DNA of 64,000 bases from a virus. Below the pieces are notes generated by a model. It did no database searches. It had not been told where the DNA came from and saw only the letters and a program-made list of their open reading frames with translations. How positions within the stretch are numbered: position 1 is the stretch's first letter; every line of letters starts with the position of its first letter. Below, one piece after another: positions 1 to 64,000 of this stretch. The stretch spans positions 41,164 to 105,163 of the IMG/VR virus record IMGVR_UViG_3300012928_000001; one strand, given 5' to 3'. The translations under genes and the position numbers were made by a program.

Positions 1-51
1 GACGGGCGGCTCCCCCGTGCGCCCCGTTGCCGGCTCGTGTAAGCTCGCCTC

Positions 52-1311
52 GTGGCAACGCTCACCGATGCTGATTGGTACACGCTCACCGGGGATACGT
101 ATGTCCAAAACACGGCGCAGCTTTTTGCCGCTAGTTTCGAGGACACGATCACTCGTGCGCTCGCAGTCTTTGGCCCACGCACTGGACCGTTTGGCGCCGA
201 GCTGGACAACGCGCAGCTTTACGGGATCTTGCAGACGCAGGGGATCACGTTCACGTCCGCGCAAGTGATCGACTCGGTCAACGTGCTTTTGCAGCGCGGG
301 ATCTTCTACCGCACGCTCGGCCCGAACCGTGCCGAGTACATCAAAGCCGAGAATCAGGTGCCGCCTTTTTCCGAGGGTGGTGCTGGCTTTGGCGACGCGG
401 CCACGAGCACGGCCGTCCCGGTGATCCGCCGCGGCCCTCAGGGGGAGCCCGGGCTGCAAGGCCCCGCCGGCCCCCAGGGGCCGCGAGGAATTCAGGGCAC
501 GACCGGCGTCCAGGGTCCCCAGGGAGCCACAGGCCCGGCCGGTGCCATGGGACCCCCAGGGCCCCAGGGCGACCCAGGGCCCGCGCTCGTGCCCGAGTCG
601 TTCGCGTGGGCGTCGACGCAGCTCATCACCGCGGTCGCCAACACCTTCTACCTCATCTTCCCGGGGGCGCCCTCGGGCATGTTGACGCTTCGGCTCCCGG
701 TCACGCCCCCGAACGGGACGCGGATCGGCCTGAGTCTCCCGACGAGCTCGCTCGCGGCGGCGGGGCAGCCCCTGACCTTGCTCGGCGGCGGCGCGACCAT
801 CTCGCTCCCGGTGGCCAATGAAGCCATGACTGTCCTCCTACAGCCAACCGATCCGCTGCTCCGCCCCGGCTTCGGATTGATCTTGACCTACTCGCAGAAT
901 GGCAATAGGTGGGTTACGTCTACCTGGTTTCAGGATGAGATCAATTTGCCGATTGGGCCTGATCGGCGAAACTCGTTTACGTCGACCGGAACTTACATCG
1001 ATCTCGAAACACTCGGTACGGTTGCCGAAGGCGAAGCGTTCACATTCGAGGGGTCGGTGTCCGCGAGCTATCAGACCGGAGCGGGCGCGCGCTTCGTGGA
1101 CATCATCCAAGTTCGTGGCACTGCTCGGCGCAACATGGGTGCACCCGGAACAACCGTGACAAGCAACATGCTTCCGAGCGGCAACCTACCCGGCGGCGAC
1201 GCGCGGATCTTCGTGGTCGCCGGACAGAACGACGTGCGTCTACAGGTTCGCACGACCACCGCGGGCCAGACGTTGATCGTCGCGTGGAATGGAATTTGGC
1301 GATCGCTGTGA
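52..1311 (+). CDS. Collagen-repeat protein (probable virion fibre/appendage)
   Basis: 17 consecutive G-X-Y triplets, followed by a beta-rich, Gly/Thr-rich C-terminal region. Confidence 0.7.
433..585 (+). repeat. Collagen-like (G-X-Y)17 repeat
   Basis: [51 protein letters not shown]. Confidence 0.95.
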
Positions 1312-1336
1312 CTCGCATGATCGTTCGGCCTACAGT
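1307..1336 (+). promoter_or_regulatory. Conserved phage promoter motif, copy 1
   Basis: TGTGAC-N18(ending TTCGGCC)-TACAGT; 5 nt before GTG 1342. Confidence 0.75.
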
Positions 1337-1341
1337 AGGCC

Positions 1342-1626
1342 GTGCCACGCAAAAAGACATACGACCCCAGCCGGGGTAAGCAGACCTGCAAGCGCTGCGG
1401 CACCGAAGCCCGGCCGCTCCGCCACAACAAAACGTGCGCGCTTTGTGGGGTCACGTGTTGCATGAATCAGCCCGGCACCGTCTCCGGCTTGGTCTGCGAA
1501 AAGCCGACCCGGCAGTCTCGCCGTAGCCGCCGGATAAACCCGGAGGGCGTGTGGGTGACCAAGGTTTTTTGCTCACAAAAATGCGTCGACAACTTCGCCG
1601 TTGTGCAGACGATCAGAGGTCTTTGA
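1342..1626 (+). CDS. Small Cys-rich (Zn-finger-like) hypothetical protein
   Basis: CxxC pairs and FCSxxC motif; begins directly after promoter motif. Confidence 0.6.
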   Translation: MPRKKTYDPSRGKQTCKRCGTEARPLRHNKTCALCGVTCCMNQPGTVSGLVCEKPTRQSRRSRRINPEGVWVTKVFCSQKCVDNFAVVQTIRGL

Positions 1627-1627
1627 C

Positions 1628-1999
1628 ATGAACGAAAACGAGCTACTTCAATCCGTATTCAGCAAATGCCCCGTGTGCGAGGGCCCGGTCGACATCACCA
1701 CGGCGGAGACCGTGAGCGTGCCGCGAACAGACGGGGGCGACTTCACCGAAGTCGTGGTGGTCTGCTCGGAGAGCTGCGCCGCCGCGGCCGAGACCATCGC
1801 AGCGATCGAGGCCGACGACGGCCGCCACCGCGAGCACGAGGAAGAGCCCGAGGCCGACGTGAAGCCCGGAGCCAAGTTCCACGCGTACACGCTCGACGAG
1901 TTCAAGCGGCCCGAGCCTGACGAGGCCGACGACATCTCGCGCAAGTCGATGGCCGAGCTCATGGCCGGCGAGCTCCAAGAGCGCAGCGACGCATACTGA
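1628..1999 (+). CDS. Hypothetical protein, CxxC...CSxxC motif and acidic tail
   Basis: ATG 1628 follows previous stop; high GC3 codon usage. Confidence 0.6.
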   Translation: MNENELLQSVFSKCPVCEGPVDITTAETVSVPRTDGGDFTEVVVVCSESCAAAAETIAAIEADDGRHREHEEEPEADVKPGAKFHAYTLDEFKRPEPDEADDISRKSMAELMAGELQERSDAY

Positions 2000-2025
2000 C
2001 TCGGGTGTGGTAGGCTGGGCGCTCC

Positions 2026-2592
2026 ATGACCGCGCCTAACCTCGAACACATCGTGACGCCGTTGCGCCAGTTCGCCGTCCCGATTTCCGACCTGACCCCG
2101 GACCCGAAAAACGTCCGAATCCACAGCAAGCGCAACCGCGATGCGCTGCGCGTCAGCTTGACGAAATACGGGTTCATTGAGCCGATCATCGTCCAGCGGC
2201 AGGGCATGATCATCCGCGCGGGGAACTGTCGCACGAAGCTCGCGGGAGAGCTCGGATGGACCCACGTCCCCGCGCTCATCGTCGACCACAACGACGTCGA
2301 GGCGACGGCCTTCGCCATCACGCACAATCGCACAGGCGAGCTCGGCGAGTGGGATGAGAAGGCCCTCGCGCAACAGCTCGCGGAGCTGCAAGCGAGCTCG
2401 ATCGAGCTGTTCACGACGACGGGTTTTGACGCGGCCGAGGTCGATAGGCTGCTCGGGACCCCGCTCGTGATTCCTGACGACCCCGTCGAAGAGCTGACCC
2501 CGCCGGACAGCTTCCCGGAGATCGACGGGACCGAGCCCACCGATCACCGCTGCCCCTCGTGCGGCTACGAATGGAACGGGAAGTCGAAGTGA
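2026..2592 (+). CDS. ParB/Sulfiredoxin-like N-terminal domain protein with C-terminal Zn ribbon
   Basis: ISDLTPDPKNVRIH...SLTKYGFIEPIIV...IRAGNCR...HNRTGELGEWD; terminal CPSCGYEW. Confidence 0.85.
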   Translation: MTAPNLEHIVTPLRQFAVPISDLTPDPKNVRIHSKRNRDALRVSLTKYGFIEPIIVQRQGMIIRAGNCRTKLAGELGWTHVPALIVDHNDVEATAFAITHNRTGELGEWDEKALAQQLAELQASSIELFTTTGFDAAEVDRLLGTPLVIPDDPVEELTPPDSFPEIDGTEPTDHRCPSCGYEWNGKSK

Positions 2593-2843
2593 TCGAGCAG
2601 CTCCGCCGTCGGCTCGACTATACCGACCGCCTACTGGTCCGGCTGCTCTCGCAGCGGTCGGGTCTCGTGGCCAAGGTCCAGCGCGCCCGCGCAGCCGGGG
2701 GCGGGCCCTCGCGGGACCCTGAGCGTGAGGAGGTCGTGCGAGCCCGCGCCGAGCAGCTCGCCCGCGAGCTCGGGGGCTACCCGCCCGATGTTGTGCTCAC
2801 GATCTTCGAGATTCTGTTCGCCAACGCGGAGCGGGCCCAATGA
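2589..2843 (+). CDS. Chorismate mutase, AroQ/type II
   Basis: LRRRLDYTDRLLVRLLSQR...RAR...RDPEREEVV...Q pattern matches AroQ catalytic residues; GTGA overlap with upstream stop and ATGA overlap with downstream start. Confidence 0.85.
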   Translation: MIEQLRRRLDYTDRLLVRLLSQRSGLVAKVQRARAAGGGPSRDPEREEVVRARAEQLARELGGYPPDVVLTIFEILFANAERAQ

Positions 2844-3928
2844 AGCCGCCGTACTACGTGCCGACCATGGCTGTGGTCGAGGCCGCGCGGGGGACCAATG
2901 GCTACACCGCGGTCTCGACGTTCTCGGGCGCGGGCGGCAGCTGTCTCGGGCACACCCTCGCCGGCTTCGCTGTGCTGTGGGCGAATGAGTTCATTCCCGC
3001 TGCGCAAGATACCTACATGCGGAATCATCCTACCTCGCATCTCGATACCCGAGACGTGCGAGAGGTGCAGGGCGCCGACATCCTGAACGCGGTCGGAAAA
3101 GACATCGGGGAGATCGATCTTTTCGATGGCAGCCCGCCGTGCTCCGCGTTCTCGAATGCGGGGAGTCGGGGCCAGCAGTGGGGAAAGATCAAAGGCTACA
3201 GCGACACCAAACAGCGGGTTGATGATCTGCTCTTCGAGTTCGCGCGTCTCGTCGCGTTCACGCGCCCGCGGGTGTTCGTCGCTGAGAACGTTGGGGGGTT
3301 GCTCCGCGGTAAGGGGTTGGGACGGTTTCGGGAGCTCGTCAAGCGTCTGCCGGGGTACACGATCCGCGCTCAGACCATGGACGCGGTTTGGATGGGCGTC
3401 CCCCAACGCCGCGAGCGGGCGATCATCATCGGTGTTCGCAGTGATCTAGGAGTGCCGCCAGCATTCCCGAAGCCGCTGAAATACTACTACACGGCCGGAG
3501 ACGCGCTCCCGTGGCTACGCGCTCCCGCGGGCACCCGCGTTGCGCGTCTGGGCGAGATCACCGATCGCGTCCCTCTAGCCAAGAGCCGGCGCGAGGGCAA
3601 AAAGTACAACACCTACGAAGTGCTCCCACATAGGCCCTGTCCCACCGTCACCGTGGCGAGCGATGGCAATGACCTGTTTATCATCGGTCCGACTGAGCAG
3701 GAAGCCAATGCTGGCATCATCGCGCCCGCGGACCCGCGGAAGATCAATATCTCCGAGCTCCGCCGCCTGTGTGGCTTTCCTCCAGACTTCCAGCCTACTG
3801 GGTCGTTCTCGAAGCAATATGAGCGACTCGGCCGCGCTGTTCCGCCACCCATGATGTGCGCCGTAGCCTCGACGATCCGCGATGCTGTGCTACGAAAAGC
3901 AGACCATGGGCAGCAACAGCAGCATTGA
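2840..3928 (+). CDS. C5-cytosine DNA methyltransferase family; predicted DNA carboxymethyltransferase
   Basis: Motif I FSGAGG, IV GSPPCSAFS, VI ENV, VIII QRRER, IX ELRRLCGFP, X variant ERLGRAVPP (Asn to Arg). Confidence 0.92.
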   Translation: MKPPYYVPTMAVVEAARGTNGYTAVSTFSGAGGSCLGHTLAGFAVLWANEFIPAAQDTYMRNHPTSHLDTRDVREVQGADILNAVGKDIGEIDLFDGSPPCSAFSNAGSRGQQWGKIKGYSDTKQRVDDLLFEFARLVAFTRPRVFVAENVGGLLRGKGLGRFRELVKRLPGYTIRAQTMDAVWMGVPQRRERAIIIGVRSDLGVPPAFPKPLKYYYTAGDALPWLRAPAGTRVARLGEITDRVPLAKSRREGKKYNTYEVLPHRPCPTVTVASDGNDLFIIGPTEQEANAGIIAPADPRKINISELRRLCGFPPDFQPTGSFSKQYERLGRAVPPPMMCAVASTIRDAVLRKADHGQQQQH

Positions 3929-4619
3929 TCACACCCCCGAGGACCGCTGGGTCTTTGACGAGTCCGTCGCGGATTGCTTCGAGGACATGTTGTCCCGATC
4001 CATCCCACAACACGACGAGATGCGCCGACTCGTCGGCAACGTCGGCGGGGTCGGGGTGGCCGACGGGACCCTTGTCGTTGACTTGGGATGTAGCCTCGGT
4101 CAGGCGATTGTCGACGTGCGCCGAGTAGCTCTCTCGCGTGGCATCAATGCGGTGTATCATGGGCTGGAGACGAGCGCTCCGATGCTTGATCGTGCCAAAG
4201 CGCGATTCGACTCTGTCGATGTCTTTGTAACGAACGAAGATGTGCGGACATGGAACGGCGACAACTGTAGCGTGGTGCTGGCAGTGCTTACGCTACAGTT
4301 CATCCCGATCAACTACCGACAGCAAATCATCCGCAACGTATTCGAGTCCCTGAACCCCGGTGGGCGCTTCGTGCTCGTCGAGAAAGTGCTGGGCGAAGGG
4401 GCGCAGGTCGATGATCTCATGGTCGCGCACTATCACCACAACAAACTCCAACAGGGCTATTCGAGGCAAGCTGTACGAGCGAAAGCGGAGTCCCTCGAAG
4501 GTGTGTTGGTCCCGGTGACTGCTGGCATGAACGAATCGATGCTTCGCCGTGCGGGCTTCCGTGAGGTAGACTGCTTTTGGCGATGGATGAATTTCGCGGC
4601 ATGGGTGGCGATCAAGTAG
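3906..4619 (+). CDS. cmoA: CmoA-like carboxy-S-adenosyl-L-methionine synthase
   Basis: WVFDESVADCFEDMLSRSIP, DLGCSLG, TLQFI, LNPGGRFVLVEK, GYS...K..LEGV, AGF...NF follow CmoA along its whole length. Confidence 0.85.
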   Translation: MGSNSSIDHTPEDRWVFDESVADCFEDMLSRSIPQHDEMRRLVGNVGGVGVADGTLVVDLGCSLGQAIVDVRRVALSRGINAVYHGLETSAPMLDRAKARFDSVDVFVTNEDVRTWNGDNCSVVLAVLTLQFIPINYRQQIIRNVFESLNPGGRFVLVEKVLGEGAQVDDLMVAHYHHNKLQQGYSRQAVRAKAESLEGVLVPVTAGMNESMLRRAGFREVDCFWRWMNFAAWVAIK

Positions 4620-4813
4620 CCTGCGAACACCCGAGCCCCACAGAGCTCGTGCCCGGCGTGAAGTTGTGTCGGGGCTGTGGGGCTCTCCATGTGAACGGTC
4701 GATGGGGGCGCGTCCCGTTGCCCCCAAAGCCGTGCTGTGAGGAGTGCGAGCAGAACCGTCGACGGCTCGCCGATACTTGGTACAGAGAGCGTAAGTGTGC
4801 AGGTTGCAAATGA
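4601..4813 (+). CDS. Small Cys-rich hypothetical protein
   Basis: Three CxxC-type motifs; start uncertain. Confidence 0.35.
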   Translation: MGGDQVACEHPSPTELVPGVKLCRGCGALHVNGRWGRVPLPPKPCCEECEQNRRRLADTWYRERKCAGCK

Positions 4814-5132
4814 GATCCGGCGCGCGTTTCTCCGCGCCCAAATGCGCGTTGATCTGGAGCGCAACCTAGACGCGCTAGCAGATGCGCATGGGGTGAGCGT
4901 CGAGTACGTCGCGGGTATGATCAAACACGTGATCGAGACCTGCGCGGGGGACCACGTTGACATGCTCTTCGCCGTAGACAGTCGGCTCCAGCGGGGCGTG
5001 CATGTCGAGCCCGTCGCGCCCCTGACCGAGACCGTCAACAAAGTACAGGCGGCGCTGTCGTCAGGCCTGAAAGACGTGGTATCGTCTGGCCCGAATGCGC
5101 TACAGCGTGAAAGTCTTCGCCGTCCGGTGTGA
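4797..5132 (+). CDS. Hypothetical protein
   Basis: ORF in operon context; start uncertain (GTG 4797). Confidence 0.45.
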   Translation: MQVANEIRRAFLRAQMRVDLERNLDALADAHGVSVEYVAGMIKHVIETCAGDHVDMLFAVDSRLQRGVHVEPVAPLTETVNKVQAALSSGLKDVVSSGPNALQRESLRRPV

Positions 5133-5331
5133 CGAGAAGGGCCGGCGCCTGCCCACCCCCGAGGGCAAAAAGCCCTACGTCGCCCAGGACCGGGTTCACG
5201 TCGAGGCCCAGGGACACGATGCCGCCAAGGCAGCTGCGCGCGCCGAGCTGTCCAAGGGCCGTGGCCGGGTCATCTCGATCAACTTCGAAAGCGATACCGC
5301 GCTCGTGGCGTACGTGGAGAGCAGCAAATGA
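5095..5331 (+). CDS. Hypothetical protein
   Basis: High GC3 codon usage; ATGA overlap with next gene. Confidence 0.55.
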   Translation: MRYSVKVFAVRCDEKGRRLPTPEGKKPYVAQDRVHVEAQGHDAAKAAARAELSKGRGRVISINFESDTALVAYVESSK

Positions 5332-5693
5332 GTCGCCGTGCAATCATTGGTAACGAGGCCGATCTAACGCGGCATCTCCCGACCGACCCCAACGACCCCG
5401 ACACGCTCGTCACGGGCAATTCGGAGACCTACGATGTGTCGCGGTTTCAGATGCAGACGGCGGCGGTACACTTCGGTTTTGACGCGGGCTCTTCTGGCGA
5501 CTACACGCTACAGGGAGCCGTTGGTAGTTCGAGTCCTTGGGTGGATATTCAATCGAACATCACAAGCGATACGCTGATCAACTTCTCGGAGCCGCCGAAT
5601 AATCATTACTGGGCTCGGTTGCGTGTTGTTGTGAATACTGTAGGCGCCGAAGATGATACAATCACCCTCGGCGCGCACGAGTACGTTTGGTAG
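5328..5693 (+). CDS. Hypothetical beta-sandwich-like protein (possibly virion)
   Basis: Coupled start; beta-rich pattern ending in ARLRVVV. Confidence 0.6.
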   Translation: MSRRAIIGNEADLTRHLPTDPNDPDTLVTGNSETYDVSRFQMQTAAVHFGFDAGSSGDYTLQGAVGSSSPWVDIQSNITSDTLINFSEPPNNHYWARLRVVVNTVGAEDDTITLGAHEYVW

Positions 5694-5713
5694 TCGCAAA
5701 AAGGAAATAAAAG

Positions 5714-6628
5714 ATGCCCGGCCGCAATCCAGTTTTTCCTGCCCCGCGAGATATTCGTCGTCAAACGTACTATCCCGGCGTTTCGCTATCGCTTGCCGAG
5801 ATGGTCGCGCTCGGCCATATCGCGGGCGCAAAAATTGTGCACTTTACCGGACGCCGAGAAGATGTAGACGGTGAGGCCGAAGCATGGTCGGCACTCCTAC
5901 CGACTACGCGTGCCCCATACCGGCCCGATATTTCTGGCGGACCTATTGGGTGGACTCCCGAGCCTTTGACGGCGCAGAGTACTTCGTCAGATGACGGGGG
6001 CGCCGGATCGGGTGCGCAGGTACTACTAGTTGAATACCTGAACGCGGATGGGTTTGAACGCATTGGTCTCGCACTGCTCGCGGGAACGGGGACAGTACCG
6101 GTTCTCGAAGCAACGTCACAAGGTGTTGGTAATGCAAACACCATTGTCCCGTTGATGCCTCCAACGCCTGCTACGGGAGTACGCGTAAACCGCGTAACAG
6201 TAGTTGCCGGTGGTGTGCCAGCAGGGAACTGCACCGTCGAACTTGGTGGTCAAGCTGCACAGCGGCTGCTTCCGGGTCAAGCGCTGTCATCGACAAGTCG
6301 CTTTACTGTGCCACGTGGATTTATTGGGTTGATTCACGGTCTCGGCTATGGTGTTGATCGTGAACAGCGGGGGCTCGTGCGTGTTTATGCACAGCCGCTC
6401 GGGCGGCTGGACTATGAGTTCACCGCCTACGAGGCCAGTAACGGTGCCCTTGCGGTACCGCTTGCAGAGCCAATTCGGCTAGCACCGCTGGGTGAGTTGG
6501 GACTAACTTTTGAAAAGGACTCGGGTGGTGGAAACATCGATGTATCCAGCATTCTGCAACCGATCTTCCTCCCGGATCCCAACGACCCTGATCCAGCGCC
6601 AGAACGACAAGCGCCGCCGTTGGGCTGA
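5714..6628 (+). CDS. Hypothetical protein (possibly virion)
   Basis: 304 aa ORF with AAGGA SD upstream; unusually AT-rich third codon positions. Confidence 0.65.
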   Translation: MPGRNPVFPAPRDIRRQTYYPGVSLSLAEMVALGHIAGAKIVHFTGRREDVDGEAEAWSALLPTTRAPYRPDISGGPIGWTPEPLTAQSTSSDDGGAGSGAQVLLVEYLNADGFERIGLALLAGTGTVPVLEATSQGVGNANTIVPLMPPTPATGVRVNRVTVVAGGVPAGNCTVELGGQAAQRLLPGQALSSTSRFTVPRGFIGLIHGLGYGVDREQRGLVRVYAQPLGRLDYEFTAYEASNGALAVPLAEPIRLAPLGELGLTFEKDSGGGNIDVSSILQPIFLPDPNDPDPAPERQAPPLG

Positions 6629-6635
6629 GTAGAAC

Positions 6636-8615
6636 ATGAGTGCTCTAGACGCTTTTTTTGCTACTGAGTTGCCGCCTCAACGCTCCTCGGTAGAAAAAGT
6701 CGACACAGCAAATGACGCCGTAAGTAAGGGGTCTGTGCGTACGTCATACACGGGACGAGACGGTACAGAGCGAAGCAACGTACTACAGACAGACGCAGGG
6801 ACGCGACGGTTGTTCGCACGGCATGGTGCCATTGAGCCGCCTTTGGACCCTATTATGCTTGCGCATTTGCACGAGATGAGTGGGGCGCTGCGCTCAAACA
6901 TCGATGCATATGTCACTAACATTGACGGTTTCAGCCACACGTTTGAGCCGTCACTAGATCTTGACGATGACGAGACCCGCGAGCGCATCGCCCAGGCCAT
7001 GCTCGAAGAGCGGATCCTCGGGGTGGTCCAAGAGGCGAGTGTCGAGGAGCAGGCCAAGCGCCTGCTGAAAGAGTTCGCCGCCGCGAATGATGGGGAGGAT
7101 GGAGAGCCGACCGGGGCCGACGATCAAGCCCCCCTCGACGTCACGCCACCGACCGATGCCGAGGTCGAGGCACGGATCGACGCCATCCGCCGGGAGATGA
7201 TCCGCGAGCGCATGCGGCTCGAACGGTTTTTTGAGTTCTGCTGCGTCACGGAGAGTTTCATGTCTCTTCGCATGCGCACGCGGCAGGACATCGAGCTGAT
7301 CGGGAATGGCTATTGGGAGGTGCTGCGCAACTCCAACGGCGACATCGTGCAGTTCACGTATGTGCCAGCATTCACGGTGCGACTACTCCCGGCCGACAAG
7401 GACCCGATCGAGGTCGAGATGCCGGTGAAGCTCACCGCCATCACGGAGAACACCGAGACCGTCGTTCGCCGCTTCCGCCGATTCTTGCAGATCAGCGAGA
7501 CCCGCGAGCGCACGGTGATCTACTTCAAGGAGTTCGGCGACCCACGCGTGGTGAGCTCGAAGACCGGCGAGGTCTACGAAACCCCCGAACTACTGGCAAA
7601 GGCGGAGGGCGACACTCGCCCCGCTACCGAGATGATCCACTTCAAAGTTCACAACTCCCGGACGCCCTACGGCGTGCCCCGGTGGGCGAGTGAGCTGCTC
7701 GGAGTGCTCGGCAACCGCAACGCCGACGAGGTCAACCTCGCGTACTTCGAGAACCGTGCGATCCCGCCGATGATCCTCACCGTCTCGGGTGGTCGTCTCG
7801 CGGGTGACTCCGCGACGGTCTTTGAGAACTACTTCAAATCCCAGATCCGCGGCAAGCGGCACCATCACAGTGTGGCGATTGTCGAGGCCGAGCCCCCGGG
7901 ACTCGCGGGCGGCATGACGAACGGCACCGTCAAGCTCGACGTGATCAAGCTGCGCGATGTCCAGCAGGATGACGCGATGTTCATGGGCTACCGCGAGGCC
8001 AACGTCGACGCGATCGGCTCCGTGTTCCGCATGCCCCGGCTGCTCCGCGGCGACGTGCGAGACTTCAACCGCGCGACCGCCCAGACCGCCCTCGACTTCG
8101 CCGAAATGCAGGTGTTCGCACCGCTCCGCGCTGAGTTCGATTTCACGATCAACCGGCAGATCCTCGCCGACTTTGGCGTGCGGTTTTGGAAGTTCAAGAG
8201 CGGCACGCCGGACTTCTCCGACCCCGCCGAAGTGCTGCAAAATCTCCAGCTCGCGGAGAAGTACCTCGTGCCCAACGAACAGCGCGAGGCGGCCGCGGGA
8301 GCCCTCGGCCGCGAGCTCGAAAAGCTCGACGCGGCCTGGGCCCGGGAGCGTCCTCTCGCCGTCACGCTCGCCGCCATCGAGCGCAAGACGAACCTGGTCG
8401 ACGTCGACGGCGAGGCCCTGCCCGAGCAGGAGCCCCCGCCCCCACCCGAGGCCAAGCCGCTCGCGGGCGGGCCCCCAGGAGTCGACGAGGGCGAGGAAGA
8501 GCAGGCCAAGGCTATCCGCAAGAGCGTCGACGAGCGCGTGCGCGACCTGATCGAGCTGCGCGACGCCGCCGATCGGCTCGGGTTCCTGTCGACCAAGGAC
8601 ATGCTCGATGTGTGA
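6636..8615 (+). CDS. Phage portal protein (PBSX-like)
   Basis: DIELIGNGYWEVLRN, EMIHFK...TPYGVPRW, YFENRAIP, DFNRATA; first gene of the head module. Confidence 0.9.
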   Translation: MSALDAFFATELPPQRSSVEKVDTANDAVSKGSVRTSYTGRDGTERSNVLQTDAGTRRLFARHGAIEPPLDPIMLAHLHEMSGALRSNIDAYVTNIDGFSHTFEPSLDLDDDETRERIAQAMLEERILGVVQEASVEEQAKRLLKEFAAANDGEDGEPTGADDQAPLDVTPPTDAEVEARIDAIRREMIRERMRLERFFEFCCVTESFMSLRMRTRQDIELIGNGYWEVLRNSNGDIVQFTYVPAFTVRLLPADKDPIEVEMPVKLTAITENTETVVRRFRRFLQISETRERTVIYFKEFGDPRVVSSKTGEVYETPELLAKAEGDTRPATEMIHFKVHNSRTPYGVPRWASELLGVLGNRNADEVNLAYFENRAIPPMILTVSGGRLAGDSATVFENYFKSQIRGKRHHHSVAIVEAEPPGLAGGMTNGTVKLDVIKLRDVQQDDAMFMGYREANVDAIGSVFRMPRLLRGDVRDFNRATAQTALDFAEMQVFAPLRAEFDFTINRQILADFGVRFWKFKSGTPDFSDPAEVLQNLQLAEKYLVPNEQREAAAGALGRELEKLDAAWARERPLAVTLAAIERKTNLVDVDGEALPEQEPPPPPEAKPLAGGPPGVDEGEEEQAKAIRKSVDERVRDLIELRDAADRLGFLSTKDMLDV

Positions 8616-9669
8616 CCTGCACGTCGACTGGCACGAGGCTGCCAAGGCGGCCGATGATCTGTTGCGGATGCTCCGAATCGACGTCTCGAAGGCGCTCGAT
8701 CCGATGGACCCGGACGACTTTATCAAGATCACCGCTCAGCTCTCGCGGGATCTCGAAGCAAAGCGCCGCGAGCTTGTCGCTGCCGATGTCGACGAAGCGC
8801 TCGCCGGCCTCGACGTCGATTGGGTCGGCCTCGATCCAGCGAGCCGGGACGCGCTCGTGCAGGCGACGAATCTTGCGATCACACAAGCCGAGCTCCGCAC
8901 GCTGCCGACCATCAACGCCACGATCACGACCAAGGCCGAGGCCACGATCAAGGGCGCCAAACAATCGGTATCCTCGACTTTCGATCTCAACATCGGAATC
9001 AGCACAGACTTGATCGACGAGACGGTGGTCAACTCGGTCGCTCGCCAAGATGTCTACTTTCGAACCGAGATCGGCAACCGCTCGCAGGCGTTCACACAGA
9101 AAGGTCAAAAGATCATTCGTGATGGTCTCGACCAAGGATTGCGCTCCGCCGACATCACCGCGGACCTTGTGAAGGCCGGACGGGCTGTCCACTTCGAGCG
9201 GTCCGCTCACTACATGCGCGTTGTGGCGACCCAGGCGATGAACTCCAGTCGCGTGTTTGGAGCGCTGCGCAGCTTCGACGCGGCGGGCTTCGAAACCTAC
9301 GCCTTCGACGCGGTGCTCGACGAGCGCACCACCGAGATTTGCCGAATGCTCGACGGCTCCGTGTTCCGTGTGGGCGCCGCTCTACAGCGCTTTGCAGACA
9401 TCGCGGCCAACCCCGACCCGGAAGCGGTGCGCGACCTGAAACCGTGGGTGCGCGAGCGCATCGACCCCGTGACCGGCAAGCGCGAGCTCTTCGTGCAGGA
9501 CCGGCAGGGCCACCGCACCAGGCTCGCCGTGGTCGAGTCCCCGGGCTTTGGGGTGGCCGATCGCGTCGGTGTGTACTCCGACAAATTGGCGATCCCGACC
9601 ATGGAGCAGCTCGGGATTAGCTATCCCCCCTTGCATGGATTGTGTCGGTCCACCATCATCCCAGAGTGA
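8608..9669 (+). CDS. Head morphogenesis protein (SPP1 gp7 / Mu gpF-like)
   Basis: AVLDERTTEICRMLDG and PPLHGLCRSTIIP motifs; follows portal. Confidence 0.9.
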   Translation: MCDLHVDWHEAAKAADDLLRMLRIDVSKALDPMDPDDFIKITAQLSRDLEAKRRELVAADVDEALAGLDVDWVGLDPASRDALVQATNLAITQAELRTLPTINATITTKAEATIKGAKQSVSSTFDLNIGISTDLIDETVVNSVARQDVYFRTEIGNRSQAFTQKGQKIIRDGLDQGLRSADITADLVKAGRAVHFERSAHYMRVVATQAMNSSRVFGALRSFDAAGFETYAFDAVLDERTTEICRMLDGSVFRVGAALQRFADIAANPDPEAVRDLKPWVRERIDPVTGKRELFVQDRQGHRTRLAVVESPGFGVADRVGVYSDKLAIPTMEQLGISYPPLHGLCRSTIIPE

Positions 9670-9671
9670 CC

Positions 9672-10004
9672 ATGCAGCTGGCGGACCTACACGACCAAGC
9701 CAACTTGGACCGCGTCGCCTCGGCCATCGCGCGCGCCGTGTCGATGTCCTATCTCGACGAGGACATCGGCGGCACGCAAACCGCCGACGAGACCAAGCGG
9801 CGCACCCAGCTGTGCACCGAGTATTTCAAGATCATGCGACACGACATGAACTGGTCGATCGCCAAGATCTGTGACCTCATGCCGCGTGTCCTCTTCGCCG
9901 CGATGATGGGCGAGGCTGACAAGTACATCGAATCCATGAACAAGCGCGCCTGGGCGCGGCCCGTTGAGTACCGCACCCCCGCGGGCCTGATCATCCCCAA
10001 CTGA
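9672..10004 (+). CDS. Hypothetical protein
   Basis: ORF with typical codon usage within head operon. Confidence 0.6.
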   Translation: MQLADLHDQANLDRVASAIARAVSMSYLDEDIGGTQTADETKRRTQLCTEYFKIMRHDMNWSIAKICDLMPRVLFAAMMGEADKYIESMNKRAWARPVEYRTPAGLIIPN

Positions 10005-10012
10005 GAGCCATC

Positions 10013-10687
10013 ATGAAGAGCCAACTGACCGCCCTCCAGACCTCGCTTGCCGAAGTGCTCGGCGAGACGCCCGACACCGGCTTCGCCTGCGAGGTCATGA
10101 CTCCCGAGCAGCTGCTCACCTACGCCCACAGCGAAGTCGATCTCAGCAAGGCCGAGACCGACGACGAGGCGCGCCCGCGCCTGAGCCACCTGCTCAAGAA
10201 CGTCACGACGATGCTGAGCAAGAACGCCTTCGACGGCATGGGCACCGCCGTCCCCGTCTACCGCGGCGAGAACTCGCGCACGTCCATGACGGCCGCGTCC
10301 GAGATGAAGGCCGCCGACATGGGCAAGGGCATGGGCATGCGCGTCAGCTTCGAGTCCGCGAACACCGAGGCCAACCCGGGCAGCAACGCCTTCGGCCGCG
10401 GCGGCCCGCAGCACGGGAACATCGGCTACAGCTTCCGCGGCATGATCGGCAAGTCGGCCGACGGCGGCGGCGAGGAGCCGACCGAGGAGAACCGCTCCGA
10501 GACCGTCGAGGCCATCGCCAAGGCCGCCAAGAGCGACGCCAAGTTCCGCGAGATGCTGCTGGCGCAGCTCGCCGGTGAGGCCGACGACCCCGACGGCTCG
10601 CCCGCGACCAAGAGCAACCTCGGCGACGGGTGGCCCCGGGACATGGCCGCCGACGAGATCGACAACGATCCCGACCTCCAGTTCTGA
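10013..10687 (+). CDS. Hypothetical head-associated protein sharing its C-terminal motif with the scaffold
   Basis: Very high GC3; ends GWPRDMAADEIDNDPDLQF. Confidence 0.7.
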   Translation: MKSQLTALQTSLAEVLGETPDTGFACEVMTPEQLLTYAHSEVDLSKAETDDEARPRLSHLLKNVTTMLSKNAFDGMGTAVPVYRGENSRTSMTAASEMKAADMGKGMGMRVSFESANTEANPGSNAFGRGGPQHGNIGYSFRGMIGKSADGGGEEPTEENRSETVEAIAKAAKSDAKFREMLLAQLAGEADDPDGSPATKSNLGDGWPRDMAADEIDNDPDLQF

Positions 10688-10695
10688 GGGCCAGC

Positions 10696-11586
10696 ATGCG
10701 CGCCCGAGTCCGCAAAGACAGGGGCGGCGAGCAGCTGCCCCCTTGGCCCGCGTTGGTGGCCGCCACGCTCCCGCGCGGGGTCGCCGTCGTCTCGCCCTAC
10801 GATGAGCCCGACGTTCCCGCGGCGCTGATCAAGGCGATGGCGAGCGACGCGGTGATCGTCCTCGACACGCCGAACGGCGAGCTCACCCCGGTGCTCGGCC
10901 TGCTCCCGACCCGCAAGGCCGGGAGCTTGGTCGGGTGCGCCGACTCGGCGGTCAACCGCCGGGCCCTGCTCGGCGCGGGCTTCAACGTCTTCAAGGTCCA
11001 CGGCGCCGCGTCGCGGTTGTTCGGGGCGACCTACGATCTCGCTGCCGCGCCGTGGGTCGACGTGATCAAGGCCGACCCCGTCTCGAAGCCCTTCGCCGGC
11101 TTCGAGGACTTCGGTGCGTGCGTCTCGGCTCAGCTCGCCGCGGGCAAGAGCCAAGAGAGCGCGGAGAGGATCTGCGGCTCCCTGCAAGCCGAGACCAAAA
11201 AGGCTTTTGATGATCGTCCCGTTCGCTTGATCAAGACGGCAGACGAGGGCGAAGAGCGGTTGGTGTACGGAATCGTGTTGGAGCCCAATGGGGTCGACGC
11301 ACAAGACGACACCATCTCCCCCGAGGAGATTCGACAGGCCGCGCACAAGTTCATGCAGTCCTACGGCAACGTGGGGCTACAGCATCAGACATTCATCAAC
11401 GGGCAGGCCCGGATCCTCGAAAGCTACATCGCTCCCGCCGACATGGTGATCGGTGGCTACGCGGTCCGCAAAGGGACTTGGCTGATGGCGATGCGCGTCA
11501 TCAGTGACGACATTTGGAAGGCCGTGAAGAGCGGTCTAATCACCGGGTTCTCGATTGGTGGGAGCGCCGTGCGAAAGCCGGCTTGA
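10696..11586 (+). CDS. XkdF-like prohead serine protease with N-terminal extension
   Basis: RLVYGIVLEP..VDAQDD.ISPEEIRQAAHKF, LESYIAP, KGTWL, ITGFSIGG. Confidence 0.85.
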   Translation: MRARVRKDRGGEQLPPWPALVAATLPRGVAVVSPYDEPDVPAALIKAMASDAVIVLDTPNGELTPVLGLLPTRKAGSLVGCADSAVNRRALLGAGFNVFKVHGAASRLFGATYDLAAAPWVDVIKADPVSKPFAGFEDFGACVSAQLAAGKSQESAERICGSLQAETKKAFDDRPVRLIKTADEGEERLVYGIVLEPNGVDAQDDTISPEEIRQAAHKFMQSYGNVGLQHQTFINGQARILESYIAPADMVIGGYAVRKGTWLMAMRVISDDIWKAVKSGLITGFSIGGSAVRKPA

Positions 11587-11627
11587 CAACCCACCAATCG
11601 CCAGACCAGAATCAGAGCACTCTCCCG

Positions 11628-12797
11628 ATGCCCGAGATGCAAACCGGCACCGTCTACCGCCTCCATGACCTCCTCGTGAAAGAGGTGTCCATGGTGGACG
11701 TCCCGGCCAACGAACGCCCCTTCTTGATCGTCAAGAGCGACGACATGACCAACCCCACCGCCACCACGAAGACCGACGAGAACGTCGACGCGGCCATGGG
11801 CGCGAAGGCAGCCACCGAGACGGCGCTGCTCACCGCGATCCACCCCGAGATCCAGCTCGCTTTTGGCGAGACGCTGGAGAAGGCCGGGCAACGAATCCTC
11901 GCGCTCGCGGGCGCGGTGAAGTCGGCCAAGGCCGCGGACACCGAGAAGCCGCAGATCCCCGCGAAGCTCATGGAGGAAGTCGTGAACATCACGGCCGCGC
12001 TCGGTGGGCTCGTGGGCGTCGACAAGGCCCCCGCGCCCCCGCAGCCCCCGGGTAAGAAGCCGCCCGGCGCCGGCCAGGGCCAGGCTCGCCCCGAGGGCGA
12101 GAGCACCGACGACGAGCTGCCCGAAGGCGGGAGCAACGTCGCCGGGGGCAAGGGCAAGGGCAAGCCGCAGTACAAGGCCGAGGAGCTCGACGCCCTCGTC
12201 AAGAGCATCGCCACCATGGAGAAGCTCGGCGACATCGACATGTCCGCGATGGGCATGCTCTACATGACCGCGGGCAAGGAAGCTCTCCGCACGGCGATGG
12301 ACGCTTGCTACGATGGCGACTACGCCAAGGCCGGCAACTACGCGGGCATGGCCTACAAGCTGCTCGGCAAGTACACCGGCGGCATGTCGATGGACATGAC
12401 GATGGCGGCCAAGATCGACGCGCTGCACAAGCAGCTCGGCGAGATGGTCGAGAACGGCGTCAGCAAGGCCGGGCGCAAGATGAGCTCGGCCCGCTTCGCC
12501 GAGTTCGACAAGTCGATCCGCGCCCTCCTGGAGCTCGCCGAGCAGGTCTCGCCCGGCTACCTGGAGTCGCTCGGCACCGTCGCCAAGGCGGCCCAACCCA
12601 AGCTCATGCGCGGGCTCGTCGAGCTCGTGCGCAAGCAAAAGGCCGAGCTCGCGGCGGCCACGGCCGCGCGCACCGAGAGCAACGCCAACCCCGTCGGCGA
12701 AGGTTCCGCCGCGCCCGAGGACAAGGACCCGGGCTGGCAAGTGGACATGGCCGCCGACTACAACGGGGAGGACTTCCCCGCTGACCTCAAGTTCTGA
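11628..12797 (+). CDS. Capsid scaffold protein (N-terminal EVSMVDVPAN protease-like segment)
   Basis: Helical, Ala/Lys-rich; lies between protease and MCP. Confidence 0.7.
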   Translation: MPEMQTGTVYRLHDLLVKEVSMVDVPANERPFLIVKSDDMTNPTATTKTDENVDAAMGAKAATETALLTAIHPEIQLAFGETLEKAGQRILALAGAVKSAKAADTEKPQIPAKLMEEVVNITAALGGLVGVDKAPAPPQPPGKKPPGAGQGQARPEGESTDDELPEGGSNVAGGKGKGKPQYKAEELDALVKSIATMEKLGDIDMSAMGMLYMTAGKEALRTAMDACYDGDYAKAGNYAGMAYKLLGKYTGGMSMDMTMAAKIDALHKQLGEMVENGVSKAGRKMSSARFAEFDKSIRALLELAEQVSPGYLESLGTVAKAAQPKLMRGLVELVRKQKAELAAATAARTESNANPVGEGSAAPEDKDPGWQVDMAADYNGEDFPADLKF

Positions 12798-12821
12798 TCC
12801 AGATCGAGACGAGACAAAACC

Positions 12822-13781
12822 ATGCGAGTGACCACCAACCGTGAAATTCTGACCAAGGCCAACCTGGAGCTCGCCGACCTCCAGAGCGACGGCGGCCTCC
12901 TCGTGCCTGAGCAGGCTCGACGGTTCATGCGGATTCTGATCTTGCGCTCTGTCGTGATCGGGATGAGCACGGTCGAGCCGATGAAGTCGCCCCGCAAGGA
13001 GATCGACAAGATCAACTTCGGGTCCCGCGTGCTCCGGGCCGCGAGCCCCGGCGTCGCCCTCGGCCACAACGACCGCAGCAAGCCCGACCTGTCCAAGGTC
13101 GAGCTCGACTCGAAGCTGTTCAAGGCCGAAGTGCGCCTGAACAACGAGGTCCTCGAAGACTCGATCGAGCAAGGCAACCTCCGCAACACGGTCATGCAAG
13201 AGTTGACCAAGGCCGTCGCGCGCGACATGGAGGACATGGTCATCAACGGCGACACCGACAGCTCGGTGCCCTTCTACGCCCAGTTCGACGGCATCCTCAA
13301 GCAGGCCACGAGCAACGTCGTCAACGCCAACGGGGCCAAGCTGTCCAAGTCGATCCTGCGCGACCTGAAGAAGGTCATGCCCAACCAGTTCCTGGTCTCG
13401 CCCAGCTCGATGCGCTACTACACGAGCGTCGACGCCGAGATCGACTTCCGCGACTCGATCGCGGACCGGGCCACCGACCTCGGCGACGTCGGCTTCGGCG
13501 GCAAGGTCGGCTCCGCGCCGACGGTCGCCTACACGGGCATCCCCGTGATGCCCGTGCCGATCTTCCCGGAGAACCTCGGCGCCAACACCAACCAGACCAA
13601 CGTGCTGTTCCTCGACCCGAAGAACGTGCACATCGGCATCCACCGCGAGATCCGCATGGAGACCGACAAGGACATCTCCGCGGGTCAGGTGATCATCGTG
13701 GTCACCCTCCGCTTCGACACCCGCTACGCGCACGAGCCCGCGGTCGCCAAGGCCACCAACGTCCTGACCGGCGTCGGCTGA
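12822..13781 (+). CDS. Major capsid protein (HK97 fold, XkdG-like)
   Basis: GGLLVPEQARRF, EVLEDSIE, DMEDMVINGD, FDGILKQA; position. Confidence 0.92.
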   Translation: MRVTTNREILTKANLELADLQSDGGLLVPEQARRFMRILILRSVVIGMSTVEPMKSPRKEIDKINFGSRVLRAASPGVALGHNDRSKPDLSKVELDSKLFKAEVRLNNEVLEDSIEQGNLRNTVMQELTKAVARDMEDMVINGDTDSSVPFYAQFDGILKQATSNVVNANGAKLSKSILRDLKKVMPNQFLVSPSSMRYYTSVDAEIDFRDSIADRATDLGDVGFGGKVGSAPTVAYTGIPVMPVPIFPENLGANTNQTNVLFLDPKNVHIGIHREIRMETDKDISAGQVIIVVTLRFDTRYAHEPAVAKATNVLTGVG

Positions 13782-13838
13782 TCCTCGCCTCGCTACGCCA
13801 ACCCCTACCCGGTTCAACACCAACAGGAAGGACAGATC

Positions 13839-14165
13839 ATGCCCCTTGGAACTGCCACCCTCGGCTCTCGCTCCGGCGAGTCGGCGAGCCAGCCGACCTT
13901 CACCGAGATCCTCACCTTCGCGGGCGACGACGCCTACCCGGCCGGCGGCACCACCGGCTTCGCGGCCTACGTCGCGGCGGCGCGCTCGATCGAGAACTTC
14001 GAGGTACTCTCGGTCGTCACCCTCAACGCCCCCGCCAACCCCAACTACATGGAGTACGACAAGGCCAACGAAAAGCTGGTCGTGTACGTCCGCGCGACGG
14101 GGCTCCAGCGGGCCGCGGGCGACGACTCGGCCAACTCCTACACCGTCGCGGTCACGGGGCGCTGA
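13839..14165 (+). CDS. Probable head decoration protein
   Basis: Follows MCP, strong SD (AGGA), DDAYPAGG motif. Confidence 0.55.
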   Translation: MPLGTATLGSRSGESASQPTFTEILTFAGDDAYPAGGTTGFAAYVAAARSIENFEVLSVVTLNAPANPNYMEYDKANEKLVVYVRATGLQRAAGDDSANSYTVAVTGR

Positions 14166-14169
14166 GACC

Positions 14170-14409
14170 ATGGCCACCATCACCTCGAACATGTTCTCGG
14201 GTGGGGCCAACATCACCCCGAACGACTCCGCCGGTGTGCCGTCGCTCGCCACGGTCCTGCAAGACGTGGCCGACGACCTGACCGCGATCCGCACCGCGCT
14301 CACCGGTGCCGCGGCCAAGCTCGACGCGGACACGGGAGTCACCGACACCGACTACGCGGCGAACCTCAACACCGCGCTTGGCACCCAGAAGACGATCAAC
14401 GGCGGCTAG
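14170..14409 (+). CDS. Small virion protein (head fibre-like)
   Basis: ATG 14170; AKLDADTGVTDTDYA motif; precedes terminator. Confidence 0.55.
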   Translation: MATITSNMFSGGANITPNDSAGVPSLATVLQDVADDLTAIRTALTGAAAKLDADTGVTDTDYAANLNTALGTQKTINGG

Positions 14410-14422
14410 CCGCTGACAACGA

Positions 14423-14452
14423 CCGACCGTGCATTCGCACGGTCGGATTTTT
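14423..14452 (+). terminator. Rho-independent terminator
   Basis: CCGACCGTGC-ATTC-GCACGGTCGG-ATTTTT. Confidence 0.8.
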
Positions 14453-14488
14453 GTGGACCCTGACAAAACCCAAACCAGGAGATCATCG

Positions 14489-15025
14489 ATGCCCTACTAC
14501 GTTCGCCTCAAGCCCTACGACAAGTCGAAGGGATTCACCTGTCGCCGCTACATCACGCACGGCGTCCTCTTCGAGGGCGGCAAGTGGATGAAGCTCGCCA
14601 AGGATGCCGCGAGGGAACTCGCCAAGCACACGCAGCCGGGCTCGCGCCCGCACGTGCCGATCCCTCTCTTCGACATCGCGCCGAACCGCAAGGCCGCGCT
14701 CGCCATGGACCGCAAGGCGATCCCGCAGACCGAGGTGGACGGCGCCGTCGCGGTGACCGAGATGCGAGCCCTCCCCGTCGACAACCTCGCCGCCGACGAC
14801 GGCGAGCTCGACTTCGACCGGGCGCTCGCCGTCGAGAAAGCCCGCATGGCCCTCGAACAGGCCGAGGCCGTGGCCGCCGAGGGGGCCCAGGCCGACGCCC
14901 AGGCCCTCGCGCAGCTGGAGACCCAGGACCTGCCGACCGTCGCCGCCGCGGCCGAGACCGCGGCGCCCGAGGACGAGTCCAAGGCCGACGCGGACGCGCG
15001 CGCCCGCATGCGCCCGCGCAAGTAG
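14489..15025 (+). CDS. Hypothetical protein
   Basis: AGGAG SD before ATG 14489; high GC3. Confidence 0.7.
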   Translation: MPYYVRLKPYDKSKGFTCRRYITHGVLFEGGKWMKLAKDAARELAKHTQPGSRPHVPIPLFDIAPNRKAALAMDRKAIPQTEVDGAVAVTEMRALPVDNLAADDGELDFDRALAVEKARMALEQAEAVAAEGAQADAQALAQLETQDLPTVAAAAETAAPEDESKADADARARMRPRK

Positions 15026-15095
15026 TTGCGGCACACCGTCGCGCCGGGCACCATGGGATCGGCGCTCATGGACTCGGCGCCTCGCCAGCGTCACC

Positions 15096-15134
15096 GCTGC
15101 CCCCTTCGCACTCGCGTTGGGGGCAGCACTTTTT
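15096..15134 (+). terminator. Probable Rho-independent terminator
   Basis: GCTGCCCCC...GGGGGCAGC-ACTTTTT. Confidence 0.6.
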
Positions 15135-15175
15135 GCCCGAGGGACGCGCGCCCTCGCGTGGGGTAGACTGAGCCC

Positions 15176-16312
15176 GTGGCCGCGTTGAAGCCTGGACAGA
15201 GCAGCTCGAAGACCGACCCCGCGCCCGCGGGCCTGTTCGGCTATCAGGAGCGCGACGTCGACGAGGGAGGCTTTTTCCGAGACCTCGCAGAGCTGGAGTA
15301 CCGGCTGGTCGACAGCAACGGAGCAGAGGCGCAGGCGTGGACCGTGGTCATCGTCGACCGCGACGCGGCGAACACCGACGCGGTGCTCGACGTCAAGCAA
15401 GGCCTGTACGCGCCGACCATCACGATCCCCGACCCGGCCGCGGTGGGGGAGTGGCGGATCGAGTGGCGCTTTCGCGTCGAGACCGGCGACCCGCAAAAGA
15501 CGAGCTTCACCCCGCTGTATGTCGTGGCCGCGGACCACCCGATCGCGGACGGCTACGTGCAGGTGCAAGAGATGCTCGACGAGGGCGTGCCCGTGGCCAT
15601 GTTCACGTTCACCCGGATCGCTCGCGCGATCAAGACGGCGAGCGAGCTCTTCGAGACTTGGACCGGCCGCCACTTCGAGCCCCGCTTGATCACCGTGGAC
15701 GTCGATGGCGAGGGCAGCCCGATCAAGCAAATGGGAATGCCCATCATCGGGCTCGCCAATGTTGAGTTCACGTTCACCACGTTCTCGCCCGCCGACCTGC
15801 CGATCGAAGAGGGCGATTTGCGGGTGTACAATCGGCACATCCGAAACGCGATGACCCAGCCCGACGACCGCGATGATCCGCGGATCGAGTTCCTGCGCAT
15901 CGAGAACTTTCGCTACCCCCGTGAAACCCTGCTCGGCGACACCGACTTGCTGAGCTCGACTATCGGCTTTCCCCTAAGCCAGCAGAACATCAAGATCTCG
16001 GGCATGTTCGGATTCACCGACCCCGACGGCTCCGCGTTCGGGCGCACGCCCTCGCTCGTGAAAGAGGCCGTGATGCGAATCGCCATGGGCAAGCTACAGC
16101 CCCTGTGGGTGACCACCGGCGGCGGGGCAAACATCGGAGTCACCGGCCCGGTTGCGAGCGAGCGCACCATTGATCAACACGTCACCTATGGTGACCTCGC
16201 GGACAAGGGAACGACGGGTGCATTCACCGGCTATTTCACGGGTGATCCTGCCATCGATCAGATCATCTCCACTTTCCGCCGCCCCCCGCGGCTGCGCTCG
16301 ACGAGTCCCTGA
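15176..16312 (+). CDS. Head-tail adaptor/neck protein
   Basis: IARAIKTASELFETWTGRHF and NIKISGMFGF...P.LVKEA adaptor-like motifs; position. Confidence 0.65.
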   Translation: MAALKPGQSSSKTDPAPAGLFGYQERDVDEGGFFRDLAELEYRLVDSNGAEAQAWTVVIVDRDAANTDAVLDVKQGLYAPTITIPDPAAVGEWRIEWRFRVETGDPQKTSFTPLYVVAADHPIADGYVQVQEMLDEGVPVAMFTFTRIARAIKTASELFETWTGRHFEPRLITVDVDGEGSPIKQMGMPIIGLANVEFTFTTFSPADLPIEEGDLRVYNRHIRNAMTQPDDRDDPRIEFLRIENFRYPRETLLGDTDLLSSTIGFPLSQQNIKISGMFGFTDPDGSAFGRTPSLVKEAVMRIAMGKLQPLWVTTGGGANIGVTGPVASERTIDQHVTYGDLADKGTTGAFTGYFTGDPAIDQIISTFRRPPRLRSTSP

Positions 16313-16830
16313 TGCCCAACTATCGCGGACGCCTGATCTGGCCTTTCGTGGCCGACATCGCACGCCTCGACACGGCCGGCACCGTCGCGGAGCCTGGGGC
16401 GGGCAACGTCGTGACCGGCTATGACCCCGACTTCCGCGAGCCGGTGGTGTACGCGGCCGGAGACAGCCCACGCGCCGAGATCGAGGTGCTCGGCTTGCCC
16501 TGCCAAGTGCACCCAGACAAGGGCGATTTCAACAACCTGCAAATGATGCTGTCCGGCGCCGTCAAAGCGTACAGCCTGCATTTGTGCTTTCACTACATCG
16601 ACCTCGAAGCCCGCAATCTCGTCGACACGGACGGATCAGCGCTGATCAAGAACAACGATCGCCTGATTCGGATTCGGCACTTGATTACCGGTCAAATCGT
16701 GTCTGACTTCACCAACCGCCCGGTCTACGTGACCCAGCCGCAGGATCGCGGAATGGGCATGTCGGCGCTCAGTCGGAACCTGCTCATGGTGCGATTCGAA
16801 GAGCGCGAGACCAGCATTTTGTCTGTCTAA
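16312..16830 (+). CDS. Head closure/neck protein
   Basis: Position; TGYDPDFREP motif; coupled start. Confidence 0.55.
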   Translation: MPNYRGRLIWPFVADIARLDTAGTVAEPGAGNVVTGYDPDFREPVVYAAGDSPRAEIEVLGLPCQVHPDKGDFNNLQMMLSGAVKAYSLHLCFHYIDLEARNLVDTDGSALIKNNDRLIRIRHLITGQIVSDFTNRPVYVTQPQDRGMGMSALSRNLLMVRFEERETSILSV

Positions 16831-17441
16831 TGGTCGCCACCGTCAAACGCACTGGGGATTGGAAGCTGCTCAAGCGCACGCTGAGCGGGCTACCCACGCG
16901 CGTGAAGGCGGCACAGAAAATCGCCACCTTCGAGGAAGCGCATCACTATCGCCGGATGGTGCTCAAGGCGTTCAAAACCTCGGGCCGATCCAACGGCAAA
17001 GCGTGGGAGCCAAACAAGCGATCTGTGCTCGCAAACAAGGGGTCAAGCAAGCCACTGATCGACCGCGGCGACCTGCGAAACTCGATCGTGGTCGTGAAGC
17101 GCGGTAAAGGCTTTTGGGTGGGCGTGTCGAGCCGCAAGCGCAGCCGCGACGGCTCCCGGCTTGTCGACATCGCAGCGGTGCACGAGTTCGGCCGAGTCAT
17201 CGCTATGCAGGTCACCCCGAAAATGCACGCTTACGTGATGGCGCAGCTCGCCAAAAACGGGGGAGGTGGTGGCGGTGGCTCGGGCAAATTCAAGCCCGGT
17301 GCGATCATCGTGATCAAGATCCCTGAGCGGTCATTCCTCCGCGCTACCGCGAAAGCCCACTTCAAACCGGCGCAAGTTCAGGTTCGGATGGTCAAGCGTA
17401 TGTCTCGGCTACTCGGGGGCGCATTCAGGGGGCCCCGCTAA
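16830..17441 (+). CDS. Virion morphogenesis / tail completion protein (Mu gpG-like)
   Basis: Basic; KPLIDRGDLRNSI, AAVHEFG, IPERSFL motifs. Confidence 0.8.
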   Translation: MVATVKRTGDWKLLKRTLSGLPTRVKAAQKIATFEEAHHYRRMVLKAFKTSGRSNGKAWEPNKRSVLANKGSSKPLIDRGDLRNSIVVVKRGKGFWVGVSSRKRSRDGSRLVDIAAVHEFGRVIAMQVTPKMHAYVMAQLAKNGGGGGGGSGKFKPGAIIVIKIPERSFLRATAKAHFKPAQVQVRMVKRMSRLLGGAFRGPR

Positions 17442-18418
17442 TGGCTGTCCCGACTATCGACACCATCGCGCCCACCGAGGGCGCGCCCACGGGCGGGCAG
17501 GTGATCGAGATCAACGGCACCAACTTTCAGATGCCGCCCGCGCCTCCGGCTGAGGGCGTTGTTCCGATCCCCGCCCCGACGGTCCGGGTCACCTTCGCTG
17601 GAGTCGCGGCACCCGTCGTGGCTGTCGTGAGCGAGACGCGGTTGTTTGTCCGCGTGCCTCGAATCTCCATGCCCGTGGTCAGCGGTCTGACTCAGGGCAG
17701 CTTGGCCGCTGACGTCGTGGTCGAGAACATCGACACCGACGGCGTGCTGATTCCCGGCGAGACCGTGACGCTCGCGGGCGGGTACACCTACCAACGGCCG
17801 CGCCTCGGGACCGCGGCCGAGTCGTCGCTTGCGTCGGTGGTCCGGCAGCTGTTGCGCCGCCTCAAGTCGGAGGTGATCGGCGAGGTCATCCTCTCGATGC
17901 ACACCGATTACGACCGCGACACTGGCACGATTGCAACCGACGTTGCGGTCGTTCCCGCGATGGTCCTCGTCGGCCCAACGCTGACCAAAAACACGATCTT
18001 CACTGAGAACGCGCCGACCACTAACATTTTCGGGAATGACGAATTCGGGGAGCGTCGACGCGCGATTTATTTCGACGTTGGATTCGACGTCATCTTGATC
18101 ACGCAAAGCGATGTCCAGCTTTTGAACTTGATGGAGCTGACGACTACGGTCATTGATCGAAGCTCTGCGTTTCAGTTCTCCAGCCCGGCATTGCCAGCAG
18201 GATTCCAGCTCAACTTGGAGTGGACCGACGGGCTCGCGGTCTCAAAGCAGACGAATCAGCTGAATTCCAATGTGCGCGTGGCCGAGGGAACGTTTACAAT
18301 CATCGGGCTCCCGTTCAACACCCTGATTGGCAGCACCCGCGACGCGATTCAGGAAGTCGGCGCCGCGCTTGCTGGCTCGCCCAGCTTGCAAACCCCCCAG
18401 AACTTCGGCGACACTTAG
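17441..18418 (+). CDS. Tail terminator-like protein with N-terminal IPT/TIG (Ig-like) domain
   Basis: PTIDTIAPTEGAPTGGQVIEINGTNF...VTF...VVSETRL IPT signature; precedes sheath. Confidence 0.65.
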   Translation: MAVPTIDTIAPTEGAPTGGQVIEINGTNFQMPPAPPAEGVVPIPAPTVRVTFAGVAAPVVAVVSETRLFVRVPRISMPVVSGLTQGSLAADVVVENIDTDGVLIPGETVTLAGGYTYQRPRLGTAAESSLASVVRQLLRRLKSEVIGEVILSMHTDYDRDTGTIATDVAVVPAMVLVGPTLTKNTIFTENAPTTNIFGNDEFGERRRAIYFDVGFDVILITQSDVQLLNLMELTTTVIDRSSAFQFSSPALPAGFQLNLEWTDGLAVSKQTNQLNSNVRVAEGTFTIIGLPFNTLIGSTRDAIQEVGAALAGSPSLQTPQNFGDT

Positions 18419-18433
18419 GTCGCCGGTCGAGTC

Positions 18434-18781
18434 ATGCCCAAGTTGTACACGCTCAAGTCCCGGGCGAAGCGCATCCTCACGGTGCAGCTCCCCGCCAGCC
18501 TCGCGTCGCCGCGCTTCCCCGCGCAGACCCAGACCGTCTACCGCACGCGCCGGGTCCCGAAGTCGGACGAGCGCGTCGTGCGTGGCGAGGCGCACCGCTT
18601 CCCGCCCACGATGACCATCCTCCCCGGCGAGGCCCTCGACAACCTGCCCCAGACCATCGCCGAGCTCCCGGCGGTGCGAGCCCTCGCCCTGGGCCGCGAG
18701 CTCGTCATCATCGAGCAGACGCCCGCCCCCGCGCCCACCCGCGCCCCCTCGACTCGCCGCGTCCGTCGGCGCAAGGACTGA
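18434..18781 (+). CDS. Hypothetical protein
   Basis: Small ORF directly before sheath. Confidence 0.6.
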   Translation: MPKLYTLKSRAKRILTVQLPASLASPRFPAQTQTVYRTRRVPKSDERVVRGEAHRFPPTMTILPGEALDNLPQTIAELPAVRALALGRELVIIEQTPAPAPTRAPSTRRVRRRKD

Positions 18782-18784
18782 CCC

Positions 18785-21037
18785 ATGCCCGAGCTGCTTT
18801 CGTCCAAGATCATCATCCGCGAAGAGCCCCCGCAGATCCGCAGCATCACCGCGCTGCCCACCGCCGTCCTCGGCATGATCGGCATCACCCAACGGGGCCC
18901 CGTGGGCCAGCCGGTGCTCGTGCTGTCCTTCGAGGAATGGCGCAACACCTTCGGCGGCTACACCCTCACGAGCCGCGACACGATCGCCGCGGTCGAGGGC
19001 TTTTTCGAAGAGGGCGGCCAGTTCCTCTGGTTCACCCGGACGGTGCACTACACCGACGTCACCGACAACACCACGAGCACGTCGACGCGTGGCTCGGTCG
19101 ACCTGAGCACGCTGCTACTCGCGGCCCAGGGCGCCCAGGCCCTGAGCACCCTCGCCGGCCCCTTCTCGCTCCCCGACGGCGCCACCATCACCACGAGCGA
19201 GGACGGCAACGCCGCGGTCACCACGACGATCAACGGCGGCCCCGCGCAGGTCACCGCCGTGGCCGCGGGCAACGTCGCGCTCGCCGACGGACAGACGCTC
19301 ACCCTGCGCGTGAACAACGGGCCCGAGCAGACGCTCACCCTGCAAGCCGCGAGCTTCGCCAACATCGCCGCCGCGACCCCGGCCGAGGTGGCTACGGTGA
19401 TCTCCGCCTTCACGGGGGCCACGGGCGACGTCGATGGGACTTCGCCGCGCCTGTCCACCGACGGGGCCGGCAACGGATTCTCGATCCAGGTCACCGGCGG
19501 CACCGCCAACGCCGTACTGCAATTCCCGACCACCGTCCAGAACGGCACGGGCAACGTCGGCAACCTCGCCGCCATCTCGAACGCCGAGCTCATCTCGCTG
19601 GTCGAGGCCGCGACCACGGGCCTCTCGGGCTCGGAGATCAACAGCCGACTCGCCATCACCACCGACGCCACCGGGGCCGCCAAGACCCTGACCATCGGCG
19701 GCACTGCGGCGGCCACCCTCGGGCTCCCGACCGCCGAGCAGACCGGCGCCGACGCGGTGGCGGCTACGCCAACCCTGCGCGTCCAGGGACGCTGGGATGG
19801 GGCCTACACCGACGACCTCACGGTGAGCATCACCGCCGCGAGCTCGGGCGAGGCCGACCGCTTCAACCTCGTCATCCGCGAGAGCGGGGTCATCCGCGAG
19901 ACCTGGGCCAACCTGTCCATGCTCGACACGGACCCCAACTACGTCGAGACGGTGATCAACGCGGAGATCCCCGCGGGCTCGGTCTACATCACCGTGACCG
20001 ACCTCGACGCGGGCCTGGGCTCGCCCACCAACGACCGCCCCGCGACGCTCGCCAACACGGCGATCCCCGGCGGCGGCGACGGGCTCGTGGGCATCGCGGA
20101 CACCGACTTCATCGGCGATGTCGACGAAAAGACCGGTCTCTACGCCCTCGACGCGGACAACTCCCAGCCGATCACGCTGCTCGCCTCGCCGGCTCGCATC
20201 ACTGCGGTCGTGCACAACGCGATGTTGACCTACGCGGAGATCCACCGGAACGGCTCGATGCTCGCGCTCATCGACGCGCCCGCGGGGAGCACCGCCCAGG
20301 GCATCGTCGACTACGTGCGCGAGCAAGCGCTACTCGAAGGCGCGAGCGAGTTCGGGGCGCTCTACTGGCCCCACGTCCGCGTGATCAACCCGAACACCAC
20401 GCTGTTTGGGGATCAGGACTACATCACCATCCCCCCGTGTGGGCACGTGGCGGGCGCCATGGCGCGCACCGACGCGAGTCAGCCGGGCGGCGTATACCTG
20501 ACTCCCGCGGGGCAGGAGAACGGCCGGCTGCGGTCGATCGTGGGCTTCGAGATCCTGCCCGGTCGGCAGATCCCCGAGAGCTTCGACGAGACCAAACGCG
20601 ATCTCGTCGTGCCCGCGCGCGTCAACCCGCTCGACGCGAACGGAGGACTCCGCATCATCGACGGCGCGCGCACGCTCCGGGCCGACGGGTCCTTCCCCTT
20701 CGTGGGTGAACGCCGCGGCGTGATCTTCATCGAGCAGAGCGTCAAGGCGGGGATCGAGTTCGCTCGCTTCGCCAATCACGACGCCCGCTTGCGGGCCGAG
20801 GTGGCGCGCGTGATCGACAAGTTCCTCGCGGACCAGATGAGCGTCGGAGCCTTCCGCACGCGCAACCCCGAGACCGCCTACTTCGTCGACGTCGGCGAAG
20901 GCCTCAACCCGCCCAGCGTCGTCTTCAACGGCGAGCTTCGGGCGCGCATCGGGCTCGCCACGCAAAAGCCGGCCGAGTTCATCACCCTGACCTTCACCCA
21001 AGACACGCGCGCGCTCACCCAAGAGCTCTCGCAGTAA
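18785..21037 (+). CDS. Contractile tail sheath protein
   Basis: GITQRGPVG..SFEEW..FGG, GALYWPHV, IPPCGHVAG.MARTD, VNP, GARTL, KPAEFI. Confidence 0.95.
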   Translation: MPELLSSKIIIREEPPQIRSITALPTAVLGMIGITQRGPVGQPVLVLSFEEWRNTFGGYTLTSRDTIAAVEGFFEEGGQFLWFTRTVHYTDVTDNTTSTSTRGSVDLSTLLLAAQGAQALSTLAGPFSLPDGATITTSEDGNAAVTTTINGGPAQVTAVAAGNVALADGQTLTLRVNNGPEQTLTLQAASFANIAAATPAEVATVISAFTGATGDVDGTSPRLSTDGAGNGFSIQVTGGTANAVLQFPTTVQNGTGNVGNLAAISNAELISLVEAATTGLSGSEINSRLAITTDATGAAKTLTIGGTAAATLGLPTAEQTGADAVAATPTLRVQGRWDGAYTDDLTVSITAASSGEADRFNLVIRESGVIRETWANLSMLDTDPNYVETVINAEIPAGSVYITVTDLDAGLGSPTNDRPATLANTAIPGGGDGLVGIADTDFIGDVDEKTGLYALDADNSQPITLLASPARITAVVHNAMLTYAEIHRNGSMLALIDAPAGSTAQGIVDYVREQALLEGASEFGALYWPHVRVINPNTTLFGDQDYITIPPCGHVAGAMARTDASQPGGVYLTPAGQENGRLRSIVGFEILPGRQIPESFDETKRDLVVPARVNPLDANGGLRIIDGARTLRADGSFPFVGERRGVIFIEQSVKAGIEFARFANHDARLRAEVARVIDKFLADQMSVGAFRTRNPETAYFVDVGEGLNPPSVVFNGELRARIGLATQKPAEFITLTFTQDTRALTQELSQ

Positions 21038-21050
21038 TCGGAGCTGATCA

Positions 21051-21518
21051 ATGCCAGTCGTCGGAGCCCCTCGCGTTTTTGAGGATCGATTCAAGTACCG
21101 CGTCGAGATCGATGGGGTCGCGCACGCGGGATTCAACAAGTGCAGCGCCCTCGAAGCTGAGATCGACAAGATCGAGTACCGGGAGGGCGGGCGGCTCACG
21201 CCGCAAAAGAGTCCCGGGCTCGTCAACATTTCCGACATCACGCTCGAACGCGGCGCCGTCTCGTCGGATTCGGATCTCTACGATTGGTTCACGCAGGTCG
21301 TGGATCTCGTGGCGAACACCGGACAGATCGAGGACACCTTTCGGCGCAACTTCGACATCGTGGTGCTCGACCGGGACAACAACCCGATCAAGCGGTGGCG
21401 GTGCACCGACGCGTGGCCGACCAAGTTCACCGCGGGCGATTGGGACAACGACGCGAGCGAGCACAACATCGAGATGGTCGTGGTCACCATGAACTCGTTC
21501 CGTCGCGTGCCTGTCTGA
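21051..21518 (+). CDS. Tail tube protein (T4 gp19-like)
   Basis: FKYRVEIDG, IEYREGG, KSPGL...DITLERG, AWPTKF. Confidence 0.95.
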   Translation: MPVVGAPRVFEDRFKYRVEIDGVAHAGFNKCSALEAEIDKIEYREGGRLTPQKSPGLVNISDITLERGAVSSDSDLYDWFTQVVDLVANTGQIEDTFRRNFDIVVLDRDNNPIKRWRCTDAWPTKFTAGDWDNDASEHNIEMVVVTMNSFRRVPV

Positions 21519-21541
21519 GCCTCGCCGGCTCGTGGCGACCT

Positions 21542-21570
21542 AGGGCCTGCGAGAGCGGGCCCTTTGTCTT
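21542..21570 (+). terminator. Rho-independent terminator after tail tube gene
   Basis: AGGGCCTGC-GAGA-GCGGGCCCT-TTGTCTT. Confidence 0.7.
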
Positions 21571-21612
21571 GGGCTGCGCCAGCCCCCGACCGCGTGTATC
21601 ATTGCCAGCACC

Positions 21613-22431
21613 ATGGGACGCCAAATCACCACCACCACCCCGTCTGGACTCATCGCCACCGTGCGCGGCTTGAAGGGCGCCGAAATCAACCTCTTCGCCA
21701 ACAAGACCGAGGCCGAGCAGCGCAACGTCGGCATGGAGCTGCTCGACAGCATCACGCTCTCGGTCGAGGACGCGGGCCCGCTGTACGAGCTCGACGACAA
21801 GGGCCGCCCGGACTGGGAAAAGCTGATCGACGCCGATCGCTTTTGGCTCTACATGTTCGGGCGGATCGCCACCTACGGGGCCGACTACGTCTTCCGCTAC
21901 CAATGCGGCAAGGCGACGTGTCGGCATCGCTTCGGATGGGGCGTGCAGCTCGATCGGGACTTGAAGCAAAAGCAGCTGCCCGCAAGGAGCATCGAGCAGT
22001 TCCTCGAAGGGAACTGCTTTGGTCCGATCCACTTCGGCGACGACGAGATCCACTTTCAGCTGCTCACGGGTGAGATCGAAAAGGCCGGACTCGCCATGAA
22101 GAACCGGCGCCCCGACGAAGCGACTACGCTCACCGTGGCCAACCGGATCAAGGCCCTCAACGCCGACGAGTCAAAGGTCAACATCCACAATTGGGTGAAG
22201 GCGCTCGACCTGCTCGACCTGCTCGACCTGATCGACGAGCTCGATCGGGTCGACGGCGGCATCGACACGGACATTGAAATCCAGTGTCCCAAATGCGGGC
22301 ACATCCAGGAGGTGCGCCTCCCTTTGGGCGTCGATTTCTGGACCCCGGACAAGCGGCTGCGCTCGCTCGTGAAGAAGGGCGTGAAGATCCCGGAGGGCGG
22401 TGGGCATATCCGGCTGAGCTCGGATTCCTGA
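21613..22431 (+). CDS. Tail assembly chaperone / baseplate hub assembly-like protein
   Basis: Lies between tube and tape measure; two Cys-pair motifs; LPLGVDFW near C-terminus. Confidence 0.7.
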   Translation: MGRQITTTTPSGLIATVRGLKGAEINLFANKTEAEQRNVGMELLDSITLSVEDAGPLYELDDKGRPDWEKLIDADRFWLYMFGRIATYGADYVFRYQCGKATCRHRFGWGVQLDRDLKQKQLPARSIEQFLEGNCFGPIHFGDDEIHFQLLTGEIEKAGLAMKNRRPDEATTLTVANRIKALNADESKVNIHNWVKALDLLDLLDLIDELDRVDGGIDTDIEIQCPKCGHIQEVRLPLGVDFWTPDKRLRSLVKKGVKIPEGGGHIRLSSDS

Positions 22432-22667
22432 GCGTCTTTCCTCTCCCAGATCTCAAAGACTACTGGGAGATGGCGTTCAATCTCACCTATCAGCGATACC
22501 CCGGTTCAGGTACTACGCTTACCCTCGCCGATGTACACGCAATGGATTGGGATCAGATTCTGTGGTGGTCAAAGCGACTACGTCGCGCGTGGGATGAGGA
22601 AGTCTCCGCACTGAGTGGGCGCAAAGAACTCGATCAACTGAACGACGATCACCAACTAGACGAATGA
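22320..22667 (+). CDS. Second chaperone ORF (-1 frameshift extension, or separate start at ATG 22470)
   Basis: Open -1 frame overlapping the chaperone end and running up to the tape measure gene; candidate slippery C CCT TTG at 22320. Confidence 0.5.
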   Translation, partial: PFGRRFLDPGQAAALAREEGREDPGGRWAYPAELGFLSVFPLPDLKDYWEMAFNLTYQRYPGSGTTLTLADVHAMDWDQILWWSKRLRRAWDEEVSALSGRKELDQLNDDHQLDE

Positions 22668-22685
22668 CAGCAGAGGTGTGAGCAC

Positions 22686-25427
22686 ATGGCATTGAACGGA
22701 CTCGGCCTAGGGCTCACCTTTTCCGCGGCGGATCTTGCTAGCGGACCGATCCGGCGACTGACTCACTCGGTCGCTTCCTTGGACATCGCGTTGACGCGAG
22801 TGACCAAGCGGATCGCAGGATTCAACGCTTCGCAGCGCGGCATGGTCCGCGCTGCCCGTGGCGCCCAAAAGCGCATCAACGGCAAGACCGCGGCCCTGAG
22901 TCAGGCGAACGTGGTCATGGTCGAGCACGCCGCACGGACGCGGCAGGTTGCCCAAGCGCAGCGGGCCACGACGGGAAGCACCGGGGCGATGGTCAAGCGC
23001 TTCGGCACGCTTGCCGTGGCCGCGGGCGCGACGTTCCTCGCATTCCGTGCGGCGGATTTTGCGAGCAACTTCAATCAGCAGCTAGTCGCCACCCAAAAGA
23101 TCATGGGGGCGACGGACGAGCAGCTCGGCGCCATGGAGGAGAAAATCCTCGATGTCGGGTTGCGTACCAAGTTCTCCCCTGACGAGATCGTCGAGGGAAT
23201 GAAAAACCTTGGCTCTGCTGGCCTCGCTGCCGGGGAGGCCATGGCTGCCATCGAGCCCGCGGCCTTGCTCGCCACCGCCGGACAGATCGGGCTGGACAGC
23301 GCGAGCCGGGCGATCGTCGGTACCCTCAAGTCGTTCTCGCTCGAAGCGGACCAGGCGGGCATCGTCGCAGACAAGCTGGCGCGAACGACTCAGCTGTCCA
23401 ACTTGCAGGCCGCGGATTTCGAGATCGGCCTCTCGAAGGCGGCGGCGTCCATGGGTGCGTTCGAGCAGAGCATGGACGACACGCTAGTCGGCCTCGGTGC
23501 TCTGCGAAATGCCAACATTGATGCGAGCTCGGCGAGTACTGCCTTGCGCGAGTCGGTGCGTCGCGTGTTCGCGGACAAGCGCGCGCGGGAGCAGCTCAAG
23601 GGCTTGGGGATCGACGTCGACAAGCTCAATGAGAGCGAGCACGGCCTCATTGACACGATCTTTGAAGTCGACGCAGCGACCAAGGACATGACCAAATCGC
23701 AGCGCGATGCGAAGGTCGCTGCGATTTTCGGCGCGCGTGGCCTGCTCGCGTTCAACTCCATCTCGAAGCTCACTCACCGCACCATGCGGGACGGGCAAGA
23801 GGTAACGCTCAAGGGCGCCGAGGCCTTCGAGGTGATGCGCGAGAAGGTCGCCAACGCCGATGGCACCGTCAAGGATTTCAATGATGCGATGTTGGACACC
23901 TTCGAGGGTCAAAAGCAGATCCTCTCGGGCGCCGTCGACACGTTGCGTGTGGTCCTCGGCCAAGGGTTCGCGCGCGTCCTAAAGCCGGTTGTGCGATTCA
24001 CCGCCGAGTCGGTGGGCAAGATCGCCAAGTTCATCAAAGAGCTCTCGCCGCAGACCAAAGAAGCGGTAGCCAAGCTCGCCGGCTTCACCGGCGTCGTGCT
24101 CGGGCTCGTCGGTGCTGTCATCGCGGTGGGTGCTCCTGTGGCCGCTGTGATTGCCGGCATCGGTACCGCGGTGGTCGGGGTCAAACGCATCATCGATACC
24201 AACGTGGGCGGCATCGGTGATCGTTTCCGCGGGCTGCTCGCTAGCGCCAAGCTCTTTTTCCGCGGGTTCTCGCAGCTCATCACGGACGGCTTTTTGTCCG
24301 GCGAGACGCTGGCGTCGCTGCAAGAAGAGGAGAACGCCAATGTGCTGACCGCCCTTGTGCGGCTCGTGCAGATCGGCCATCGGATCCAGCGATTCTGGGG
24401 CGGAATTCAAGAGGGATTCAGGACCGCGATGGAAGGCGCCGCGCCGACCTTCGAGGCGCTACAGAACGCCTTCGATGAGCTGGGGAAAGCGCTTGGGTTT
24501 GCGGGTGATGAGTTCACCGCGATCAAGACTCCCAGCGAGCGCTTCGCCGCTGCGGGTCGAGTCATCGGGAAGATCCTCGCGCGCTTGGTCGAGGGCGGGG
24601 CACAGTTCCTCGTGTTTTGGCTTCGCTTCCGCGCCGGTCTCGTGAAGGGCGTCCGCACGGTGCTCACCGCTGCGCGTCCGGCCCTCGACAATCTGCGCGT
24701 CGCGTTCGGGCGACTCGTGGAGGCCGGCGGTAGCATCCTGCGCGTGCTCGGGCTCGTGGATGGTGGATTTGGGAAGTCGGGGGATACCGTCGACATGCTC
24801 GCCCAGGTTCTCGTTAGCCTGATTCAGTACGTGCTGATCCCGATGATCAATGCGTGGGCGTGGGTGTTCGAAAAGACGGCGAAGGTGTGGCGCGCCTTCG
24901 CTATCGGAATCGCCATCGTGCGCGCCCTGATCAACGCAGGGATTTGGCTCAAAGATACGATCGTCGACGGCATCGCGGGGGCCTTCGATTTCATCGCCGA
25001 AAAGGTGCCCGTGCTCGGAAAGGTGATCGACGTATTCGATCGCATCGTCGACCGCATCACCCAGGCCCGCGACCGCATCCGAGAGTTCCGGCAGCTCGTC
25101 AGCTTCGGCGGCGAGGGGGGCGTTCGAGACCAGGTCCGTGGGGCCATCGGCGCCCGCGTGAACACCTTCCTGGGCTCGGCGCTGGGGGTCGACCAAAACG
25201 CCGGAGCAGCCGCGTCAGCGGCCGGCACACAGCGCGCCCGCGAGTTCGCGGACCAGGCCCAGGCTCAGGCCTCGGCGCTCGCCCAGGAGATGCGGAAGAC
25301 CGCGGGCGGCGGCGAGAAGGCCAACGGGCAGGCGACCAACGTGACGCTCATGCTCGACAGCGAGGTTCTGCTCGAAGTTCTCACCAACGCGCAACAGACC
25401 GCGACCGCGGCCGGATTCGGAGGCTAG
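22686..25427 (+). CDS. Tail tape measure protein (TP901-like core)
   Basis: 913 aa, helical, Ala/Gly-rich; TKFSPDEIVEGMKNLGSAG, ASSASTALR, AIFGARG. Confidence 0.92.
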   Translation: MALNGLGLGLTFSAADLASGPIRRLTHSVASLDIALTRVTKRIAGFNASQRGMVRAARGAQKRINGKTAALSQANVVMVEHAARTRQVAQAQRATTGSTGAMVKRFGTLAVAAGATFLAFRAADFASNFNQQLVATQKIMGATDEQLGAMEEKILDVGLRTKFSPDEIVEGMKNLGSAGLAAGEAMAAIEPAALLATAGQIGLDSASRAIVGTLKSFSLEADQAGIVADKLARTTQLSNLQAADFEIGLSKAAASMGAFEQSMDDTLVGLGALRNANIDASSASTALRESVRRVFADKRAREQLKGLGIDVDKLNESEHGLIDTIFEVDAATKDMTKSQRDAKVAAIFGARGLLAFNSISKLTHRTMRDGQEVTLKGAEAFEVMREKVANADGTVKDFNDAMLDTFEGQKQILSGAVDTLRVVLGQGFARVLKPVVRFTAESVGKIAKFIKELSPQTKEAVAKLAGFTGVVLGLVGAVIAVGAPVAAVIAGIGTAVVGVKRIIDTNVGGIGDRFRGLLASAKLFFRGFSQLITDGFLSGETLASLQEEENANVLTALVRLVQIGHRIQRFWGGIQEGFRTAMEGAAPTFEALQNAFDELGKALGFAGDEFTAIKTPSERFAAAGRVIGKILARLVEGGAQFLVFWLRFRAGLVKGVRTVLTAARPALDNLRVAFGRLVEAGGSILRVLGLVDGGFGKSGDTVDMLAQVLVSLIQYVLIPMINAWAWVFEKTAKVWRAFAIGIAIVRALINAGIWLKDTIVDGIAGAFDFIAEKVPVLGKVIDVFDRIVDRITQARDRIREFRQLVSFGGEGGVRDQVRGAIGARVNTFLGSALGVDQNAGAAASAAGTQRAREFADQAQAQASALAQEMRKTAGGGEKANGQATNVTLMLDSEVLLEVLTNAQQTATAAGFGG

Positions 25428-25430
25428 ATC

Positions 25431-25958
25431 ATGTCACTCGACATTGCCAACTCTCGCCCCGAGCGACTGAACATCGCCAATCTACAGACCGGCGATGGCT
25501 ACTACATGCAGTTCAACCCTACGGAGTTGAAGCGGCAAACCGCGATCAACTACCAACGCCACGAGGTCATTGGGCAGTCCTACCGCCCGCTCGACTACAC
25601 GGGTACGAACAATCAGACGCTCTCGTTTTCGGTGTACTTCCGAGCCGAAAATCGCCAGCAACAGCAGGGGATGGAAGAGGTGATGCGCTTCCTCGAATCG
25701 CTCGGGTACCCGCCCGAGGACGCCGACGCGCTCGTCGAAGCTCGCCCGCCCCGATGCTTGATCGTGTGGCCGAACACCCTGTCGATCACCGCGGTGCTCA
25801 CCAACTACGATGAGACCCGCGAGATGTTCGATCTACAGGGCCGCACGATTCAGGCCACCGTGCGGCTGACCTGGGAAGAGGTCTCCATCGAGCGACTCAC
25901 CCAAGAGCGCATCCGTGAACAGGGCGCGCAGCGATCCACCCAGGATTGGAGGGGCTAA
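25431..25958 (+). CDS. Tube initiator / CIS tube-like baseplate protein
   Basis: MQFNPTELK, PPRCLIVW, MFD..G...ATV.LTW.E; follows tape measure. Confidence 0.75.
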   Translation: MSLDIANSRPERLNIANLQTGDGYYMQFNPTELKRQTAINYQRHEVIGQSYRPLDYTGTNNQTLSFSVYFRAENRQQQQGMEEVMRFLESLGYPPEDADALVEARPPRCLIVWPNTLSITAVLTNYDETREMFDLQGRTIQATVRLTWEEVSIERLTQERIREQGAQRSTQDWRG

Positions 25959-26302
25959 TGCCACCCCGCGAGAACAGCCGATACGCATTCACGACTGCGC
26001 GCCGAGACGCGGAATCGCAAAAGCTACTCCTCGGCCCACGCACCCCGTTTCGCTATGAGGCGCGAGCCGACAACCGCACGCACGTCGTGCAGTCCGGCGA
26101 CACGCTTTGGAACCTCGCGGCGCGCTACTTTCAGCCGCTCGGCGGGCTGCCCATTCGTAGCGCGGCGATGCTGTACTGGATCATTCAGGACTATCAGCCT
26201 GTCCCTATTCACGACCCAACTATTCGCCTGCAAGAGGGAACGACCCTCGTGATCCCGTCCGTTGCTTTCGTGATTGACCGAGTCTTCACCGAGGCCCAAT
26301 GA
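25958..26302 (+). CDS. LysM-domain baseplate protein (P2 gpX-like)
   Basis: HVVQSGDTLWNLAARY...LQEGTTLVIPS. Confidence 0.85.
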   Translation: MPPRENSRYAFTTARRDAESQKLLLGPRTPFRYEARADNRTHVVQSGDTLWNLAARYFQPLGGLPIRSAAMLYWIIQDYQPVPIHDPTIRLQEGTTLVIPSVAFVIDRVFTEAQ

Positions 26303-27831
26303 CCAACCCTCGCGCGCCATGGTACCAGGTCGTGCTGATCCAGACGGGGGCACAGCGCGGCGCGTTGCTCGACTTGACTAGCGATGTGAAGTCTTTTCAG
26401 TTCCAAGATAACGAACGAAAGACGGACAAGCTAAAGCTGACAGTCGACAATTTCGACCTGCGCAACTTCGACAACCCCGTGTGGCGTCATGGCGCACGCC
26501 TGCGCGTCGCGTTCGGCAACGGCATCTCGGCCGCCCCGGCGCGAATCATGGTGGTCAAGAAGGTCACCGGCGGGATCAATCTGAACGTCGAGGCGAACGA
26601 CCTCGCGGTGATGATGGACACCCGCAAAAACCGGAACGTGTATGAGAACATGACGCGCTCCGAAGTGGTGACAGAGATCGCCGCACGCTACGGATTCTCG
26701 GCGGACAACATTCAGGAGACCACCGAGGTTTTCGAGATCATGAATCAGGGCAACTTGAGTGACGCGGAGTACGTCCGAAAGCTGGCCCACTTGCAGGGGT
26801 ATCAGTTTTTCGTCGACTTCGACGGGCTGCATTGGCACGAGCGCCGCGCCGGCCAAGCCCCCATTCGCACGCTCCACTACTACGCCGCCGATCCGCGCAA
26901 TGAGGGCGACATCAAATCGTTCAACGTCGAGAACGACATCACCCGCAAGCCCGGGCGCGTGCGCGTGCAGTCGCGCGACCCGATGGAGCAGACCGAGATT
27001 GAAGCGGTCGCGGACAACACTACCGACACATCGCGCGATGTGCTCCAGCCATTGATGGGTGTGATCGACCCGGAGATCGGCGTGCTGACTACGCAATCCG
27101 ATGTCAGCTATGAGACCACCATCGCAAGCAACGTCCAGACCGCCGAGGACGCGGAGACCGAGGCCACCGGCAAATTCCGACTCGCCACACAACGCGCGGT
27201 CAAAATGAACCTGACGATTCGCGGCGCGCCGGAGCTGCTCGCAAAGTCGGTGGTCAACATCACCGGCATGGGCCGCCGACTCTCGGGCAAGTACTACGTG
27301 CGCAACGTGAGCCACACGATCTCAGCGGGTGGCGGCTATTCGTGCAACCTCAAGATGATCACAGACGGGTACCAAAGCGGGAACGGCTCGGGCGGGGCCG
27401 CGGGCGCGGACATCGAGTCGCTGCTACAGAGCTGCGTCGCGGAGCTCCAGGCTGCGCGCGCGAGCGTGCTTGGAGTGGGCCCCCTAGAGCAACAGGTCGC
27501 CCGCTCGATCGATCGGCTCATGCAGGCGCTGGGGGTCGTGGGCCAGGGCGCGGGCGCGGAGCAAGCCACCCTCGCGCTCGCGCAGGCAGCCAACGCAGAT
27601 CGGCTCGCGCAGGCCGGAGCCAACGCGGGCCTGTCCAACGTCACCGCCGCCGCTGCGAGCTGCGCGAGCGTGCTCCGGCAGCTCGCCACCCAGGCCGACG
27701 CCGAAGCCGAGGGCAACATCAACACGCGCGAGGAGGGCGACGCCGGGGCCAGGACCGCGGTCGCCGACATCGACGGCGAGACAGGCGAGCTCATCACGCG
27801 CTACATTGGGACGCGAGGCCGCGATGCCTAG
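26299..27831 (+). CDS. Baseplate hub protein (late control D / gp27-like)
   Basis: SDAEYVRKLA, GMGRRLSGKYYVRNVSHTISAGGGY. Confidence 0.85.
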   Translation: MTNPRAPWYQVVLIQTGAQRGALLDLTSDVKSFQFQDNERKTDKLKLTVDNFDLRNFDNPVWRHGARLRVAFGNGISAAPARIMVVKKVTGGINLNVEANDLAVMMDTRKNRNVYENMTRSEVVTEIAARYGFSADNIQETTEVFEIMNQGNLSDAEYVRKLAHLQGYQFFVDFDGLHWHERRAGQAPIRTLHYYAADPRNEGDIKSFNVENDITRKPGRVRVQSRDPMEQTEIEAVADNTTDTSRDVLQPLMGVIDPEIGVLTTQSDVSYETTIASNVQTAEDAETEATGKFRLATQRAVKMNLTIRGAPELLAKSVVNITGMGRRLSGKYYVRNVSHTISAGGGYSCNLKMITDGYQSGNGSGGAAGADIESLLQSCVAELQAARASVLGVGPLEQQVARSIDRLMQALGVVGQGAGAEQATLALAQAANADRLAQAGANAGLSNVTAAAASCASVLRQLATQADAEAEGNINTREEGDAGARTAVADIDGETGELITRYIGTRGRDA

Positions 27832-28468
27832 CCATCTGGACGTAGGAGACCCCACCGACGACCGCTTCCCCGATGTGCGGTACAACGGAATTTTCGAGGG
27901 GCAGGTGATCGAGAACCGGGACCCGCAGGGGCTCGGGCGCGTGCGCGTGACCGTGCCGGGCATCATCGATCGGCCGGGCTCCGCGTGGGCGTTCCCCACG
28001 GGCGGAGTCGGGGGCGGCACGGCCAAGCGCGGGGCCTTCGACGTGCCCCCCATCGGCGCCGCGGTCTACGTCTTCTTTCTCGCGGGCGACGTCGACAAGC
28101 CGCGATTCTTCGCCGGCCACTACGGCGCCCCCGGGGGCGAGCGCGAGACCCCGACCGAAGCCGCCAAGGCCTTCGACGAGGATGGGCCCGAGGGCGCGAC
28201 CCAGGTCAAGACTTGGGAGACGGAGAAGTTCGCACTGGTCTTTGACGACCGCGATCAAAAGTCGCGCTTTTACATCTACACCACGTCACGGGGGCAAGAG
28301 CTCGACGGCAACGCCCTGATGATCGAGCTCGACAATGAGCAAGGCACCATCGCCATTTCGGCAACCGCCGCTATCTCGCTGCGCACGCTCGGGCACGTCG
28401 AGATCGACGCGCTCACCTGCAACATCATGGGCCGCAAAGTGCTGCGAATCCCAGGCAAGCCGATCTAG
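27824..28468 (+). CDS. Baseplate spike protein (gpV / gp5 OB-fold)
   Basis: GQVIENRDPQGLGRVRVTVP, VPPIGAAVYVFFLAGDVDKP. Confidence 0.9.
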   Translation: MPSHLDVGDPTDDRFPDVRYNGIFEGQVIENRDPQGLGRVRVTVPGIIDRPGSAWAFPTGGVGGGTAKRGAFDVPPIGAAVYVFFLAGDVDKPRFFAGHYGAPGGERETPTEAAKAFDEDGPEGATQVKTWETEKFALVFDDRDQKSRFYIYTTSRGQELDGNALMIELDNEQGTIAISATAAISLRTLGHVEIDALTCNIMGRKVLRIPGKPI

Positions 28469-28470
28469 TC

Positions 28471-29247
28471 ATGCCGCTGCCCGATCTCAGCACTTTCTGC
28501 ATCGACCTCGACGTCACGCCGGGCGAGCTTTGCTTGACCTTCCCCGGCGGGGCCGAGGTCTGCGTGCAGTACCCGAGTCTCGTCCCGCCGACGCCGGATG
28601 AGCTCGTCCGGCAGCTGTTCGCTCAGGCCAACGCTGCACTCGCTCCACTCAACCCCTTTTTCAACGTCATCGACGTAATCGTCGCAATCTTCGATTGCAT
28701 CAAAGCGATTAGCACTCTCAACCCCGAGGAGATCGCCGCGTGTCTGCCTAACTTGGCTGAGCGCATCGGTGCATTGCTGCGCCTGATCCCGCAGTTGAGT
28801 TTGCCGATTCTGATCGCGCAGTTCATCGACCTTTTGCTGATCTACCTGCGGGGCTACCGAGCACAGCTCATCGGCCAACGTGAGTACCTGCTACGCATCT
28901 TGGCGGCCGAGACCGCAGCACAGCGGCCGGGCAACATCGGCTTGTCCTCCGTGATCGTCTGCGCCAAAGATGACTTTCGCAAGCTCATCGAGTACGGCAA
29001 CGAATCCGCGACTCCGATCAATCGCCTGATCGGGTTGATCAACCTGTTCATGGAGAGCATCGGGCTGGGCCAGTACGGGATCCCGTCGCTCGCCAACATC
29101 GACCCCGACGCGATCGACGACTCCGTGCAGGCCCTCGACCTCGCCATCGAGACGCTGTCGGTGCTCCGCGCCGCGCTCGCGCCCCTGCTCGGCGAAATCT
29201 CGGCGCCCTTCGAGGCCGCCGCCGACATCGTGGAGGGCAACGCCTGA
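28471..29247 (+). CDS. Hypothetical baseplate-region protein
   Basis: Helical, Leu/Ile-rich ORF in baseplate operon. Confidence 0.7.
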   Translation: MPLPDLSTFCIDLDVTPGELCLTFPGGAEVCVQYPSLVPPTPDELVRQLFAQANAALAPLNPFFNVIDVIVAIFDCIKAISTLNPEEIAACLPNLAERIGALLRLIPQLSLPILIAQFIDLLLIYLRGYRAQLIGQREYLLRILAAETAAQRPGNIGLSSVIVCAKDDFRKLIEYGNESATPINRLIGLINLFMESIGLGQYGIPSLANIDPDAIDDSVQALDLAIETLSVLRAALAPLLGEISAPFEAAADIVEGNA

Positions 29248-30047
29248 TGCCGACCTTCCTCAACCCCGAGCCCGCGCCCGGGACCCAGCTCGCCCGCGTC
29301 GACGCGCTGCACTTCGAGGTCACCGACCCCGCCGGCCTCGCCAGCGTGTTCGTCTGGGTGAGCTTCGCTGACGGCACCACAGAGGTGGTGTGGACCGGCG
29401 ACGGCTTCGGCCCCCGCTACAGCGCGAGCACGAGCGAGGCCATCCCCACGGGGCGCGACTTCACGGTCCGGCGCGTGGGCGGCTGGGCCCTCGCGCCCAT
29501 GCTCCGCGCCACGGCGATCGCCACCGACGGCGGCGCCGCCCAGCTCTCCGTTGACTACGAGCTCGCCGCCGCCGAGACCACCGAGCCCGCGGCCGTGGTC
29601 GGGGCCGAGCTCCCCCCGGTCGCCGCGACCGACCTCGCCGCCGTGGTCGTGGGCCGGGGCCTGCTCGCGCCGCTGCGCCGCGACGGCAAGGGCGACTTCG
29701 CCAACGCGTCGGGGCTCGACGTCCTGCGCTCGAACGTGGGGCTGGTCCTGGGCACCATCGGGAGCTCGAATTACACCCGCGGCGAGCTCCCTTGGCGGCC
29801 CGAGTTCGGCTCGCTGCTCCACCTGCTCCGGCACAAGAACAACGACCAACTCACGCGGTCTCTCGCGCGCCAATACGTCATCGACGCGATCACCTTTTGG
29901 GAGCCGCGCGTGCGCGTGCGTCGGGTCGAGATTGGGCAAGAGGGGGCCCGCCTCTCGCTGCTCGTGCGCTACGATGTGCTTAGTCGTCGGCGCGGGGGAA
30001 TCCTGGCGCGAGGCGAAGAAGTCTCGACCGACATGGAGCTTTTTTGA
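29247..30047 (+). CDS. Baseplate wedge protein (gp25/GPW-like C-terminal domain)
   Basis: GELPWRPEFGSLL...DAITFWEPRVRV. Confidence 0.85.
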   Translation: MPTFLNPEPAPGTQLARVDALHFEVTDPAGLASVFVWVSFADGTTEVVWTGDGFGPRYSASTSEAIPTGRDFTVRRVGGWALAPMLRATAIATDGGAAQLSVDYELAAAETTEPAAVVGAELPPVAATDLAAVVVGRGLLAPLRRDGKGDFANASGLDVLRSNVGLVLGTIGSSNYTRGELPWRPEFGSLLHLLRHKNNDQLTRSLARQYVIDAITFWEPRVRVRRVEIGQEGARLSLLVRYDVLSRRRGGILARGEEVSTDMELF

Positions 30048-31567
30048 TGGCGCTTCTCCCCGCGAACCTCGACTACACCGACAAGGATTTCACGGCGCTA
30101 CGCGAGCGCCTGATCAACCTGATCCGCACGGTGTTCCCCGACTGGACCGACGTCGACGTTGCCAACTTCGGCAACGTGATGCTGGAGTGCTTTGCATTCG
30201 TCGGCGACGTGCTGACGAACTACCAAGACAATCAGTCCCGCGAAAGTCGACTGATCGAGGCGCTGATTCGCCGCAACGTGATCGCCCTCGCCGCGCATCT
30301 CGGCTACACCCCGCGGACCGCCGCGCCGGCCACGGCCGACGTGCTCTTCGCCCTCGACTCGACCCCGGCCAACGACGTGACCATCCCCGCCGGCACCGTC
30401 GTGCGCACGCGCGACGTCACCGGGGCGATCGACTTTCAGCTACTCCTCGACCTCGTCATCGCGGCCGGCTCCGTCCCGCCCCAGGCCTTCGGCACCGTCG
30501 AGAACAGCACCACGATCCTCGGCGAGACCTTCCAGAGCACGGGCCTCGCCAATCAGCGGGTCCAGCTCGCGCGGACGCCCTACATCGACGACACAGCGGT
30601 AGTGTCGGCAGCCAACGGAGCGTTCACGCAGGTCTCGAATTTTCTGAGCTCGACGAGCGCGGACCGGCACTACGTCGTGACCATCGACGAGACCGACCGC
30701 GCCCGGCTGACCTTCGGCAACGGGGTAAACGGCCAAGTGCCGACGGGGGCGATCTCCGTCGCCTACAAGATCGGCGGCGGCTTGGCGGGCAACGTCGAGG
30801 CGAACAACATCACCACGATCGTCGGGCAGTTCACTGACGCGCTGTCCAACCCCGTGCGCGTGAGCGTGACCAACCCGGGCAAGGCGAGCGGGGGAGCCAA
30901 CCGCGAGACCGTCGCGCAGATCAAGCAAAACGCTCCGGCCTCTGTCCGGGTAAGCGATCGCACCGTCGCGCTCGAAGACTACACCATCCACGCCGAAGAG
31001 CTTTCCTCGGTCGCGCGGGCGCTCATGGTCACCTCGGACCAGCTCCCCGGTCTGCCCGAGAACCGCGGCCGGCTCTACATCGTACCTGTGGGCGGGGGCC
31101 TCCCCTCGGCCGCGCTCAAAGCCCAGGTGCTCGCCGCGGTCACGGTCGACAAGCCGAAGACGATCACGTTTCAGGTGTCCGTGCGCGACCCCCAATACCT
31201 GACGGTCGACATCACTTGCACGGTCTTTTTCACGACGGAAGCGGACCCGCAAAACGTCGCCAATCTGATTCGCACTCGACTCGCCGATTTCTTCCGCATC
31301 CAAAACACCGACGGCACAAAGAACACGCAAATCGGCTTCGGCCTCGACTACGTCACCGACACGATCACCACGACCCCGCCCGAGATCCCGCTTAGCGATG
31401 TGCAGAATGTCGTGCGCGACACAACGGGCGTGCGCAAACTGGGCGATCGCGCTGTCGACTTCACGCTCAACGAAGTTCACGCGGATCTGCTCATTGGCGC
31501 GATCGAGTTCCCACAGTTGGGCAATGTCGTGATCATGAACGGCGCAACGGGGCAGCTAGTCACGTGA
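30047..31567 (+). CDS. Baseplate J-like wedge protein
   Basis: DYTDKDF, PDWTD....NFG, FGNGVNG, GGG..GNV, GGANRET, RTVALEDY. Confidence 0.9.
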   Translation: MALLPANLDYTDKDFTALRERLINLIRTVFPDWTDVDVANFGNVMLECFAFVGDVLTNYQDNQSRESRLIEALIRRNVIALAAHLGYTPRTAAPATADVLFALDSTPANDVTIPAGTVVRTRDVTGAIDFQLLLDLVIAAGSVPPQAFGTVENSTTILGETFQSTGLANQRVQLARTPYIDDTAVVSAANGAFTQVSNFLSSTSADRHYVVTIDETDRARLTFGNGVNGQVPTGAISVAYKIGGGLAGNVEANNITTIVGQFTDALSNPVRVSVTNPGKASGGANRETVAQIKQNAPASVRVSDRTVALEDYTIHAEELSSVARALMVTSDQLPGLPENRGRLYIVPVGGGLPSAALKAQVLAAVTVDKPKTITFQVSVRDPQYLTVDITCTVFFTTEADPQNVANLIRTRLADFFRIQNTDGTKNTQIGFGLDYVTDTITTTPPEIPLSDVQNVVRDTTGVRKLGDRAVDFTLNEVHADLLIGAIEFPQLGNVVIMNGATGQLVT

Positions 31568-32679
31568 CAGTTCAAAACGCCAGCTTTGAGGTCCCCGACG
31601 GGACCCAGCCCGAGATCACGGGCGAAGCGTCGGAGCCGTTCGCCCTCATTGATGGGACGTTCCTCGACATCGAGATCACGGACGCGGGCCCGTTCAGTCG
31701 TGTCTATCGATGGGCGGTCAATGATGCCGATTTCGCGGACATCGACAACGCGACCGCCAACGAGATCCGCGACTCGATTTTGGCGACTCCAGAGATCGGG
31801 TTCGAAGCACAATCCGCCAACGGACAGGTCACGATCAGCTCGATCTACAACGGGTCAACGCTGCGCGTCGTCGGTGGGCAGGTTCAAGACGATCTCAAGC
31901 TGTCGACCGAGGCCGTCCAGGGACGGACCTTCTTCGGCCCCGGCCAAGCGTGGACCGTCGCCGTCGTCGGGGGCTACCTCGAATGGGCCGGCTTCGGGGC
32001 CAGCCCCGAGCTCGCCGTCGAGAGCTTCGAAACGGGCTGGGGCGCGGGGAGTCAAAACTACCTCGACGTGTTCACGGAGACCTTCGAGGGCGGATGGGAC
32101 ATCGCTGCGATCTCGGGCACCATCGAGGCCGGCCTATTTGCGCCCAGCAATGTCCCGGTCGAGACCTTCGAAGAAGGTTGGGGGGTCAACGCTTCGCAGC
32201 TCTTCACCGATGCGCTCTTCGATCTGGGCCTCGCATCTGCCGAGGATTTCGAAGACGGGTGGGATATCGTCGCTGTCGCACCGACCTTCACCGATGGATC
32301 CTTCGCCGGCTCCGGCGTGGCCGAGACCTTCGAGCCCACCAACTTGGCGATGCACGTCATCACCGTGAATCAGGCCATCTCGGGCATCTACAGGGCGTTT
32401 GTCTCGGGTACGCCCTATCAAATCATCGCAGGCGCTGGGGCCACGGCGACCACGATTGCGTCCGCTCTTGCTACTGAGCTCTCAGCTGGTACTCAGGTAA
32501 ACGGAGTGCTCGCCGGGACCAACCGTGTCAACGTCGCGCCGCAAGAGCCGGCCCCAGGAATCGTCCCGGTCATCACCGTGCAAGGACCATCGAGCGGCTC
32601 GATTTCTGTCGTGCTCGCCAAGGACGCTCCATCGCTCGGCCTGGTCTGGGTCGGCGAAGACATCAACCCGACAATCTAG
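31564..32679 (+). CDS. Tail/baseplate structural protein with repeated ExFExGW motifs
   Basis: ESFETGW, ETFEGGW, ETFEEGW, EDFEDGW; N-terminal domain resembles the sheath insert. Confidence 0.7.
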   Translation: MTVQNASFEVPDGTQPEITGEASEPFALIDGTFLDIEITDAGPFSRVYRWAVNDADFADIDNATANEIRDSILATPEIGFEAQSANGQVTISSIYNGSTLRVVGGQVQDDLKLSTEAVQGRTFFGPGQAWTVAVVGGYLEWAGFGASPELAVESFETGWGAGSQNYLDVFTETFEGGWDIAAISGTIEAGLFAPSNVPVETFEEGWGVNASQLFTDALFDLGLASAEDFEDGWDIVAVAPTFTDGSFAGSGVAETFEPTNLAMHVITVNQAISGIYRAFVSGTPYQIIAGAGATATTIASALATELSAGTQVNGVLAGTNRVNVAPQEPAPGIVPVITVQGPSSGSISVVLAKDAPSLGLVWVGEDINPTI

Positions 32680-32682
32680 ATC

Positions 32683-33384
32683 ATGGCGTCTTCCGACTTT
32701 GCTGCTCTCACCGATGGAGTCCCCGCCGCGAGCTTCGCCCGCGGCACGACGCAAGGCGTAACCCCGCCGCCGGGGGGCGGCTCGCGGGTCTACGCGTACA
32801 ACTCGATCGTCGGGGGCACAACCGGCGCCGCGGGCCTCAAGTACACCGCGGTCAACTTCGATCCGCACTCGAACGGCGGGCGCATCTCGGGCGCGCTGAT
32901 CCGCCTCCCCTCGGGCAACGCGACCGGCTTCGCTCCGATGCTCTTCGCAAGCTTGCAAGGCAACTCGGTCAACGACACGGGCTATCTGATCGGGCTCAGC
33001 GACGCGGATCCCCACTTCATCGTGCTGCGCAAGGGCTCGCCCTCCGCGGGCCTCCCCGATGGCACGCCCGGCGCGAACGGGATCTTGCGCCGGAGCTCGG
33101 AGAGCTACGCAAACAACACGTGGCTACACCTGCGCCTCGACGTCGAGGTGACCGGCACCGGCGACACGCTGCTCACCGTGTTCCAAAATGACCTCAACAC
33201 CAACGACGTCGACAGCCCCGTGTGGGTGGCCGTCCCGGGCATGGATCAGTTTGTCGATGACGTCGCCCAGATCAACTCCGGCACCGCCCCGCTCGTGGGT
33301 GGCCGGAGCGGCTTCGCGTTCTGGGCCAACGACATCACGCGCCGGGCCGCGGTCGATCACCTCACCATCGCAAGGCAGCAGTGA
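32683..33384 (+). CDS. Tail structural protein (beta-sandwich/lectin-like)
   Basis: TWLHLRLDV...GGRSGFAF...DHL pattern; position. Confidence 0.65.
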   Translation: MASSDFAALTDGVPAASFARGTTQGVTPPPGGGSRVYAYNSIVGGTTGAAGLKYTAVNFDPHSNGGRISGALIRLPSGNATGFAPMLFASLQGNSVNDTGYLIGLSDADPHFIVLRKGSPSAGLPDGTPGANGILRRSSESYANNTWLHLRLDVEVTGTGDTLLTVFQNDLNTNDVDSPVWVAVPGMDQFVDDVAQINSGTAPLVGGRSGFAFWANDITRRAAVDHLTIARQQ

Positions 33385-33617
33385 TGCCCATCTCCGACAG
33401 CGACAACACGATCCCACTGACTCGGCCAGCTCCGAATCAAAAAGTGATCGACACTTTGGAGGCGTGTCTCGCCGCTGCGAAGCGTGGCGAGTTGACGTCC
33501 ATCATCGTCATTGGCGAAAGCGTCGCCGATGGCATCACCTCGATCTCGACTGAGATGATTCGCCCGTTCACGGTGCTCGGTCATCTCGAAGCCGTGAAGC
33601 TCTCGCTGCTTTCCTGA
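33384..33617 (+). CDS. Hypothetical protein
   Basis: Small coupled ORF. Confidence 0.55.
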   Translation: MPISDSDNTIPLTRPAPNQKVIDTLEACLAAAKRGELTSIIVIGESVADGITSISTEMIRPFTVLGHLEAVKLSLLS

Positions 33618-33621
33618 CGCG

Positions 33622-35745
33622 ATGCCCTTCAACGCTTTCAGCTATCGCCATGATGCCCAACTCCGCCAAGATCCAGCTCAGGATCATTCTGTTGGCGAGC
33701 TGGATGGGTATCCAGCGCGCGTTGAAAGCCGGAGCCCTGTCGCCGCCAACGCGCCGAACACCTACCCGCTGAGCGACGGCGACGAGCTCATCGTCGAGCT
33801 CAACGGGACCGAGGAGACCATCACCCTCGACGCGGCCGACTTCACCGACATCTCGATCGCCACCGCGGCCGAGCTCGCTGCCGCCTTCGAGGCCGTCGAG
33901 GGCCTGGGCTCTGACCCCGTCGGCTCGCGCGTCCGCATCGAGACCGAGGCCCTGGGCCCGGGCGCCTCGCTGCGTGTCGTCGGGGGCTCGGCCAACGACG
34001 CGCTGCTCTTCCCGACCACCGAGGCCCGGGGCCAGCTGTCCCGCACCACCTTGGTCCTGGGAATCGACCAACCCGGGGTGACGGAGCGCCTGGTCCCGGG
34101 CGACCTCGTGCGTGTGTCCCAGGCCCTCACCTTCGACGAGAGCCGGCTTGTGCTCGTCGGGCGGGCGCACATCCCCGAGCTCCCTACGGGCGTTTCGTGG
34201 CGCCTCTCGCTGCGCGTGGGCGGGGTCGTGGCCCACTCGCTGACCTGGGACACAAGCGGGACGTTCGAGCTCGGCGATTTCGGGTTCTCCGCCGCGCAGC
34301 AACAGGGCGCCGCGACCTTTGAAATTCAGCTGGAGCCCCTCGGGCTCCCGGCCGCCGGTCTCGACGTCGAGCTCCCCCGCGTGCTCATCGACCTCGTGCG
34401 CTCCGTGAACACGGACCAGGTGCAGGTCCTGAATCGCTCGCCGCTTCCGGGACAGTTGGACGTCGACGCGAGCTCAGGCCTCACCATCGAGCTCGACCTT
34501 GCGAGCGCGCTCCCGGGCGTGGCCGTGGACGTGGCCGCGACTGCGGTGTTGATCGACGGCGTGCTCGCCTTCGACGGGACAAACATCCTCGCCCCGTGGG
34601 ACGCCCCCGGCTCTGCCGTGACCGCGGGACAGATTTACAACGTCGGTGCCACCGACCTGCGCCTGGTCTTCGTGTCTGCCGAGATCTTCGAGTCCGAGCA
34701 GGTTGTGGGCGTGGTCGTGGACACCCAGCATGTTGGCGCCGCCACGAACACCCAAGCGTCGTGGACTTTCACGACGGCAGACACCGTCGACCTCGCCGTG
34801 GTCGAGGCCCAGGCCCGGGACAAGCTCACCGTGCGCGTGACCTTCAACGACGACGTGGGCGCGGGCGCCCTGCTCCCGGCGAACTATCTCTTCGAGACCC
34901 TCACGGCGCCCGCGGTGACCGTGGTCGCCCAGAGCGTGGCCGCGGTGGGGACCACCGCCGTCGACGTCACCGTCGATCTGGAGTGGAGCCAGGGCGCGTC
35001 CTACCGGGTGACCGTGGTCAACGTCCAGGACACGAGCGAGAACCCCCTCGACGCCGACGCGAGCACGGCCGAGTTCGCGGGCTTCCTGCCCGAGATCCCC
35101 GCGGGCCGCTTCTTTCAGCTCTGGGAGTTCTTCCCAGGTATCTCGCGGCGCGGAGACGACACGGACGATCTTCGAAACTGGGTGGGGTGCCTGCAAGACG
35201 TGGTCGACTTGCTGCTTTGCAGTATCGACGAGTGGGTCGAGATTATCGACATCGACCTCGCACCGATTACGTTCATCGACGCGATTCTTTGCGACCTTGG
35301 AAACCCCTTCGATTTCGTCGAGCTGAGCGACACGGACAAGCGCCGGCTCGCGCTGATCTTGATCGAGATCTACAAGGGCAAGGGAACGGAAGTCGGGCTC
35401 ATCGACGCGGTGCGCTTCCTCGTCGGGGTCGAGATCACGCTCGACATCATAAACGCTCAAACAGGCTTTTGGGTTGTTGGGGTCAGCGAGCTCGGCATCG
35501 ACACCGAGCTGGCCCCGCCCACCGGCTCGCCGTTGTGGTACTCGTTCTGGATCGACTCGCCCGTCGATCTCACCGACGAGCAGCGTGATCAGATTCTCAA
35601 GATCGCAACATACATGAAAGCGGCGCACGAACACATCTTGGGAATCCGCGAACCGAGTACCACCGACGACACGGACCCGGTATACTGGAATCTCGAAATC
35701 CCGACCTTGGGCGAGCTCGGAAAGACCACGATTCTCGGAGACTGA
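33622..35745 (+). CDS. Tail protein with Ig-like domains and P2 gpI-like C-terminus
   Basis: DIDLAP...LCDLG, IYKGKGTEVGLIDAVRFLVG, YMKAAHEH. Confidence 0.75.
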   Translation: MPFNAFSYRHDAQLRQDPAQDHSVGELDGYPARVESRSPVAANAPNTYPLSDGDELIVELNGTEETITLDAADFTDISIATAAELAAAFEAVEGLGSDPVGSRVRIETEALGPGASLRVVGGSANDALLFPTTEARGQLSRTTLVLGIDQPGVTERLVPGDLVRVSQALTFDESRLVLVGRAHIPELPTGVSWRLSLRVGGVVAHSLTWDTSGTFELGDFGFSAAQQQGAATFEIQLEPLGLPAAGLDVELPRVLIDLVRSVNTDQVQVLNRSPLPGQLDVDASSGLTIELDLASALPGVAVDVAATAVLIDGVLAFDGTNILAPWDAPGSAVTAGQIYNVGATDLRLVFVSAEIFESEQVVGVVVDTQHVGAATNTQASWTFTTADTVDLAVVEAQARDKLTVRVTFNDDVGAGALLPANYLFETLTAPAVTVVAQSVAAVGTTAVDVTVDLEWSQGASYRVTVVNVQDTSENPLDADASTAEFAGFLPEIPAGRFFQLWEFFPGISRRGDDTDDLRNWVGCLQDVVDLLLCSIDEWVEIIDIDLAPITFIDAILCDLGNPFDFVELSDTDKRRLALILIEIYKGKGTEVGLIDAVRFLVGVEITLDIINAQTGFWVVGVSELGIDTELAPPTGSPLWYSFWIDSPVDLTDEQRDQILKIATYMKAAHEHILGIREPSTTDDTDPVYWNLEIPTLGELGKTTILGD

Positions 35746-35748
35746 GCA

Positions 35749-37044
35749 ATGCAGCGATTCGATTTCTACTTTGGCCAACTGGTCCGACAAGAGGACCTCG
35801 ACAACGCTTTCGACGGCGCCGAGAATGCCGACCGGGCGATCGTCACCGACCAAGGGATCGCGGGGATCAACGCGGGTCTCGCCGTCACCCCGAGCGCTGT
35901 CCCCAACCTACAAGTGGAGGTGAGCGGGGGCCGTGGCTACGATCAACAGGGCCGGCGCATCTTCGTCGGCGCGACGCAGACGGTGAACCTCGCCGATGCG
36001 CTCCCGGTCGGCGCAGGCAATCAGCGCTACGTGGCCATCGTGGTCCAGTTCGTGCGGGCCCTCAGCGACCCGCGGACCGACGACAACGACGTCACGATCC
36101 AGTACAACCGCGCTGAGTCCTTCGTGCTCACGACGGTGCTCGGCGAGGAGGCCGGCGCCAACCCGGCGCGCCCGGCCAAGCCCGCCGATGGGCTCGTGCT
36201 CGCCGACGTGTTGCTCGCTCAAGGGCAGGCTACCATCCTCGCGTCGCACATCGACACGACCACCAACGGGCGCCGTGACCACGCCTTCGAACTCACCGGC
36301 TCGACCCCGGCGCAGGTGAAGGCCGGACGCTTCGAAGAGGTGGGCCAGGCTCTCCTCGACCAACTCAACTCGCACGTCACCGGGGCCGCCAACGCCCACA
36401 ACGCGGAGGCGATCGACTTCGACACCGACGACGTGCCGGGCGCGTTCTCGACGGTCGACGACGCCGACAACGTACAGGTTGCCATCATCAACCTGATGGA
36501 AGATCTGCAAGGCGGGGCCCTCACCGCCGCGCAGGTCACCGCGACCGACCCGGGCCTACCGGGCACCGTCGGCAACGTCCAAGAGGCCATTGCCGCGGGC
36601 CTGTCCAACGACGTCGTGGGCGGCATCTGGGGCATCGTCAACGTCTCGGGCGCCCCCACGCTCGTCGCCGGCAGCGGGGTCTCGCTCAACCTGAACAGCG
36701 CGGCGACGTACGTCACCAACAACGGCCCTCTCACGACAGCCACTTACACGCGCCTAGAATTCCAGATCGACCTTGCCGCAGTGGGAGTCACGGGCACGGT
36801 CTCGCGGGTCATCGTCACGGCCAACTATGCGGACAACAGCAGTAACCGTGCGCGTCCGCGATGGTGCACGGTGAAGCTGGGCAGCGACCTCGCAGCGAAT
36901 CAGCACTTTGGGATCGACCTCCACACCACGAGCGCGCAGCCCCAGGAGACGAACGGATTCTCTTTCTCGAATCGACCGATCGACCTTGCCGGCGGTGCGA
37001 ACGGAGGAGAGATCCACTTCCACGTCAAAGTGATTCTCGCCTGA
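35749..37044 (+). CDS. Tail fibre / receptor-binding protein
   Basis: MQRFDFYFGQLV...GLAVTP...VSGGRGYDQQGRRI N-terminus; last structural gene. Confidence 0.65.
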   Translation: MQRFDFYFGQLVRQEDLDNAFDGAENADRAIVTDQGIAGINAGLAVTPSAVPNLQVEVSGGRGYDQQGRRIFVGATQTVNLADALPVGAGNQRYVAIVVQFVRALSDPRTDDNDVTIQYNRAESFVLTTVLGEEAGANPARPAKPADGLVLADVLLAQGQATILASHIDTTTNGRRDHAFELTGSTPAQVKAGRFEEVGQALLDQLNSHVTGAANAHNAEAIDFDTDDVPGAFSTVDDADNVQVAIINLMEDLQGGALTAAQVTATDPGLPGTVGNVQEAIAAGLSNDVVGGIWGIVNVSGAPTLVAGSGVSLNLNSAATYVTNNGPLTTATYTRLEFQIDLAAVGVTGTVSRVIVTANYADNSSNRARPRWCTVKLGSDLAANQHFGIDLHTTSAQPQETNGFSFSNRPIDLAGGANGGEIHFHVKVILA

Positions 37045-37046
37045 TC

Positions 37047-37076
37047 TGTGATTCTGGTGCGGGATCGGCCTACAGT
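37047..37076 (+). promoter_or_regulatory. Conserved phage promoter motif, copy 2
   Basis: TGTGAT-N18(ending ATCGGCC)-TACAGT; 5 nt before ATG 37082. Confidence 0.75.
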
Positions 37077-37081
37077 TGATC

Positions 37082-37471
37082 ATGCAAAAGATCATCACCA
37101 TCACCATCGCCGCCCTATTCACCCTCGCCTGTGATCCTCTACCCGCCGAGGGCCTGGATACAAGCCCCCTCCGTGAGGGGGCCGACGAGGACTGGGCGTG
37201 CCGAGATGCCTACTACTGCGCCCGGGAGTGCATGTCGCCGGTCTTCTACGGGGACGGCGCAGTCACAGCCGCGCTCGGGGACGTGCACGCCTGCGTCGAT
37301 GCCTGTACCGTCGGGGACGATGGTCGCTTTGAGACCTTTTGGACCGTGGCCAACTCGGTGTGCGGTCCCGAAATACCCGGCCAGGTCGTTCCCGACGGGC
37401 AGCACCGCGAGTGCCTGCTCGACGAGTGGTACGATCTCGACGGCCCACTCGATGATTGCCTCGCGGATTAG
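37082..37471 (+). CDS. Cys-rich lipoprotein
   Basis: MQKIITITIAALFTLA-C signal II/lipobox; 8 further Cys. Confidence 0.75.
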   Translation: MQKIITITIAALFTLACDPLPAEGLDTSPLREGADEDWACRDAYYCARECMSPVFYGDGAVTAALGDVHACVDACTVGDDGRFETFWTVANSVCGPEIPGQVVPDGQHRECLLDEWYDLDGPLDDCLAD

Positions 37472-37473
37472 CC

Positions 37474-38019
37474 ATGCATGACGAACGCGCCTCTCTGTCG
37501 AGCTCTGCTCTCTTTGCAGACCCCAGCTTGCGTGTGATCCAAACGCAGCACGGGAGGCGTGACGCTGCGACCCCGACTCCGGCGCCCCCTCCCCCGCAGC
37601 CAAAATGGACCCTCGGCCACAAGCTCACGCTCGCGGGCCTGATCGTGACCGGGATCCCGATGTTCATCGCGGCCATGTTTTGGCTCTTCAACTACGGTGG
37701 CACAGTCGAGCGCGTGAAGGCTGAACAGGCCGACCAAAAAGCGAAGATCGAGAGCACGGCGAAGACGCTCGCGGATCACATCGAGGCCTCGAAAAAGCAG
37801 TGGCAAGAGCACAGCGAAGCCGAGGACGCGCGATGGGACGAGATCCAAAACGCGGTGATCGAGAATCAGGTTTTGATGGTCGAGTCCGTCGATCACATCA
37901 CCGAGCAGTTGGGCAAGATGTCGAGCGAAGCCGCCGCCGTCGAGGAACCCGCGGTGTTGGAGCAAGCGCGCGAGAGCGCGGTCAAGGCCAAGGCCCGCGA
38001 GCGCTTGTTTTCTGATTGA
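37474..38019 (+). CDS. Single-pass membrane protein with coiled coil
   Basis: TM LAGLIVTGIPMFIAAMFWLF followed by charged helical region. Confidence 0.65.
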   Translation: MHDERASLSSSALFADPSLRVIQTQHGRRDAATPTPAPPPPQPKWTLGHKLTLAGLIVTGIPMFIAAMFWLFNYGGTVERVKAEQADQKAKIESTAKTLADHIEASKKQWQEHSEAEDARWDEIQNAVIENQVLMVESVDHITEQLGKMSSEAAAVEEPAVLEQARESAVKAKARERLFSD

Positions 38020-38039
38020 GCCTGGGCCAGCATCTAGTC

Positions 38040-38387
38040 ATGCGCCGCCATGGTAAAGACATCGGATTCGCGGGAGCCACCTCGGCCTACTTCGCTTGGG
38101 CCGCGGCGAACCCTGAACTCAACCCCGTTGATCCAGCCATCGCAGGCTTGATCATCGGGGCGGTGTACATCGCCCTAGGGTTGTGGCGCGCGTGGGCAGA
38201 CGACGGAAAGATCACCCCCGATGAAGTGGGCGAGATCTTGGGCATACCACGCGGCCGAGGCCGTCGACCCGACCAAGGTCAAGCCGCCGAGCAGCCCGAC
38301 CGCAGTCAAAAAAGTGCCGGAATAGGGAGTCACACCCCATTGCACCGTTCGGAGAATGACCGCCCCAAGCAAACGCGGAACGGGTAA
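38040..38387 (+). CDS. Small membrane protein (holin-like candidate)
   Basis: Two hydrophobic segments, DDGKITPDEV motif, charged tail. Confidence 0.45.
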   Translation: MRRHGKDIGFAGATSAYFAWAAANPELNPVDPAIAGLIIGAVYIALGLWRAWADDGKITPDEVGEILGIPRGRGRRPDQGQAAEQPDRSQKSAGIGSHTPLHRSENDRPKQTRNG

Positions 38388-38476
38388 CGCCCATTCCCTC
38401 GACGTCGATCGATCACGCGCGAGCAAGTAGACAGGCCGAACGGGAGAGCCACTCTTCGGGCCGGCATAAAAAGGGG

Positions 38477-38535
38477 CACGGAGCTAGGCGTCGGGGAGAC
38501 CATCTCCCCTAACATGAACACGTGCCTAGTCCGTG
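38477..38535. ncRNA. Nested stem-loop
   Basis: CACGGA-G-CTAGGC pairs with GCCTAG-TCCGTG, enclosing GGGGAGA-CCA-TCTCCCC. Confidence 0.4.
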
Positions 38536-38538
38536 TAT

Positions 38539-38613
38539 AGCTCGGGGACGGAGTTGCACCGCCATCCTCCTACGCCAGTAGCGTAGGCCACACGAGGGCA
38601 CACTACCAAGAGC
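38539..38613 (-). tRNA. tRNA-like element (apparent anticodon ACT), degenerate
   Basis: Minus strand: acceptor GCTCTTG/CCCGAGC (2 mismatches), anticodon arm CTACG-CTACTGG-CGTAG, T arm GGCGG-TGCAACT-CCGTC; D arm weak. Confidence 0.45.
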
Positions 38614-39031
38614 GAACCGGTGCAACATGCTCACACCGACGGGGTTTTTCAGTCCGTCACTCTCAGATCCTCGTGGGGTAGGTACTACACCCCCAAGCAA
38701 AGCCCTGCTGGCAGGATTTGAACCTGCATCGGCATCTCCCGGCTTTACCGACGCGGCACGCGTGGATCTCATCTCCCGGTCAATGTCAGCCAAAGCCATC
38801 AGCCGACTACGGGTTTAGAGGATCATTGCGTACATCATCGGGTAGAGATGACTCCCCTCCGATCGGTATCGGAGTGCACTTCCCAATATGCTCACAGCAG
38901 GAATGTCGCCGACGGGGATTCGAACCCACGCTGCCTTGTCTCGACTCGACCGATACGGTGTTCTGACCTGCGCTTACTGATCACGGGGAGCCTTGAATCG
39001 TCCAGCCCCTAGCAGTCGCTCGCGGATCAAA

Positions 39032-39098
39032 TGGTGGCATCGGATAGACAGGATTCCCGTTTCGCGGCGGGCGCACTAGCCATTGTGCCTTCGACGAC
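39032..39098 (-). pseudogene. tRNA-like element with CCA end but no intact T arm
   Basis: Minus strand: GTCGTCG...CGATGCC-A-CCA acceptor, D arm GCAC-AATGGCTA-GTGC, CCCG/CGGG arm. Confidence 0.45.
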
Positions 39099-39104
39099 AA
39101 ACTA

Positions 39105-39126
39105 CCGTAGCCCGAATGGGCTACGG
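39105..39126 (-). terminator. Hairpin downstream of the leftward operon
   Basis: CCGTAGCCC-ATTC-GGGCTACGG then TAGTTTGT on the minus strand. Confidence 0.55.
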
Positions 39127-39151
39127 AGTCACAGATCGTCCGAGAAAAATC

Positions 39152-39757
39152 TCAGACTCCGAGGTTGGGCGGGTTGGGCTCGAAGACCACGCCCATCCGC
39201 TCGCGCTCGGTGGTGTCCTTGCCGAGCTCTTCGTAGAAGCGATCGAAGGTCGCTTGATCCTTCGTGAAGAGCGCGTACAGGTGAGGGTGCCGCGGCTGCG
39301 GCTGCAAGATGGGCGAGCCGCCGCCCTCGCGGTCCGGGGCGTAGGACTTGATCCGCGCGCGGAGCAGGCAGACGCTCGCCGCGAACTCGGGCAGGTAGGT
39401 GTGAAACCAGGCCCGGTCCGTGGCCGCCGGGAGCAGGGCCAGCACCGTCGAGCCGCGCTGGGCCTCGATCGACGCTTTCTGAACCCACCGGCTCAGCGGG
39501 TACCACTCGAAGTTGGGCTCTTCCTCGGGCCGGCGCTCGCCGTGCGTCGGGTTGAGCAACACGCGAGGACCCCAGGCCAAGCGCATCCCGTCGTTCTCCG
39601 CGGTGTCGCCAAAGCAGACCCGGTCGGCCTTGAGGAACTGGTCCGGGTGACCGCACGGATCGTCGGTCGGCTGACCGCCGAGGATCCGATAGGCGCGCTC
39701 GCACTCTTCGGGCGGGAGTAGGTAGTCGTATTCGATGATCTTGGGGGGCTTGCTCAT
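39152..39757 (-). CDS. Phage Dam-like N6-adenine methyltransferase homologue with altered catalytic motif
   Basis: DPC, NDG...W.PRVLLNPTH (expected NPPY), WVQKA, VLALLPAATDRAWFH, LLRARIK. Confidence 0.7.
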   Translation of the reverse strand: MSKPPKIIEYDYLLPPEECERAYRILGGQPTDDPCGHPDQFLKADRVCFGDTAENDGMRLAWGPRVLLNPTHGERRPEEEPNFEWYPLSRWVQKASIEAQRGSTVLALLPAATDRAWFHTYLPEFAASVCLLRARIKSYAPDREGGGSPILQPQPRHPHLYALFTKDQATFDRFYEELGKDTTERERMGVVFEPNPPNLGV

Positions 39758-40164
39758 GGGCTTGCGTCCTCTTCCTGGGTGAAGCCGAGACACGCACTCA
39801 CCGTGGTAAGCAGTAGCGGTGCCTCGACGATGGCGCGCCCGATCGTACATGCCTCGCGCATGAGACAATTCGGGCACAAGTGATTCTCGCTGCGCAGCGC
39901 TTCGAGTGCGCTCGCCGTGTCGGGAGTGTCGGTCTCGACCGGGGCCGCGGACTCCCACAGAGCATCGAGCGCCTTGGCCTGTGTGGGATCGGTGTAGTCC
40001 GTGAATGTCGCCATGTTATCGCGGTCTGCCGCGTGCATGCCAGCCATGGCATCCTCGGCAGTCTGCACGGCGAGTTGGGCGTTGTGAGCCTCGATCTCTC
40101 CTCGCTGCCCCTCGTCGCTCACCCACCGAACGATGGTGCCGTCAATCCACACTTGATATCGCAT
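39754..40164 (-). CDS. Hypothetical protein
   Basis: ATG 40164; overlaps both neighbours; Cys cluster. Confidence 0.6.
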   Translation of the reverse strand: MRYQVWIDGTIVRWVSDEGQRGEIEAHNAQLAVQTAEDAMAGMHAADRDNMATFTDYTDPTQAKALDALWESAAPVETDTPDTASALEALRSENHLCPNCLMREACTIGRAIVEAPLLLTTVSACLGFTQEEDASP

Positions 40165-40660
40165 CTTTTTCCCAGTAATCGCGGTAGTAGACCCCGAGGC
40201 CGATCCCGATCGCCGCGGCCTCGTCGTCGGGCATCTCTCGGGCGTACCGAGATCCAATGATCTCAGTGTACTCGGTTTTGCTGGCGTTGCCAGCCCCGCA
40301 GACAAGCTTTTTCCACACACCGACATTCACCTCGATCAAGGGAACGTCGAGGTCTCCCATCACGAGTTCTGTGTGCGCGTGCATGCCTCCCCACACGTGC
40401 GCGGATGCGGTGCTAGTGTGGCGCTTCACGCCCTCGAAGGCGCACACGATCTCGCGCTTGGGATGCTTCTCGCGGGTCTCTGTGACGAGCTGGGTCAGGT
40501 AGCGCCGGAGCAGCCACCATCGCCCCCACGAGAGCTTGGCCCACGCGCCGGCTTTCAGCTTGAACACGCCCGAGTCCAGGCACTCGACACCATCGAGCAC
40601 GGCAAAGCCGTAGCTGTTGCCGTAGTCGGCACCGATGATCAGCGGCCGGTTGTCAGCCAC
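40142..40660 (-). CDS. RuvC-like Holliday junction resolvase
   Basis: IIGADYG..YGFAV, AFEG, WKKLVCGAGNASK, DDEAAAIGI. Confidence 0.8.
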   Translation of the reverse strand: MADNRPLIIGADYGNSYGFAVLDGVECLDSGVFKLKAGAWAKLSWGRWWLLRRYLTQLVTETREKHPKREIVCAFEGVKRHTSTASAHVWGGMHAHTELVMGDLDVPLIEVNVGVWKKLVCGAGNASKTEYTEIIGSRYAREMPDDEAAAIGIGLGVYYRDYWEKDAISSVD

Positions 40661-41262
40661 TGATCGACCCTCGCGGTCACGGCATCCGCGACGCTGTAGA
40701 TGCTGCCGTCGCCGTCGACGAGCCCGAGCCGGTCTGGGTGTCGCTCGCACAACGTAACGTAGGCCTCGCGCGCGCTCGACATGCGCTCGAAGTTCTCGAA
40801 GCGGTCGGGCTGCGCGTCGTCGCGGCTCAACATGCGATTCAACGCGAGCCCCGGATCGAGATCGATGACCACGGTGAAGTCGGGCCGCGTGTTCTCCGGG
40901 GAGATGTGCGCGTGTGCTGGATTGTCGACGCCGTGGTAGGCGTAGGAGCTCCACACAGAGCGATCGGAGACAAAGACGAGCTCGCCCTCGCCCCCTTGCT
41001 TGTCGCGCGCGTCGGCTTGCCTCGCCATCATCATGCAGTGGATGATTCGGTCGGCCGCGAAAAGCACGTTGAGCTCGACCTCGCTGATCGTCGGCGCGAT
41101 GAGCTGCTCACGGATGAGCTGCCCGATTGGTCCGTCCGTAGGCTCGCGGACCAATCGGGCGTCAAAGCCCGCGCGGGTGAGATGCTCGACCAGCAGCTGG
41201 GTTTGGGTCCCCTTGCCGCATCCGTCGATGCCCTCGACCGCGATGTGCGTGTAGGCCCTCAC
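40639..41262 (-). CDS. tmk: Thymidylate (dTMP) kinase
   Basis: IAVEGIDGCGKGTQ, REPT, LFAADR, SDRSVWSSYAY, PD. Confidence 0.92.
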   Translation of the reverse strand: MRAYTHIAVEGIDGCGKGTQTQLLVEHLTRAGFDARLVREPTDGPIGQLIREQLIAPTISEVELNVLFAADRIIHCMMMARQADARDKQGGEGELVFVSDRSVWSSYAYHGVDNPAHAHISPENTRPDFTVVIDLDPGLALNRMLSRDDAQPDRFENFERMSSAREAYVTLCERHPDRLGLVDGDGSIYSVADAVTARVDQWLTTGR

Positions 41263-41474
41263 TTGGCCTTGAGCTCCGCGTCGATGGTCTCCTCAGGGGG
41301 AAGGGCCATGAACTCGGGGATCGTCATGGTCCCGAGGTACCGGTCGCCACGCGTGACCACGTAGCGACAAGCGGCGGCACGGTCGAGCTCCTCACGCTCG
41401 GCCAGACGACGCGCGGCGACGGGATCCCCCGCAGCGGCGCGCATTTCGATGGTAGTGGCGTCGGTGTACATCAT
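41259..41474 (-). CDS. Hypothetical protein
   Basis: ATG 41474; GTGA overlap with tmk. Confidence 0.5.
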   Translation of the reverse strand: MMYTDATTIEMRAAAGDPVAARRLAEREELDRAAACRYVVTRGDRYLGTMTIPEFMALPPEETIDAELKAK

Positions 41475-41530
41475 GGCAAAACTCCCGGTGACTGGATCAC
41501 CGGGAGTCTGGCACAGATGTCTTGATCCGG

Positions 41531-42952
41531 CTAGTCGCGGACCCAGATTTTTTCGCCGTAGTTGATCTTGCTGTCGTATCCGCCGCCCTCGACCCAGGGC
41601 TCGCACGCATGGTCGCCGACGAGGACCCAGATCACCTTGAAGCCCTTCGGCGGGAGCGCGGGGCCAGGTCCTCCGCCGTCGGTGAGGACCACGAGCAGGT
41701 TCACGTCGTCGAGCCTCTCGACCGCCTCGAAGATCGGGGTGAAGTAGGTCCCCCCGCCGCCCTTCAAGCTCTTGCCGAGCTCCGTCCAGCTGTGGACTTT
41801 CTTGGCGCCGCCGTGGACCTTGGCGTCGCAGCTCAGGAACTGGATGTCGTCGACCTCTTCGAGGATGCCCTTGCACTCCGCGAGCGCGAGCGCGAGATCG
41901 TCTTGTCCCATGCTCCCCGACGTGTCGACCGCGACCGCGACCTTGGGTTGCATGCCCACCATGGTGGGCAGGATGGGGTGCCCGGGGCCGTAGCCCAGGG
42001 CGCCCTGTTGACGCGAGGGGCGGTGCAGGGAGTAGTCCATCATCCCCGCGATGTGCTGCACCGCGCCGCGCAGGGTCTTGCGGAGCTCATCCTGCCAGCG
42101 GATCTTTGGCGGCTTGATCTTGTCCTCCGCCCAGACCGCCCAGCCCTTGGGGACCGAGCCGCGCCCGTTTTGCTTGGCGTAGCTCTGGACCTGCTCCGCG
42201 GTTTCCTTGCGGAGCTGCTCCAGCTCCGACTCGCTGCGCCCGCCCTCGGTCGGGTTGGCCCCGTTGCCGGCCCCGTCGTTGGCGATGCCCTCGCCGTCTC
42301 CGTCGCCGTTGCCGTTGCCGTCGCCGTTGCCGTCGCCCTGTCCTGGGTTCCCGCTGCCGTCGCTCGTGTAGTTCTCCTCGCCGGGGAGCGGGTTCCCAGC
42401 TCCGCCGCCGCACATGCCCGAGCCCGGGCGCGCGCCCGGGACGGCCTTGGGCGGATTGTCCATGGCGAGCAGCGCGTGATAGTAGACGACTTCCGGCAAT
42501 CCGGTTTCCATGGGTTCCATGGTCTGCGGATGCGTGATCTTGTGGGGCAACATGTCCGACGGTAGCGGCTTCAACCCCGCGGCGATCAAGTCGTCATTGA
42601 TCGCCGCGTCATAGGCCAGATTCGCAATCTGCGGATTCCACCCATTGGCGATCGTCATGGTGACGTGATCTCGAATGATGTGCATCGTCTCGTGCAGCAG
42701 CCCGAACTCGACATCCGCGAGTGACCACTTTTCGATGACATCGGGATCGTAGAGCAAGATCGCCGTGCGCGTGACCGCCATGCCGGCGCCCATCTTGGCC
42801 ATCATGCCGGGCACGGCTCGGGGGATGAGACTGAGCAGCGCCGTGCCGAAGTAGGGGAGTCGACGACGCGCGATGAATCGCGCCGTCATGATTTTCTGAT
42901 CGTGCGACAGGTGTTCGGCGTTGGCGTTGGTGAAGCGGCTTCGACGGCTCAT
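41531..42952 (-). CDS. Metallopeptidase-like (HExxH) + vWA domain protein
   Basis: LLHETMH, NLAYDAAIND, VAVDTSGSM (MIDAS), GGGGT.F, LTDG. Confidence 0.88.
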   Translation of the reverse strand: MSRRSRFTNANAEHLSHDQKIMTARFIARRRLPYFGTALLSLIPRAVPGMMAKMGAGMAVTRTAILLYDPDVIEKWSLADVEFGLLHETMHIIRDHVTMTIANGWNPQIANLAYDAAINDDLIAAGLKPLPSDMLPHKITHPQTMEPMETGLPEVVYYHALLAMDNPPKAVPGARPGSGMCGGGAGNPLPGEENYTSDGSGNPGQGDGNGDGNGNGDGDGEGIANDGAGNGANPTEGGRSESELEQLRKETAEQVQSYAKQNGRGSVPKGWAVWAEDKIKPPKIRWQDELRKTLRGAVQHIAGMMDYSLHRPSRQQGALGYGPGHPILPTMVGMQPKVAVAVDTSGSMGQDDLALALAECKGILEEVDDIQFLSCDAKVHGGAKKVHSWTELGKSLKGGGGTYFTPIFEAVERLDDVNLLVVLTDGGGPGPALPPKGFKVIWVLVGDHACEPWVEGGGYDSKINYGEKIWVRD

Positions 42953-43857
42953 ACTTTACTGTAGGCCGAAAGCGCCTGTCGGTCACAGAATAGCATCGCA
43001 GTATCTTCGAGTCCTTGATTGAGCGCCGCGATCACGTGCGCGAGATGCTTTTCGGATTTGCGGTGTGCTAGGGTCGCTTTGGACCTACAGAGCACGCACG
43101 CTGTGTCGATTTTGGGTGGAGGCGGATCGTTGACGTGCGACTCGTCGCGTTGGTACACGCTTTTCGCCATGCGCTTGACGCCGTTGTGGTACAGCCGCCA
43201 CCGCGGCATCGGGCCAGGGCAGAACACCGCAACTTGGTAGTTGTGGTCAACTTTGATGATCCACTTGGGCGGGTAGCGAATCCTCGGTGTCGTCGAGAGC
43301 ATGGGCTGCACACCGGGCATGTCCTCGATCGTCACGGGCATACGCTGATCAGTCCCGTTGGTAAGCCGTCGCTGTATGAGCTCCTTAGCCCGCGCTTTGG
43401 TGAGCTGGAACTGACCCCACTGGACGCGCGCCGGTTGCTTGCGTTGCAGGCGCGAGCGTGCACGCCGAATATGTAGTGCCTGTTTGCGCAAGGCCAGGGC
43501 CACGTTCTGCAACATGCCCAATCCAGCGTTGTCTTCGAATACAGCCTTACCGGTGTATGCTGACACCTGGGCCAGCTCAGACACTGGGCCGTCTTCGATG
43601 ATGTGTGCTTTGACTTTCTCGATTATTCCAAAGCACGATTCGTTGAATACCTCGGGCTCTGCGATCGCGCTGAGAGCCCCGATCGAGTCCCCCGAGAACC
43701 GATCATAGCATTCTGAGTACACACCGAGCAGCTGCATCCTCCCGGACACCGTGAAGCGCACGTCGTGCTCACCGTCAGGGTGATAGGGGCAAGGCACCCG
43801 CACCGTAACGGTGAGCTCCGTCTGATCTACTCGCCAACTCTGTTTGCGCTTGGCCAT
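42949..43857 (-). CDS. Hypothetical protein (C-terminal CxxC...H..H Zn finger-like)
   Basis: True start probably ATG 43857 (MAKRKQ); upstream part of the called ORF overlaps the AAA gene out of frame. Confidence 0.65.
   Translation of the reverse strand: MAKRKQSWRVDQTELTVTVRVPCPYHPDGEHDVRFTVSGRMQLLGVYSECYDRFSGDSIGALSAIAEPEVFNESCFGIIEKVKAHIIEDGPVSELAQVSAYTGKAVFEDNAGLGMLQNVALALRKQALHIRRARSRLQRKQPARVQWGQFQLTKARAKELIQRRLTNGTDQRMPVTIEDMPGVQPMLSTTPRIRYPPKWIIKVDHNYQVAVFCPGPMPRWRLYHNGVKRMAKSVYQRDESHVNDPPPPKIDTACVLCRSKATLAHRKSEKHLAHVIAALNQGLEDTAMLFCDRQALSAYSKV
42958..42987 (-). promoter_or_regulatory. Conserved phage promoter motif, copy 3
   Basis: Minus strand TGTGAC-N18(ending TTCGGCC)-TACAGT; 5 nt before ATG 42952. 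Confidence 0.75.
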
Positions 43858-43858
43858 A

Positions 43859-43925
43859 TGAGCCGACAGGGAATCGAACCCCGCACGCACGGAAGCCATC
43901 GCCCGTGGTCCCCAGGACTCAGCCC
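43859..43925 (-). ncRNA. tRNA-like cloverleaf with non-canonical D and anticodon loops
   Basis: Minus strand: GGGCTGA/TCGGCTC 7-bp acceptor, GTCC-TGG-GGAC, CACGG-10nt-CCGTG, T arm CGGGG-TTCGATT-CCCTG. Confidence 0.55.
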
Positions 43926-43926
43926 G

Positions 43927-43951
43927 AAAAGGTGCCGCCCCGGAGGGCGGC
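43927..43951 (-). terminator. Hairpin after AAA ATPase stop
   Basis: Minus strand GCCGCCC-TCCG-GGGCGGC-ACC-TTTT. Confidence 0.55.
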
Positions 43952-43955
43952 GAGC

Positions 43956-45161
43956 TCAGTAGAGGTTCATCAGGCCCGCGGCTTCGAGCATCGGCCGGAG
44001 GGCGCCGACCTGGGTGGCCCCGTGGACGCCGATCAGGCCGCGGTCGATCAGGACCTTGGCGGGATGCAGCGCCGCGTCGCCGGCCGTCTTCGAGACCTCG
44101 CCGATGAGGCGCCACAAGGCCTGCCCTCGCGCGTCGCGGTTGGGGCAGTCGTCGGAGCCCACGAGGGTCGCGCAGCTCCGCATCACCGCTTGGGTGATGT
44201 CGGGGCGATCCTTGCGGTGCTTCCAGGTGACCTTGCCGTCGAGCAGGTCGGTCGTCTTGGGCAAGTCGAGCCTGTTGCGGTAGGCGACGTACTCGCCGTG
44301 CACCTTCGAGCCCACGAAGCTGGCCATGAGCGCGTCGATCTGCGCGGGCGAACACCCGTTCGCGTAGCCGGCGGCCTGGGCCCGGATCGCCATCTCCCAC
44401 GAGCGCGCCGAGGGCCACGCCCCCGCGGCGCTGGGGTCGGTCGCCTTGGGCATGCGGTTGAGCAGCTCGGTGCGGTTCTCGATGAACGCCGTCACGACGC
44501 CCGCCGACTGGGCGTAGGCCTCGGGCCACGCCTTGCGCATGCGGGTGGTCTCGGTGGCGTAGCGCTCGGCCATCTCCTCGGTCGACGGCTTGGGCTGCCC
44601 GGAGCTGCCGCCCGCGATCATGTAGGCCGACCACTGCCGCGCCGACGCCCCGGCGAAGTTGGTGTGTCCGAAGCGGTTGGCGAGGGCGGGCGTCAGATCG
44701 TAGCCGCCGCTCGCCATCTCGGGCGGGTTGGCGTCGAGCAGGAAGCGGACCCCCGGGGGGAGGTGGAACCCGCCGACGACACCTTCGTTCACGACGCGGA
44801 GCAGGGCGCCCTGGGTCGCGGGCGTGCAGGTCGTGACTTCGTTGATCAAGATGATCACGCCCATGCCCGCCTCGACGGCGCGCGCCGCCTCGACGGCCCA
44901 GTCGGGCACGGCGAAGCGCGTGATCATGACGTCTTGACCCATGAGCTTGGTACGCTCCGGGATCGGCAGACCCAGGAAGTCACTGGGCTGCATGAGCGCG
45001 GCGGACAGGGTGATCACGACCATTCCCAGGCTCTCGCCGATCTGGCGGAGGATCCCGGTCTTGCCGACGCCGGGGACGCCCATGGTGAGGATGGGCAGAC
45101 CCTCGCGGTCGTTGAGCCCCTCGGCGAGTAGTGCGGTCTCGATGATTTTGTGACTGAACAT
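43956..45161 (-). CDS. MoxR-like AAA+ ATPase
   Basis: Walker A GVPGVGKT, Walker B variant ILINE, QGALL, ANP, ALANRF, SARSWE. Confidence 0.88.
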   Translation of the reverse strand: MFSHKIIETALLAEGLNDREGLPILTMGVPGVGKTGILRQIGESLGMVVITLSAALMQPSDFLGLPIPERTKLMGQDVMITRFAVPDWAVEAARAVEAGMGVIILINEVTTCTPATQGALLRVVNEGVVGGFHLPPGVRFLLDANPPEMASGGYDLTPALANRFGHTNFAGASARQWSAYMIAGGSSGQPKPSTEEMAERYATETTRMRKAWPEAYAQSAGVVTAFIENRTELLNRMPKATDPSAAGAWPSARSWEMAIRAQAAGYANGCSPAQIDALMASFVGSKVHGEYVAYRNRLDLPKTTDLLDGKVTWKHRKDRPDITQAVMRSCATLVGSDDCPNRDARGQALWRLIGEVSKTAGDAALHPAKVLIDRGLIGVHGATQVGALRPMLEAAGLMNLY

Positions 45162-45205
45162 GGCTTCTCGTTTTTCTCCGCCGGGTGATGTTGCGGCGGT
45201 GACCT

Positions 45206-45235
45206 ACTGTAGGCCGTTCGGAAGTGCGACGCACA
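45206..45235 (-). promoter_or_regulatory. Conserved phage promoter motif, copy 4 (leadered)
   Basis: Minus strand TGTGCG-N18(ending AACGGCC)-TACAGT about 45 nt upstream of ATG 45161. Confidence 0.65.
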
Positions 45236-45247
45236 ACTCGCACAACT
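45231..45247 (+). promoter_or_regulatory. Tandem GCACAACT direct repeat (putative operator)
   Basis: GCACAACT-C-GCACAACT; similar 9-bp-period arrays at 46081, 47064 and 47783. Confidence 0.6.
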
Positions 45248-45383
45248 TTTTTTCAAAAAGGGACTAGACACGCGCAACTGTCCGTGCAACATTTCGAGTC
45301 CACCAACCGAAACCGAGCGCAAGAGAATGGCACAACGGAAACGCCGACTCCCACCGCCTCGCATCGAAGAACGACGAGTCAAC

Positions 45384-45926
45384 ATGAGCACCGACACCAC
45401 CCCCGAGACCCCCCAGGCCCAGGCCGCCCCCAAGACCAAGCGCACGCGTCAGCCCGCCCACATCGAGTACGCCGGTCGCATCGACAGCTTCGTCGATCGC
45501 GTCGGCGGGGCCGAGCGCAAGAAGACCCTGCTGTCCGACCTCGACACCTGGATCCTCCACGCCACCGACGACAAGGTCAAGGCCACGCTGACCGAGCTCC
45601 GCGAGCAGGCCGAGCAGATGAACAAGCTGGGCCAGGCGATGTCCCTGACCCTCGTGAACCTCCCCGACGGCTTCTACAAGAAGCCCTCCCGGAAGGCCCC
45701 CAAGAAGGCCGAGGTGACGCCCTTCACCGTCGGCTGCACGCTGCGGGTCAAGGACGAGTACCGCACCGCGAGCTCGCCCTACGAGCGACTCGGCATGCCC
45801 TACGACGGGCTGGTCTACCTCGGCGACCGGGCGAAGTTCGTCCGCGTCTCCTACACCGGCCCCGACGGCAAGGAAGAGCAGTCGATGTTGCCCCGCAACA
45901 ACGTCGAGCTCATGCCCGCGGGCTGA
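45384..45926 (+). CDS. Hypothetical protein (first rightward early gene)
   Basis: Very high GC3; alternative start at 45327. Confidence 0.7.
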   Translation: MSTDTTPETPQAQAAPKTKRTRQPAHIEYAGRIDSFVDRVGGAERKKTLLSDLDTWILHATDDKVKATLTELREQAEQMNKLGQAMSLTLVNLPDGFYKKPSRKAPKKAEVTPFTVGCTLRVKDEYRTASSPYERLGMPYDGLVYLGDRAKFVRVSYTGPDGKEEQSMLPRNNVELMPAG

Positions 45927-45965
45927 TCCTCGATCGAGCCCCGGGCGTGCCCGGGGCTCCCCCAT

Positions 45966-46037
45966 GACCGCGTACGCCAACGGTAGAGCGCAGAACTAGC
46001 TAGTCTGGGTTGCGGGTTCGAATCCCGCCGCGGATCG
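45966..46037 (+). tRNA. tRNA or tRNA-like element (apparent anticodon AGC, atypical)
   Basis: CCGCG/CGCGG acceptor core, CGC-CAACGGTAGA-GCG D arm, CAGA..TCTG anticodon stem, canonical T arm GCGGG-TTCGAAT-CCCGC. Confidence 0.6.
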
Positions 46038-46117
46038 ATGTAAAGGCCGGATGATCTCCGGCCTTGTTTAGGCCCCACCTGCACAACTAACACAACTTCA
46101 CAACGAACGACGAATCC

Positions 46118-47014
46118 ATGACCACCGAATCCCCACTCTCGAAAGACGTGTTCGCGCTCAGCGAGCACAACAACTGCTCTGGCGCGCTCGTGTACTGGAG
46201 TCTCTCCAGCGGCACGAACGGCCCCGCCCTGATCGACGCCCTCGAAGGCCAAGGCCTGCGCGCCGCCGACGGGCCCAAGCTCCCCGCGCCCGCGCGGTGC
46301 CTGACCCGCGCGGCGAAGGCCATCGCCCAGGAGCAGCGCGGCTCGATCCACCGACACAACGGCGTGTTGTGGTGCGTCGACAGCGAGGCCCTCGAAGTCG
46401 ACGGCGCCCCGGTCTACCGCGCCAGCTGGGGCGTCAAGCTGGGTGAGATCGGGATGCCCGAGTGGTACCCGGGCCACCGCGGCGAGGCATCGGACGCGAC
46501 CCGCGAGAACCTGCGCGACCGCTACATGTCGCTACTCGACGGCGAGCTCTCCACGGGTGACGTGTCCTCGTGGCTGCTCGACACGACCGAGCGCATGTTC
46601 GGCCTCATGCTGCGCCGCACGGGCGGGATCTACTTCATCCCGCACTCGACCCTCGACGACTTCACGAAGCGCGTGCAGGCGCTGCACAGCGTGAGCGCCT
46701 GCAAGGTCTACATGATCCCGGCCATGCACGCGAGCATGGGCGTCGCGGCCCTCGTCGACGCGCTCGCGGCCGAGGTGGCCGAGCTCGCGGATCGGACCTT
46801 CGCGGAGCTCGACTCCGGCGACCTGGGAGCCCGCGCCATCGAGACCCGGACCCGCCGGGCTGAGGCCCTGCTCGGCAAGGTCGAGCACTTCGAGAAGCTG
46901 CTCGACACGTCCCTCGACGAGCTCACGGAGCGCGCCAAAAAGCTGGCCGCGGCCTCGACCGCGGCTCACATCGCGGCCATGTCCAAGGCCGACGCCGGGA
47001 TCAGCCCGACCTGA
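46118..47014 (+). CDS. Conserved-looking hypothetical phage protein
   Basis: 298 aa; GALVYWSL, LRRTGGIYFIP; C-terminal coiled coil. Confidence 0.75.
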   Translation: MTTESPLSKDVFALSEHNNCSGALVYWSLSSGTNGPALIDALEGQGLRAADGPKLPAPARCLTRAAKAIAQEQRGSIHRHNGVLWCVDSEALEVDGAPVYRASWGVKLGEIGMPEWYPGHRGEASDATRENLRDRYMSLLDGELSTGDVSSWLLDTTERMFGLMLRRTGGIYFIPHSTLDDFTKRVQALHSVSACKVYMIPAMHASMGVAALVDALAAEVAELADRTFAELDSGDLGARAIETRTRRAEALLGKVEHFEKLLDTSLDELTERAKKLAAASTAAHIAAMSKADAGISPT

Positions 47015-47025
47015 AAACGGGCGAG

Positions 47026-47052
47026 AGGACGGGTTGACGCCCGTCCTTTCTT
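47026..47052 (+). terminator. Rho-independent terminator
   Basis: AGGACGGG-TTGACG-CCCGTCCT-TTCTT. Confidence 0.65.
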
Positions 47053-47112
47053 GCGGTACACCTGCACAACTACCACAACTTGCACATCTCCATCGACCAA
47101 AGATCACTCGCC

Positions 47113-47778
47113 ATGTACACGCCCACCGCCAACGAAGTTCACGAAATCGCCGAAGCCGTCGCCAAGTATTGGCGCACCCGCGGGATCACTTTCTACCCGT
47201 ACAACGATCTCTATCAGGACGCTTGCCTTGCGATCTTGGAGGCCGCGCGCAAGTTCGATGAGGACCACGGCGCGACGTTCAGGAACTACGCCTACACCGT
47301 CGCGTCGCGGGCGACCCGGGCGAGCTTCACCCGCGCCCGCGTGGCGGTGTCCGGGCGCTCGAACGGCGCAACGACGACCCTGGGCAAGGCGCACAACACC
47401 GCCGACATGGACAAGGCCGCGACCCGCGTCGTGAACAACACCGGATTCAACGGCCTCGATTTCGACGCGGTGCTCGCCGCGGTCGAGATCACCGACCAGG
47501 TATTCGAGCGCCTCGACTTGTTGTGCGAGAAAGACTCCAGCATCGCCTACGTGCGCCCGTGCCTGACCTACGAATGCGCGCCCGAGGATCTGCTCAACGA
47601 AGAAGAGGGCTGGACCAAAGACAGGATCCGCGTGGCCTGTCAGCGTGCGCGCCGACACCTTCGCCGCTCCCCGGAGCTGCGCCGCTACGCGGAGGAAGTC
47701 CGCGAGCTCTGTGACACAGGGCTCCGCCTCGCGGCGGCCGACATGACCACGACGCTTTGGGACTCCGCCACGGCCTGA
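47113..47778 (+). CDS. Sigma-70 family RNA polymerase sigma factor (phage-encoded)
   Basis: Region 2 signature DLYQDACLAILEAARKFDEDHGATFRNYA; C-terminal HTH-like WTKDRIRVACQRARRHLR. Confidence 0.8.
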   Translation: MYTPTANEVHEIAEAVAKYWRTRGITFYPYNDLYQDACLAILEAARKFDEDHGATFRNYAYTVASRATRASFTRARVAVSGRSNGATTTLGKAHNTADMDKAATRVVNNTGFNGLDFDAVLAAVEITDQVFERLDLLCEKDSSIAYVRPCLTYECAPEDLLNEEEGWTKDRIRVACQRARRHLRRSPELRRYAEEVRELCDTGLRLAAADMTTTLWDSATA

Positions 47779-47815
47779 GCTGGCACAAGTCGCACAAGTT
47801 CGGTATGCTCCCGCG

Positions 47816-48448
47816 GTGTCCAACACCGCGCCCGAAGTCCGAATGATTGATCTCGACCTTTTGGTCGAGATGGATAGCACAAACCCCAATGTCCTCGCCC
47901 CTGATCGGTTCGCCCTACTCGTCCGCGGGATCGAGGAGCATGGGTTTGTGCAAAACGTGCTCGTGTACCCGCGCGATGACAAGTTCGTCATCATCGACGG
48001 CGTGCACCGGTGCAAGGCCGCACGCGATGCGGGACTCAAAGAAGTGCTATGCATGATCGTCCCGCCCGACCGCGCGAGGGTTCTCCGCCTCGCGCTAAAC
48101 AAGCTCCGCGGCGAGCTGAATCATGCCGTGGTCGCGGAGGATCTCCTACACCTGAGCAGCGTCGAGAGCTACGATCTCGAAGCGCTCACGCTCACCGGGT
48201 TCACCGACGCGGAGTGCACGGCCCTCCTCGACATGGCAGCCACCGACGACAGCGAGACCGAGTCTCTACTGGCCGGGGTCGCCCTAGACTCGGTCCCCGA
48301 AGAAGAGGTGAAGCCGAAAACCTACAGCTTCACCGTGAAGTTCGCCACCGAATCGATGCGCGCCAAGTTCAAAGAACGGCTCGCACTCGTGCCCGGCCTT
48401 GACGACGTCGAACGTCTGCTACACTTGATCGAGAATCAAAGCCCATGA
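47816..48448 (+). CDS. ParB/Srx-like domain protein
   Basis: NPN, GIEEHGFVQNVLV, IIDGVHRCKAA, LNKLRG. Confidence 0.85.
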   Translation: MSNTAPEVRMIDLDLLVEMDSTNPNVLAPDRFALLVRGIEEHGFVQNVLVYPRDDKFVIIDGVHRCKAARDAGLKEVLCMIVPPDRARVLRLALNKLRGELNHAVVAEDLLHLSSVESYDLEALTLTGFTDAECTALLDMAATDDSETESLLAGVALDSVPEEEVKPKTYSFTVKFATESMRAKFKERLALVPGLDDVERLLHLIENQSP

Positions 48449-48741
48449 CACACTCCCGCACAACTCCCGATGATCTACGCGCCCAAGGCTGGGTGTATTG
48501 CTCCGAAGCGGCCCGCCTCACCGGTTTGGCCGTGCAGACCCTCTACCGCTGGATCGAGGCCGGCCTCGTTCCCGGCGAGCGCGTTGGCGGCTATCGGCTG
48601 TGCATCCACTGGGATAAGCTGCTCAAGCATATCGGCAAAGCCACGTGTAAGGCGCGGTTCATCACGCCCGAGCTCGACCCGGAGTCGTGGGCGAAGCAAG
48701 GCGAGGATCCCAAAGAGCGCGAGCGCATCGAGGCGGACTGA
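48445..48741 (+). CDS. MerR/excisionase-like HTH DNA-binding protein
   Basis: SEAARLTGLAVQTLYRWIEAGLVPGERVGG. Confidence 0.8.
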   Translation: MTHSRTTPDDLRAQGWVYCSEAARLTGLAVQTLYRWIEAGLVPGERVGGYRLCIHWDKLLKHIGKATCKARFITPELDPESWAKQGEDPKERERIEAD

Positions 48742-50156
48742 TGCTGCTCAGCATCGGGAACACCCGCACCACTGTTGACGCTTTGCCGCGCCAGCTCGCG
48801 TGGCTCGGGGCCCTGCTCTCGTTCACTGATCAGAGCAAGGCTTTCCAGCAGCGCGGGGGCAGGGCCGTGCGCGTCGAGGTCCCGGCGGTCTCGCTGCTCG
48901 AAAAGGACAGGCTCACGGGGAAGCACACCTTTCCCGCGGGCCTGTCCGCACACGTCGTGAGCGAGGCCAAGAAAGCCGGGGTCTCGGTCGCCTTCGCGGA
49001 CGCCCGCACGCGCCCCGTAGAGCCCGATCTCAGCGTCGAGACGGCATGGCTCCGGCCATACCAACGCGAGGCCGCAGAGACCGCCGTGGCGAAGACCAAG
49101 GGCATCATCAAGCTGCCCACGGGCACGGGGAAGACAGAGATCGCCGTGGCGATCTCGATGCTCCTACCCGGCGCCCGGGTCCTGATGATCACCCCCGAAA
49201 AGGACCTGCTCCACAACGCCGCGAGGCGCTTCGAGAAACGCACCGGGGACACGGCGGGGCGCATCGGTGACGGAATCTTCCGGCTGGGAGACTTCACCGC
49301 CGCGACCTTCCAGACCCTCGCCGCCGGCTTGCGCAAGGGAGATCCCAAGCTGCGCAAGTACATGCAAACCGTGCACGCGATGATCATCGACGAAGTGCAC
49401 CAACTCCCCGCCGACAGCTTCTATTCGGCGGCGCAGGCGATTCCTGCCTACTGGCGAATTGGGATGAGCGGAACACCACTCGCCCGAGGTGACCGAAAGG
49501 GCCTGTTCTCGGTCGCGGCTTGCGGGTCGATCATCTATCAGCAAAGCCCTGATTACTTCATCGAGCGCGGATGGATGAGCCGACCCAAAATCAAGCTCGT
49601 CAAGTGCGTGCAGGGAGGCGATGCGGCGAACTGGCAAAAGAGCCATGCGCAGTTCATCGTGAAGTCGAATCAGCGAAACAAGCTGCTCACCCGCATGGTA
49701 CGTGCATGCGCCAAACCGGCGCTGCTATTCGTGCGCCAAAAGAAGCACGGCCGCGAGATGCTCGATCGTCTGCGCGCGGCTGGGTTGCGTGCTGAGTTCG
49801 TCTGGGGCGAGTCCTCGATGGCTGAGCGCGACTTGGCGATCAAGAAACTGGAATGGGGCGACCTAGACGTCATTGTCTGCTCAAAGGTGTTCGTCACCGG
49901 GACAGACATTCCAGACCTGGCCGGCATGGTCAACGCCATGGGCGGCAAGTCGACGATCGAGACATTGCAGCGACTCGGCCGCGGTACTCGGGTGACCAAG
50001 ACCAAAACCGAGTTCGAACTTTGGGACGTCCTAGACGTCGCAGAATCGCCGGTGAACACGTCGGGGAATCGGTGGTCCCACCGCCACAGCCTCGAACGAA
50101 AAAATGTCTACCTCGCGCAAGGCTACGAGGTTATCATTCACGACGACGTACTGTGA
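48741..50156 (+). CDS. Superfamily II (DExH) helicase
   Basis: LRPYQ, PTGTGKT, DEVH, SGTP, GTDIP, QRLGRGTR. Confidence 0.92.
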   Translation: MLLSIGNTRTTVDALPRQLAWLGALLSFTDQSKAFQQRGGRAVRVEVPAVSLLEKDRLTGKHTFPAGLSAHVVSEAKKAGVSVAFADARTRPVEPDLSVETAWLRPYQREAAETAVAKTKGIIKLPTGTGKTEIAVAISMLLPGARVLMITPEKDLLHNAARRFEKRTGDTAGRIGDGIFRLGDFTAATFQTLAAGLRKGDPKLRKYMQTVHAMIIDEVHQLPADSFYSAAQAIPAYWRIGMSGTPLARGDRKGLFSVAACGSIIYQQSPDYFIERGWMSRPKIKLVKCVQGGDAANWQKSHAQFIVKSNQRNKLLTRMVRACAKPALLFVRQKKHGREMLDRLRAAGLRAEFVWGESSMAERDLAIKKLEWGDLDVIVCSKVFVTGTDIPDLAGMVNAMGGKSTIETLQRLGRGTRVTKTKTEFELWDVLDVAESPVNTSGNRWSHRHSLERKNVYLAQGYEVIIHDDVL

Positions 50157-50362
50157 TGATTCGGCACTGCTACGTCTGCGGGGCCGAGCACGAGGAAGAT
50201 CGCGGGGCTCACCTGTTTTGGTCTGGACCCTACACATTCGCGCTCACAGTCTATCTGTGCTCCGCGGGATGCTGGGTCACGCTGCAATGGGACACGCCGA
50301 AAGATCTACGTGAAGAGCGATTGCGTCTAGCGCTCGCCCGCGCAGCTGCTAGCCCTAAATAA
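50156..50362 (+). CDS. Small Cys-containing hypothetical protein
   Basis: CxxC...CSxxC; coupled start. Confidence 0.45.
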   Translation: MIRHCYVCGAEHEEDRGAHLFWSGPYTFALTVYLCSAGCWVTLQWDTPKDLREERLRLALARAAASPK

Positions 50363-50429
50363 GAGAAGCCCCACACCCCCCTTGCTTGCCGGCTCAGGGG
50401 TGTGGGGCGCGTCCTAGAGGAGACGTGAG

Positions 50430-51659
50430 GTGAAAACATACCACACCCTGAGCCCCCGCGGCCAGCAACTACCCGCAAAAATCCGCACCCTGATTAGGGT
50501 GCTTTTGGCGCAAGGGTACGATCACGAGCTCGCCCTAAACATAGAGTATCTCGCTACAGCCCTAAAGGTGCACCGTGCTACCGCTTATCGCCAGCTGCAT
50601 AAGGCCGAGCGATTGGGGGTAATCGAGATCGATAAGGGGTCCAGTCCTTTGGGTGGGGTCCGTCCCCACCCAAAGGTGATGTTGCCGTCCCGTCACAATT
50701 GGTCTATTCGCGTGAATCCGTGGTGCTACGAGCCTGTAGCGAAAAATCAGACTGGGGCAAATTCCAAAATGCGACAGCTTAATTATAATTCTCTTAATTC
50801 TACTCAAGAGAAAGAAGGAGATAAGGGAAAAGAGGAAAAAGAAAAAGATAAATGCGGTCGCATTTTTGCGGCTCCATGGCCACTCTCTACCCCACTACCG
50901 GCTAAGCAAGGTGCCGATATCGTAGATCCCGAATACACCCCTTCGGCATACGAGGAAGAGGAGTTCGAGTCTCGATTCGATGCACTCCTCTCCGGCTCGG
51001 CCCCAGGACAGCGAAAGCTTGCTGAGGCATCATGGGCCGGGCTCGGTATGCTCCCTGACTTCCCAGACCGGGGGTTCTGTCGATTCGCCAACACCCCCGC
51101 GCTTCCGCAGTTCACCGGCAACATGAAATGGGACATCTCTATCATACTCTGCGCCTATCGCTGCATCATCAAAAAGATGTACGGCAAGCGCGTTCGGCTT
51201 GACAACAAAGTGCGCTTTCGAATGAAGCCTGTTGTGCTGGCGCTAATCCAGCATGGCGTGAAAAGCCCATACCCTTGGGGAATGCAGCGCACACAGCAAT
51301 ACCGATTCGCTCACGGACCGGACAAAAAGCCTTCGATCGACGCGATCTTCTCCGGGCCGGCGGTCGCGGCTCAGGTTGCGAATTTCGAGGCTTACGCGGT
51401 ATCCTACGGCCTTTCACGGCAAATCATGGCCCCCTCACACCGCGAGGCCGTCACTCGGTGGTATCAAGCAAAAGCAATTGCGCTGTGTCTCGCACCGCCG
51501 AACGGCCTACAGAGGGAGACCGCCATCGCGGCGCTCGTCGGTCCGGCTGAGCTCGCGCGGTTGCGGCGGCAAGCTGAGGCTGAGGTTGTGCGGATTGAGG
51601 CCGATCTACTTCGTCGCATGCAAGCCAACGATTGGATCTGGGGGGACGTGAGTGTCTGA
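50430..51659 (+). CDS. Putative replication initiator (N-terminal wHTH)
   Basis: IEYLATALKVHRATAYRQLHKAERLGVI HTH; low-complexity linker; directly upstream of DnaB-like and primase. Confidence 0.55.
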   Translation: MKTYHTLSPRGQQLPAKIRTLIRVLLAQGYDHELALNIEYLATALKVHRATAYRQLHKAERLGVIEIDKGSSPLGGVRPHPKVMLPSRHNWSIRVNPWCYEPVAKNQTGANSKMRQLNYNSLNSTQEKEGDKGKEEKEKDKCGRIFAAPWPLSTPLPAKQGADIVDPEYTPSAYEEEEFESRFDALLSGSAPGQRKLAEASWAGLGMLPDFPDRGFCRFANTPALPQFTGNMKWDISIILCAYRCIIKKMYGKRVRLDNKVRFRMKPVVLALIQHGVKSPYPWGMQRTQQYRFAHGPDKKPSIDAIFSGPAVAAQVANFEAYAVSYGLSRQIMAPSHREAVTRWYQAKAIALCLAPPNGLQRETAIAALVGPAELARLRRQAEAEVVRIEADLLRRMQANDWIWGDVSV

Positions 51660-53013
51660 CGATCAAGTGATTGAGCCCTACGGGCTGCACGCCATGTTTG
51701 AGCGTGACTTGCTGTACACGCTCGCAAACGACACCGCGGCCTATGGTCGCGTAGGTGAGTACATCGAGCCAGAAGCGTTCTCTGATCCGCTGTCGCCAAT
51801 CGTCTGCAAGGTCATTGCGCAGTGCATCGCATCGACCGGCCGACCCCCAGGGGGGATGTCCGCGTTCCTGCAAGAGCTGGAGAACCTCGCAGCATCCGGC
51901 GGGATCAGCTTCGATCAGCGCGCGGCCGTTGCAGCCAACATGGTCGCGGCAAGTCAGACGGGATTCGACCCCGAAACCGTCGTGGCTCAGTTCGGCGCGG
52001 TGATCAAGAGTCGTCGGAACCGCACGGCGATTGAGAGCGCCATCCTGGCGCACAGCAATCCCGACGCGCTCGTCGAGATCGGGCAACAGCTACAAAACAA
52101 CGCGCAGATCGGCGTGGTCGACGTGAGCGTGGGCGATGACTTGTCCTCGCTGCAAGCTGACCTCGAAGAGACCGCCAACGTGCCGCGGCTGTCCTTTGGC
52201 TGCCCGGAGCTCGACGCGGCCACGGGCGGCGGACGGGCCCAAGGCGAGTTCGGTTTTGTGCTCGGTCCGCCGAAGACGGGCAAGTCCGCGTGGCTGGTCC
52301 AGGATGCGGTTACGGCCGTGCGCCAAGGTCTGAACACGGTTGTGATCACACTGGAGTTGCCAAGCGTGCGATGGCGTGCCCGATTCTTGGCGGGCATCAC
52401 TGCTGTGCCCACTAACGCGATTATCAAACACCCGAAGACCACAATCGCGTGGAAGGTCTTCGACGATATGAAAGGGATGGCGCAAGACACTGGGCTACCC
52501 TTCGGCCGATTCCAGATCAAGAAAATGCCGGCCGGCTCTACCACGCTGCTCGATGTCCTCTCCTACGTTTCGCGTGTCGAGCAACATTGGGGCGAGCAAG
52601 CCGACGTCGTGGTCATCGATTACATGGACAAGATGCGCGGCCAAGACACGACGAAAGGCATGTACGAGCAAATGCTCGAAGTCTATGAGGGTGGTCGCCT
52701 CTGGGCCGAGCTGAATGGTCGATGGATGTCGACTGCGAGCCAGACAAAGGGGCACGTGAAAGAGGGTGATATGCCCAACTTGGCCGACTGCGCTGATTCG
52801 CAAAACAAGGTGCGCGTAACTGACTGGATGCTCGGCATCCAAAAGATGCTGGACCCCACGCTAATCGGGCAAGTCTCGCTCCGCCTGATCGCGGGTCGCA
52901 ACTACGAAGAGACCAACGTGCTCGGCCCGTATAAGGGCGGTGCAGAGTTTGGCGTGTTCCTGCACGGGGTTGCCGGCAATAACGCACTCATCAACGTGAT
53001 CCAGAAAGTATGA
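51652..53013 (+). CDS. DnaB-like replicative helicase
   Basis: GPPKTGKS, ITLE, VVIDYMD, TASQ. Confidence 0.88.
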   Translation: MSDDQVIEPYGLHAMFERDLLYTLANDTAAYGRVGEYIEPEAFSDPLSPIVCKVIAQCIASTGRPPGGMSAFLQELENLAASGGISFDQRAAVAANMVAASQTGFDPETVVAQFGAVIKSRRNRTAIESAILAHSNPDALVEIGQQLQNNAQIGVVDVSVGDDLSSLQADLEETANVPRLSFGCPELDAATGGGRAQGEFGFVLGPPKTGKSAWLVQDAVTAVRQGLNTVVITLELPSVRWRARFLAGITAVPTNAIIKHPKTTIAWKVFDDMKGMAQDTGLPFGRFQIKKMPAGSTTLLDVLSYVSRVEQHWGEQADVVVIDYMDKMRGQDTTKGMYEQMLEVYEGGRLWAELNGRWMSTASQTKGHVKEGDMPNLADCADSQNKVRVTDWMLGIQKMLDPTLIGQVSLRLIAGRNYEETNVLGPYKGGAEFGVFLHGVAGNNALINVIQKV

Positions 53014-53906
53014 ACCGCGACGAGATGGTGATTGAGGCCGTGCAGCACGGTCGTCGGAACGCGTCCGGGTGGGTGCGGGTCACGTGCCCGTTTTGCCCGA
53101 CGCGTCGCAACTCGCCGGACCGCAAGCAATCATTCGCGTTCAACCCTTCGACGTCGGGCTTTGTCTGCAACCGCTGCCGGATCAAGGGGCGCCTGTTCTC
53201 CGCGTACACCGGGACGTTTAACGGTCCGCAACGCGAGGCGCTTTCCATCCATGCTGAGGCGGCCGGGTTCGCCTCGCTCTCTGACCTGTCCGTGATTCGT
53301 TCGCAGTCCGCCAAGCCGGCTTACACCTATCTCGCATCGCGTGGCTTCACGATGTCAGACATCGAGGCCGCGGATATGCGCGTCGCACTGTACGGCAAAT
53401 ACTCTGGCCGAATCATCATTCCCCACCGCGAGGCCGATGGGTCATGGTGGGGTTTCTCTGCGCGGATCTGGAAGCGCAAGATTGACCCGGGTTGCCGCAA
53501 AGTCCTCTACCCACCCGGCATGGATCGTCAGCGTCTCTACAACGCGCCCGCGTTGCTCGAAGAGACAGATCGTATGTTGCTTGTGGTAGAGGGTGTGCTA
53601 GATGCAACATGGTACCTGCCCGATGTCGTGGCCTCCCTAGGCCTCCCGATCATGTCGCATTTCGAGCGCTTGGTACGATTCGCCAAACGCCCTGTCTGCT
53701 TTGCCCTCGACGGCGACGCATGGGAGACCGGCCGCGCATGGATGCAGCTTGGTCGGTTCCGCGGGCGCAAAGACTTCTACGCCGTCCGGCTCCCCCCGGG
53801 CGAAGATCCAAACAGCATCGATCCTCAATGGCTATTCGATCAAGTCGAAGGCCTCACCACAATCAACGCAATCAAGCGAACCCCGAAAGCAGCGCTTCTC
53901 CCATGA
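53010..53906 (+). CDS. DNA primase (Zn finger + TOPRIM)
   Basis: CPFC...CNRC, YLASRG, RIIIP, VVEGVLDA, LDGDA, EDPN. Confidence 0.9.
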   Translation: MNRDEMVIEAVQHGRRNASGWVRVTCPFCPTRRNSPDRKQSFAFNPSTSGFVCNRCRIKGRLFSAYTGTFNGPQREALSIHAEAAGFASLSDLSVIRSQSAKPAYTYLASRGFTMSDIEAADMRVALYGKYSGRIIIPHREADGSWWGFSARIWKRKIDPGCRKVLYPPGMDRQRLYNAPALLEETDRMLLVVEGVLDATWYLPDVVASLGLPIMSHFERLVRFAKRPVCFALDGDAWETGRAWMQLGRFRGRKDFYAVRLPPGEDPNSIDPQWLFDQVEGLTTINAIKRTPKAALLP

Positions 53907-55039
53907 TCACCGATCTGCAAGCTCTTCTCACCACCATCGGTCCTGACAAATACAAGACCCTCGACATCAACGAACTCGTGCGCATGCAAGTCGAGCTGGC
54001 GCGCATCGACCTCGAAGGCGCCAAGCTCCAGCGCCTGAACGATCAAGACCTCGACGCGCAGCACCGGTCGGTCGCGTCTCCCGCTCCCGCTCCCGCTCCC
54101 GCGCCGACCCCCGCTCCCGAGCCTGTCGAGACTTTCGTGGCCGCGGCCGAGCCTGCGCCGGCCCCCGCCGCGCCCAAGATCACCATCGTGCCCGCTCCCG
54201 AGCTCGTCGACCGACCGCCGACCCCCGAGCCCGCGCCGCCGACCCCCGAGCCCGCTCCCGAGCCCGCGCCGCCGACCCCCGAGCCCGCGCCGGTGGTGCA
54301 CGCGACCATGCCGGAGCCTGCGCCCGCACCCGCTCCCGAGCCCGCGCCGACCCCTGCACCCCCGGCGCCCTCGCCTGTCCCCGCTCCGGCGATCCAGGCC
54401 CGCGCCGCCGCCCTGCCCAAGCCCCTGACCCCGCCCGAGCCCGCGCCGACCCCTGCGCCTGCTGAGGCCCCCGAGCACGCCGTCGAGACGCTCAAGTGCG
54501 GTCACGAATGGTACGTCAACATGCCCGCCCGCGAGCACCCCACGGCGCTCTCTGGGGTCGCGCACCAAAAGGCGATCCAGTTGACCGAGTGGGGCGGCCG
54601 AAAAGTCGTGAATCGGACCGAGAATGAGCTCTACTATCGACTCGATCTCGACAACGGCGATTTCGTGCGCATCGAATTCGACGGGCACGACTGGTATGAG
54701 GCCGGTCGTGCGAACAACGACGGCGACATGCTGCCGATCTTCAAACACCCCAAGGGCGCGAGCGAACCGGTCGCGTCGCTCCGGGGCGAGACGGCCGCAC
54801 GCGTCGCTATCAACGTGATCATGAGCGAGGGCGCCGGGGTCACGAGCTGGCGCCGACGGACGGGCATCCCCCAGGCTCCCAGCTTCCCCGAGGCCGTGCG
54901 CTTCGCCGAGCTCGATGCGAAGATGCGACACTACACGGGCGAGCCCTTCCTGCCCAAGTACACCGGCGATGACATGTTCATCATGGAGCTGTCGGCCTAC
55001 CTCAATCGGCAAAACACCGAGCTTCTCATCGAGGACTGA
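53903..55039 (+). CDS. Hypothetical protein with long Pro/Ala/Glu-rich linker
   Basis: ATGA overlap with primase; PEPAPPT repeats. Confidence 0.7.
   Translation: MITDLQALLTTIGPDKYKTLDINELVRMQVELARIDLEGAKLQRLNDQDLDAQHRSVASPAPAPAPAPTPAPEPVETFVAAAEPAPAPAAPKITIVPAPELVDRPPTPEPAPPTPEPAPEPAPPTPEPAPVVHATMPEPAPAPAPEPAPTPAPPAPSPVPAPAIQARAAALPKPLTPPEPAPTPAPAEAPEHAVETLKCGHEWYVNMPAREHPTALSGVAHQKAIQLTEWGGRKVVNRTENELYYRLDLDNGDFVRIEFDGHDWYEAGRANNDGDMLPIFKHPKGASEPVASLRGETAARVAINVIMSEGAGVTSWRRRTGIPQAPSFPEAVRFAELDAKMRHYTGEPFLPKYTGDDMFIMELSAYLNRQNTELLIED
54079..54470 (+). repeat. Pro-rich imperfect tandem repeats
   Basis: Repeated CCGACCCCCGAGCCCGCGCCG and GCTCCC units. Confidence 0.85.
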
Positions 55040-55042
55040 TCC

Positions 55043-57739
55043 ATGCGTCGCTTGCCGCTGTACACCACACGGGCGCAACCCATCGACCGGATTGCTGGCC
55101 TCGATCGAAACCCGAAGTGTACAGCGTGCGACCGACATAAGTCCTCTCGCCTTGTCTGTATTCAAGCGCAAGCCGTGCCGCGCGGGCCCGTCCAGGGCGG
55201 CGCCCTGATCGTCGGTGATTGGCCAACGGTCGGGGAGGAAGGGGCCGGGGTCGTGTTCTCCTCGGAGGTGAACTCGCAACTGCGCGCGTTCATTGAGTAC
55301 AACTATCAGGGCACCGTGGTCTACGCGTCCGCGGTGGGCTGCTCGGCTCGCGGCGAAGCGCCATCCGACAAGGAGATTGCCGCTTGTCGGCCCTACCTCA
55401 AAGCGATCATCGACGAAGCGAAACCTGAGCGCATCATCTGTCTTGGCAAGGTCGCTTATCGCTCGGTGCTCGGGACGAAAACGCCGGCGAAAGACAGCCG
55501 ACGCGGATACAATCACCTCGAAGACGGTACACCCGTTTTCATGTTTCCGACTGCGCGCTCGCAGTATGTAAACGTGTTTCATCGGCGGTGCTTTCTTGGC
55601 GACATGGTGTGGGCACTGCAAGCAAGCCCCGAACCTGCGCCGTTCGATATGCAGGTCGAGATCATCGAGACCGCCGACGACGCAAAGCTGGCATGCGACG
55701 AGCTGCGCAAGGGTGGGCGGTTCTCATACGACACGGAGACCTCGGGCCTGATCGGCTCGGATTTCTTCCGCGTGCTGTGTCTCGCCGCCGCTACGGCGGA
55801 CGCCGGTCGGGTGTTTCTGTGGGATTGGCAAGCGCTCCTCTCAGTCCGCGAGGATCTGGTCGAGCTCATGCGCGACGACACGGTCAAGAAGACCGGCCAC
55901 AACCTCAAGTACGATCTCAAAGCGGCGGCGCATGGCATCGCCGGGTTGATCGATGACTTTGGGCGGTTGCTCGTCAAAGGCGTCGACACCGACACGCTGC
56001 TACTGACGAAAATGCTCGACTCCGAAGTGCTCTGTCGCCTGGAGTATCAGGCCGAGCGCGTCGGGATGGGCGGGCACAAGGAAGAGAACAAAGCCGCGCT
56101 TGACATGGCCGTCGCGTCCATCCGAGCGGCGCGAGCGAAGCCTCGGCAACGCATCTTCCCCGGACTGTTCGAACCCGCAATGGAGGCCGCGCTGCGGCAC
56201 CCGCTCGTCGATGAAAAGTCGTTCGCGTTCGGGCTCATCCCGCCCACGATCTTGCACCGTTACTGTGCGCTCGACACCGTAGCCACTGCGCGGCTTCGGA
56301 ATCTCATGCACCCGGACATCGAGCGCGCAGACCATCACCGGCTCGTGAACTCGACATTCGTCCGGCCGTCGACGGGGGCGCTCGCACAGATCGAGAGCTG
56401 GGGCATGAGCGCGAGTCCAGACGCGGCACGGCTCGCGGGGCTACACCTTCGCACCGAGCGGGACAAGGCGATGACCAAGATTCGCGCGCTCGGATGCGAC
56501 ATCAACATCGCGTCGCCCGCCCAGCTGTCAGAGTACTTGTTTGGTCGGCTCGGGTTGCCGGTCTACGGGCGCACGCCGACCGGCGGCGCCTCGACCAAGG
56601 CGGAGTTTTTGAAGCCGCTCGCGGAAAAGCACCCCGTCGTCGAGCCGCTGCTACTGCACTCGAAGCTCGACAAGCTGATCGGCACATACGCCGACGGCTT
56701 GATCCCACACATTCGCAACGGACGGATCTACACCAACATCAATCAGGACGGCACGCGTTCTGGCCGATGGTCTTCGAGCTCGCCCAACTTGCAGAACATC
56801 CCGTCGGGCGGACCTTGGGCTAAGTACATCAAATCGATTTTCACCGCGCCGCCTGGACACCTGCTAATCCAGCTCGACTATTCGCAGCTAGAGCTTCGAG
56901 TCGCCGCCATGCTCACCGGCGATCCGAAGATGATCCAGATCTACAAAGACGGGCAAGATTTCCACCGCCGAACCGCGGAGCTCATCGCCCCGGCGATGTG
57001 GAAAATCGACGCGAGCCAGGTGACCAAGGATCACCGTCGCTCGGCAAAGGCCTTCAACTTCGGCGTTTGGTACGGGCAGGGAGACGGCACCATCGCCAAG
57101 AATCTTGCTGTGTCGCGCAAGATCGCGGCGCAGCTTCGCCACGAAGTTCTCGGACAGTTCACCGAGGCGGGACCGTGGATCGACGGGCGGAAAACCTACG
57201 CGCAGATGCACGGAATCACGTGGACCTATTGGGATGGTCAGCACGCCCGCGTTCGGCAGCTCCCCGACATCGTCTCTTACGATGACAAGCTCAAGTCGAC
57301 CGCCATGAACGGCAGTTTCAATACCGCAGTTCAGGGCACCGCCGCGCTGTTCATGGAGCGCACAATCGGCGAGGTCGTTCGTTGGATCTTGTCTTCTGGT
57401 CTGCCCGTCCGCGTCACCAACACAGTCCACGATTCCATCATCCTCGAAGTGCCGTTCCGTCTCGTGAATCTTGTGATTGACGTGGTGACGGACATCATGG
57501 AGAGTTGGCCTAGCGGCCCCGTGCCGCTCGTCGCTGACGCGGAGATTGGATCCACCTGGGCCAGCTTGCGTGACTACGCGTTGATCAAGAAAGTCGCCAA
57601 CTTCACCGCTCGGAACATGTTCACCGACGAGGAGATCTGCAAGGTGCTCGGCATCCTCACCGACCCCCCGACCAAGGCCCCGGATTTGGTCGAGCTCGGC
57701 GAGCTCCGGCGCCTCGCAAAACTCGTCGGCCGGCTGTGA
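55043..57739 (+). CDS. Family A DNA polymerase with N-terminal UDG family-4-like domain and 3'-5' exonuclease
   Basis: DTETSG, GHNLKYD, YCALD; TRSGRWSSSSPNLQNIP, DYSQLELR, RSAKAFNFGVWYG, VHDS. Confidence 0.95.
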   Translation: MRRLPLYTTRAQPIDRIAGLDRNPKCTACDRHKSSRLVCIQAQAVPRGPVQGGALIVGDWPTVGEEGAGVVFSSEVNSQLRAFIEYNYQGTVVYASAVGCSARGEAPSDKEIAACRPYLKAIIDEAKPERIICLGKVAYRSVLGTKTPAKDSRRGYNHLEDGTPVFMFPTARSQYVNVFHRRCFLGDMVWALQASPEPAPFDMQVEIIETADDAKLACDELRKGGRFSYDTETSGLIGSDFFRVLCLAAATADAGRVFLWDWQALLSVREDLVELMRDDTVKKTGHNLKYDLKAAAHGIAGLIDDFGRLLVKGVDTDTLLLTKMLDSEVLCRLEYQAERVGMGGHKEENKAALDMAVASIRAARAKPRQRIFPGLFEPAMEAALRHPLVDEKSFAFGLIPPTILHRYCALDTVATARLRNLMHPDIERADHHRLVNSTFVRPSTGALAQIESWGMSASPDAARLAGLHLRTERDKAMTKIRALGCDINIASPAQLSEYLFGRLGLPVYGRTPTGGASTKAEFLKPLAEKHPVVEPLLLHSKLDKLIGTYADGLIPHIRNGRIYTNINQDGTRSGRWSSSSPNLQNIPSGGPWAKYIKSIFTAPPGHLLIQLDYSQLELRVAAMLTGDPKMIQIYKDGQDFHRRTAELIAPAMWKIDASQVTKDHRRSAKAFNFGVWYGQGDGTIAKNLAVSRKIAAQLRHEVLGQFTEAGPWIDGRKTYAQMHGITWTYWDGQHARVRQLPDIVSYDDKLKSTAMNGSFNTAVQGTAALFMERTIGEVVRWILSSGLPVRVTNTVHDSIILEVPFRLVNLVIDVVTDIMESWPSGPVPLVADAEIGSTWASLRDYALIKKVANFTARNMFTDEEICKVLGILTDPPTKAPDLVELGELRRLAKLVGRL

Positions 57740-57764
57740 CTCGCAGCCCCGTTCGGCCTACGGT
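57735..57764 (+). promoter_or_regulatory. Conserved phage promoter motif, copy 5
   Basis: TGTGAC-N18(ending TTCGGCC)-TACGGT; 5 nt before ATG 57770. Confidence 0.75.
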
Positions 57765-57769
57765 ATCCC

Positions 57770-58213
57770 ATGACGAATCAGTCCTCCACGGCCCCCGCAA
57801 ACGCGGCTGCGCCCTTCGAGCCTCTGACCCTCGACCCCGACAACCTCGACGCGGAGCTGGTCCGCATCGTGCCCGAGTTCTCCCGCGCGACCTTCGAGCT
57901 CGCCTCGGCCAACCTCGTCGTCGCTTCGGCCAAGGCCGCCCGCGACTCTCTCGAAGCCAAGTACACCGTCGACTTTCGCACGACGGCCGAGATCCAGGGA
58001 GGCCGCACGAGCCAAGCTCTGATCGAGGCCAAGGTGGCGGGACTCGCCGACGTCCAGCGCGTGCGCCATGAGTACATCCGCGCCGTCGCGGCCCGTGACG
58101 GGATCAAAGCGCACGTCGAGTCGCTGCGCATGAAGCAACAGGCCCTGGAGCTGCTCATGCGCTCGCGGGTCGCCGAGATGCGCATCTACGGGTACCAGCA
58201 GACCACCGCTTGA
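57770..58213 (+). CDS. Helical hypothetical protein (possible UvsY-like recombination mediator)
   Basis: 147 aa coiled coil directly upstream of SSB and RecA. Confidence 0.45.
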   Translation: MTNQSSTAPANAAAPFEPLTLDPDNLDAELVRIVPEFSRATFELASANLVVASAKAARDSLEAKYTVDFRTTAEIQGGRTSQALIEAKVAGLADVQRVRHEYIRAVAARDGIKAHVESLRMKQQALELLMRSRVAEMRIYGYQQTTA

Positions 58214-58272
58214 TCTTCACCACTCTCACCACTTCACTACTCACCACACCAACGAAAGCAAACCGCTACACC

Positions 58273-59064
58273 ATGTCCAACATCGCAAACACGTTTGGCT
58301 CCTTCGGAGCCGAGGGGGCCAAGACCACCGCACAGGCCATGAGCTCCGGGGACTGGATCAAGTTCGACAAGGGCGTGCCCAAGTTGATCCGCATCCTCCC
58401 GCCGCTCGCCGGAGAGTCGCTCCCCTGGGTGCTGATCTATCAGCACTTCATCAAGGTCGGTGACAAGCGTCTCACCGTCAACTGCCCGCGCAAGATGAAC
58501 GTTGGCCCGTGCCCGATCTGCGAGGAGTACGATCGGCTCATGGCCACCGGCAACCCCACCGACGAGGCCGCGGCCAAGGAGAACTTCCGTCCCAGCTTCC
58601 GCGCCATCGCCCGCGCCATCGACCGCGAGCGCCCCGGCATGGTCCGCCCCGTCGGCCTGTCCGGGACCGTCGTCGGCCTGCTCAACACGATCGTCAAGGG
58701 CAAGCCCCCGGCGGTGCAGGGCGTCGACTTCACGCATCACGAGCACGGCTATGACCTGCTCATCGAGTACCTGGGCACATCGCCGTGGTACACGGCTCAA
58801 AAGGTCGATCAGCCCTCGCCCATCGCTTCGAGCGAGGCCGGCATCCTCGACATCGCGGCGAAGATGAAAGCCGTCAACCTGGCCGACAAGGCCAAGGTCT
58901 TCGACTACAACGTGCTGCAAGCCAAGCTCGCCGAGCTGCTCGGCGGCGGCGGCTCGGCGGCGCAGCCCGTCGGCGGCTTCGCGGCCATGCCCGGGGGCCA
59001 ACCCCAGCCGGCCCTCGGCGCGACCCCGGGGTCGACGATCAACACCTCCAAGGCTCCGTTCTGA
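58273..59064 (+). CDS. Single-stranded DNA-binding protein (T4 gp32-like)
   Basis: IRILPP, QHF, NCP...CPICE, GYDL. Confidence 0.75.
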
Positions 59065-59083
59065 GCCACCCCCTGAGCAACGC

Positions 59084-59119
59084 GAGGGCGCCGTCAGCAT
59101 TGGCGGCGCCCTCTCTTTT
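59084..59119 (+). terminator. Rho-independent terminator between ssb and recA
   Basis: GAGGGCGCCGTCA-GCAT-TGGCGGCGCCCTC-TCTTTT. Confidence 0.75.
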
Positions 59120-59128
59120 GGTGATGCC

Positions 59129-60121
59129 ATGAGCGACGACAAGAAGAAAAAGAAGAACGACAAGACGATCGAAGAGCAGATCGCGGAGCGCTTCGGAGGG
59201 GCGTTCATCGCCCCAGGCCAAGCTGGTCCCGTCGAGCCCGTCGACGCGATCCCCACGGGCTCGATCGGCCTCGATCACATCCTCGGGATCGGCGGTCTCC
59301 CCCGTGGGCGCATCGTCGAGATCTACGGGCCCGAGGCCTCGGGAAAGACCACGCTCACCCTGCACTTGACAGCGCAGGCGCAAAAGATGGGTCTGGCCTG
59401 CGCGTTCATCGATGCCGAGCATGCGCTTGACCGCAACTACGCGGAAGCGCTCGGGGTGGACATGGGCAAGGTCGGGATTTCGCAACCCGACTGCGGCGAG
59501 GATGGGCTGGAGATCGCCGACATGCTCGCCCACTCCGGCAAGTACGGTCTGATCGTGATTGACTCGGTCGCCGCGCTCACGCCCAAGGCCGAAATCGAGG
59601 GCGACATGGGGGCCAAGCATGTCGGTCTACAGGCGCGGATGATGAGCCAAGCGCTGCGCAAGATGACCGCCGCAGCGCACAAGGGCAACACGCTGATCGT
59701 GTTCATCAATCAGCTGCGCTCAAAGATCGGCGTGATGTTCGGGAGTCCCGAGACCACGACCGGTGGCAACGCGCTGAAATACTACGCGTCGGTTCGTCTC
59801 GACATTCGCCGGATCGGGAAGATCAAGAAAGGCGAAAAAATCGTCGGCAACCGAACGCGGGTCAAGCTCGCCAAAAACAAGCTGGCGCCGCCGTTCCAAG
59901 AGGTCGAGTTTGACATTGAGTTCGGCAAGGGGATCTCGCGGTCAAAGGAGCTCATCGAGCTCGGCACCGAGTCAGGGGTCATCGACAAAGCTGGCGCGTG
60001 GTACAGTTTCGCCGGTGAGAGGATCGGGCAAGGCCGCGAGCGTGCCGCGGAGTGGCTCGAAGCGAATCCCGAGGTCTCGGAGCAAATCGAGGCCCTGATC
60101 CTGATGTCTCTCGAAAGCTAG
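59129..60121 (+). CDS. recA: Recombinase A
   Basis: [60 protein letters not shown]. Confidence 0.97.
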
Positions 60122-60122
60122 C

Positions 60123-60152
60123 TGTGACCCACGGGCCCGATCGGCCTACAGT
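60123..60152 (+). promoter_or_regulatory. Conserved phage promoter motif, copy 6
   Basis: TGTGAC-N18(ending ATCGGCC)-TACAGT; 5 nt before GTG 60158. Confidence 0.75.
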
Positions 60153-60157
60153 AGACC

Positions 60158-60523
60158 GTGCAAGCCATGCCAGAAAACACCGCCCCCGAGACCCTCCGCT
60201 CTGGGGTCATGCTGCCGACCGAGCACGGACCACTCCCGGCCTCGATCATCAGGATCAAGGCCAGCGAGATCATGTGCGGCGACTGTCTCATGTCGCCGCA
60301 CTTCAAACCCGCTCGCGTCGGGTTCCGCGAGATCACGGACACGGGCTTTCGGTTCTGGGATGAACACGCCCACGGGCACGACTACACCCCCGACGAGATC
60401 GTGCAGGTTGTGCGTCTCGACGGGCTGCGCTTTCAGGCATGGCCGACCGACGCGACTTGCCGCGCGTGGCTCGACAGCGCCGCCGAGCACTTCGCCGCCC
60501 ATCACAGCGCGGACCTGAACTAG
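60158..60523 (+). CDS. Hypothetical protein
   Basis: Starts directly after promoter motif. Confidence 0.6.
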   Translation: MQAMPENTAPETLRSGVMLPTEHGPLPASIIRIKASEIMCGDCLMSPHFKPARVGFREITDTGFRFWDEHAHGHDYTPDEIVQVVRLDGLRFQAWPTDATCRAWLDSAAEHFAAHHSADLN

Positions 60524-60525
60524 CC

Positions 60526-61617
60526 GTGACCCTGATCGGCTACATCGCTGACGTTCACGTCGGCAACATGGCCAAGGGCAAGGGCGAGACCGTCGCGGGA
60601 GTCAACGCCCGGGCCCGCGACACGCTCGCCGCCCTCGCGCGCGCCGTCGAGGAAGCGACCGCTCGGGGCTGCACGGTCCTCGCTGTGGCCGGCGACCTCT
60701 TCCACTACGCCCGCGTCGAGCCTCAGATTGTCGCGGCCGTACAGCGGATTCTGACGCTTCCTGCGGTGGTCATCGTCGGCAATCACGACGTGGCTTCCCT
60801 CGCCCCCGGGGACCACGCCATCGCGCCGCTCGGGGACCACGTGACCCTCGTCGAGAGGGCCTCTGTGGTCCCCGTGGGCGACGTCGACATGCTCGCCGTA
60901 CCCTTCGAGCCCGGACCCCCCATGGAGTGGCTCCCTGGGCGGCTGGAGTCCCTCCGACAGCTCCGCCGCCCGGGGGCCCGATCCCACCTCATGCTGCACA
61001 TGGGGATCAGCGACCTCGACACGCCGTACTTTCTCGATCAGAGCGCCGGGCACATCGCGGTCGTGCGCCTGCGCGAGCTCATGGAGAAGCACTCGATCGA
61101 CTGGGCGTTCGCGGGGGATTGGCATCGCCACCAAAGCTGGCCCCACGAGCGCGGCGGCATCGTGCAGATCGGGTGCCTCTCGCCGAACCGCTACCCGCCC
61201 GGCGAGCACGAGCACGGACACATCGGGCCGCTGATCATCTCCTCGCCGACGGGCTTCGAGATCGTCGACATCCCGGGCCCGCGGTTCGTCAAACTCAAGT
61301 ACGGCGCCAGCGAGATCGAGTCCTACCCGCTGCCCCAAAACGCGGCGCCCCTGTACGTCAAACTGACGTGCAATGAGACGCAAGAGAAAGACGCCCGCGC
61401 GCTGCTCGAAGAGTTCCGCGCCCTCGGGCAGGTAGTCGACGCAGAGCTACACGTCGACCGCGTGCTACAGCGCGCCGCCCAACGCACGGCCTCCCACGAA
61501 GCTCGCACCGCGGGCTCAGTCGATGAGGCTTTGCGCGTGTACGTCGAGACGATGCCCGTCGCGGAGGGCGTTAGTCGTGATCAAGTTCTCCGCCTCGCAA
61601 GGAAGTACCTCGCATGA
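60526..61617 (+). CDS. SbcD/Mre11-like metallophosphoesterase nuclease
   Basis: ADVHVG, AGDLFH, VGNHD, LH, GDWH. Confidence 0.9.
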   Translation: MTLIGYIADVHVGNMAKGKGETVAGVNARARDTLAALARAVEEATARGCTVLAVAGDLFHYARVEPQIVAAVQRILTLPAVVIVGNHDVASLAPGDHAIAPLGDHVTLVERASVVPVGDVDMLAVPFEPGPPMEWLPGRLESLRQLRRPGARSHLMLHMGISDLDTPYFLDQSAGHIAVVRLRELMEKHSIDWAFAGDWHRHQSWPHERGGIVQIGCLSPNRYPPGEHEHGHIGPLIISSPTGFEIVDIPGPRFVKLKYGASEIESYPLPQNAAPLYVKLTCNETQEKDARALLEEFRALGQVVDAELHVDRVLQRAAQRTASHEARTAGSVDEALRVYVETMPVAEGVSRDQVLRLARKYLA

Positions 61618-63476
61618 GGATTCGAAAAGTTGAGGGCGTGTCGTTCATGCGGTGGGGGAATGTCGAGGTAGCGCTACCCGCTACCGGCGTTGTGCTCTTG
61701 CAAGGCGCGAACGGACACGGCAAGTCCACGATCATCGAAGCCATTTCGCACGCGTTGTGGGGCAAGTCCGTCCGCGGCGCCCCAGGTTGGCGCAAGGATG
61801 AGGCCGGCGGGGTCCGGGTCGAGCTCGACGGGCTCACCGTGCATCGCAGCGTCTCGGCCAAGGGCTCCGCCAAGCTCCGGTGGTCCCGCGCCGACGGGAG
61901 CGACGGGGCGGCCAACTACGCGACGCGCACGGCCTCCCAGGCCAAGCTCGAAGAGCTCGTCGGCACCCACGACGTCTGGGCCCGCTCCTGCGTCTTCAGC
62001 TCCCACGAGGCGGGCAGCTTCACCACGCTCACGGACAAGGGCCGCAAGGAGCTGCTCGAACGCATGCTCGCGCTGGAGCCCTTCGCCGTGGCCTACAAGA
62101 GCGCGACCCGGGACCGGACCGTCGCCGCGCAGGCCCGCGACCGCGCGACGCATGAGCTCGCCCTGCACCGCGCCAGGGTCACCGGGAAGGGCCGCGAGCT
62201 CGCCCAGGTCGAGGAGGCGATCGAGGGCTTCCCTGATGAGGCCGAGCTCGCCGAGCTGCGCAGGCGGGCGATCGCCCTCGCCGAGCAGGTCGAGGCCTCA
62301 GAGCGCGAGCTCGCCGAGCTGCAAGGCAACGCGGAGCGCGACGCACAGGCCCTGCAAACTCGCAGCGCCACCGCGCGGGCGGAGCTGGAGAAGCGCCACC
62401 ACGACGCGCAGCGCGAGCACGACAAGGCCCAGCACGCCGTTGCCCTCGCTCGGGAGAGCTGCGCCGTGGCCTCGGCCAGGGTCGCCGATCTCGAAGCGCG
62501 ACAGGCCTCGAAGCGCGAGCTGGGCCCCACCTGCCCCACGTGCGAGCAGGGCATCCCCCACGACCACCGCGACGCGATCTTCGAGGCCCTCGACATCGCC
62601 GTCGAGGTAGCGGAGGGCAAGCGCACCGCGGCCGAGAACGAGGTCAGCCGCTTGGTCGATGAGCTCGCCGCCGCGCGCAAGTCGGTCACCGCGATCGTCG
62701 AGGAGGCCCAGGCCCTGGCCCACGCCCTCGAAGAGGAGCGCAGTGGCATCCTTGGGCGAGCGCGCGGCGTCGGGGAGGCGATCATCCTGGAGCGCGATGG
62801 CAAGCTGCGCGAGCGCGCGTCTCTCGTGGGCCAGGGCAAGGCCCTGCGCGCGCGTCTCGAACAGCGCGAGCCATGGCTCGCCAAGGGCGAGACCCTGCGC
62901 GCGGAGCTGGACAGGCTCGAAGCCGAGACGCAGGCCCTCGAAGTCCGCGAGCGCGACACGATCCGCGAGCACGCGGAGCTTGACGCGGTGTGCTCGGTGC
63001 TCGGGCTCCGCGGGGTCCGGGCGAGCATCCTCGCCCAGGCCCTGGAGACCGTCGAGAGCGTCGCCAACGACTGGCTCGCCCGGCTGGGGTACGCCCATCT
63101 ACGCGTCAAGCTGAGCCCACAGAGCACGACCGCGGCCGGCAAGGTCCGCGACGTGATCGACTTCGCCGTCGAGGGAGCCGGGGGAGGCTACGGGTACAAG
63201 GCGAGCTCCGGGGGCGAGCGCCGCCGGATCGACATCGCAATTCTCCTCGCCCTCGCTGACGTCGCCGTCGGGCAGGTCGCCCCGGACTCGACCCTTTTCG
63301 TCGACGAGATTTTCGACGCCCTCGACAGCGAGGGTGTGGAGGCCACGGTCGCCGCTGTCGAGGAACTGGCCCGAGAGCGCTGCGTGGTCATCATTACGCA
63401 CAATCCACAGCTTGTGGACCAACTCCCGAGCGCGCAGCGCTACCGCGTTCAGGGCGGGTCGGTCGAGCCCGTCTAG
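61614..63476 (+). CDS. SbcC/Rad50-like ATPase
   Basis: GANGHGKST, coiled coil with CPTC hook, SSGGERRR, LFVDEIFDALD, ITH. Confidence 0.92.
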   Translation: MRIRKVEGVSFMRWGNVEVALPATGVVLLQGANGHGKSTIIEAISHALWGKSVRGAPGWRKDEAGGVRVELDGLTVHRSVSAKGSAKLRWSRADGSDGAANYATRTASQAKLEELVGTHDVWARSCVFSSHEAGSFTTLTDKGRKELLERMLALEPFAVAYKSATRDRTVAAQARDRATHELALHRARVTGKGRELAQVEEAIEGFPDEAELAELRRRAIALAEQVEASERELAELQGNAERDAQALQTRSATARAELEKRHHDAQREHDKAQHAVALARESCAVASARVADLEARQASKRELGPTCPTCEQGIPHDHRDAIFEALDIAVEVAEGKRTAAENEVSRLVDELAAARKSVTAIVEEAQALAHALEEERSGILGRARGVGEAIILERDGKLRERASLVGQGKALRARLEQREPWLAKGETLRAELDRLEAETQALEVRERDTIREHAELDAVCSVLGLRGVRASILAQALETVESVANDWLARLGYAHLRVKLSPQSTTAAGKVRDVIDFAVEGAGGGYGYKASSGGERRRIDIAILLALADVAVGQVAPDSTLFVDEIFDALDSEGVEATVAAVEELARERCVVIITHNPQLVDQLPSAQRYRVQGGSVEPV

Positions 63477-63492
63477 TTCGGTCAAGATCTTG

Positions 63493-63522
63493 TGTGACTC
63501 GCTTGCAGATTTGGCCTACGGT
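63493..63522 (+). promoter_or_regulatory. Conserved phage promoter motif, copy 7
   Basis: TGTGAC-N18(ending TTTGGCC)-TACGGT; 5 nt before GTG 63528. Confidence 0.7.
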
Positions 63523-63527
63523 TAGGC

Positions 63528-63899
63528 GTGCAGCAAGTCAAGATCATCGCTGACGAGGAGACCATTCGCCGAGTCGAGCCCGTGCTCGAAGCCCTGGGTT
63601 TTCAAGTCATCGCCACGACTCCCAGCCCCCTCGCCGCCACCTCCAAGGCCCGCCGAAAGCTCGCGCGACTGCTCGGCAGCGGCAAGCTGACCGAGCGTCT
63701 CGCCGAGACGGTCGAGCTCTATGCGATCGACGGGTTGCCGACCGATGTCGTCGCCGAGCGCTTGCAGATCAGCCGCGCAACCGTCAAGTGGCACTTGACC
63801 GCCGCGCGTGCACGGATCGGAGGACTCCCTCAACGCGCGGGCTCGCTAGTCCGCTACATGTTCGATCTCCCGCCCTCCACCGAGAACACCCCATCATGA
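63528..63899 (+). CDS. LuxR/sigma70 region 4-type HTH protein
   Basis: LTERLAETVEL...GLPTDVVAERLQISRATVKWHL..ARARI. Confidence 0.8.
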   Translation: MQQVKIIADEETIRRVEPVLEALGFQVIATTPSPLAATSKARRKLARLLGSGKLTERLAETVELYAIDGLPTDVVAERLQISRATVKWHLTAARARIGGLPQRAGSLVRYMFDLPPSTENTPS

Positions 63900-64000
63900 G
63901 CCTCAACGACGACAACTTCACCCCCCGCTACTTGCTGCGCATCGCCTTCACGGCCGTGTGCATCCTCGGCCTGATCGGCCTCACCACCGCAGCGTTCGGC
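63896..64000 (+). CDS. Partial membrane protein (truncated by window end)
   Basis: ATGA overlap; hydrophobic N-terminal segment. Confidence 0.4.
   Translation, partial: MSLNDDNFTPRYLLRIAFTAVCILGLIGLTTAAFG

Follow-up and report, generated by a model that had tools for sequence, protein, structure and literature searches.

Why would a phage carry a chorismate mutase (CM), and why would this gene sit between a ParB_N gene and a DNA methyltransferase (MTase) gene? The question is raised by a four-gene locus in the window analyzed here, one strand of 64,000 nt that corresponds to positions 41,164 to 105,163 of the virus record IMGVR_UViG_3300012928_000001. The source record of 105,163 bp has 123-bp direct terminal repeats and a CheckV completeness of 100%, and represents a complete, uncultured 105-kb tailed phage. 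No cultured phage matches its portal protein at more than 37% identity or its PolA at more than 30%, the hosts of these matches are mixed, and the majority of the phage's genes lack a Pfam match. An earlier note, made from the DNA of the window, had proposed that the locus encodes a route from chorismate via prephenate and carboxy-SAM (Cx-SAM) to 5-carboxymethylcytosine (5cxmC), and all our in silico tests agree with this route. With a probability of about 0.72, we read the locus as a predicted chorismate-to-5cxmC operon in which the CM serves as the prephenate supply.

The operon is flanked by the genes for the large terminase and the portal protein (Table 1). Its four genes overlap as the earlier note had described, with all open reading frames and overlaps present in the sequence: the ParB stop codon TGA (2590-2592) and the GTG at 2589 share bases as GTGA, the CM/MTase junction is an ATGA at 2840-2843, and the CmoA gene, when read from ATG 3906, shares 23 nt with the end of the MTase gene (3928). 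The family labels that it had given likewise stand, with HMM matches to PF02195, CM_2, PF00145, and TIGR00740. The GC3 of all four frames (0.72 to 0.87) resembles that of adjacent phage genes. A sigma-70 scan of 1200-6700 found no promoter. Downstream, a GC-rich hairpin without a U tract starts 14 nt 3' of the cmoA stop codon; the RNA fold of 4615-4700 reaches −36 kcal/mol with a z-score of only −1.6, and a terminator pattern scan did not detect the hairpin. Fold and position point weakly to a possible operon terminator.

Table 1. Features of the four-gene locus, in window coordinates.
Feature	Position	Strand	Size and assignment
ParB_N (ParBc) protein	2026..2592	+	188 aa; PF02195, PHROG 620
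Stand-alone AroQ-class chorismate mutase (CM)	2559..2843	+	84-94 aa by start; CM_2
CmoX-type DNA cytosine C5-carboxymethyltransferase homolog	2840..3928	+	362 aa; PF00145, 8YF3
CmoA-type carboxy-SAM synthase homolog	3882..4619	+	TIGR00740, 4GEK, PHROG 4752
GC-rich hairpin, perfect 11-bp outer stem	4633..4685	+	RNA fold

Phage-encoded DNA carboxymethylation was published in December 2025, with a phage CmoA making Cx-SAM and CmoX, a homolog of C5-MTases, making 5cxmC (Yang et al., Nat Commun, PMC12783734). The caution in the earlier note that a CmoA-linked DNA carboxymethyltransferase might already have been reported was thus justified. Since the CmoA/CmoX core is already known, what sets this locus apart is only its on-board supply of prephenate, and the in-operon CM is its new part. 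The same paper called prephenate availability a matter needing investigation, and chorismate is mentioned neither there nor in the supplements available.

CmoX enzymes have been described by two features, an SPPC motif and an Arg (R350 in SpCmoX) that replaces the motif-X Asn (N304 in M.HhaI) (PMC12783734). Both of these are found in the MTase of the window. The genome encodes no C5-MTase besides this protein, which matches PF00145 (E = 2.3e-45) and contains motif I FSGAGG (2921-2938), SPPC with the catalytic Cys101 (3131-3142), ENV (3284-3292), and the motif X GRAVPP with Arg332 (3830-3847; Arg codon CGC at 3833-3835). Its best PDB sequence match is SpCmoX (8YF3; E = 4.2e-51), followed by M.HaeIII (E = 2.4e-19). 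The alignment with SpCmoX runs over the full length at 34% identity (E = 2e-63) and pairs S98-P99-P100-C101 with S95-C98 and Arg332 with R350 (GRMVPP), where M.HaeIII has GNAVP. An AF2 model (pTM 0.80) has 8YF3 as its top Foldseek match (E = 6.5e-28, TM 0.72/0.78). Residues S98-P99-P100-C101 and R332 are invariant across 20 relatives, and Arg occupies the motif-X position in 137 of 153 related loci. Sequence and structural model support the prediction that this is a CmoX-type enzyme. A basic residue in place of the motif-X Asn likewise switches the cofactor to Cx-SAM in the engineered M.MpeI N374K (PMC12783734), whereas the MTase studied here is natural, has Arg instead of Lys, and is accompanied by its own cofactor supply genes. 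Its target-recognition region (approximately residues 205-290) is not alignable to SpCmoX and is of low confidence in the AF2 model, so that the GC specificity known from SpCmoX cannot be assumed here; if it were shared, as many as some 23,000 cytosines in each genome would be concerned.

The first cassette gene encodes a ParB_N protein that matches Pfam PF02195 (E = 8.7e-7, 29.4 bits versus a cutoff of 26.3) and PHROG 620, "ParB-like partition protein" (E = 3e-36), and contains a CxxC in its C-terminal tail. A ParB homolog adjoins CmoX in 52 of 80 IMG/VR loci and in 62 of 80 metagenome loci, in line with the published association of ParBc with CmoX (PMC12783734).

The CmoA homolog, of 237 aa from ATG 3906 or 245 aa from ATG 3882, matches TIGR00740 over the full model length (E = 5.2e-48), PHROG 4752 (E = 3.9e-67), and, as best PDB match, E. 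coli CmoA (4GEK; E = 1.8e-34). It is 42 to 57% identical to CmoA genes adjoining CmoX in IMG/VR contigs, and its blocks DLGCS (the glycine-rich block of class I SAM binding), TLQF, LEGVLVP, and CFWRWMNF fit the phage CmoA consensus. Its TIGR00740 score of 163.8 bits lies below the curated cutoff of 193.3. However, SpCmoA, which is biochemically active (PMC12783734), scores lower still (115.6 bits), showing that this cutoff, tuned to the CmoA of the bacterial tRNA pathway, excludes a proven phage enzyme. At the column of E. coli Arg199, which salt-bridges the carboxylate of Cx-SAM (PMC3663124), the homolog has Ala. Among 83 phage CmoAs this column contains R in 65, K in 9, and A in 5, next to an invariant Lys, and SpCmoA has Glu. 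Given that the active SpCmoA also lacks Arg199, this residue is not required in phage CmoAs, and we dropped its absence as a disqualifier.

The CM may start at GTG 2559 (94 aa), at ATG 2571, which corresponds to the collection's gene call (P0001, 90 aa), or at GTG 2589. It matches Pfam CM_2 with 52.3 bits (E = 6.7e-14; gathering cutoff 27) and is the sole CM_2 match in the whole 105,163-bp genome (51.5 bits in the genome search). Among PDB sequences it comes closest to the Thermus CM 2D8D (E = 1e-7). Aligned with its relatives, it keeps both invariant Arg columns, the RDPxRE block, and the C-terminal Gln, and has Arg at a column that is Lys in most of them, a variant shared with the PDB entries 5MPV and 6YGT ("intracellular chorismate mutase"). 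With the active site of E. coli CM, which we take to consist of R11', R28, K39, D48, E52, S84, and Q88, as reference, the position equivalent to Ser84 appears to be Ala. The score is below all NCBIfam CM equivalog cutoffs (best TIGR01791, 46.2 bits versus 66.95). Among 1.84 billion cluster representatives no relative exceeds 50% identity (maximum, 41%), a word-index search for CM homologs returned only the CM itself, and a search for related IMG/VR loci with the CM as the only query found no relative; an alignment of CMs offered no conserved stretch on which such a search could build. By its sequence, this protein is a divergent member of the CM family. It shares the three-helix AroQ domain with 2D8D, 5MPV, and 6YGT, and its Arg, Arg, Asp/Glu, and Gln appear to match their catalytic columns, but unlike these it is encoded by a phage, stands alone, and is translationally coupled to DNA modification genes. 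It most likely makes the prephenate that the predicted CmoA pathway consumes.

Gene neighborhoods, whose survey the earlier note had proposed as a check, bear directly on this assignment. With a CM profile built from cluster-representative relatives, we searched 1.43 Mb around 158 CmoX loci and obtained 15 matches, all on the same strand as a cassette gene and at most 67 nt from it, with no match elsewhere in the 1.43 Mb. A weak match at a contig end (L005; E = 0.003) was left out of the count. Clustering at 90% identity gave 60 assessable CmoX clusters, 8 of them with a CM. It thus recurs within the cassettes of unrelated phages and prophages, as the proposal would have it, although about 87% of the clusters do without it, which makes CM an accessory and not a requirement. 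The matches span at least five divergent lineages, between which the CMs are only 18 to 34% identical, and CM occupies one of two places, between ParB and CmoX or, in L070, behind CmoA. On a CmoX tree the CM-bearing rows are scattered and imply at least five changes, of which at least three are forced by well-supported branches. The lineages include Verrucomicrobiota prophages, one of which, in a complete chromosome (L184), has genes for a terminase, PolA, ParB, CM_2, and a C5-MTase as well as a CmoA-like gene. A CM-bearing prophage of this phylum is present in CP170459.1. The third CM helix departs from the typical AroQ pattern in L019, in L070, and in the Verrucomicrobiota clade. The divergent CMs were detected only by the profile: tblastn of the window CM against 80 IMG/VR CmoA loci returned nothing. 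Five further CmoA/CmoX virus records contained no CM anywhere. The window CM and the CM of L134 had no tblastn match among 50,697 phage records, of which a typical bacterial CM matched six, at least three of them resembling mislabeled bacterial contigs. Genomes of cultured phages contain almost no CM genes.

In the proposed pathway, the small AroQ CM would convert host chorismate to prephenate, from which CmoA, together with SAM, would form Cx-SAM under release of phenylpyruvate. Cys101 of the MTase would then attack C6 of cytosine, and the carboxymethyl group of Cx-SAM, its carboxylate held by Arg332, would be moved to C5. The resulting 5cxmC in phage DNA would likely protect against restriction or other host defenses, as has been proposed for phage S-B43. 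Gene content, family membership, diagnostic residues, and the recurrent co-occurrence of CM with CmoX and CmoA within operons are seen in the sequences themselves; the enzyme activities of this phage, any target motif or ParB function, and prephenate as the limiting compound are inferred from them.

Among known systems, CmoA-CmoX-CmoY of Synechococcus phage S-B43 (8YF3) comes closest to the locus, with a CmoA adjoining an SPPC- and Arg-containing C5-MTase homolog and no CmoB, a ParBc neighbor as a published association, and, in 8YF3, the protein closest to the MTase in both sequence and fold. Its proteins are nevertheless distant (34% identity for CmoX, 27% for CmoA). Unlike S-B43, the phage studied here has no CmoY amide ligase, with 5cxmC and not a glycine amide as the predicted product, and it has an in-operon AroQ CM, of which the S-B43 publication makes no mention. 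Among cultured phages, Streptomyces phage TurkishDelight (NC_073473) has the protein closest to the MTase (43% identity, E = 2e-81); its genes 121 to 125 form a ParB-ParB-CmoX-ligase-CmoA cassette at the genome end, and its CmoA also has Ala at the Arg199 column. TurkishDelight differs in having a glutamine-amidotransferase ligase and no CM anywhere in its genome. The deposited annotation is generic ("methyltransferase"). The Cx-SAM synthase of the locus belongs to one family with that of the E. coli CmoA/CmoB pathway to tRNA cmo5U34 (4GEK, 4IWN), and is expected to use prephenate in the same chemistry. In contrast to that pathway, CmoB and TrhP are missing here, Arg199 is not conserved, and the predicted acceptor is C5 of DNA cytosine, reached by way of a C5-MTase fold.

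The transfer step and its end product admit other readings. The MTase could be a plain SAM-dependent 5mC methylase, with the CmoA homolog serving, for example, host tRNA cmo5U, given that a PF00145 match by itself does not tell methyl and carboxymethyl transfer apart. We find this barely credible: Arg332 occupies the motif-X position where methyltransferases have Asn, SpCmoX, which carries this Arg too, worked with Cx-SAM only (PMC12783734), and CmoX-CmoA fusion proteins exist in databases. Moreover, the complete genome contains neither CmoB (PF08003), which the earlier note had described as absent from the window, nor the ho5U34 hydroxylase TrhP (PF01136). More plausible, although still with only a small chance of being right, is that 5cxmC is an intermediate whose carboxyl group is amidated, esterified, or decarboxylated by an unrecognized enzyme encoded elsewhere. 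This concerns the end product alone and is compatible with all earlier steps. An amide ligase is present on 2,251 of 5,615 CmoX contigs of the published survey (PMC12783734), TurkishDelight has its ligase between CmoX and CmoA, and the Pfam-negative majority of this phage's genes could include such an enzyme. On the other hand, PF00733 (Asn-synthase-type ligase) has no match in the complete genome, tblastn with SpCmoY and with the TurkishDelight ligase as queries found nothing there at E ≤ 1, and each of the four genes overlaps its neighbor, with the hairpin coming after the last of them. Given the lack of a CmoY-type amide ligase in the genome, un-amidated 5cxmC is the predicted end product.

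Two further readings concern the CM. It might be an AroQ-fold protein with another role, be it as an isochorismate-pyruvate lyase, on a different chorismate-derived substrate, or as a noncatalytic partner of CmoA. Its sub-cutoff NCBIfam scores, the Lys-to-Arg and probable Ser-to-Ala changes at active-site columns, the lack of close relatives, and the atypical third helix in some of the other cassettes would fit such a role. However, the two invariant Arg columns, the retained RDPxRE block and terminal Gln, and the occurrence of the same Arg variant in solved CM entries make it improbable. Since prephenate is a known cosubstrate of CmoA (PMC12783734), a CM is the simplest reading of this AroQ protein. 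A CM could still be an ordinary auxiliary metabolic gene, raising Phe and Tyr or draining chorismate from host folate, quinone, or siderophore synthesis, and only incidentally placed in the operon. CM is after all a central enzyme of the aromatic pathway, and most CmoX clusters lack it. Against this, which we consider very improbable, speak the tight linkage of all 15 matches to a cassette gene, in at least five lineages and at two positions, and the near absence of CM from cultured phages. In addition, the CM carries no fused domain of a prephenate dehydratase or dehydrogenase, and large open reading frames elsewhere in the genome have no aromatic-pathway Pfam matches. A search for longer CmoA-containing proteins, which returned the CmoX-CmoA fusions, yielded no fusion with CM, a weak negative. 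We therefore retain the CM as the predicted prephenate supply of the operon.

The presence of an in-operon CM in several unrelated phage and prophage lineages offers a direct, testable answer to the published question of prephenate availability. More speculatively, and at somewhat less than even odds, the supply of prephenate and not the transferase would limit carboxymethylation, and phages would repeatedly have captured a minimal CM without a regulatory domain to form a self-sufficient CM-CmoA unit. Un-amidated, negatively charged 5cxmC would then be the terminal product here, and Cx-SAM systems would generally bring their own prephenate source. The separate labels "tRNA methyltransferase," "DNA methylase," and "chorismate mutase" currently hide the pathway, whose CM-CmoA-CmoX cassette would be useful for the sequencing and DNA-labeling applications already built on Cx-SAM transferases. 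Together, the three genes would make up a small cassette with which DNA could be carboxymethylated in hosts without CmoA or free prephenate, and the CM would be a phage metabolic gene that feeds the cofactor of a DNA modification rather than general host metabolism.

The ParB, methyltransferase and CmoA core of the cassette in the window is a further example of a system that Yang et al. (Nat Commun, 7 Dec 2025, PMC12783734) have already published. In Synechococcus phage S-B43 they demonstrated three steps, in which CmoA (SpCmoA) converts SAM and prephenate into carboxy-SAM (Cx-SAM), the C5-MTase homologue CmoX (SpCmoX) moves the carboxymethyl group onto cytosine C5 to give 5-carboxymethylcytosine (5cxmC), and the ligase CmoY (SpCmoY) amidates this product with glycine. 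Candidate CmoX proteins were recognized there by an SPPC motif and by Arg350 (Asn304 in M.HhaI), which binds the cofactor carboxylate; the survey counted 5,615 CmoX candidates, 4,257 linked CmoA genes, 2,251 ligases and 1,660 ParBc proteins.

The virus record spans 105,163 bp, with 123-bp direct terminal repeats and a CheckV completeness of 100%, and the window is its final 64 kb. The phage, which is distant from every cultured phage, also encodes baseplate, tape-measure, PolA, DnaB-like, RecA and SbcCD-like proteins, and the cassette lies between the genes for the large terminase and the portal. All four overlapping cassette genes described in the earlier note (2026-4619) were recovered as plus-strand ORFs with family matches, and so were their junctions: GTGA at 2589-2592, ATGA at 2840-2843, and the 23-nt overlap between the cmoA ATG at 3906 and the stop at 3928. 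The sequence preceding this ATG (AGCAGACC-ATG, 3894-3908) is similar to the leader motif AGCAGACA(G). Start candidates for the chorismate mutase (CM) are 2559, 2571 and 2589, with 2571 matching the 90-amino-acid gene call of the protein collection. A GC-rich hairpin 3' of the cmoA stop is weakly better than shuffled sequence.

Features of the cassette and its surroundings (window coordinates unless stated).
Feature	Coordinates	Strand	Evidence or remark
Large terminase	genome 39095-40639		
Collagen-repeat protein	52-1311	+	419 aa; collagen triple-helix repeats, Pfam E 2.8e-9; between terminase and cassette
ParB_N ORF	2026-2592	+	E 8.7e-7
CM_2 ORF	2559-2843	+	E 6.7e-14; 52.3 bits vs cut-off 27
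C5 DNA_methylase ORF	2840-3928	+	E 2.3e-45
CmoA ORF	3882-4619	+	TIGR00740 E 5.2e-48
Portal	6636-8615		
DUF2201 putative metallopeptidase	41531-42952	-	VWA-like domain; surrounding genes otherwise +
tRNA-Ala	45966-46036	+	anticodon AGC (unusual); sole tRNA gene within window
Family A DNA polymerase	55043-57739	+	N-terminal uracil-DNA-glycosylase-superfamily domain (residues 48-180), then 3'-5' exonuclease and polymerase domains

The methyltransferase, the only C5-MTase in the whole genome, has SpCmoX (8YF3) as its best PDB sequence match (E 4.2e-51), followed by M.HaeIII (E 2.4e-19), and 8YF3 is also the top Foldseek match of its AF2 model (pTM 0.80). Residues S98-P99-P100-C101 align with the SpCmoX SPPC motif and Arg332 (in GRAVPP) with R350, and both are invariant across 20 relatives. 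Its variable region, which covers target recognition, does not align with SpCmoX. Apparent natural CmoX-CmoA fusions also occur (proteins P0151, P0152, P0154 and P0155), combining PF00145 (C5-MTase) with a CmoA-like methyltransferase domain in 610-758 amino acids. The window CmoA shares 42-57% identity with CmoX-adjacent CmoA genes of IMG/VR contigs and scores 163.8 bits on TIGR00740, under the curated cut-off of 193.3 but over the biochemically active SpCmoA (115.6 bits). In E. coli CmoA, Arg199 is a ligand of the Cx-SAM carboxylate (PMC3663124), and the window protein has Ala in this column. Given that 83 phage CmoAs vary there (Arg in 65, Lys in 9 and Ala in 5, with SpCmoA having Glu) next to an invariant Lys, the missing Arg is not disqualifying.

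The CM is a stand-alone AroQ domain and the sole CM_2 match in the genome. Aligned with 30 relatives, it retains the RDPxRE block, the C-terminal Gln and two invariant Arg columns, and it has Arg in a column that is Lys in most relatives, a variant also present in the solved structures 5MPV and 6YGT (“intracellular chorismate mutase”). Among 1.84 billion cluster representatives, no relative exceeded 50% identity, the next best match reaching 41% (E 1e-8).

CM in cultured phages is very rare. Neither the window CM nor that of the CM-bearing locus L134 had a tblastn match in 50,697 phage records, and a typical bacterial CM matched 6 of them, at least 3 of which appear bacterial (two 232-305-kb “phage” contigs with pheA and one 691-kb Salmonella contig). 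The INPHARED records CAKLQH020000004.1, CAKLQF020000002.1 and AGRM01000002.1, of 232-691 kb, are filed as phages, carry pheA or chorismate mutase and look bacterial; such records would raise any tally of “phage” chorismate mutases. PHROGs holds one weak CM-like family only. No CM was found anywhere in four other CmoA-bearing virus records, whose loci also contain CmoX, or in Streptomyces phage TurkishDelight (NC_073473).

The earlier note had proposed a gene-neighborhood survey for co-occurrence, and this placed CM inside CmoX/CmoA cassettes of several lineages. A CM profile built from 119 homologue-search matches to the window CM was run on six-frame translations of 80 IMG/VR CmoA, 80 metagenome CmoX and 23 genome-collection CmoX loci (1.43 Mb in total). 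It gave 15 matches (E < 1e-6). Each shares the strand of its cassette and lies no more than 67 nt from ParB, CmoX or CmoA, and these loci have none elsewhere. Of the 60 CmoX clusters (90% identity) that could be assessed, 8 carry a CM once duplicates are collapsed. The gene order is ParB-CM-CmoX-CmoA in most CM loci and ParB-CmoX-CmoA-CM in L070, and [S/T]PPC and the Arg are present in all CM-linked MTases with sequence coverage of these motifs. The CM lineages (window, L134, L086/L185, L019, L070 and a Verrucomicrobiota prophage clade) share 18-34% CM identity, and CM-bearing rows on the CmoX tree require no fewer than 5 changes, with well-supported branches forcing 3 or more of these, a count that is approximate in that some CM-negative rows are short contigs. 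One 90% CmoX cluster mixes CM-bearing members (L183, L188) with members having no CM between ParB and CmoX (L178-L181), which suggests recent gain or loss of CM. No CmoA was found by tblastn in L178-L181, all from MAG JACKPW01.

In the Verrucomicrobiota clade (L184, L170, L172, L173, L176, L177, L183 and L188), ParB-CM-CmoX is followed by a far more divergent CmoA-like methyltransferase with 23-24% identity to the window CmoA. L184 is a prophage in a complete chromosome (CP170459.1; cassette at L184:5176-7888) and encodes PolA, an AAA_25 protein, ParB, CM_2 (Pfam E 3e-10), C5-MTase, the CmoA-like methyltransferase (TIGR00740 E 1e-14) and a GpA terminase. Cassettes of this clade occur in multiple copies per single MAG, with four cassette-bearing contigs in JAKQDD01.

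The proposed route from CM through CmoA and the MTase to 5cxmC is supported in silico. CmoB, reported missing from the window, proved to have no match across the complete genome, nor did the ho5U34 hydroxylase TrhP or an Asn-synthase-type ligase; SpCmoY and the TurkishDelight glutamine-amidotransferase ligase likewise gave no tblastn match there (E <= 1). This pattern points to plain 5cxmC as the predicted end product, barring an unrecognized enzyme acting on it. The cultured actinophage TurkishDelight differs in carrying ParB-ParB-CmoX-glutamine amidotransferase ligase-CmoA (genes 121-125, L001:4335-9363) at its right genome end, genes annotated merely as “methyltransferase” and similar, and it offers a tractable phage in which an amidated 5cxmC may be sought.

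The S-B43 study flagged prephenate availability as needing investigation, and neither “chorismate” nor PF01817 occurs in the paper or in three supplementary files; we found no other report of a phage CM linked to CmoA in the literature searched. The genome holds 11,464 GpC sites, so that with GC specificity as in SpCmoX about 23,000 Cx-SAM, and hence about 23,000 prephenate, would be needed per genome copy, a demand that illustrates why prephenate supply could matter. The in-operon CM is a recurrent accessory, unreported as far as the literature searched shows, and it addresses the prephenate-supply question left by that work.

Follow-up and report, generated by a model that had tools for sequence, protein, structure and literature searches.

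The analysed window is a stretch of 64,000 nucleotides, bases 41164–105163 of a 105,163-bp IMG/VR virus record. The record is a phage genome from a marine metagenome; it has direct terminal repeats of 123 bp, is rated 100% complete by CheckV and has a G+C content of 64%. A look-up in sequencing runs listed two DNA runs that contain it, both of them marine metagenomes and possibly its source sample, and no RNA run. Four genes on the + strand overlap one another in the order ParB, chorismate mutase, CmoX and CmoA. The first (2026–2592) encodes a ParB_N/ParBc-like protein of 188 residues (PF02195, E 8.7e-07; phrog_620, E 3e-36) and the second (2589–2843) a stand-alone AroQ (type II) chorismate mutase of 84 residues from the GTG at 2589, or 94 residues if translation starts at the GTG at 2559. 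The third (2840–3928) encodes a 362-residue protein, the candidate DNA cytosine C5-carboxymethyltransferase of CmoX type, and the fourth (3906–4619) a homologue of the carboxy-SAM (Cx-SAM) synthase CmoA, of 237 residues from ATG 3906 or 245 residues from ATG 3882. The start codon of the mutase overlaps the ParB stop codon (GTGA), the mutase stop codon overlaps the CmoX start (ATGA), and cmoA overlaps the 3′ end of the CmoX gene by 23 nt (ATG 3906) or 47 nt (ATG 3882). Downstream of this cassette lie three small open reading frames (ORFs) without a family and a portal gene, and the rest of the window carries head, tail and replication genes. The ORFs that flank the cassette at 1342–1999 and 4737–6628 gave no Pfam or PHROG match and have no counterpart next to cmoA in 230 related loci, and were therefore left out of the system. 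Further upstream, at 52–1311, a collagen-repeat protein resembling tail fibres is encoded (PF01391 and several tail-fibre PHROGs), and an 898-residue ORF at 55043–57739 corresponds to a family A DNA polymerase with an N-terminal domain of the UDG superfamily and a 3′–5′ exonuclease domain. A nucleotide search against isolated phages returned only a 400-nt match of 67%, to Streptomyces phage TurkishDelight; among isolates, the phage has only distant relatives.

The protein encoded by ORF 2840–3928 is covered end to end by PF00145 (E 2.3e-45) and is the only cytosine C5-methyltransferase (C5-MTase) homologue of the 105-kb genome. Its best PDB match, by sequence as well as by fold, is entry 8YF3 (Yang et al., Nat Commun 2025, PMC12783734). 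This entry is SpCmoX, a DNA cytosine C5-carboxymethyltransferase encoded by Synechococcus phage S-B43. The match has an E-value of 4.2e-51 with phmmer and of 1.5e-90 over positions 17–369 with a profile of 30 sequences, the window protein and 29 relatives (alignment A2). An AF2 model of the window protein (pLDDT 79.9, pTM 0.83) superimposes on 8YF3 with a Foldseek E-value of 1.4e-27 and TM scores of 0.72/0.78; the target-recognition domain (residues ~213–300) is modelled poorly, with pLDDT values below 50 at 230–256 and 272–291. The two proteins share only 34% identity. The best metagenomic relatives reach about 50–59% identity to the window protein, which has a long branch in a tree of 124 relatives, ~1.7 substitutions per site away from the nearest of them.

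The catalytic PC, ENV and RxR motifs, which the initial annotation had described as intact, are all present. The SPPC motif (S98-P99-P100-C101, 3131–3142) carries the presumed catalytic Cys101, equivalent to C98 of SpCmoX, and is kept in 83 of 83 aligned relatives; the ENV motif, or motif VI (E149–V151, 3284–3292), is invariant in alignment A2; and both QRRER (residues 189–193) and FSGAGG (residues 28–33) are intact. Also invariant in A2 are E149, R191 and R193, the ENV Glu and motif VIII Arg residues that contact the cytosine in CmoX. Motif X, QYERLGRAVPPP, lies at 3815–3850, and its residue 332, encoded by the CGC codon at 3833–3835, is an Arg at the position where C5-MTases normally have an Asn. 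This Asn-to-Arg swap was the central claim of the initial annotation, and it was borne out with exact codon coordinates. The motif string it quoted, QYERLGRAVPP, is also correct; the range 3818–3850 given for it is one codon off, a trivial slip, as these bases encode YERLGRAVPPP and the string occupies 3815–3847. The proposed equivalence with the motif X Asn holds in both alignments used. A phmmer search against PDB sequences placed GRAV on GNAV of M.HaeIII and on GRMV of 8YF3_A, and the A2 profile put Arg332 in one column with R350 of 8YF3 and with the Asn of HaeIII, of the prophage MTase 3G7U and of M.HhaI (FGNSV). As this column holds Arg in all 30 A2 sequences and in 139 of the 197 distinct family members sampled, a chance change at Arg332 was set aside.

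In SpCmoX, R350 replaces N304 of HhaI and directly contacts the carboxymethyl group of Cx-SAM (PMC12783734). All the Cx-SAM contacts named for SpCmoX are kept in the window protein: F25, E47, F48, D69 and C98 correspond, with a constant offset of +3, to F28, E50, F51, D72 and C101, and R350 corresponds to R332. The published enzyme forms 5-carboxymethylcytosine (5cxmC) on DNA in vitro, and does so in E. coli only with cmoA present; the wild type uses Cx-SAM alone and refuses SAM, the R350N variant accepts neither cofactor, and the CmoA of S-B43 is a fast Cx-SAM synthase (PMC12783734). The same work gathered 5,615 candidate CmoX proteins (SPPC plus R350) from IMG/VR, UniProt and MGnify, whose contigs hold 4,257 CmoA, 2,251 ligase and 1,660 ParBc genes; the ParBc association is noted there with no function given (PMC12783734). 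We put the probability that the window protein is a Cx-SAM-dependent DNA cytosine C5-carboxymethyltransferase of the CmoX family at roughly 0.85. SpCmoX targets GC (PMC12783734); for the window protein a target sequence, like the activity itself, is a matter of inference. The initial annotation had proposed that Arg332 is a natural counterpart of the engineered M.MpeI N374K switch and binds the Cx-SAM carboxylate. By analogy with R350 of its homologue SpCmoX, for which this was shown by experiment, the proposal is supported. The idea of a natural Arg-based cofactor switch is correct but already appeared in print in December 2025, together with a crystal structure, and the parallel between R350 and M.MpeI N374K was drawn by the authors of that paper themselves (PMC12783734). 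Our search of the literature turned up no further account of a natural CmoX. A reverse R332N change would be unlikely to restore the use of SAM, because SpCmoX R350N is inactive with both cofactors.

The motif X residue and the neighbouring genes were scored at 150 viral loci and 80 loci from bacterial genomes. These yielded 197 distinct MTases: 139 carry Arg in motif X (Arg-type), 52 carry Asn (Asn-type), and the residue was unreadable in the remaining 6. The initial annotation had proposed a test for enrichment of GRAV/GKAV enzymes beside cmoA, and the survey shows such an enrichment: cmoA lies within the flank of 134 of the 139 Arg-type genes and of none of the 52 Asn-type genes. Of the five Arg-type loci that lack it, some are on short or truncated contigs. 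An AsnB-like ligase (51/139) and a chorismate mutase (24/139) are likewise found within the flank of Arg-type genes and of no Asn-type gene (0/52 for each). A ParB gene, just upstream of the MTase, accompanies both types (122/139 Arg-type and 48/52 Asn-type).

The frequency of the ligase bears on the identity of the final base. In S-B43, the AsnB-like ligase CmoY adds glycine to the carboxymethyl base, and the virion DNA contained the glycyl amide with no free 5cxmC (PMC12783734). By extension, the window enzyme could use Cx-SAM and yet make 5cxmC only as an intermediate, which a phage ORF without a family or a host enzyme would convert into an amide or another derivative. There is room in the genome for such an enzyme: when 20 large ORFs away from the structural module were compared with Pfam and PHROG, replication genes and a terminase were identified, and at least ten ORFs of 260–760 residues were left without a family (in bases 1–41163 of the genome, L151–L153, and in the window at 50430–51659 and 53492–55039), any of which could hide a hypermodifying enzyme. 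Against this, the complete genome contains no match to Asn_synthase, ATP-grasp_4, AMP-binding or Gln-synt_C (PF00733, PF13535, PF00501 and PF00120) and no homologue of SpCmoY or of gp124 of TurkishDelight, the ORFs flanking the cassette have no conserved place beside cmoA, and 85 of the 134 cmoA-bearing Arg-type clusters also do without a ligase within the flank. PF14395 had no match in the phage genome, but as it had none in any control genome either, this result carries no information. We regard an intermediate role for 5cxmC as unlikely; the end product here is probably 5cxmC itself and not a glycyl or amide derivative, a prediction that follows from the lack of a recognisable ligase in a complete genome.

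A second alternative is that the protein is an ordinary SAM-dependent 5mC methyltransferase in which the Arg is neutral, the neighbouring CmoA serving host tRNA modification or SAM depletion. The canonical C5-MTase motifs, all intact, would suit such an enzyme, and so would the existence of Asn-type sisters (GNSV or GNAV; viral loci L046, L047 and L083–L150, and bacterial loci L185, L187, L190, L191, L214, L224 and L233), which are 45–60% identical and have the same upstream ParB, without cmoA, ligase or mutase. SAM depletion by a phage CmoA is moreover raised as an open question in the published work (PMC12783734). Nevertheless, the wild-type homologue SpCmoX does not accept SAM, no CmoB-type tRNA enzyme is encoded in the cassette, and every cmoA-linked enzyme has the Arg, which is absent from the cmoA-less ones apart from five Arg-type loci with no cmoA in the flank. 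We consider an ordinary methyltransferase very improbable. The weight of the Arg/cmoA association is limited by phylogeny, as the motif X residue switches state only about twice on a FastTree tree. The counts, close to a single evolutionary split, are thus not independent, and a naive Fisher p-value of ~1e-41 was rejected as independent evidence. The association is consistent with the use of Cx-SAM and is no statistical proof of it.

A third motif X state also exists among the relatives, a conserved clade with Asp (QWERLGDAVPP; representatives P0042, P0046, P0094, P0118, P0128, P0135, P0137 and P0144). Seven of these eight representatives have Glu-Pro directly after the catalytic Cys (SPPCEPF). 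Two viral loci, L237 and L238, carry Asp at the same position, and the enzyme of L238 reads SPPCQAF. In L237 (1019–4428), the one viral locus of this type that we examined, a ParB gene lies upstream of the enzyme, no cmoA is found beside it, and a gene for a 510-residue protein without a family starts at the stop codon of the enzyme; an Atlas search with this protein gave no usable match. It is possible that the Asp-type clade uses a different donor or cofactor. In single representatives, the motif X residue is Gln, Leu, Glu, Met or Cys.

The predicted Cx-SAM synthase of the window aligns over its full length with E. coli CmoA (PDB 4GEK; E 1.8e-34, residues 22–245). On TIGR00740 (NCBIfam) it scores 163.8 bits (E 5e-48), below the equivalog cut-off of 193.3; the cut-off is not decisive because the experimentally active CmoA of S-B43, SpCmoA, falls below it too, with 115.6 bits (E. 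coli CmoA scores 455). In an alignment of 79 CmoAs, all the invariant columns are present in the window protein: D62, G64, G68, F137, R143, K165, K185, K198 and L202 in E. coli numbering. It differs by a His in the column of E. coli Tyr39, which is Tyr in 91% of the 79 sequences, and by an Ala at R199. The Ala was considered as a disqualifying change and rejected as such, as this column is not conserved (Arg in only 43% of the 79 CmoAs) and the validated SpCmoA has a Glu there. The window CmoA is, from its score and its conserved residues, a credible Cx-SAM synthase. That this homologue instead makes another SAM derivative, whose acidic group is bound by Arg332 and which ends up as a different C5 adduct, is hardly credible: the substitutions at Tyr39 and R199 and the score below the equivalog cut-off would speak for it, but the protein outscores the validated SpCmoA, keeps every invariant column, varies at a residue, R199, that is not conserved among phage CmoAs, and lies in a cassette with a chorismate mutase, which points to prephenate, the co-substrate for Cx-SAM.

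The mutase itself matches PF01817 (CM_2) with an E-value of 6.8e-14 and 52.3 bits, compared with a gathering cut-off of 27, and its best PDB match is the chorismate mutase of Thermus thermophilus (2D8D, E 1e-7); all the NCBIfam equivalog models for chorismate mutases score it below their cut-offs. With an offset of +5 to 1ECM that we derived from the match ranges, the equivalents of Arg11, Arg28, Asp48, Arg51 and Glu52 of the E. coli enzyme EcCM are kept. The position of EcCM Lys39 is taken by an Arg, aligned with position 46 of the intracellular chorismate mutase of M. tuberculosis in the 5MPV alignment; we take this position to be Arg46, catalytic in that enzyme. Across the related loci, CM_2 genes above the Pfam gathering score occur at three positions of the cluster: between ParB and CmoX (L040, L065, L070 and many Verrucomicrobiota loci), between CmoX and CmoA (L061) and after CmoA (L080). 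Their products are only 28–42% identical to the window mutase. A mutase and an AsnB-type ligase never occur together in the 139 Arg-type clusters, a pattern much of which is clade structure. One Verrucomicrobiota metagenome-assembled genome (MAG) has cassettes of ParB, mutase, CmoX and CmoA at L165, L167, L169, L199, L202 and L225, and another has cassettes of the same type at L207, L209, L227, L228 and L230. Such multiplicity, with five or six copies per MAG spread over different contigs, suggests several related prophages or a mobile element.

The phage mutase most likely supplies CmoA with prephenate made from host chorismate. The availability of prephenate is named as an open question in the CmoX paper, which mentions neither chorismate nor chorismate mutase (PMC12783734), and our literature search found no link between chorismate mutase, phage and CmoA. 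The enzyme would be a previously undescribed accessory of CmoX systems, a modest new feature, and the recurrence of a phage-encoded mutase bears directly on the origin of the prephenate.

The modification would proceed as follows. AroQ mutase would most likely raise the supply of prephenate from host chorismate, and CmoA would make Cx-SAM from SAM and prephenate. In the transferase, Cys101 would attack C6 of a flipped-out cytosine, aided by Glu149 of the ENV motif and by the motif VIII arginines, according to standard C5-MTase chemistry. The donor would be carboxy-SAM and not SAM, because Arg332 in motif X, in place of the usual Asn, would pair with the carboxylate of the donor. Phage DNA would thereby acquire 5-carboxymethylcytosine, which would presumably shield it from host restriction. 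Taken as a whole, a ligase-free and self-supplying pathway, in which four overlapping genes lead from host chorismate and SAM through prephenate and Cx-SAM to unamidated 5cxmC as the final base of the virion, is a reading to which we give even chances.

Since the cofactor of a DNA methyltransferase homologue can be predicted from a single residue of motif X, a "DNA methylase" with G-R-(A/S)-V encoded beside cmoA should be annotated as a carboxymethyltransferase. Going slightly beyond the published work, the complete genome of this phage, which encodes CmoX and CmoA but no recognisable ligase, is a candidate source of natural DNA with 5cxmC as the final base, and the close Asn-type sisters offer natural comparisons for the switch in cofactor specificity.

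Among the known systems, the E. coli CmoA/CmoB pathway for tRNA cmo5U shares with the window a full-length CmoA homologue and the use of basic transferase residues, Lys91 and Arg315 in CmoB, to read the Cx-SAM carboxylate; it differs in its acceptor enzyme and substrate, the window having a homologue of DNA C5-MTases in place of CmoB and, as predicted, a DNA cytosine in place of the tRNA ho5U. M.HhaI and M.HaeIII have the same fold and catalytic motifs as the window CmoX (profile E-values of 2e-30 and 7e-43), whereas their motif X residue is Asn (N304 in HhaI), their donor SAM and their product 5mC. The M.MpeI N374K variant (Wang and Kohli 2021, as cited in PMC12783734) is reported there to use Cx-SAM and to form 5cxmC owing to a basic residue in motif X. 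This residue is at the same position as Arg332, but it is a Lys, engineered into a CpG-specific SAM enzyme that has no dedicated supply of Cx-SAM.

The closest protein in isolated phages is gp123 of Streptomyces phage TurkishDelight, annotated as a "methyltransferase", which is 43% identical over 97% of the length and also reads GRAV. ParB genes lie upstream of it and a CmoA homologue downstream (region of gp123, gp124 and gp125). In TurkishDelight a glutamine-amidotransferase/AsnB-type ligase is encoded between CmoX and CmoA and a mutase is lacking, whereas the window phage shows the reverse. The gene order of S-B43, a 214-kb cyanomyovirus, is CmoA, CmoY, CmoX, without the leading ParB and mutase pair of the window and with a ligase that was not found in the window phage; the target-recognition domains of the two CmoX proteins, moreover, align poorly. 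Both enzymes nonetheless come from phages, have an adjacent cmoA and share the C5-MTase fold, the SPPC, ENV and motif VIII residues, the motif X Arg and the named Cx-SAM contacts. The window CmoX is thus a new and divergent member of the known CmoX family, and adds neither a new kind of system nor a new principle.
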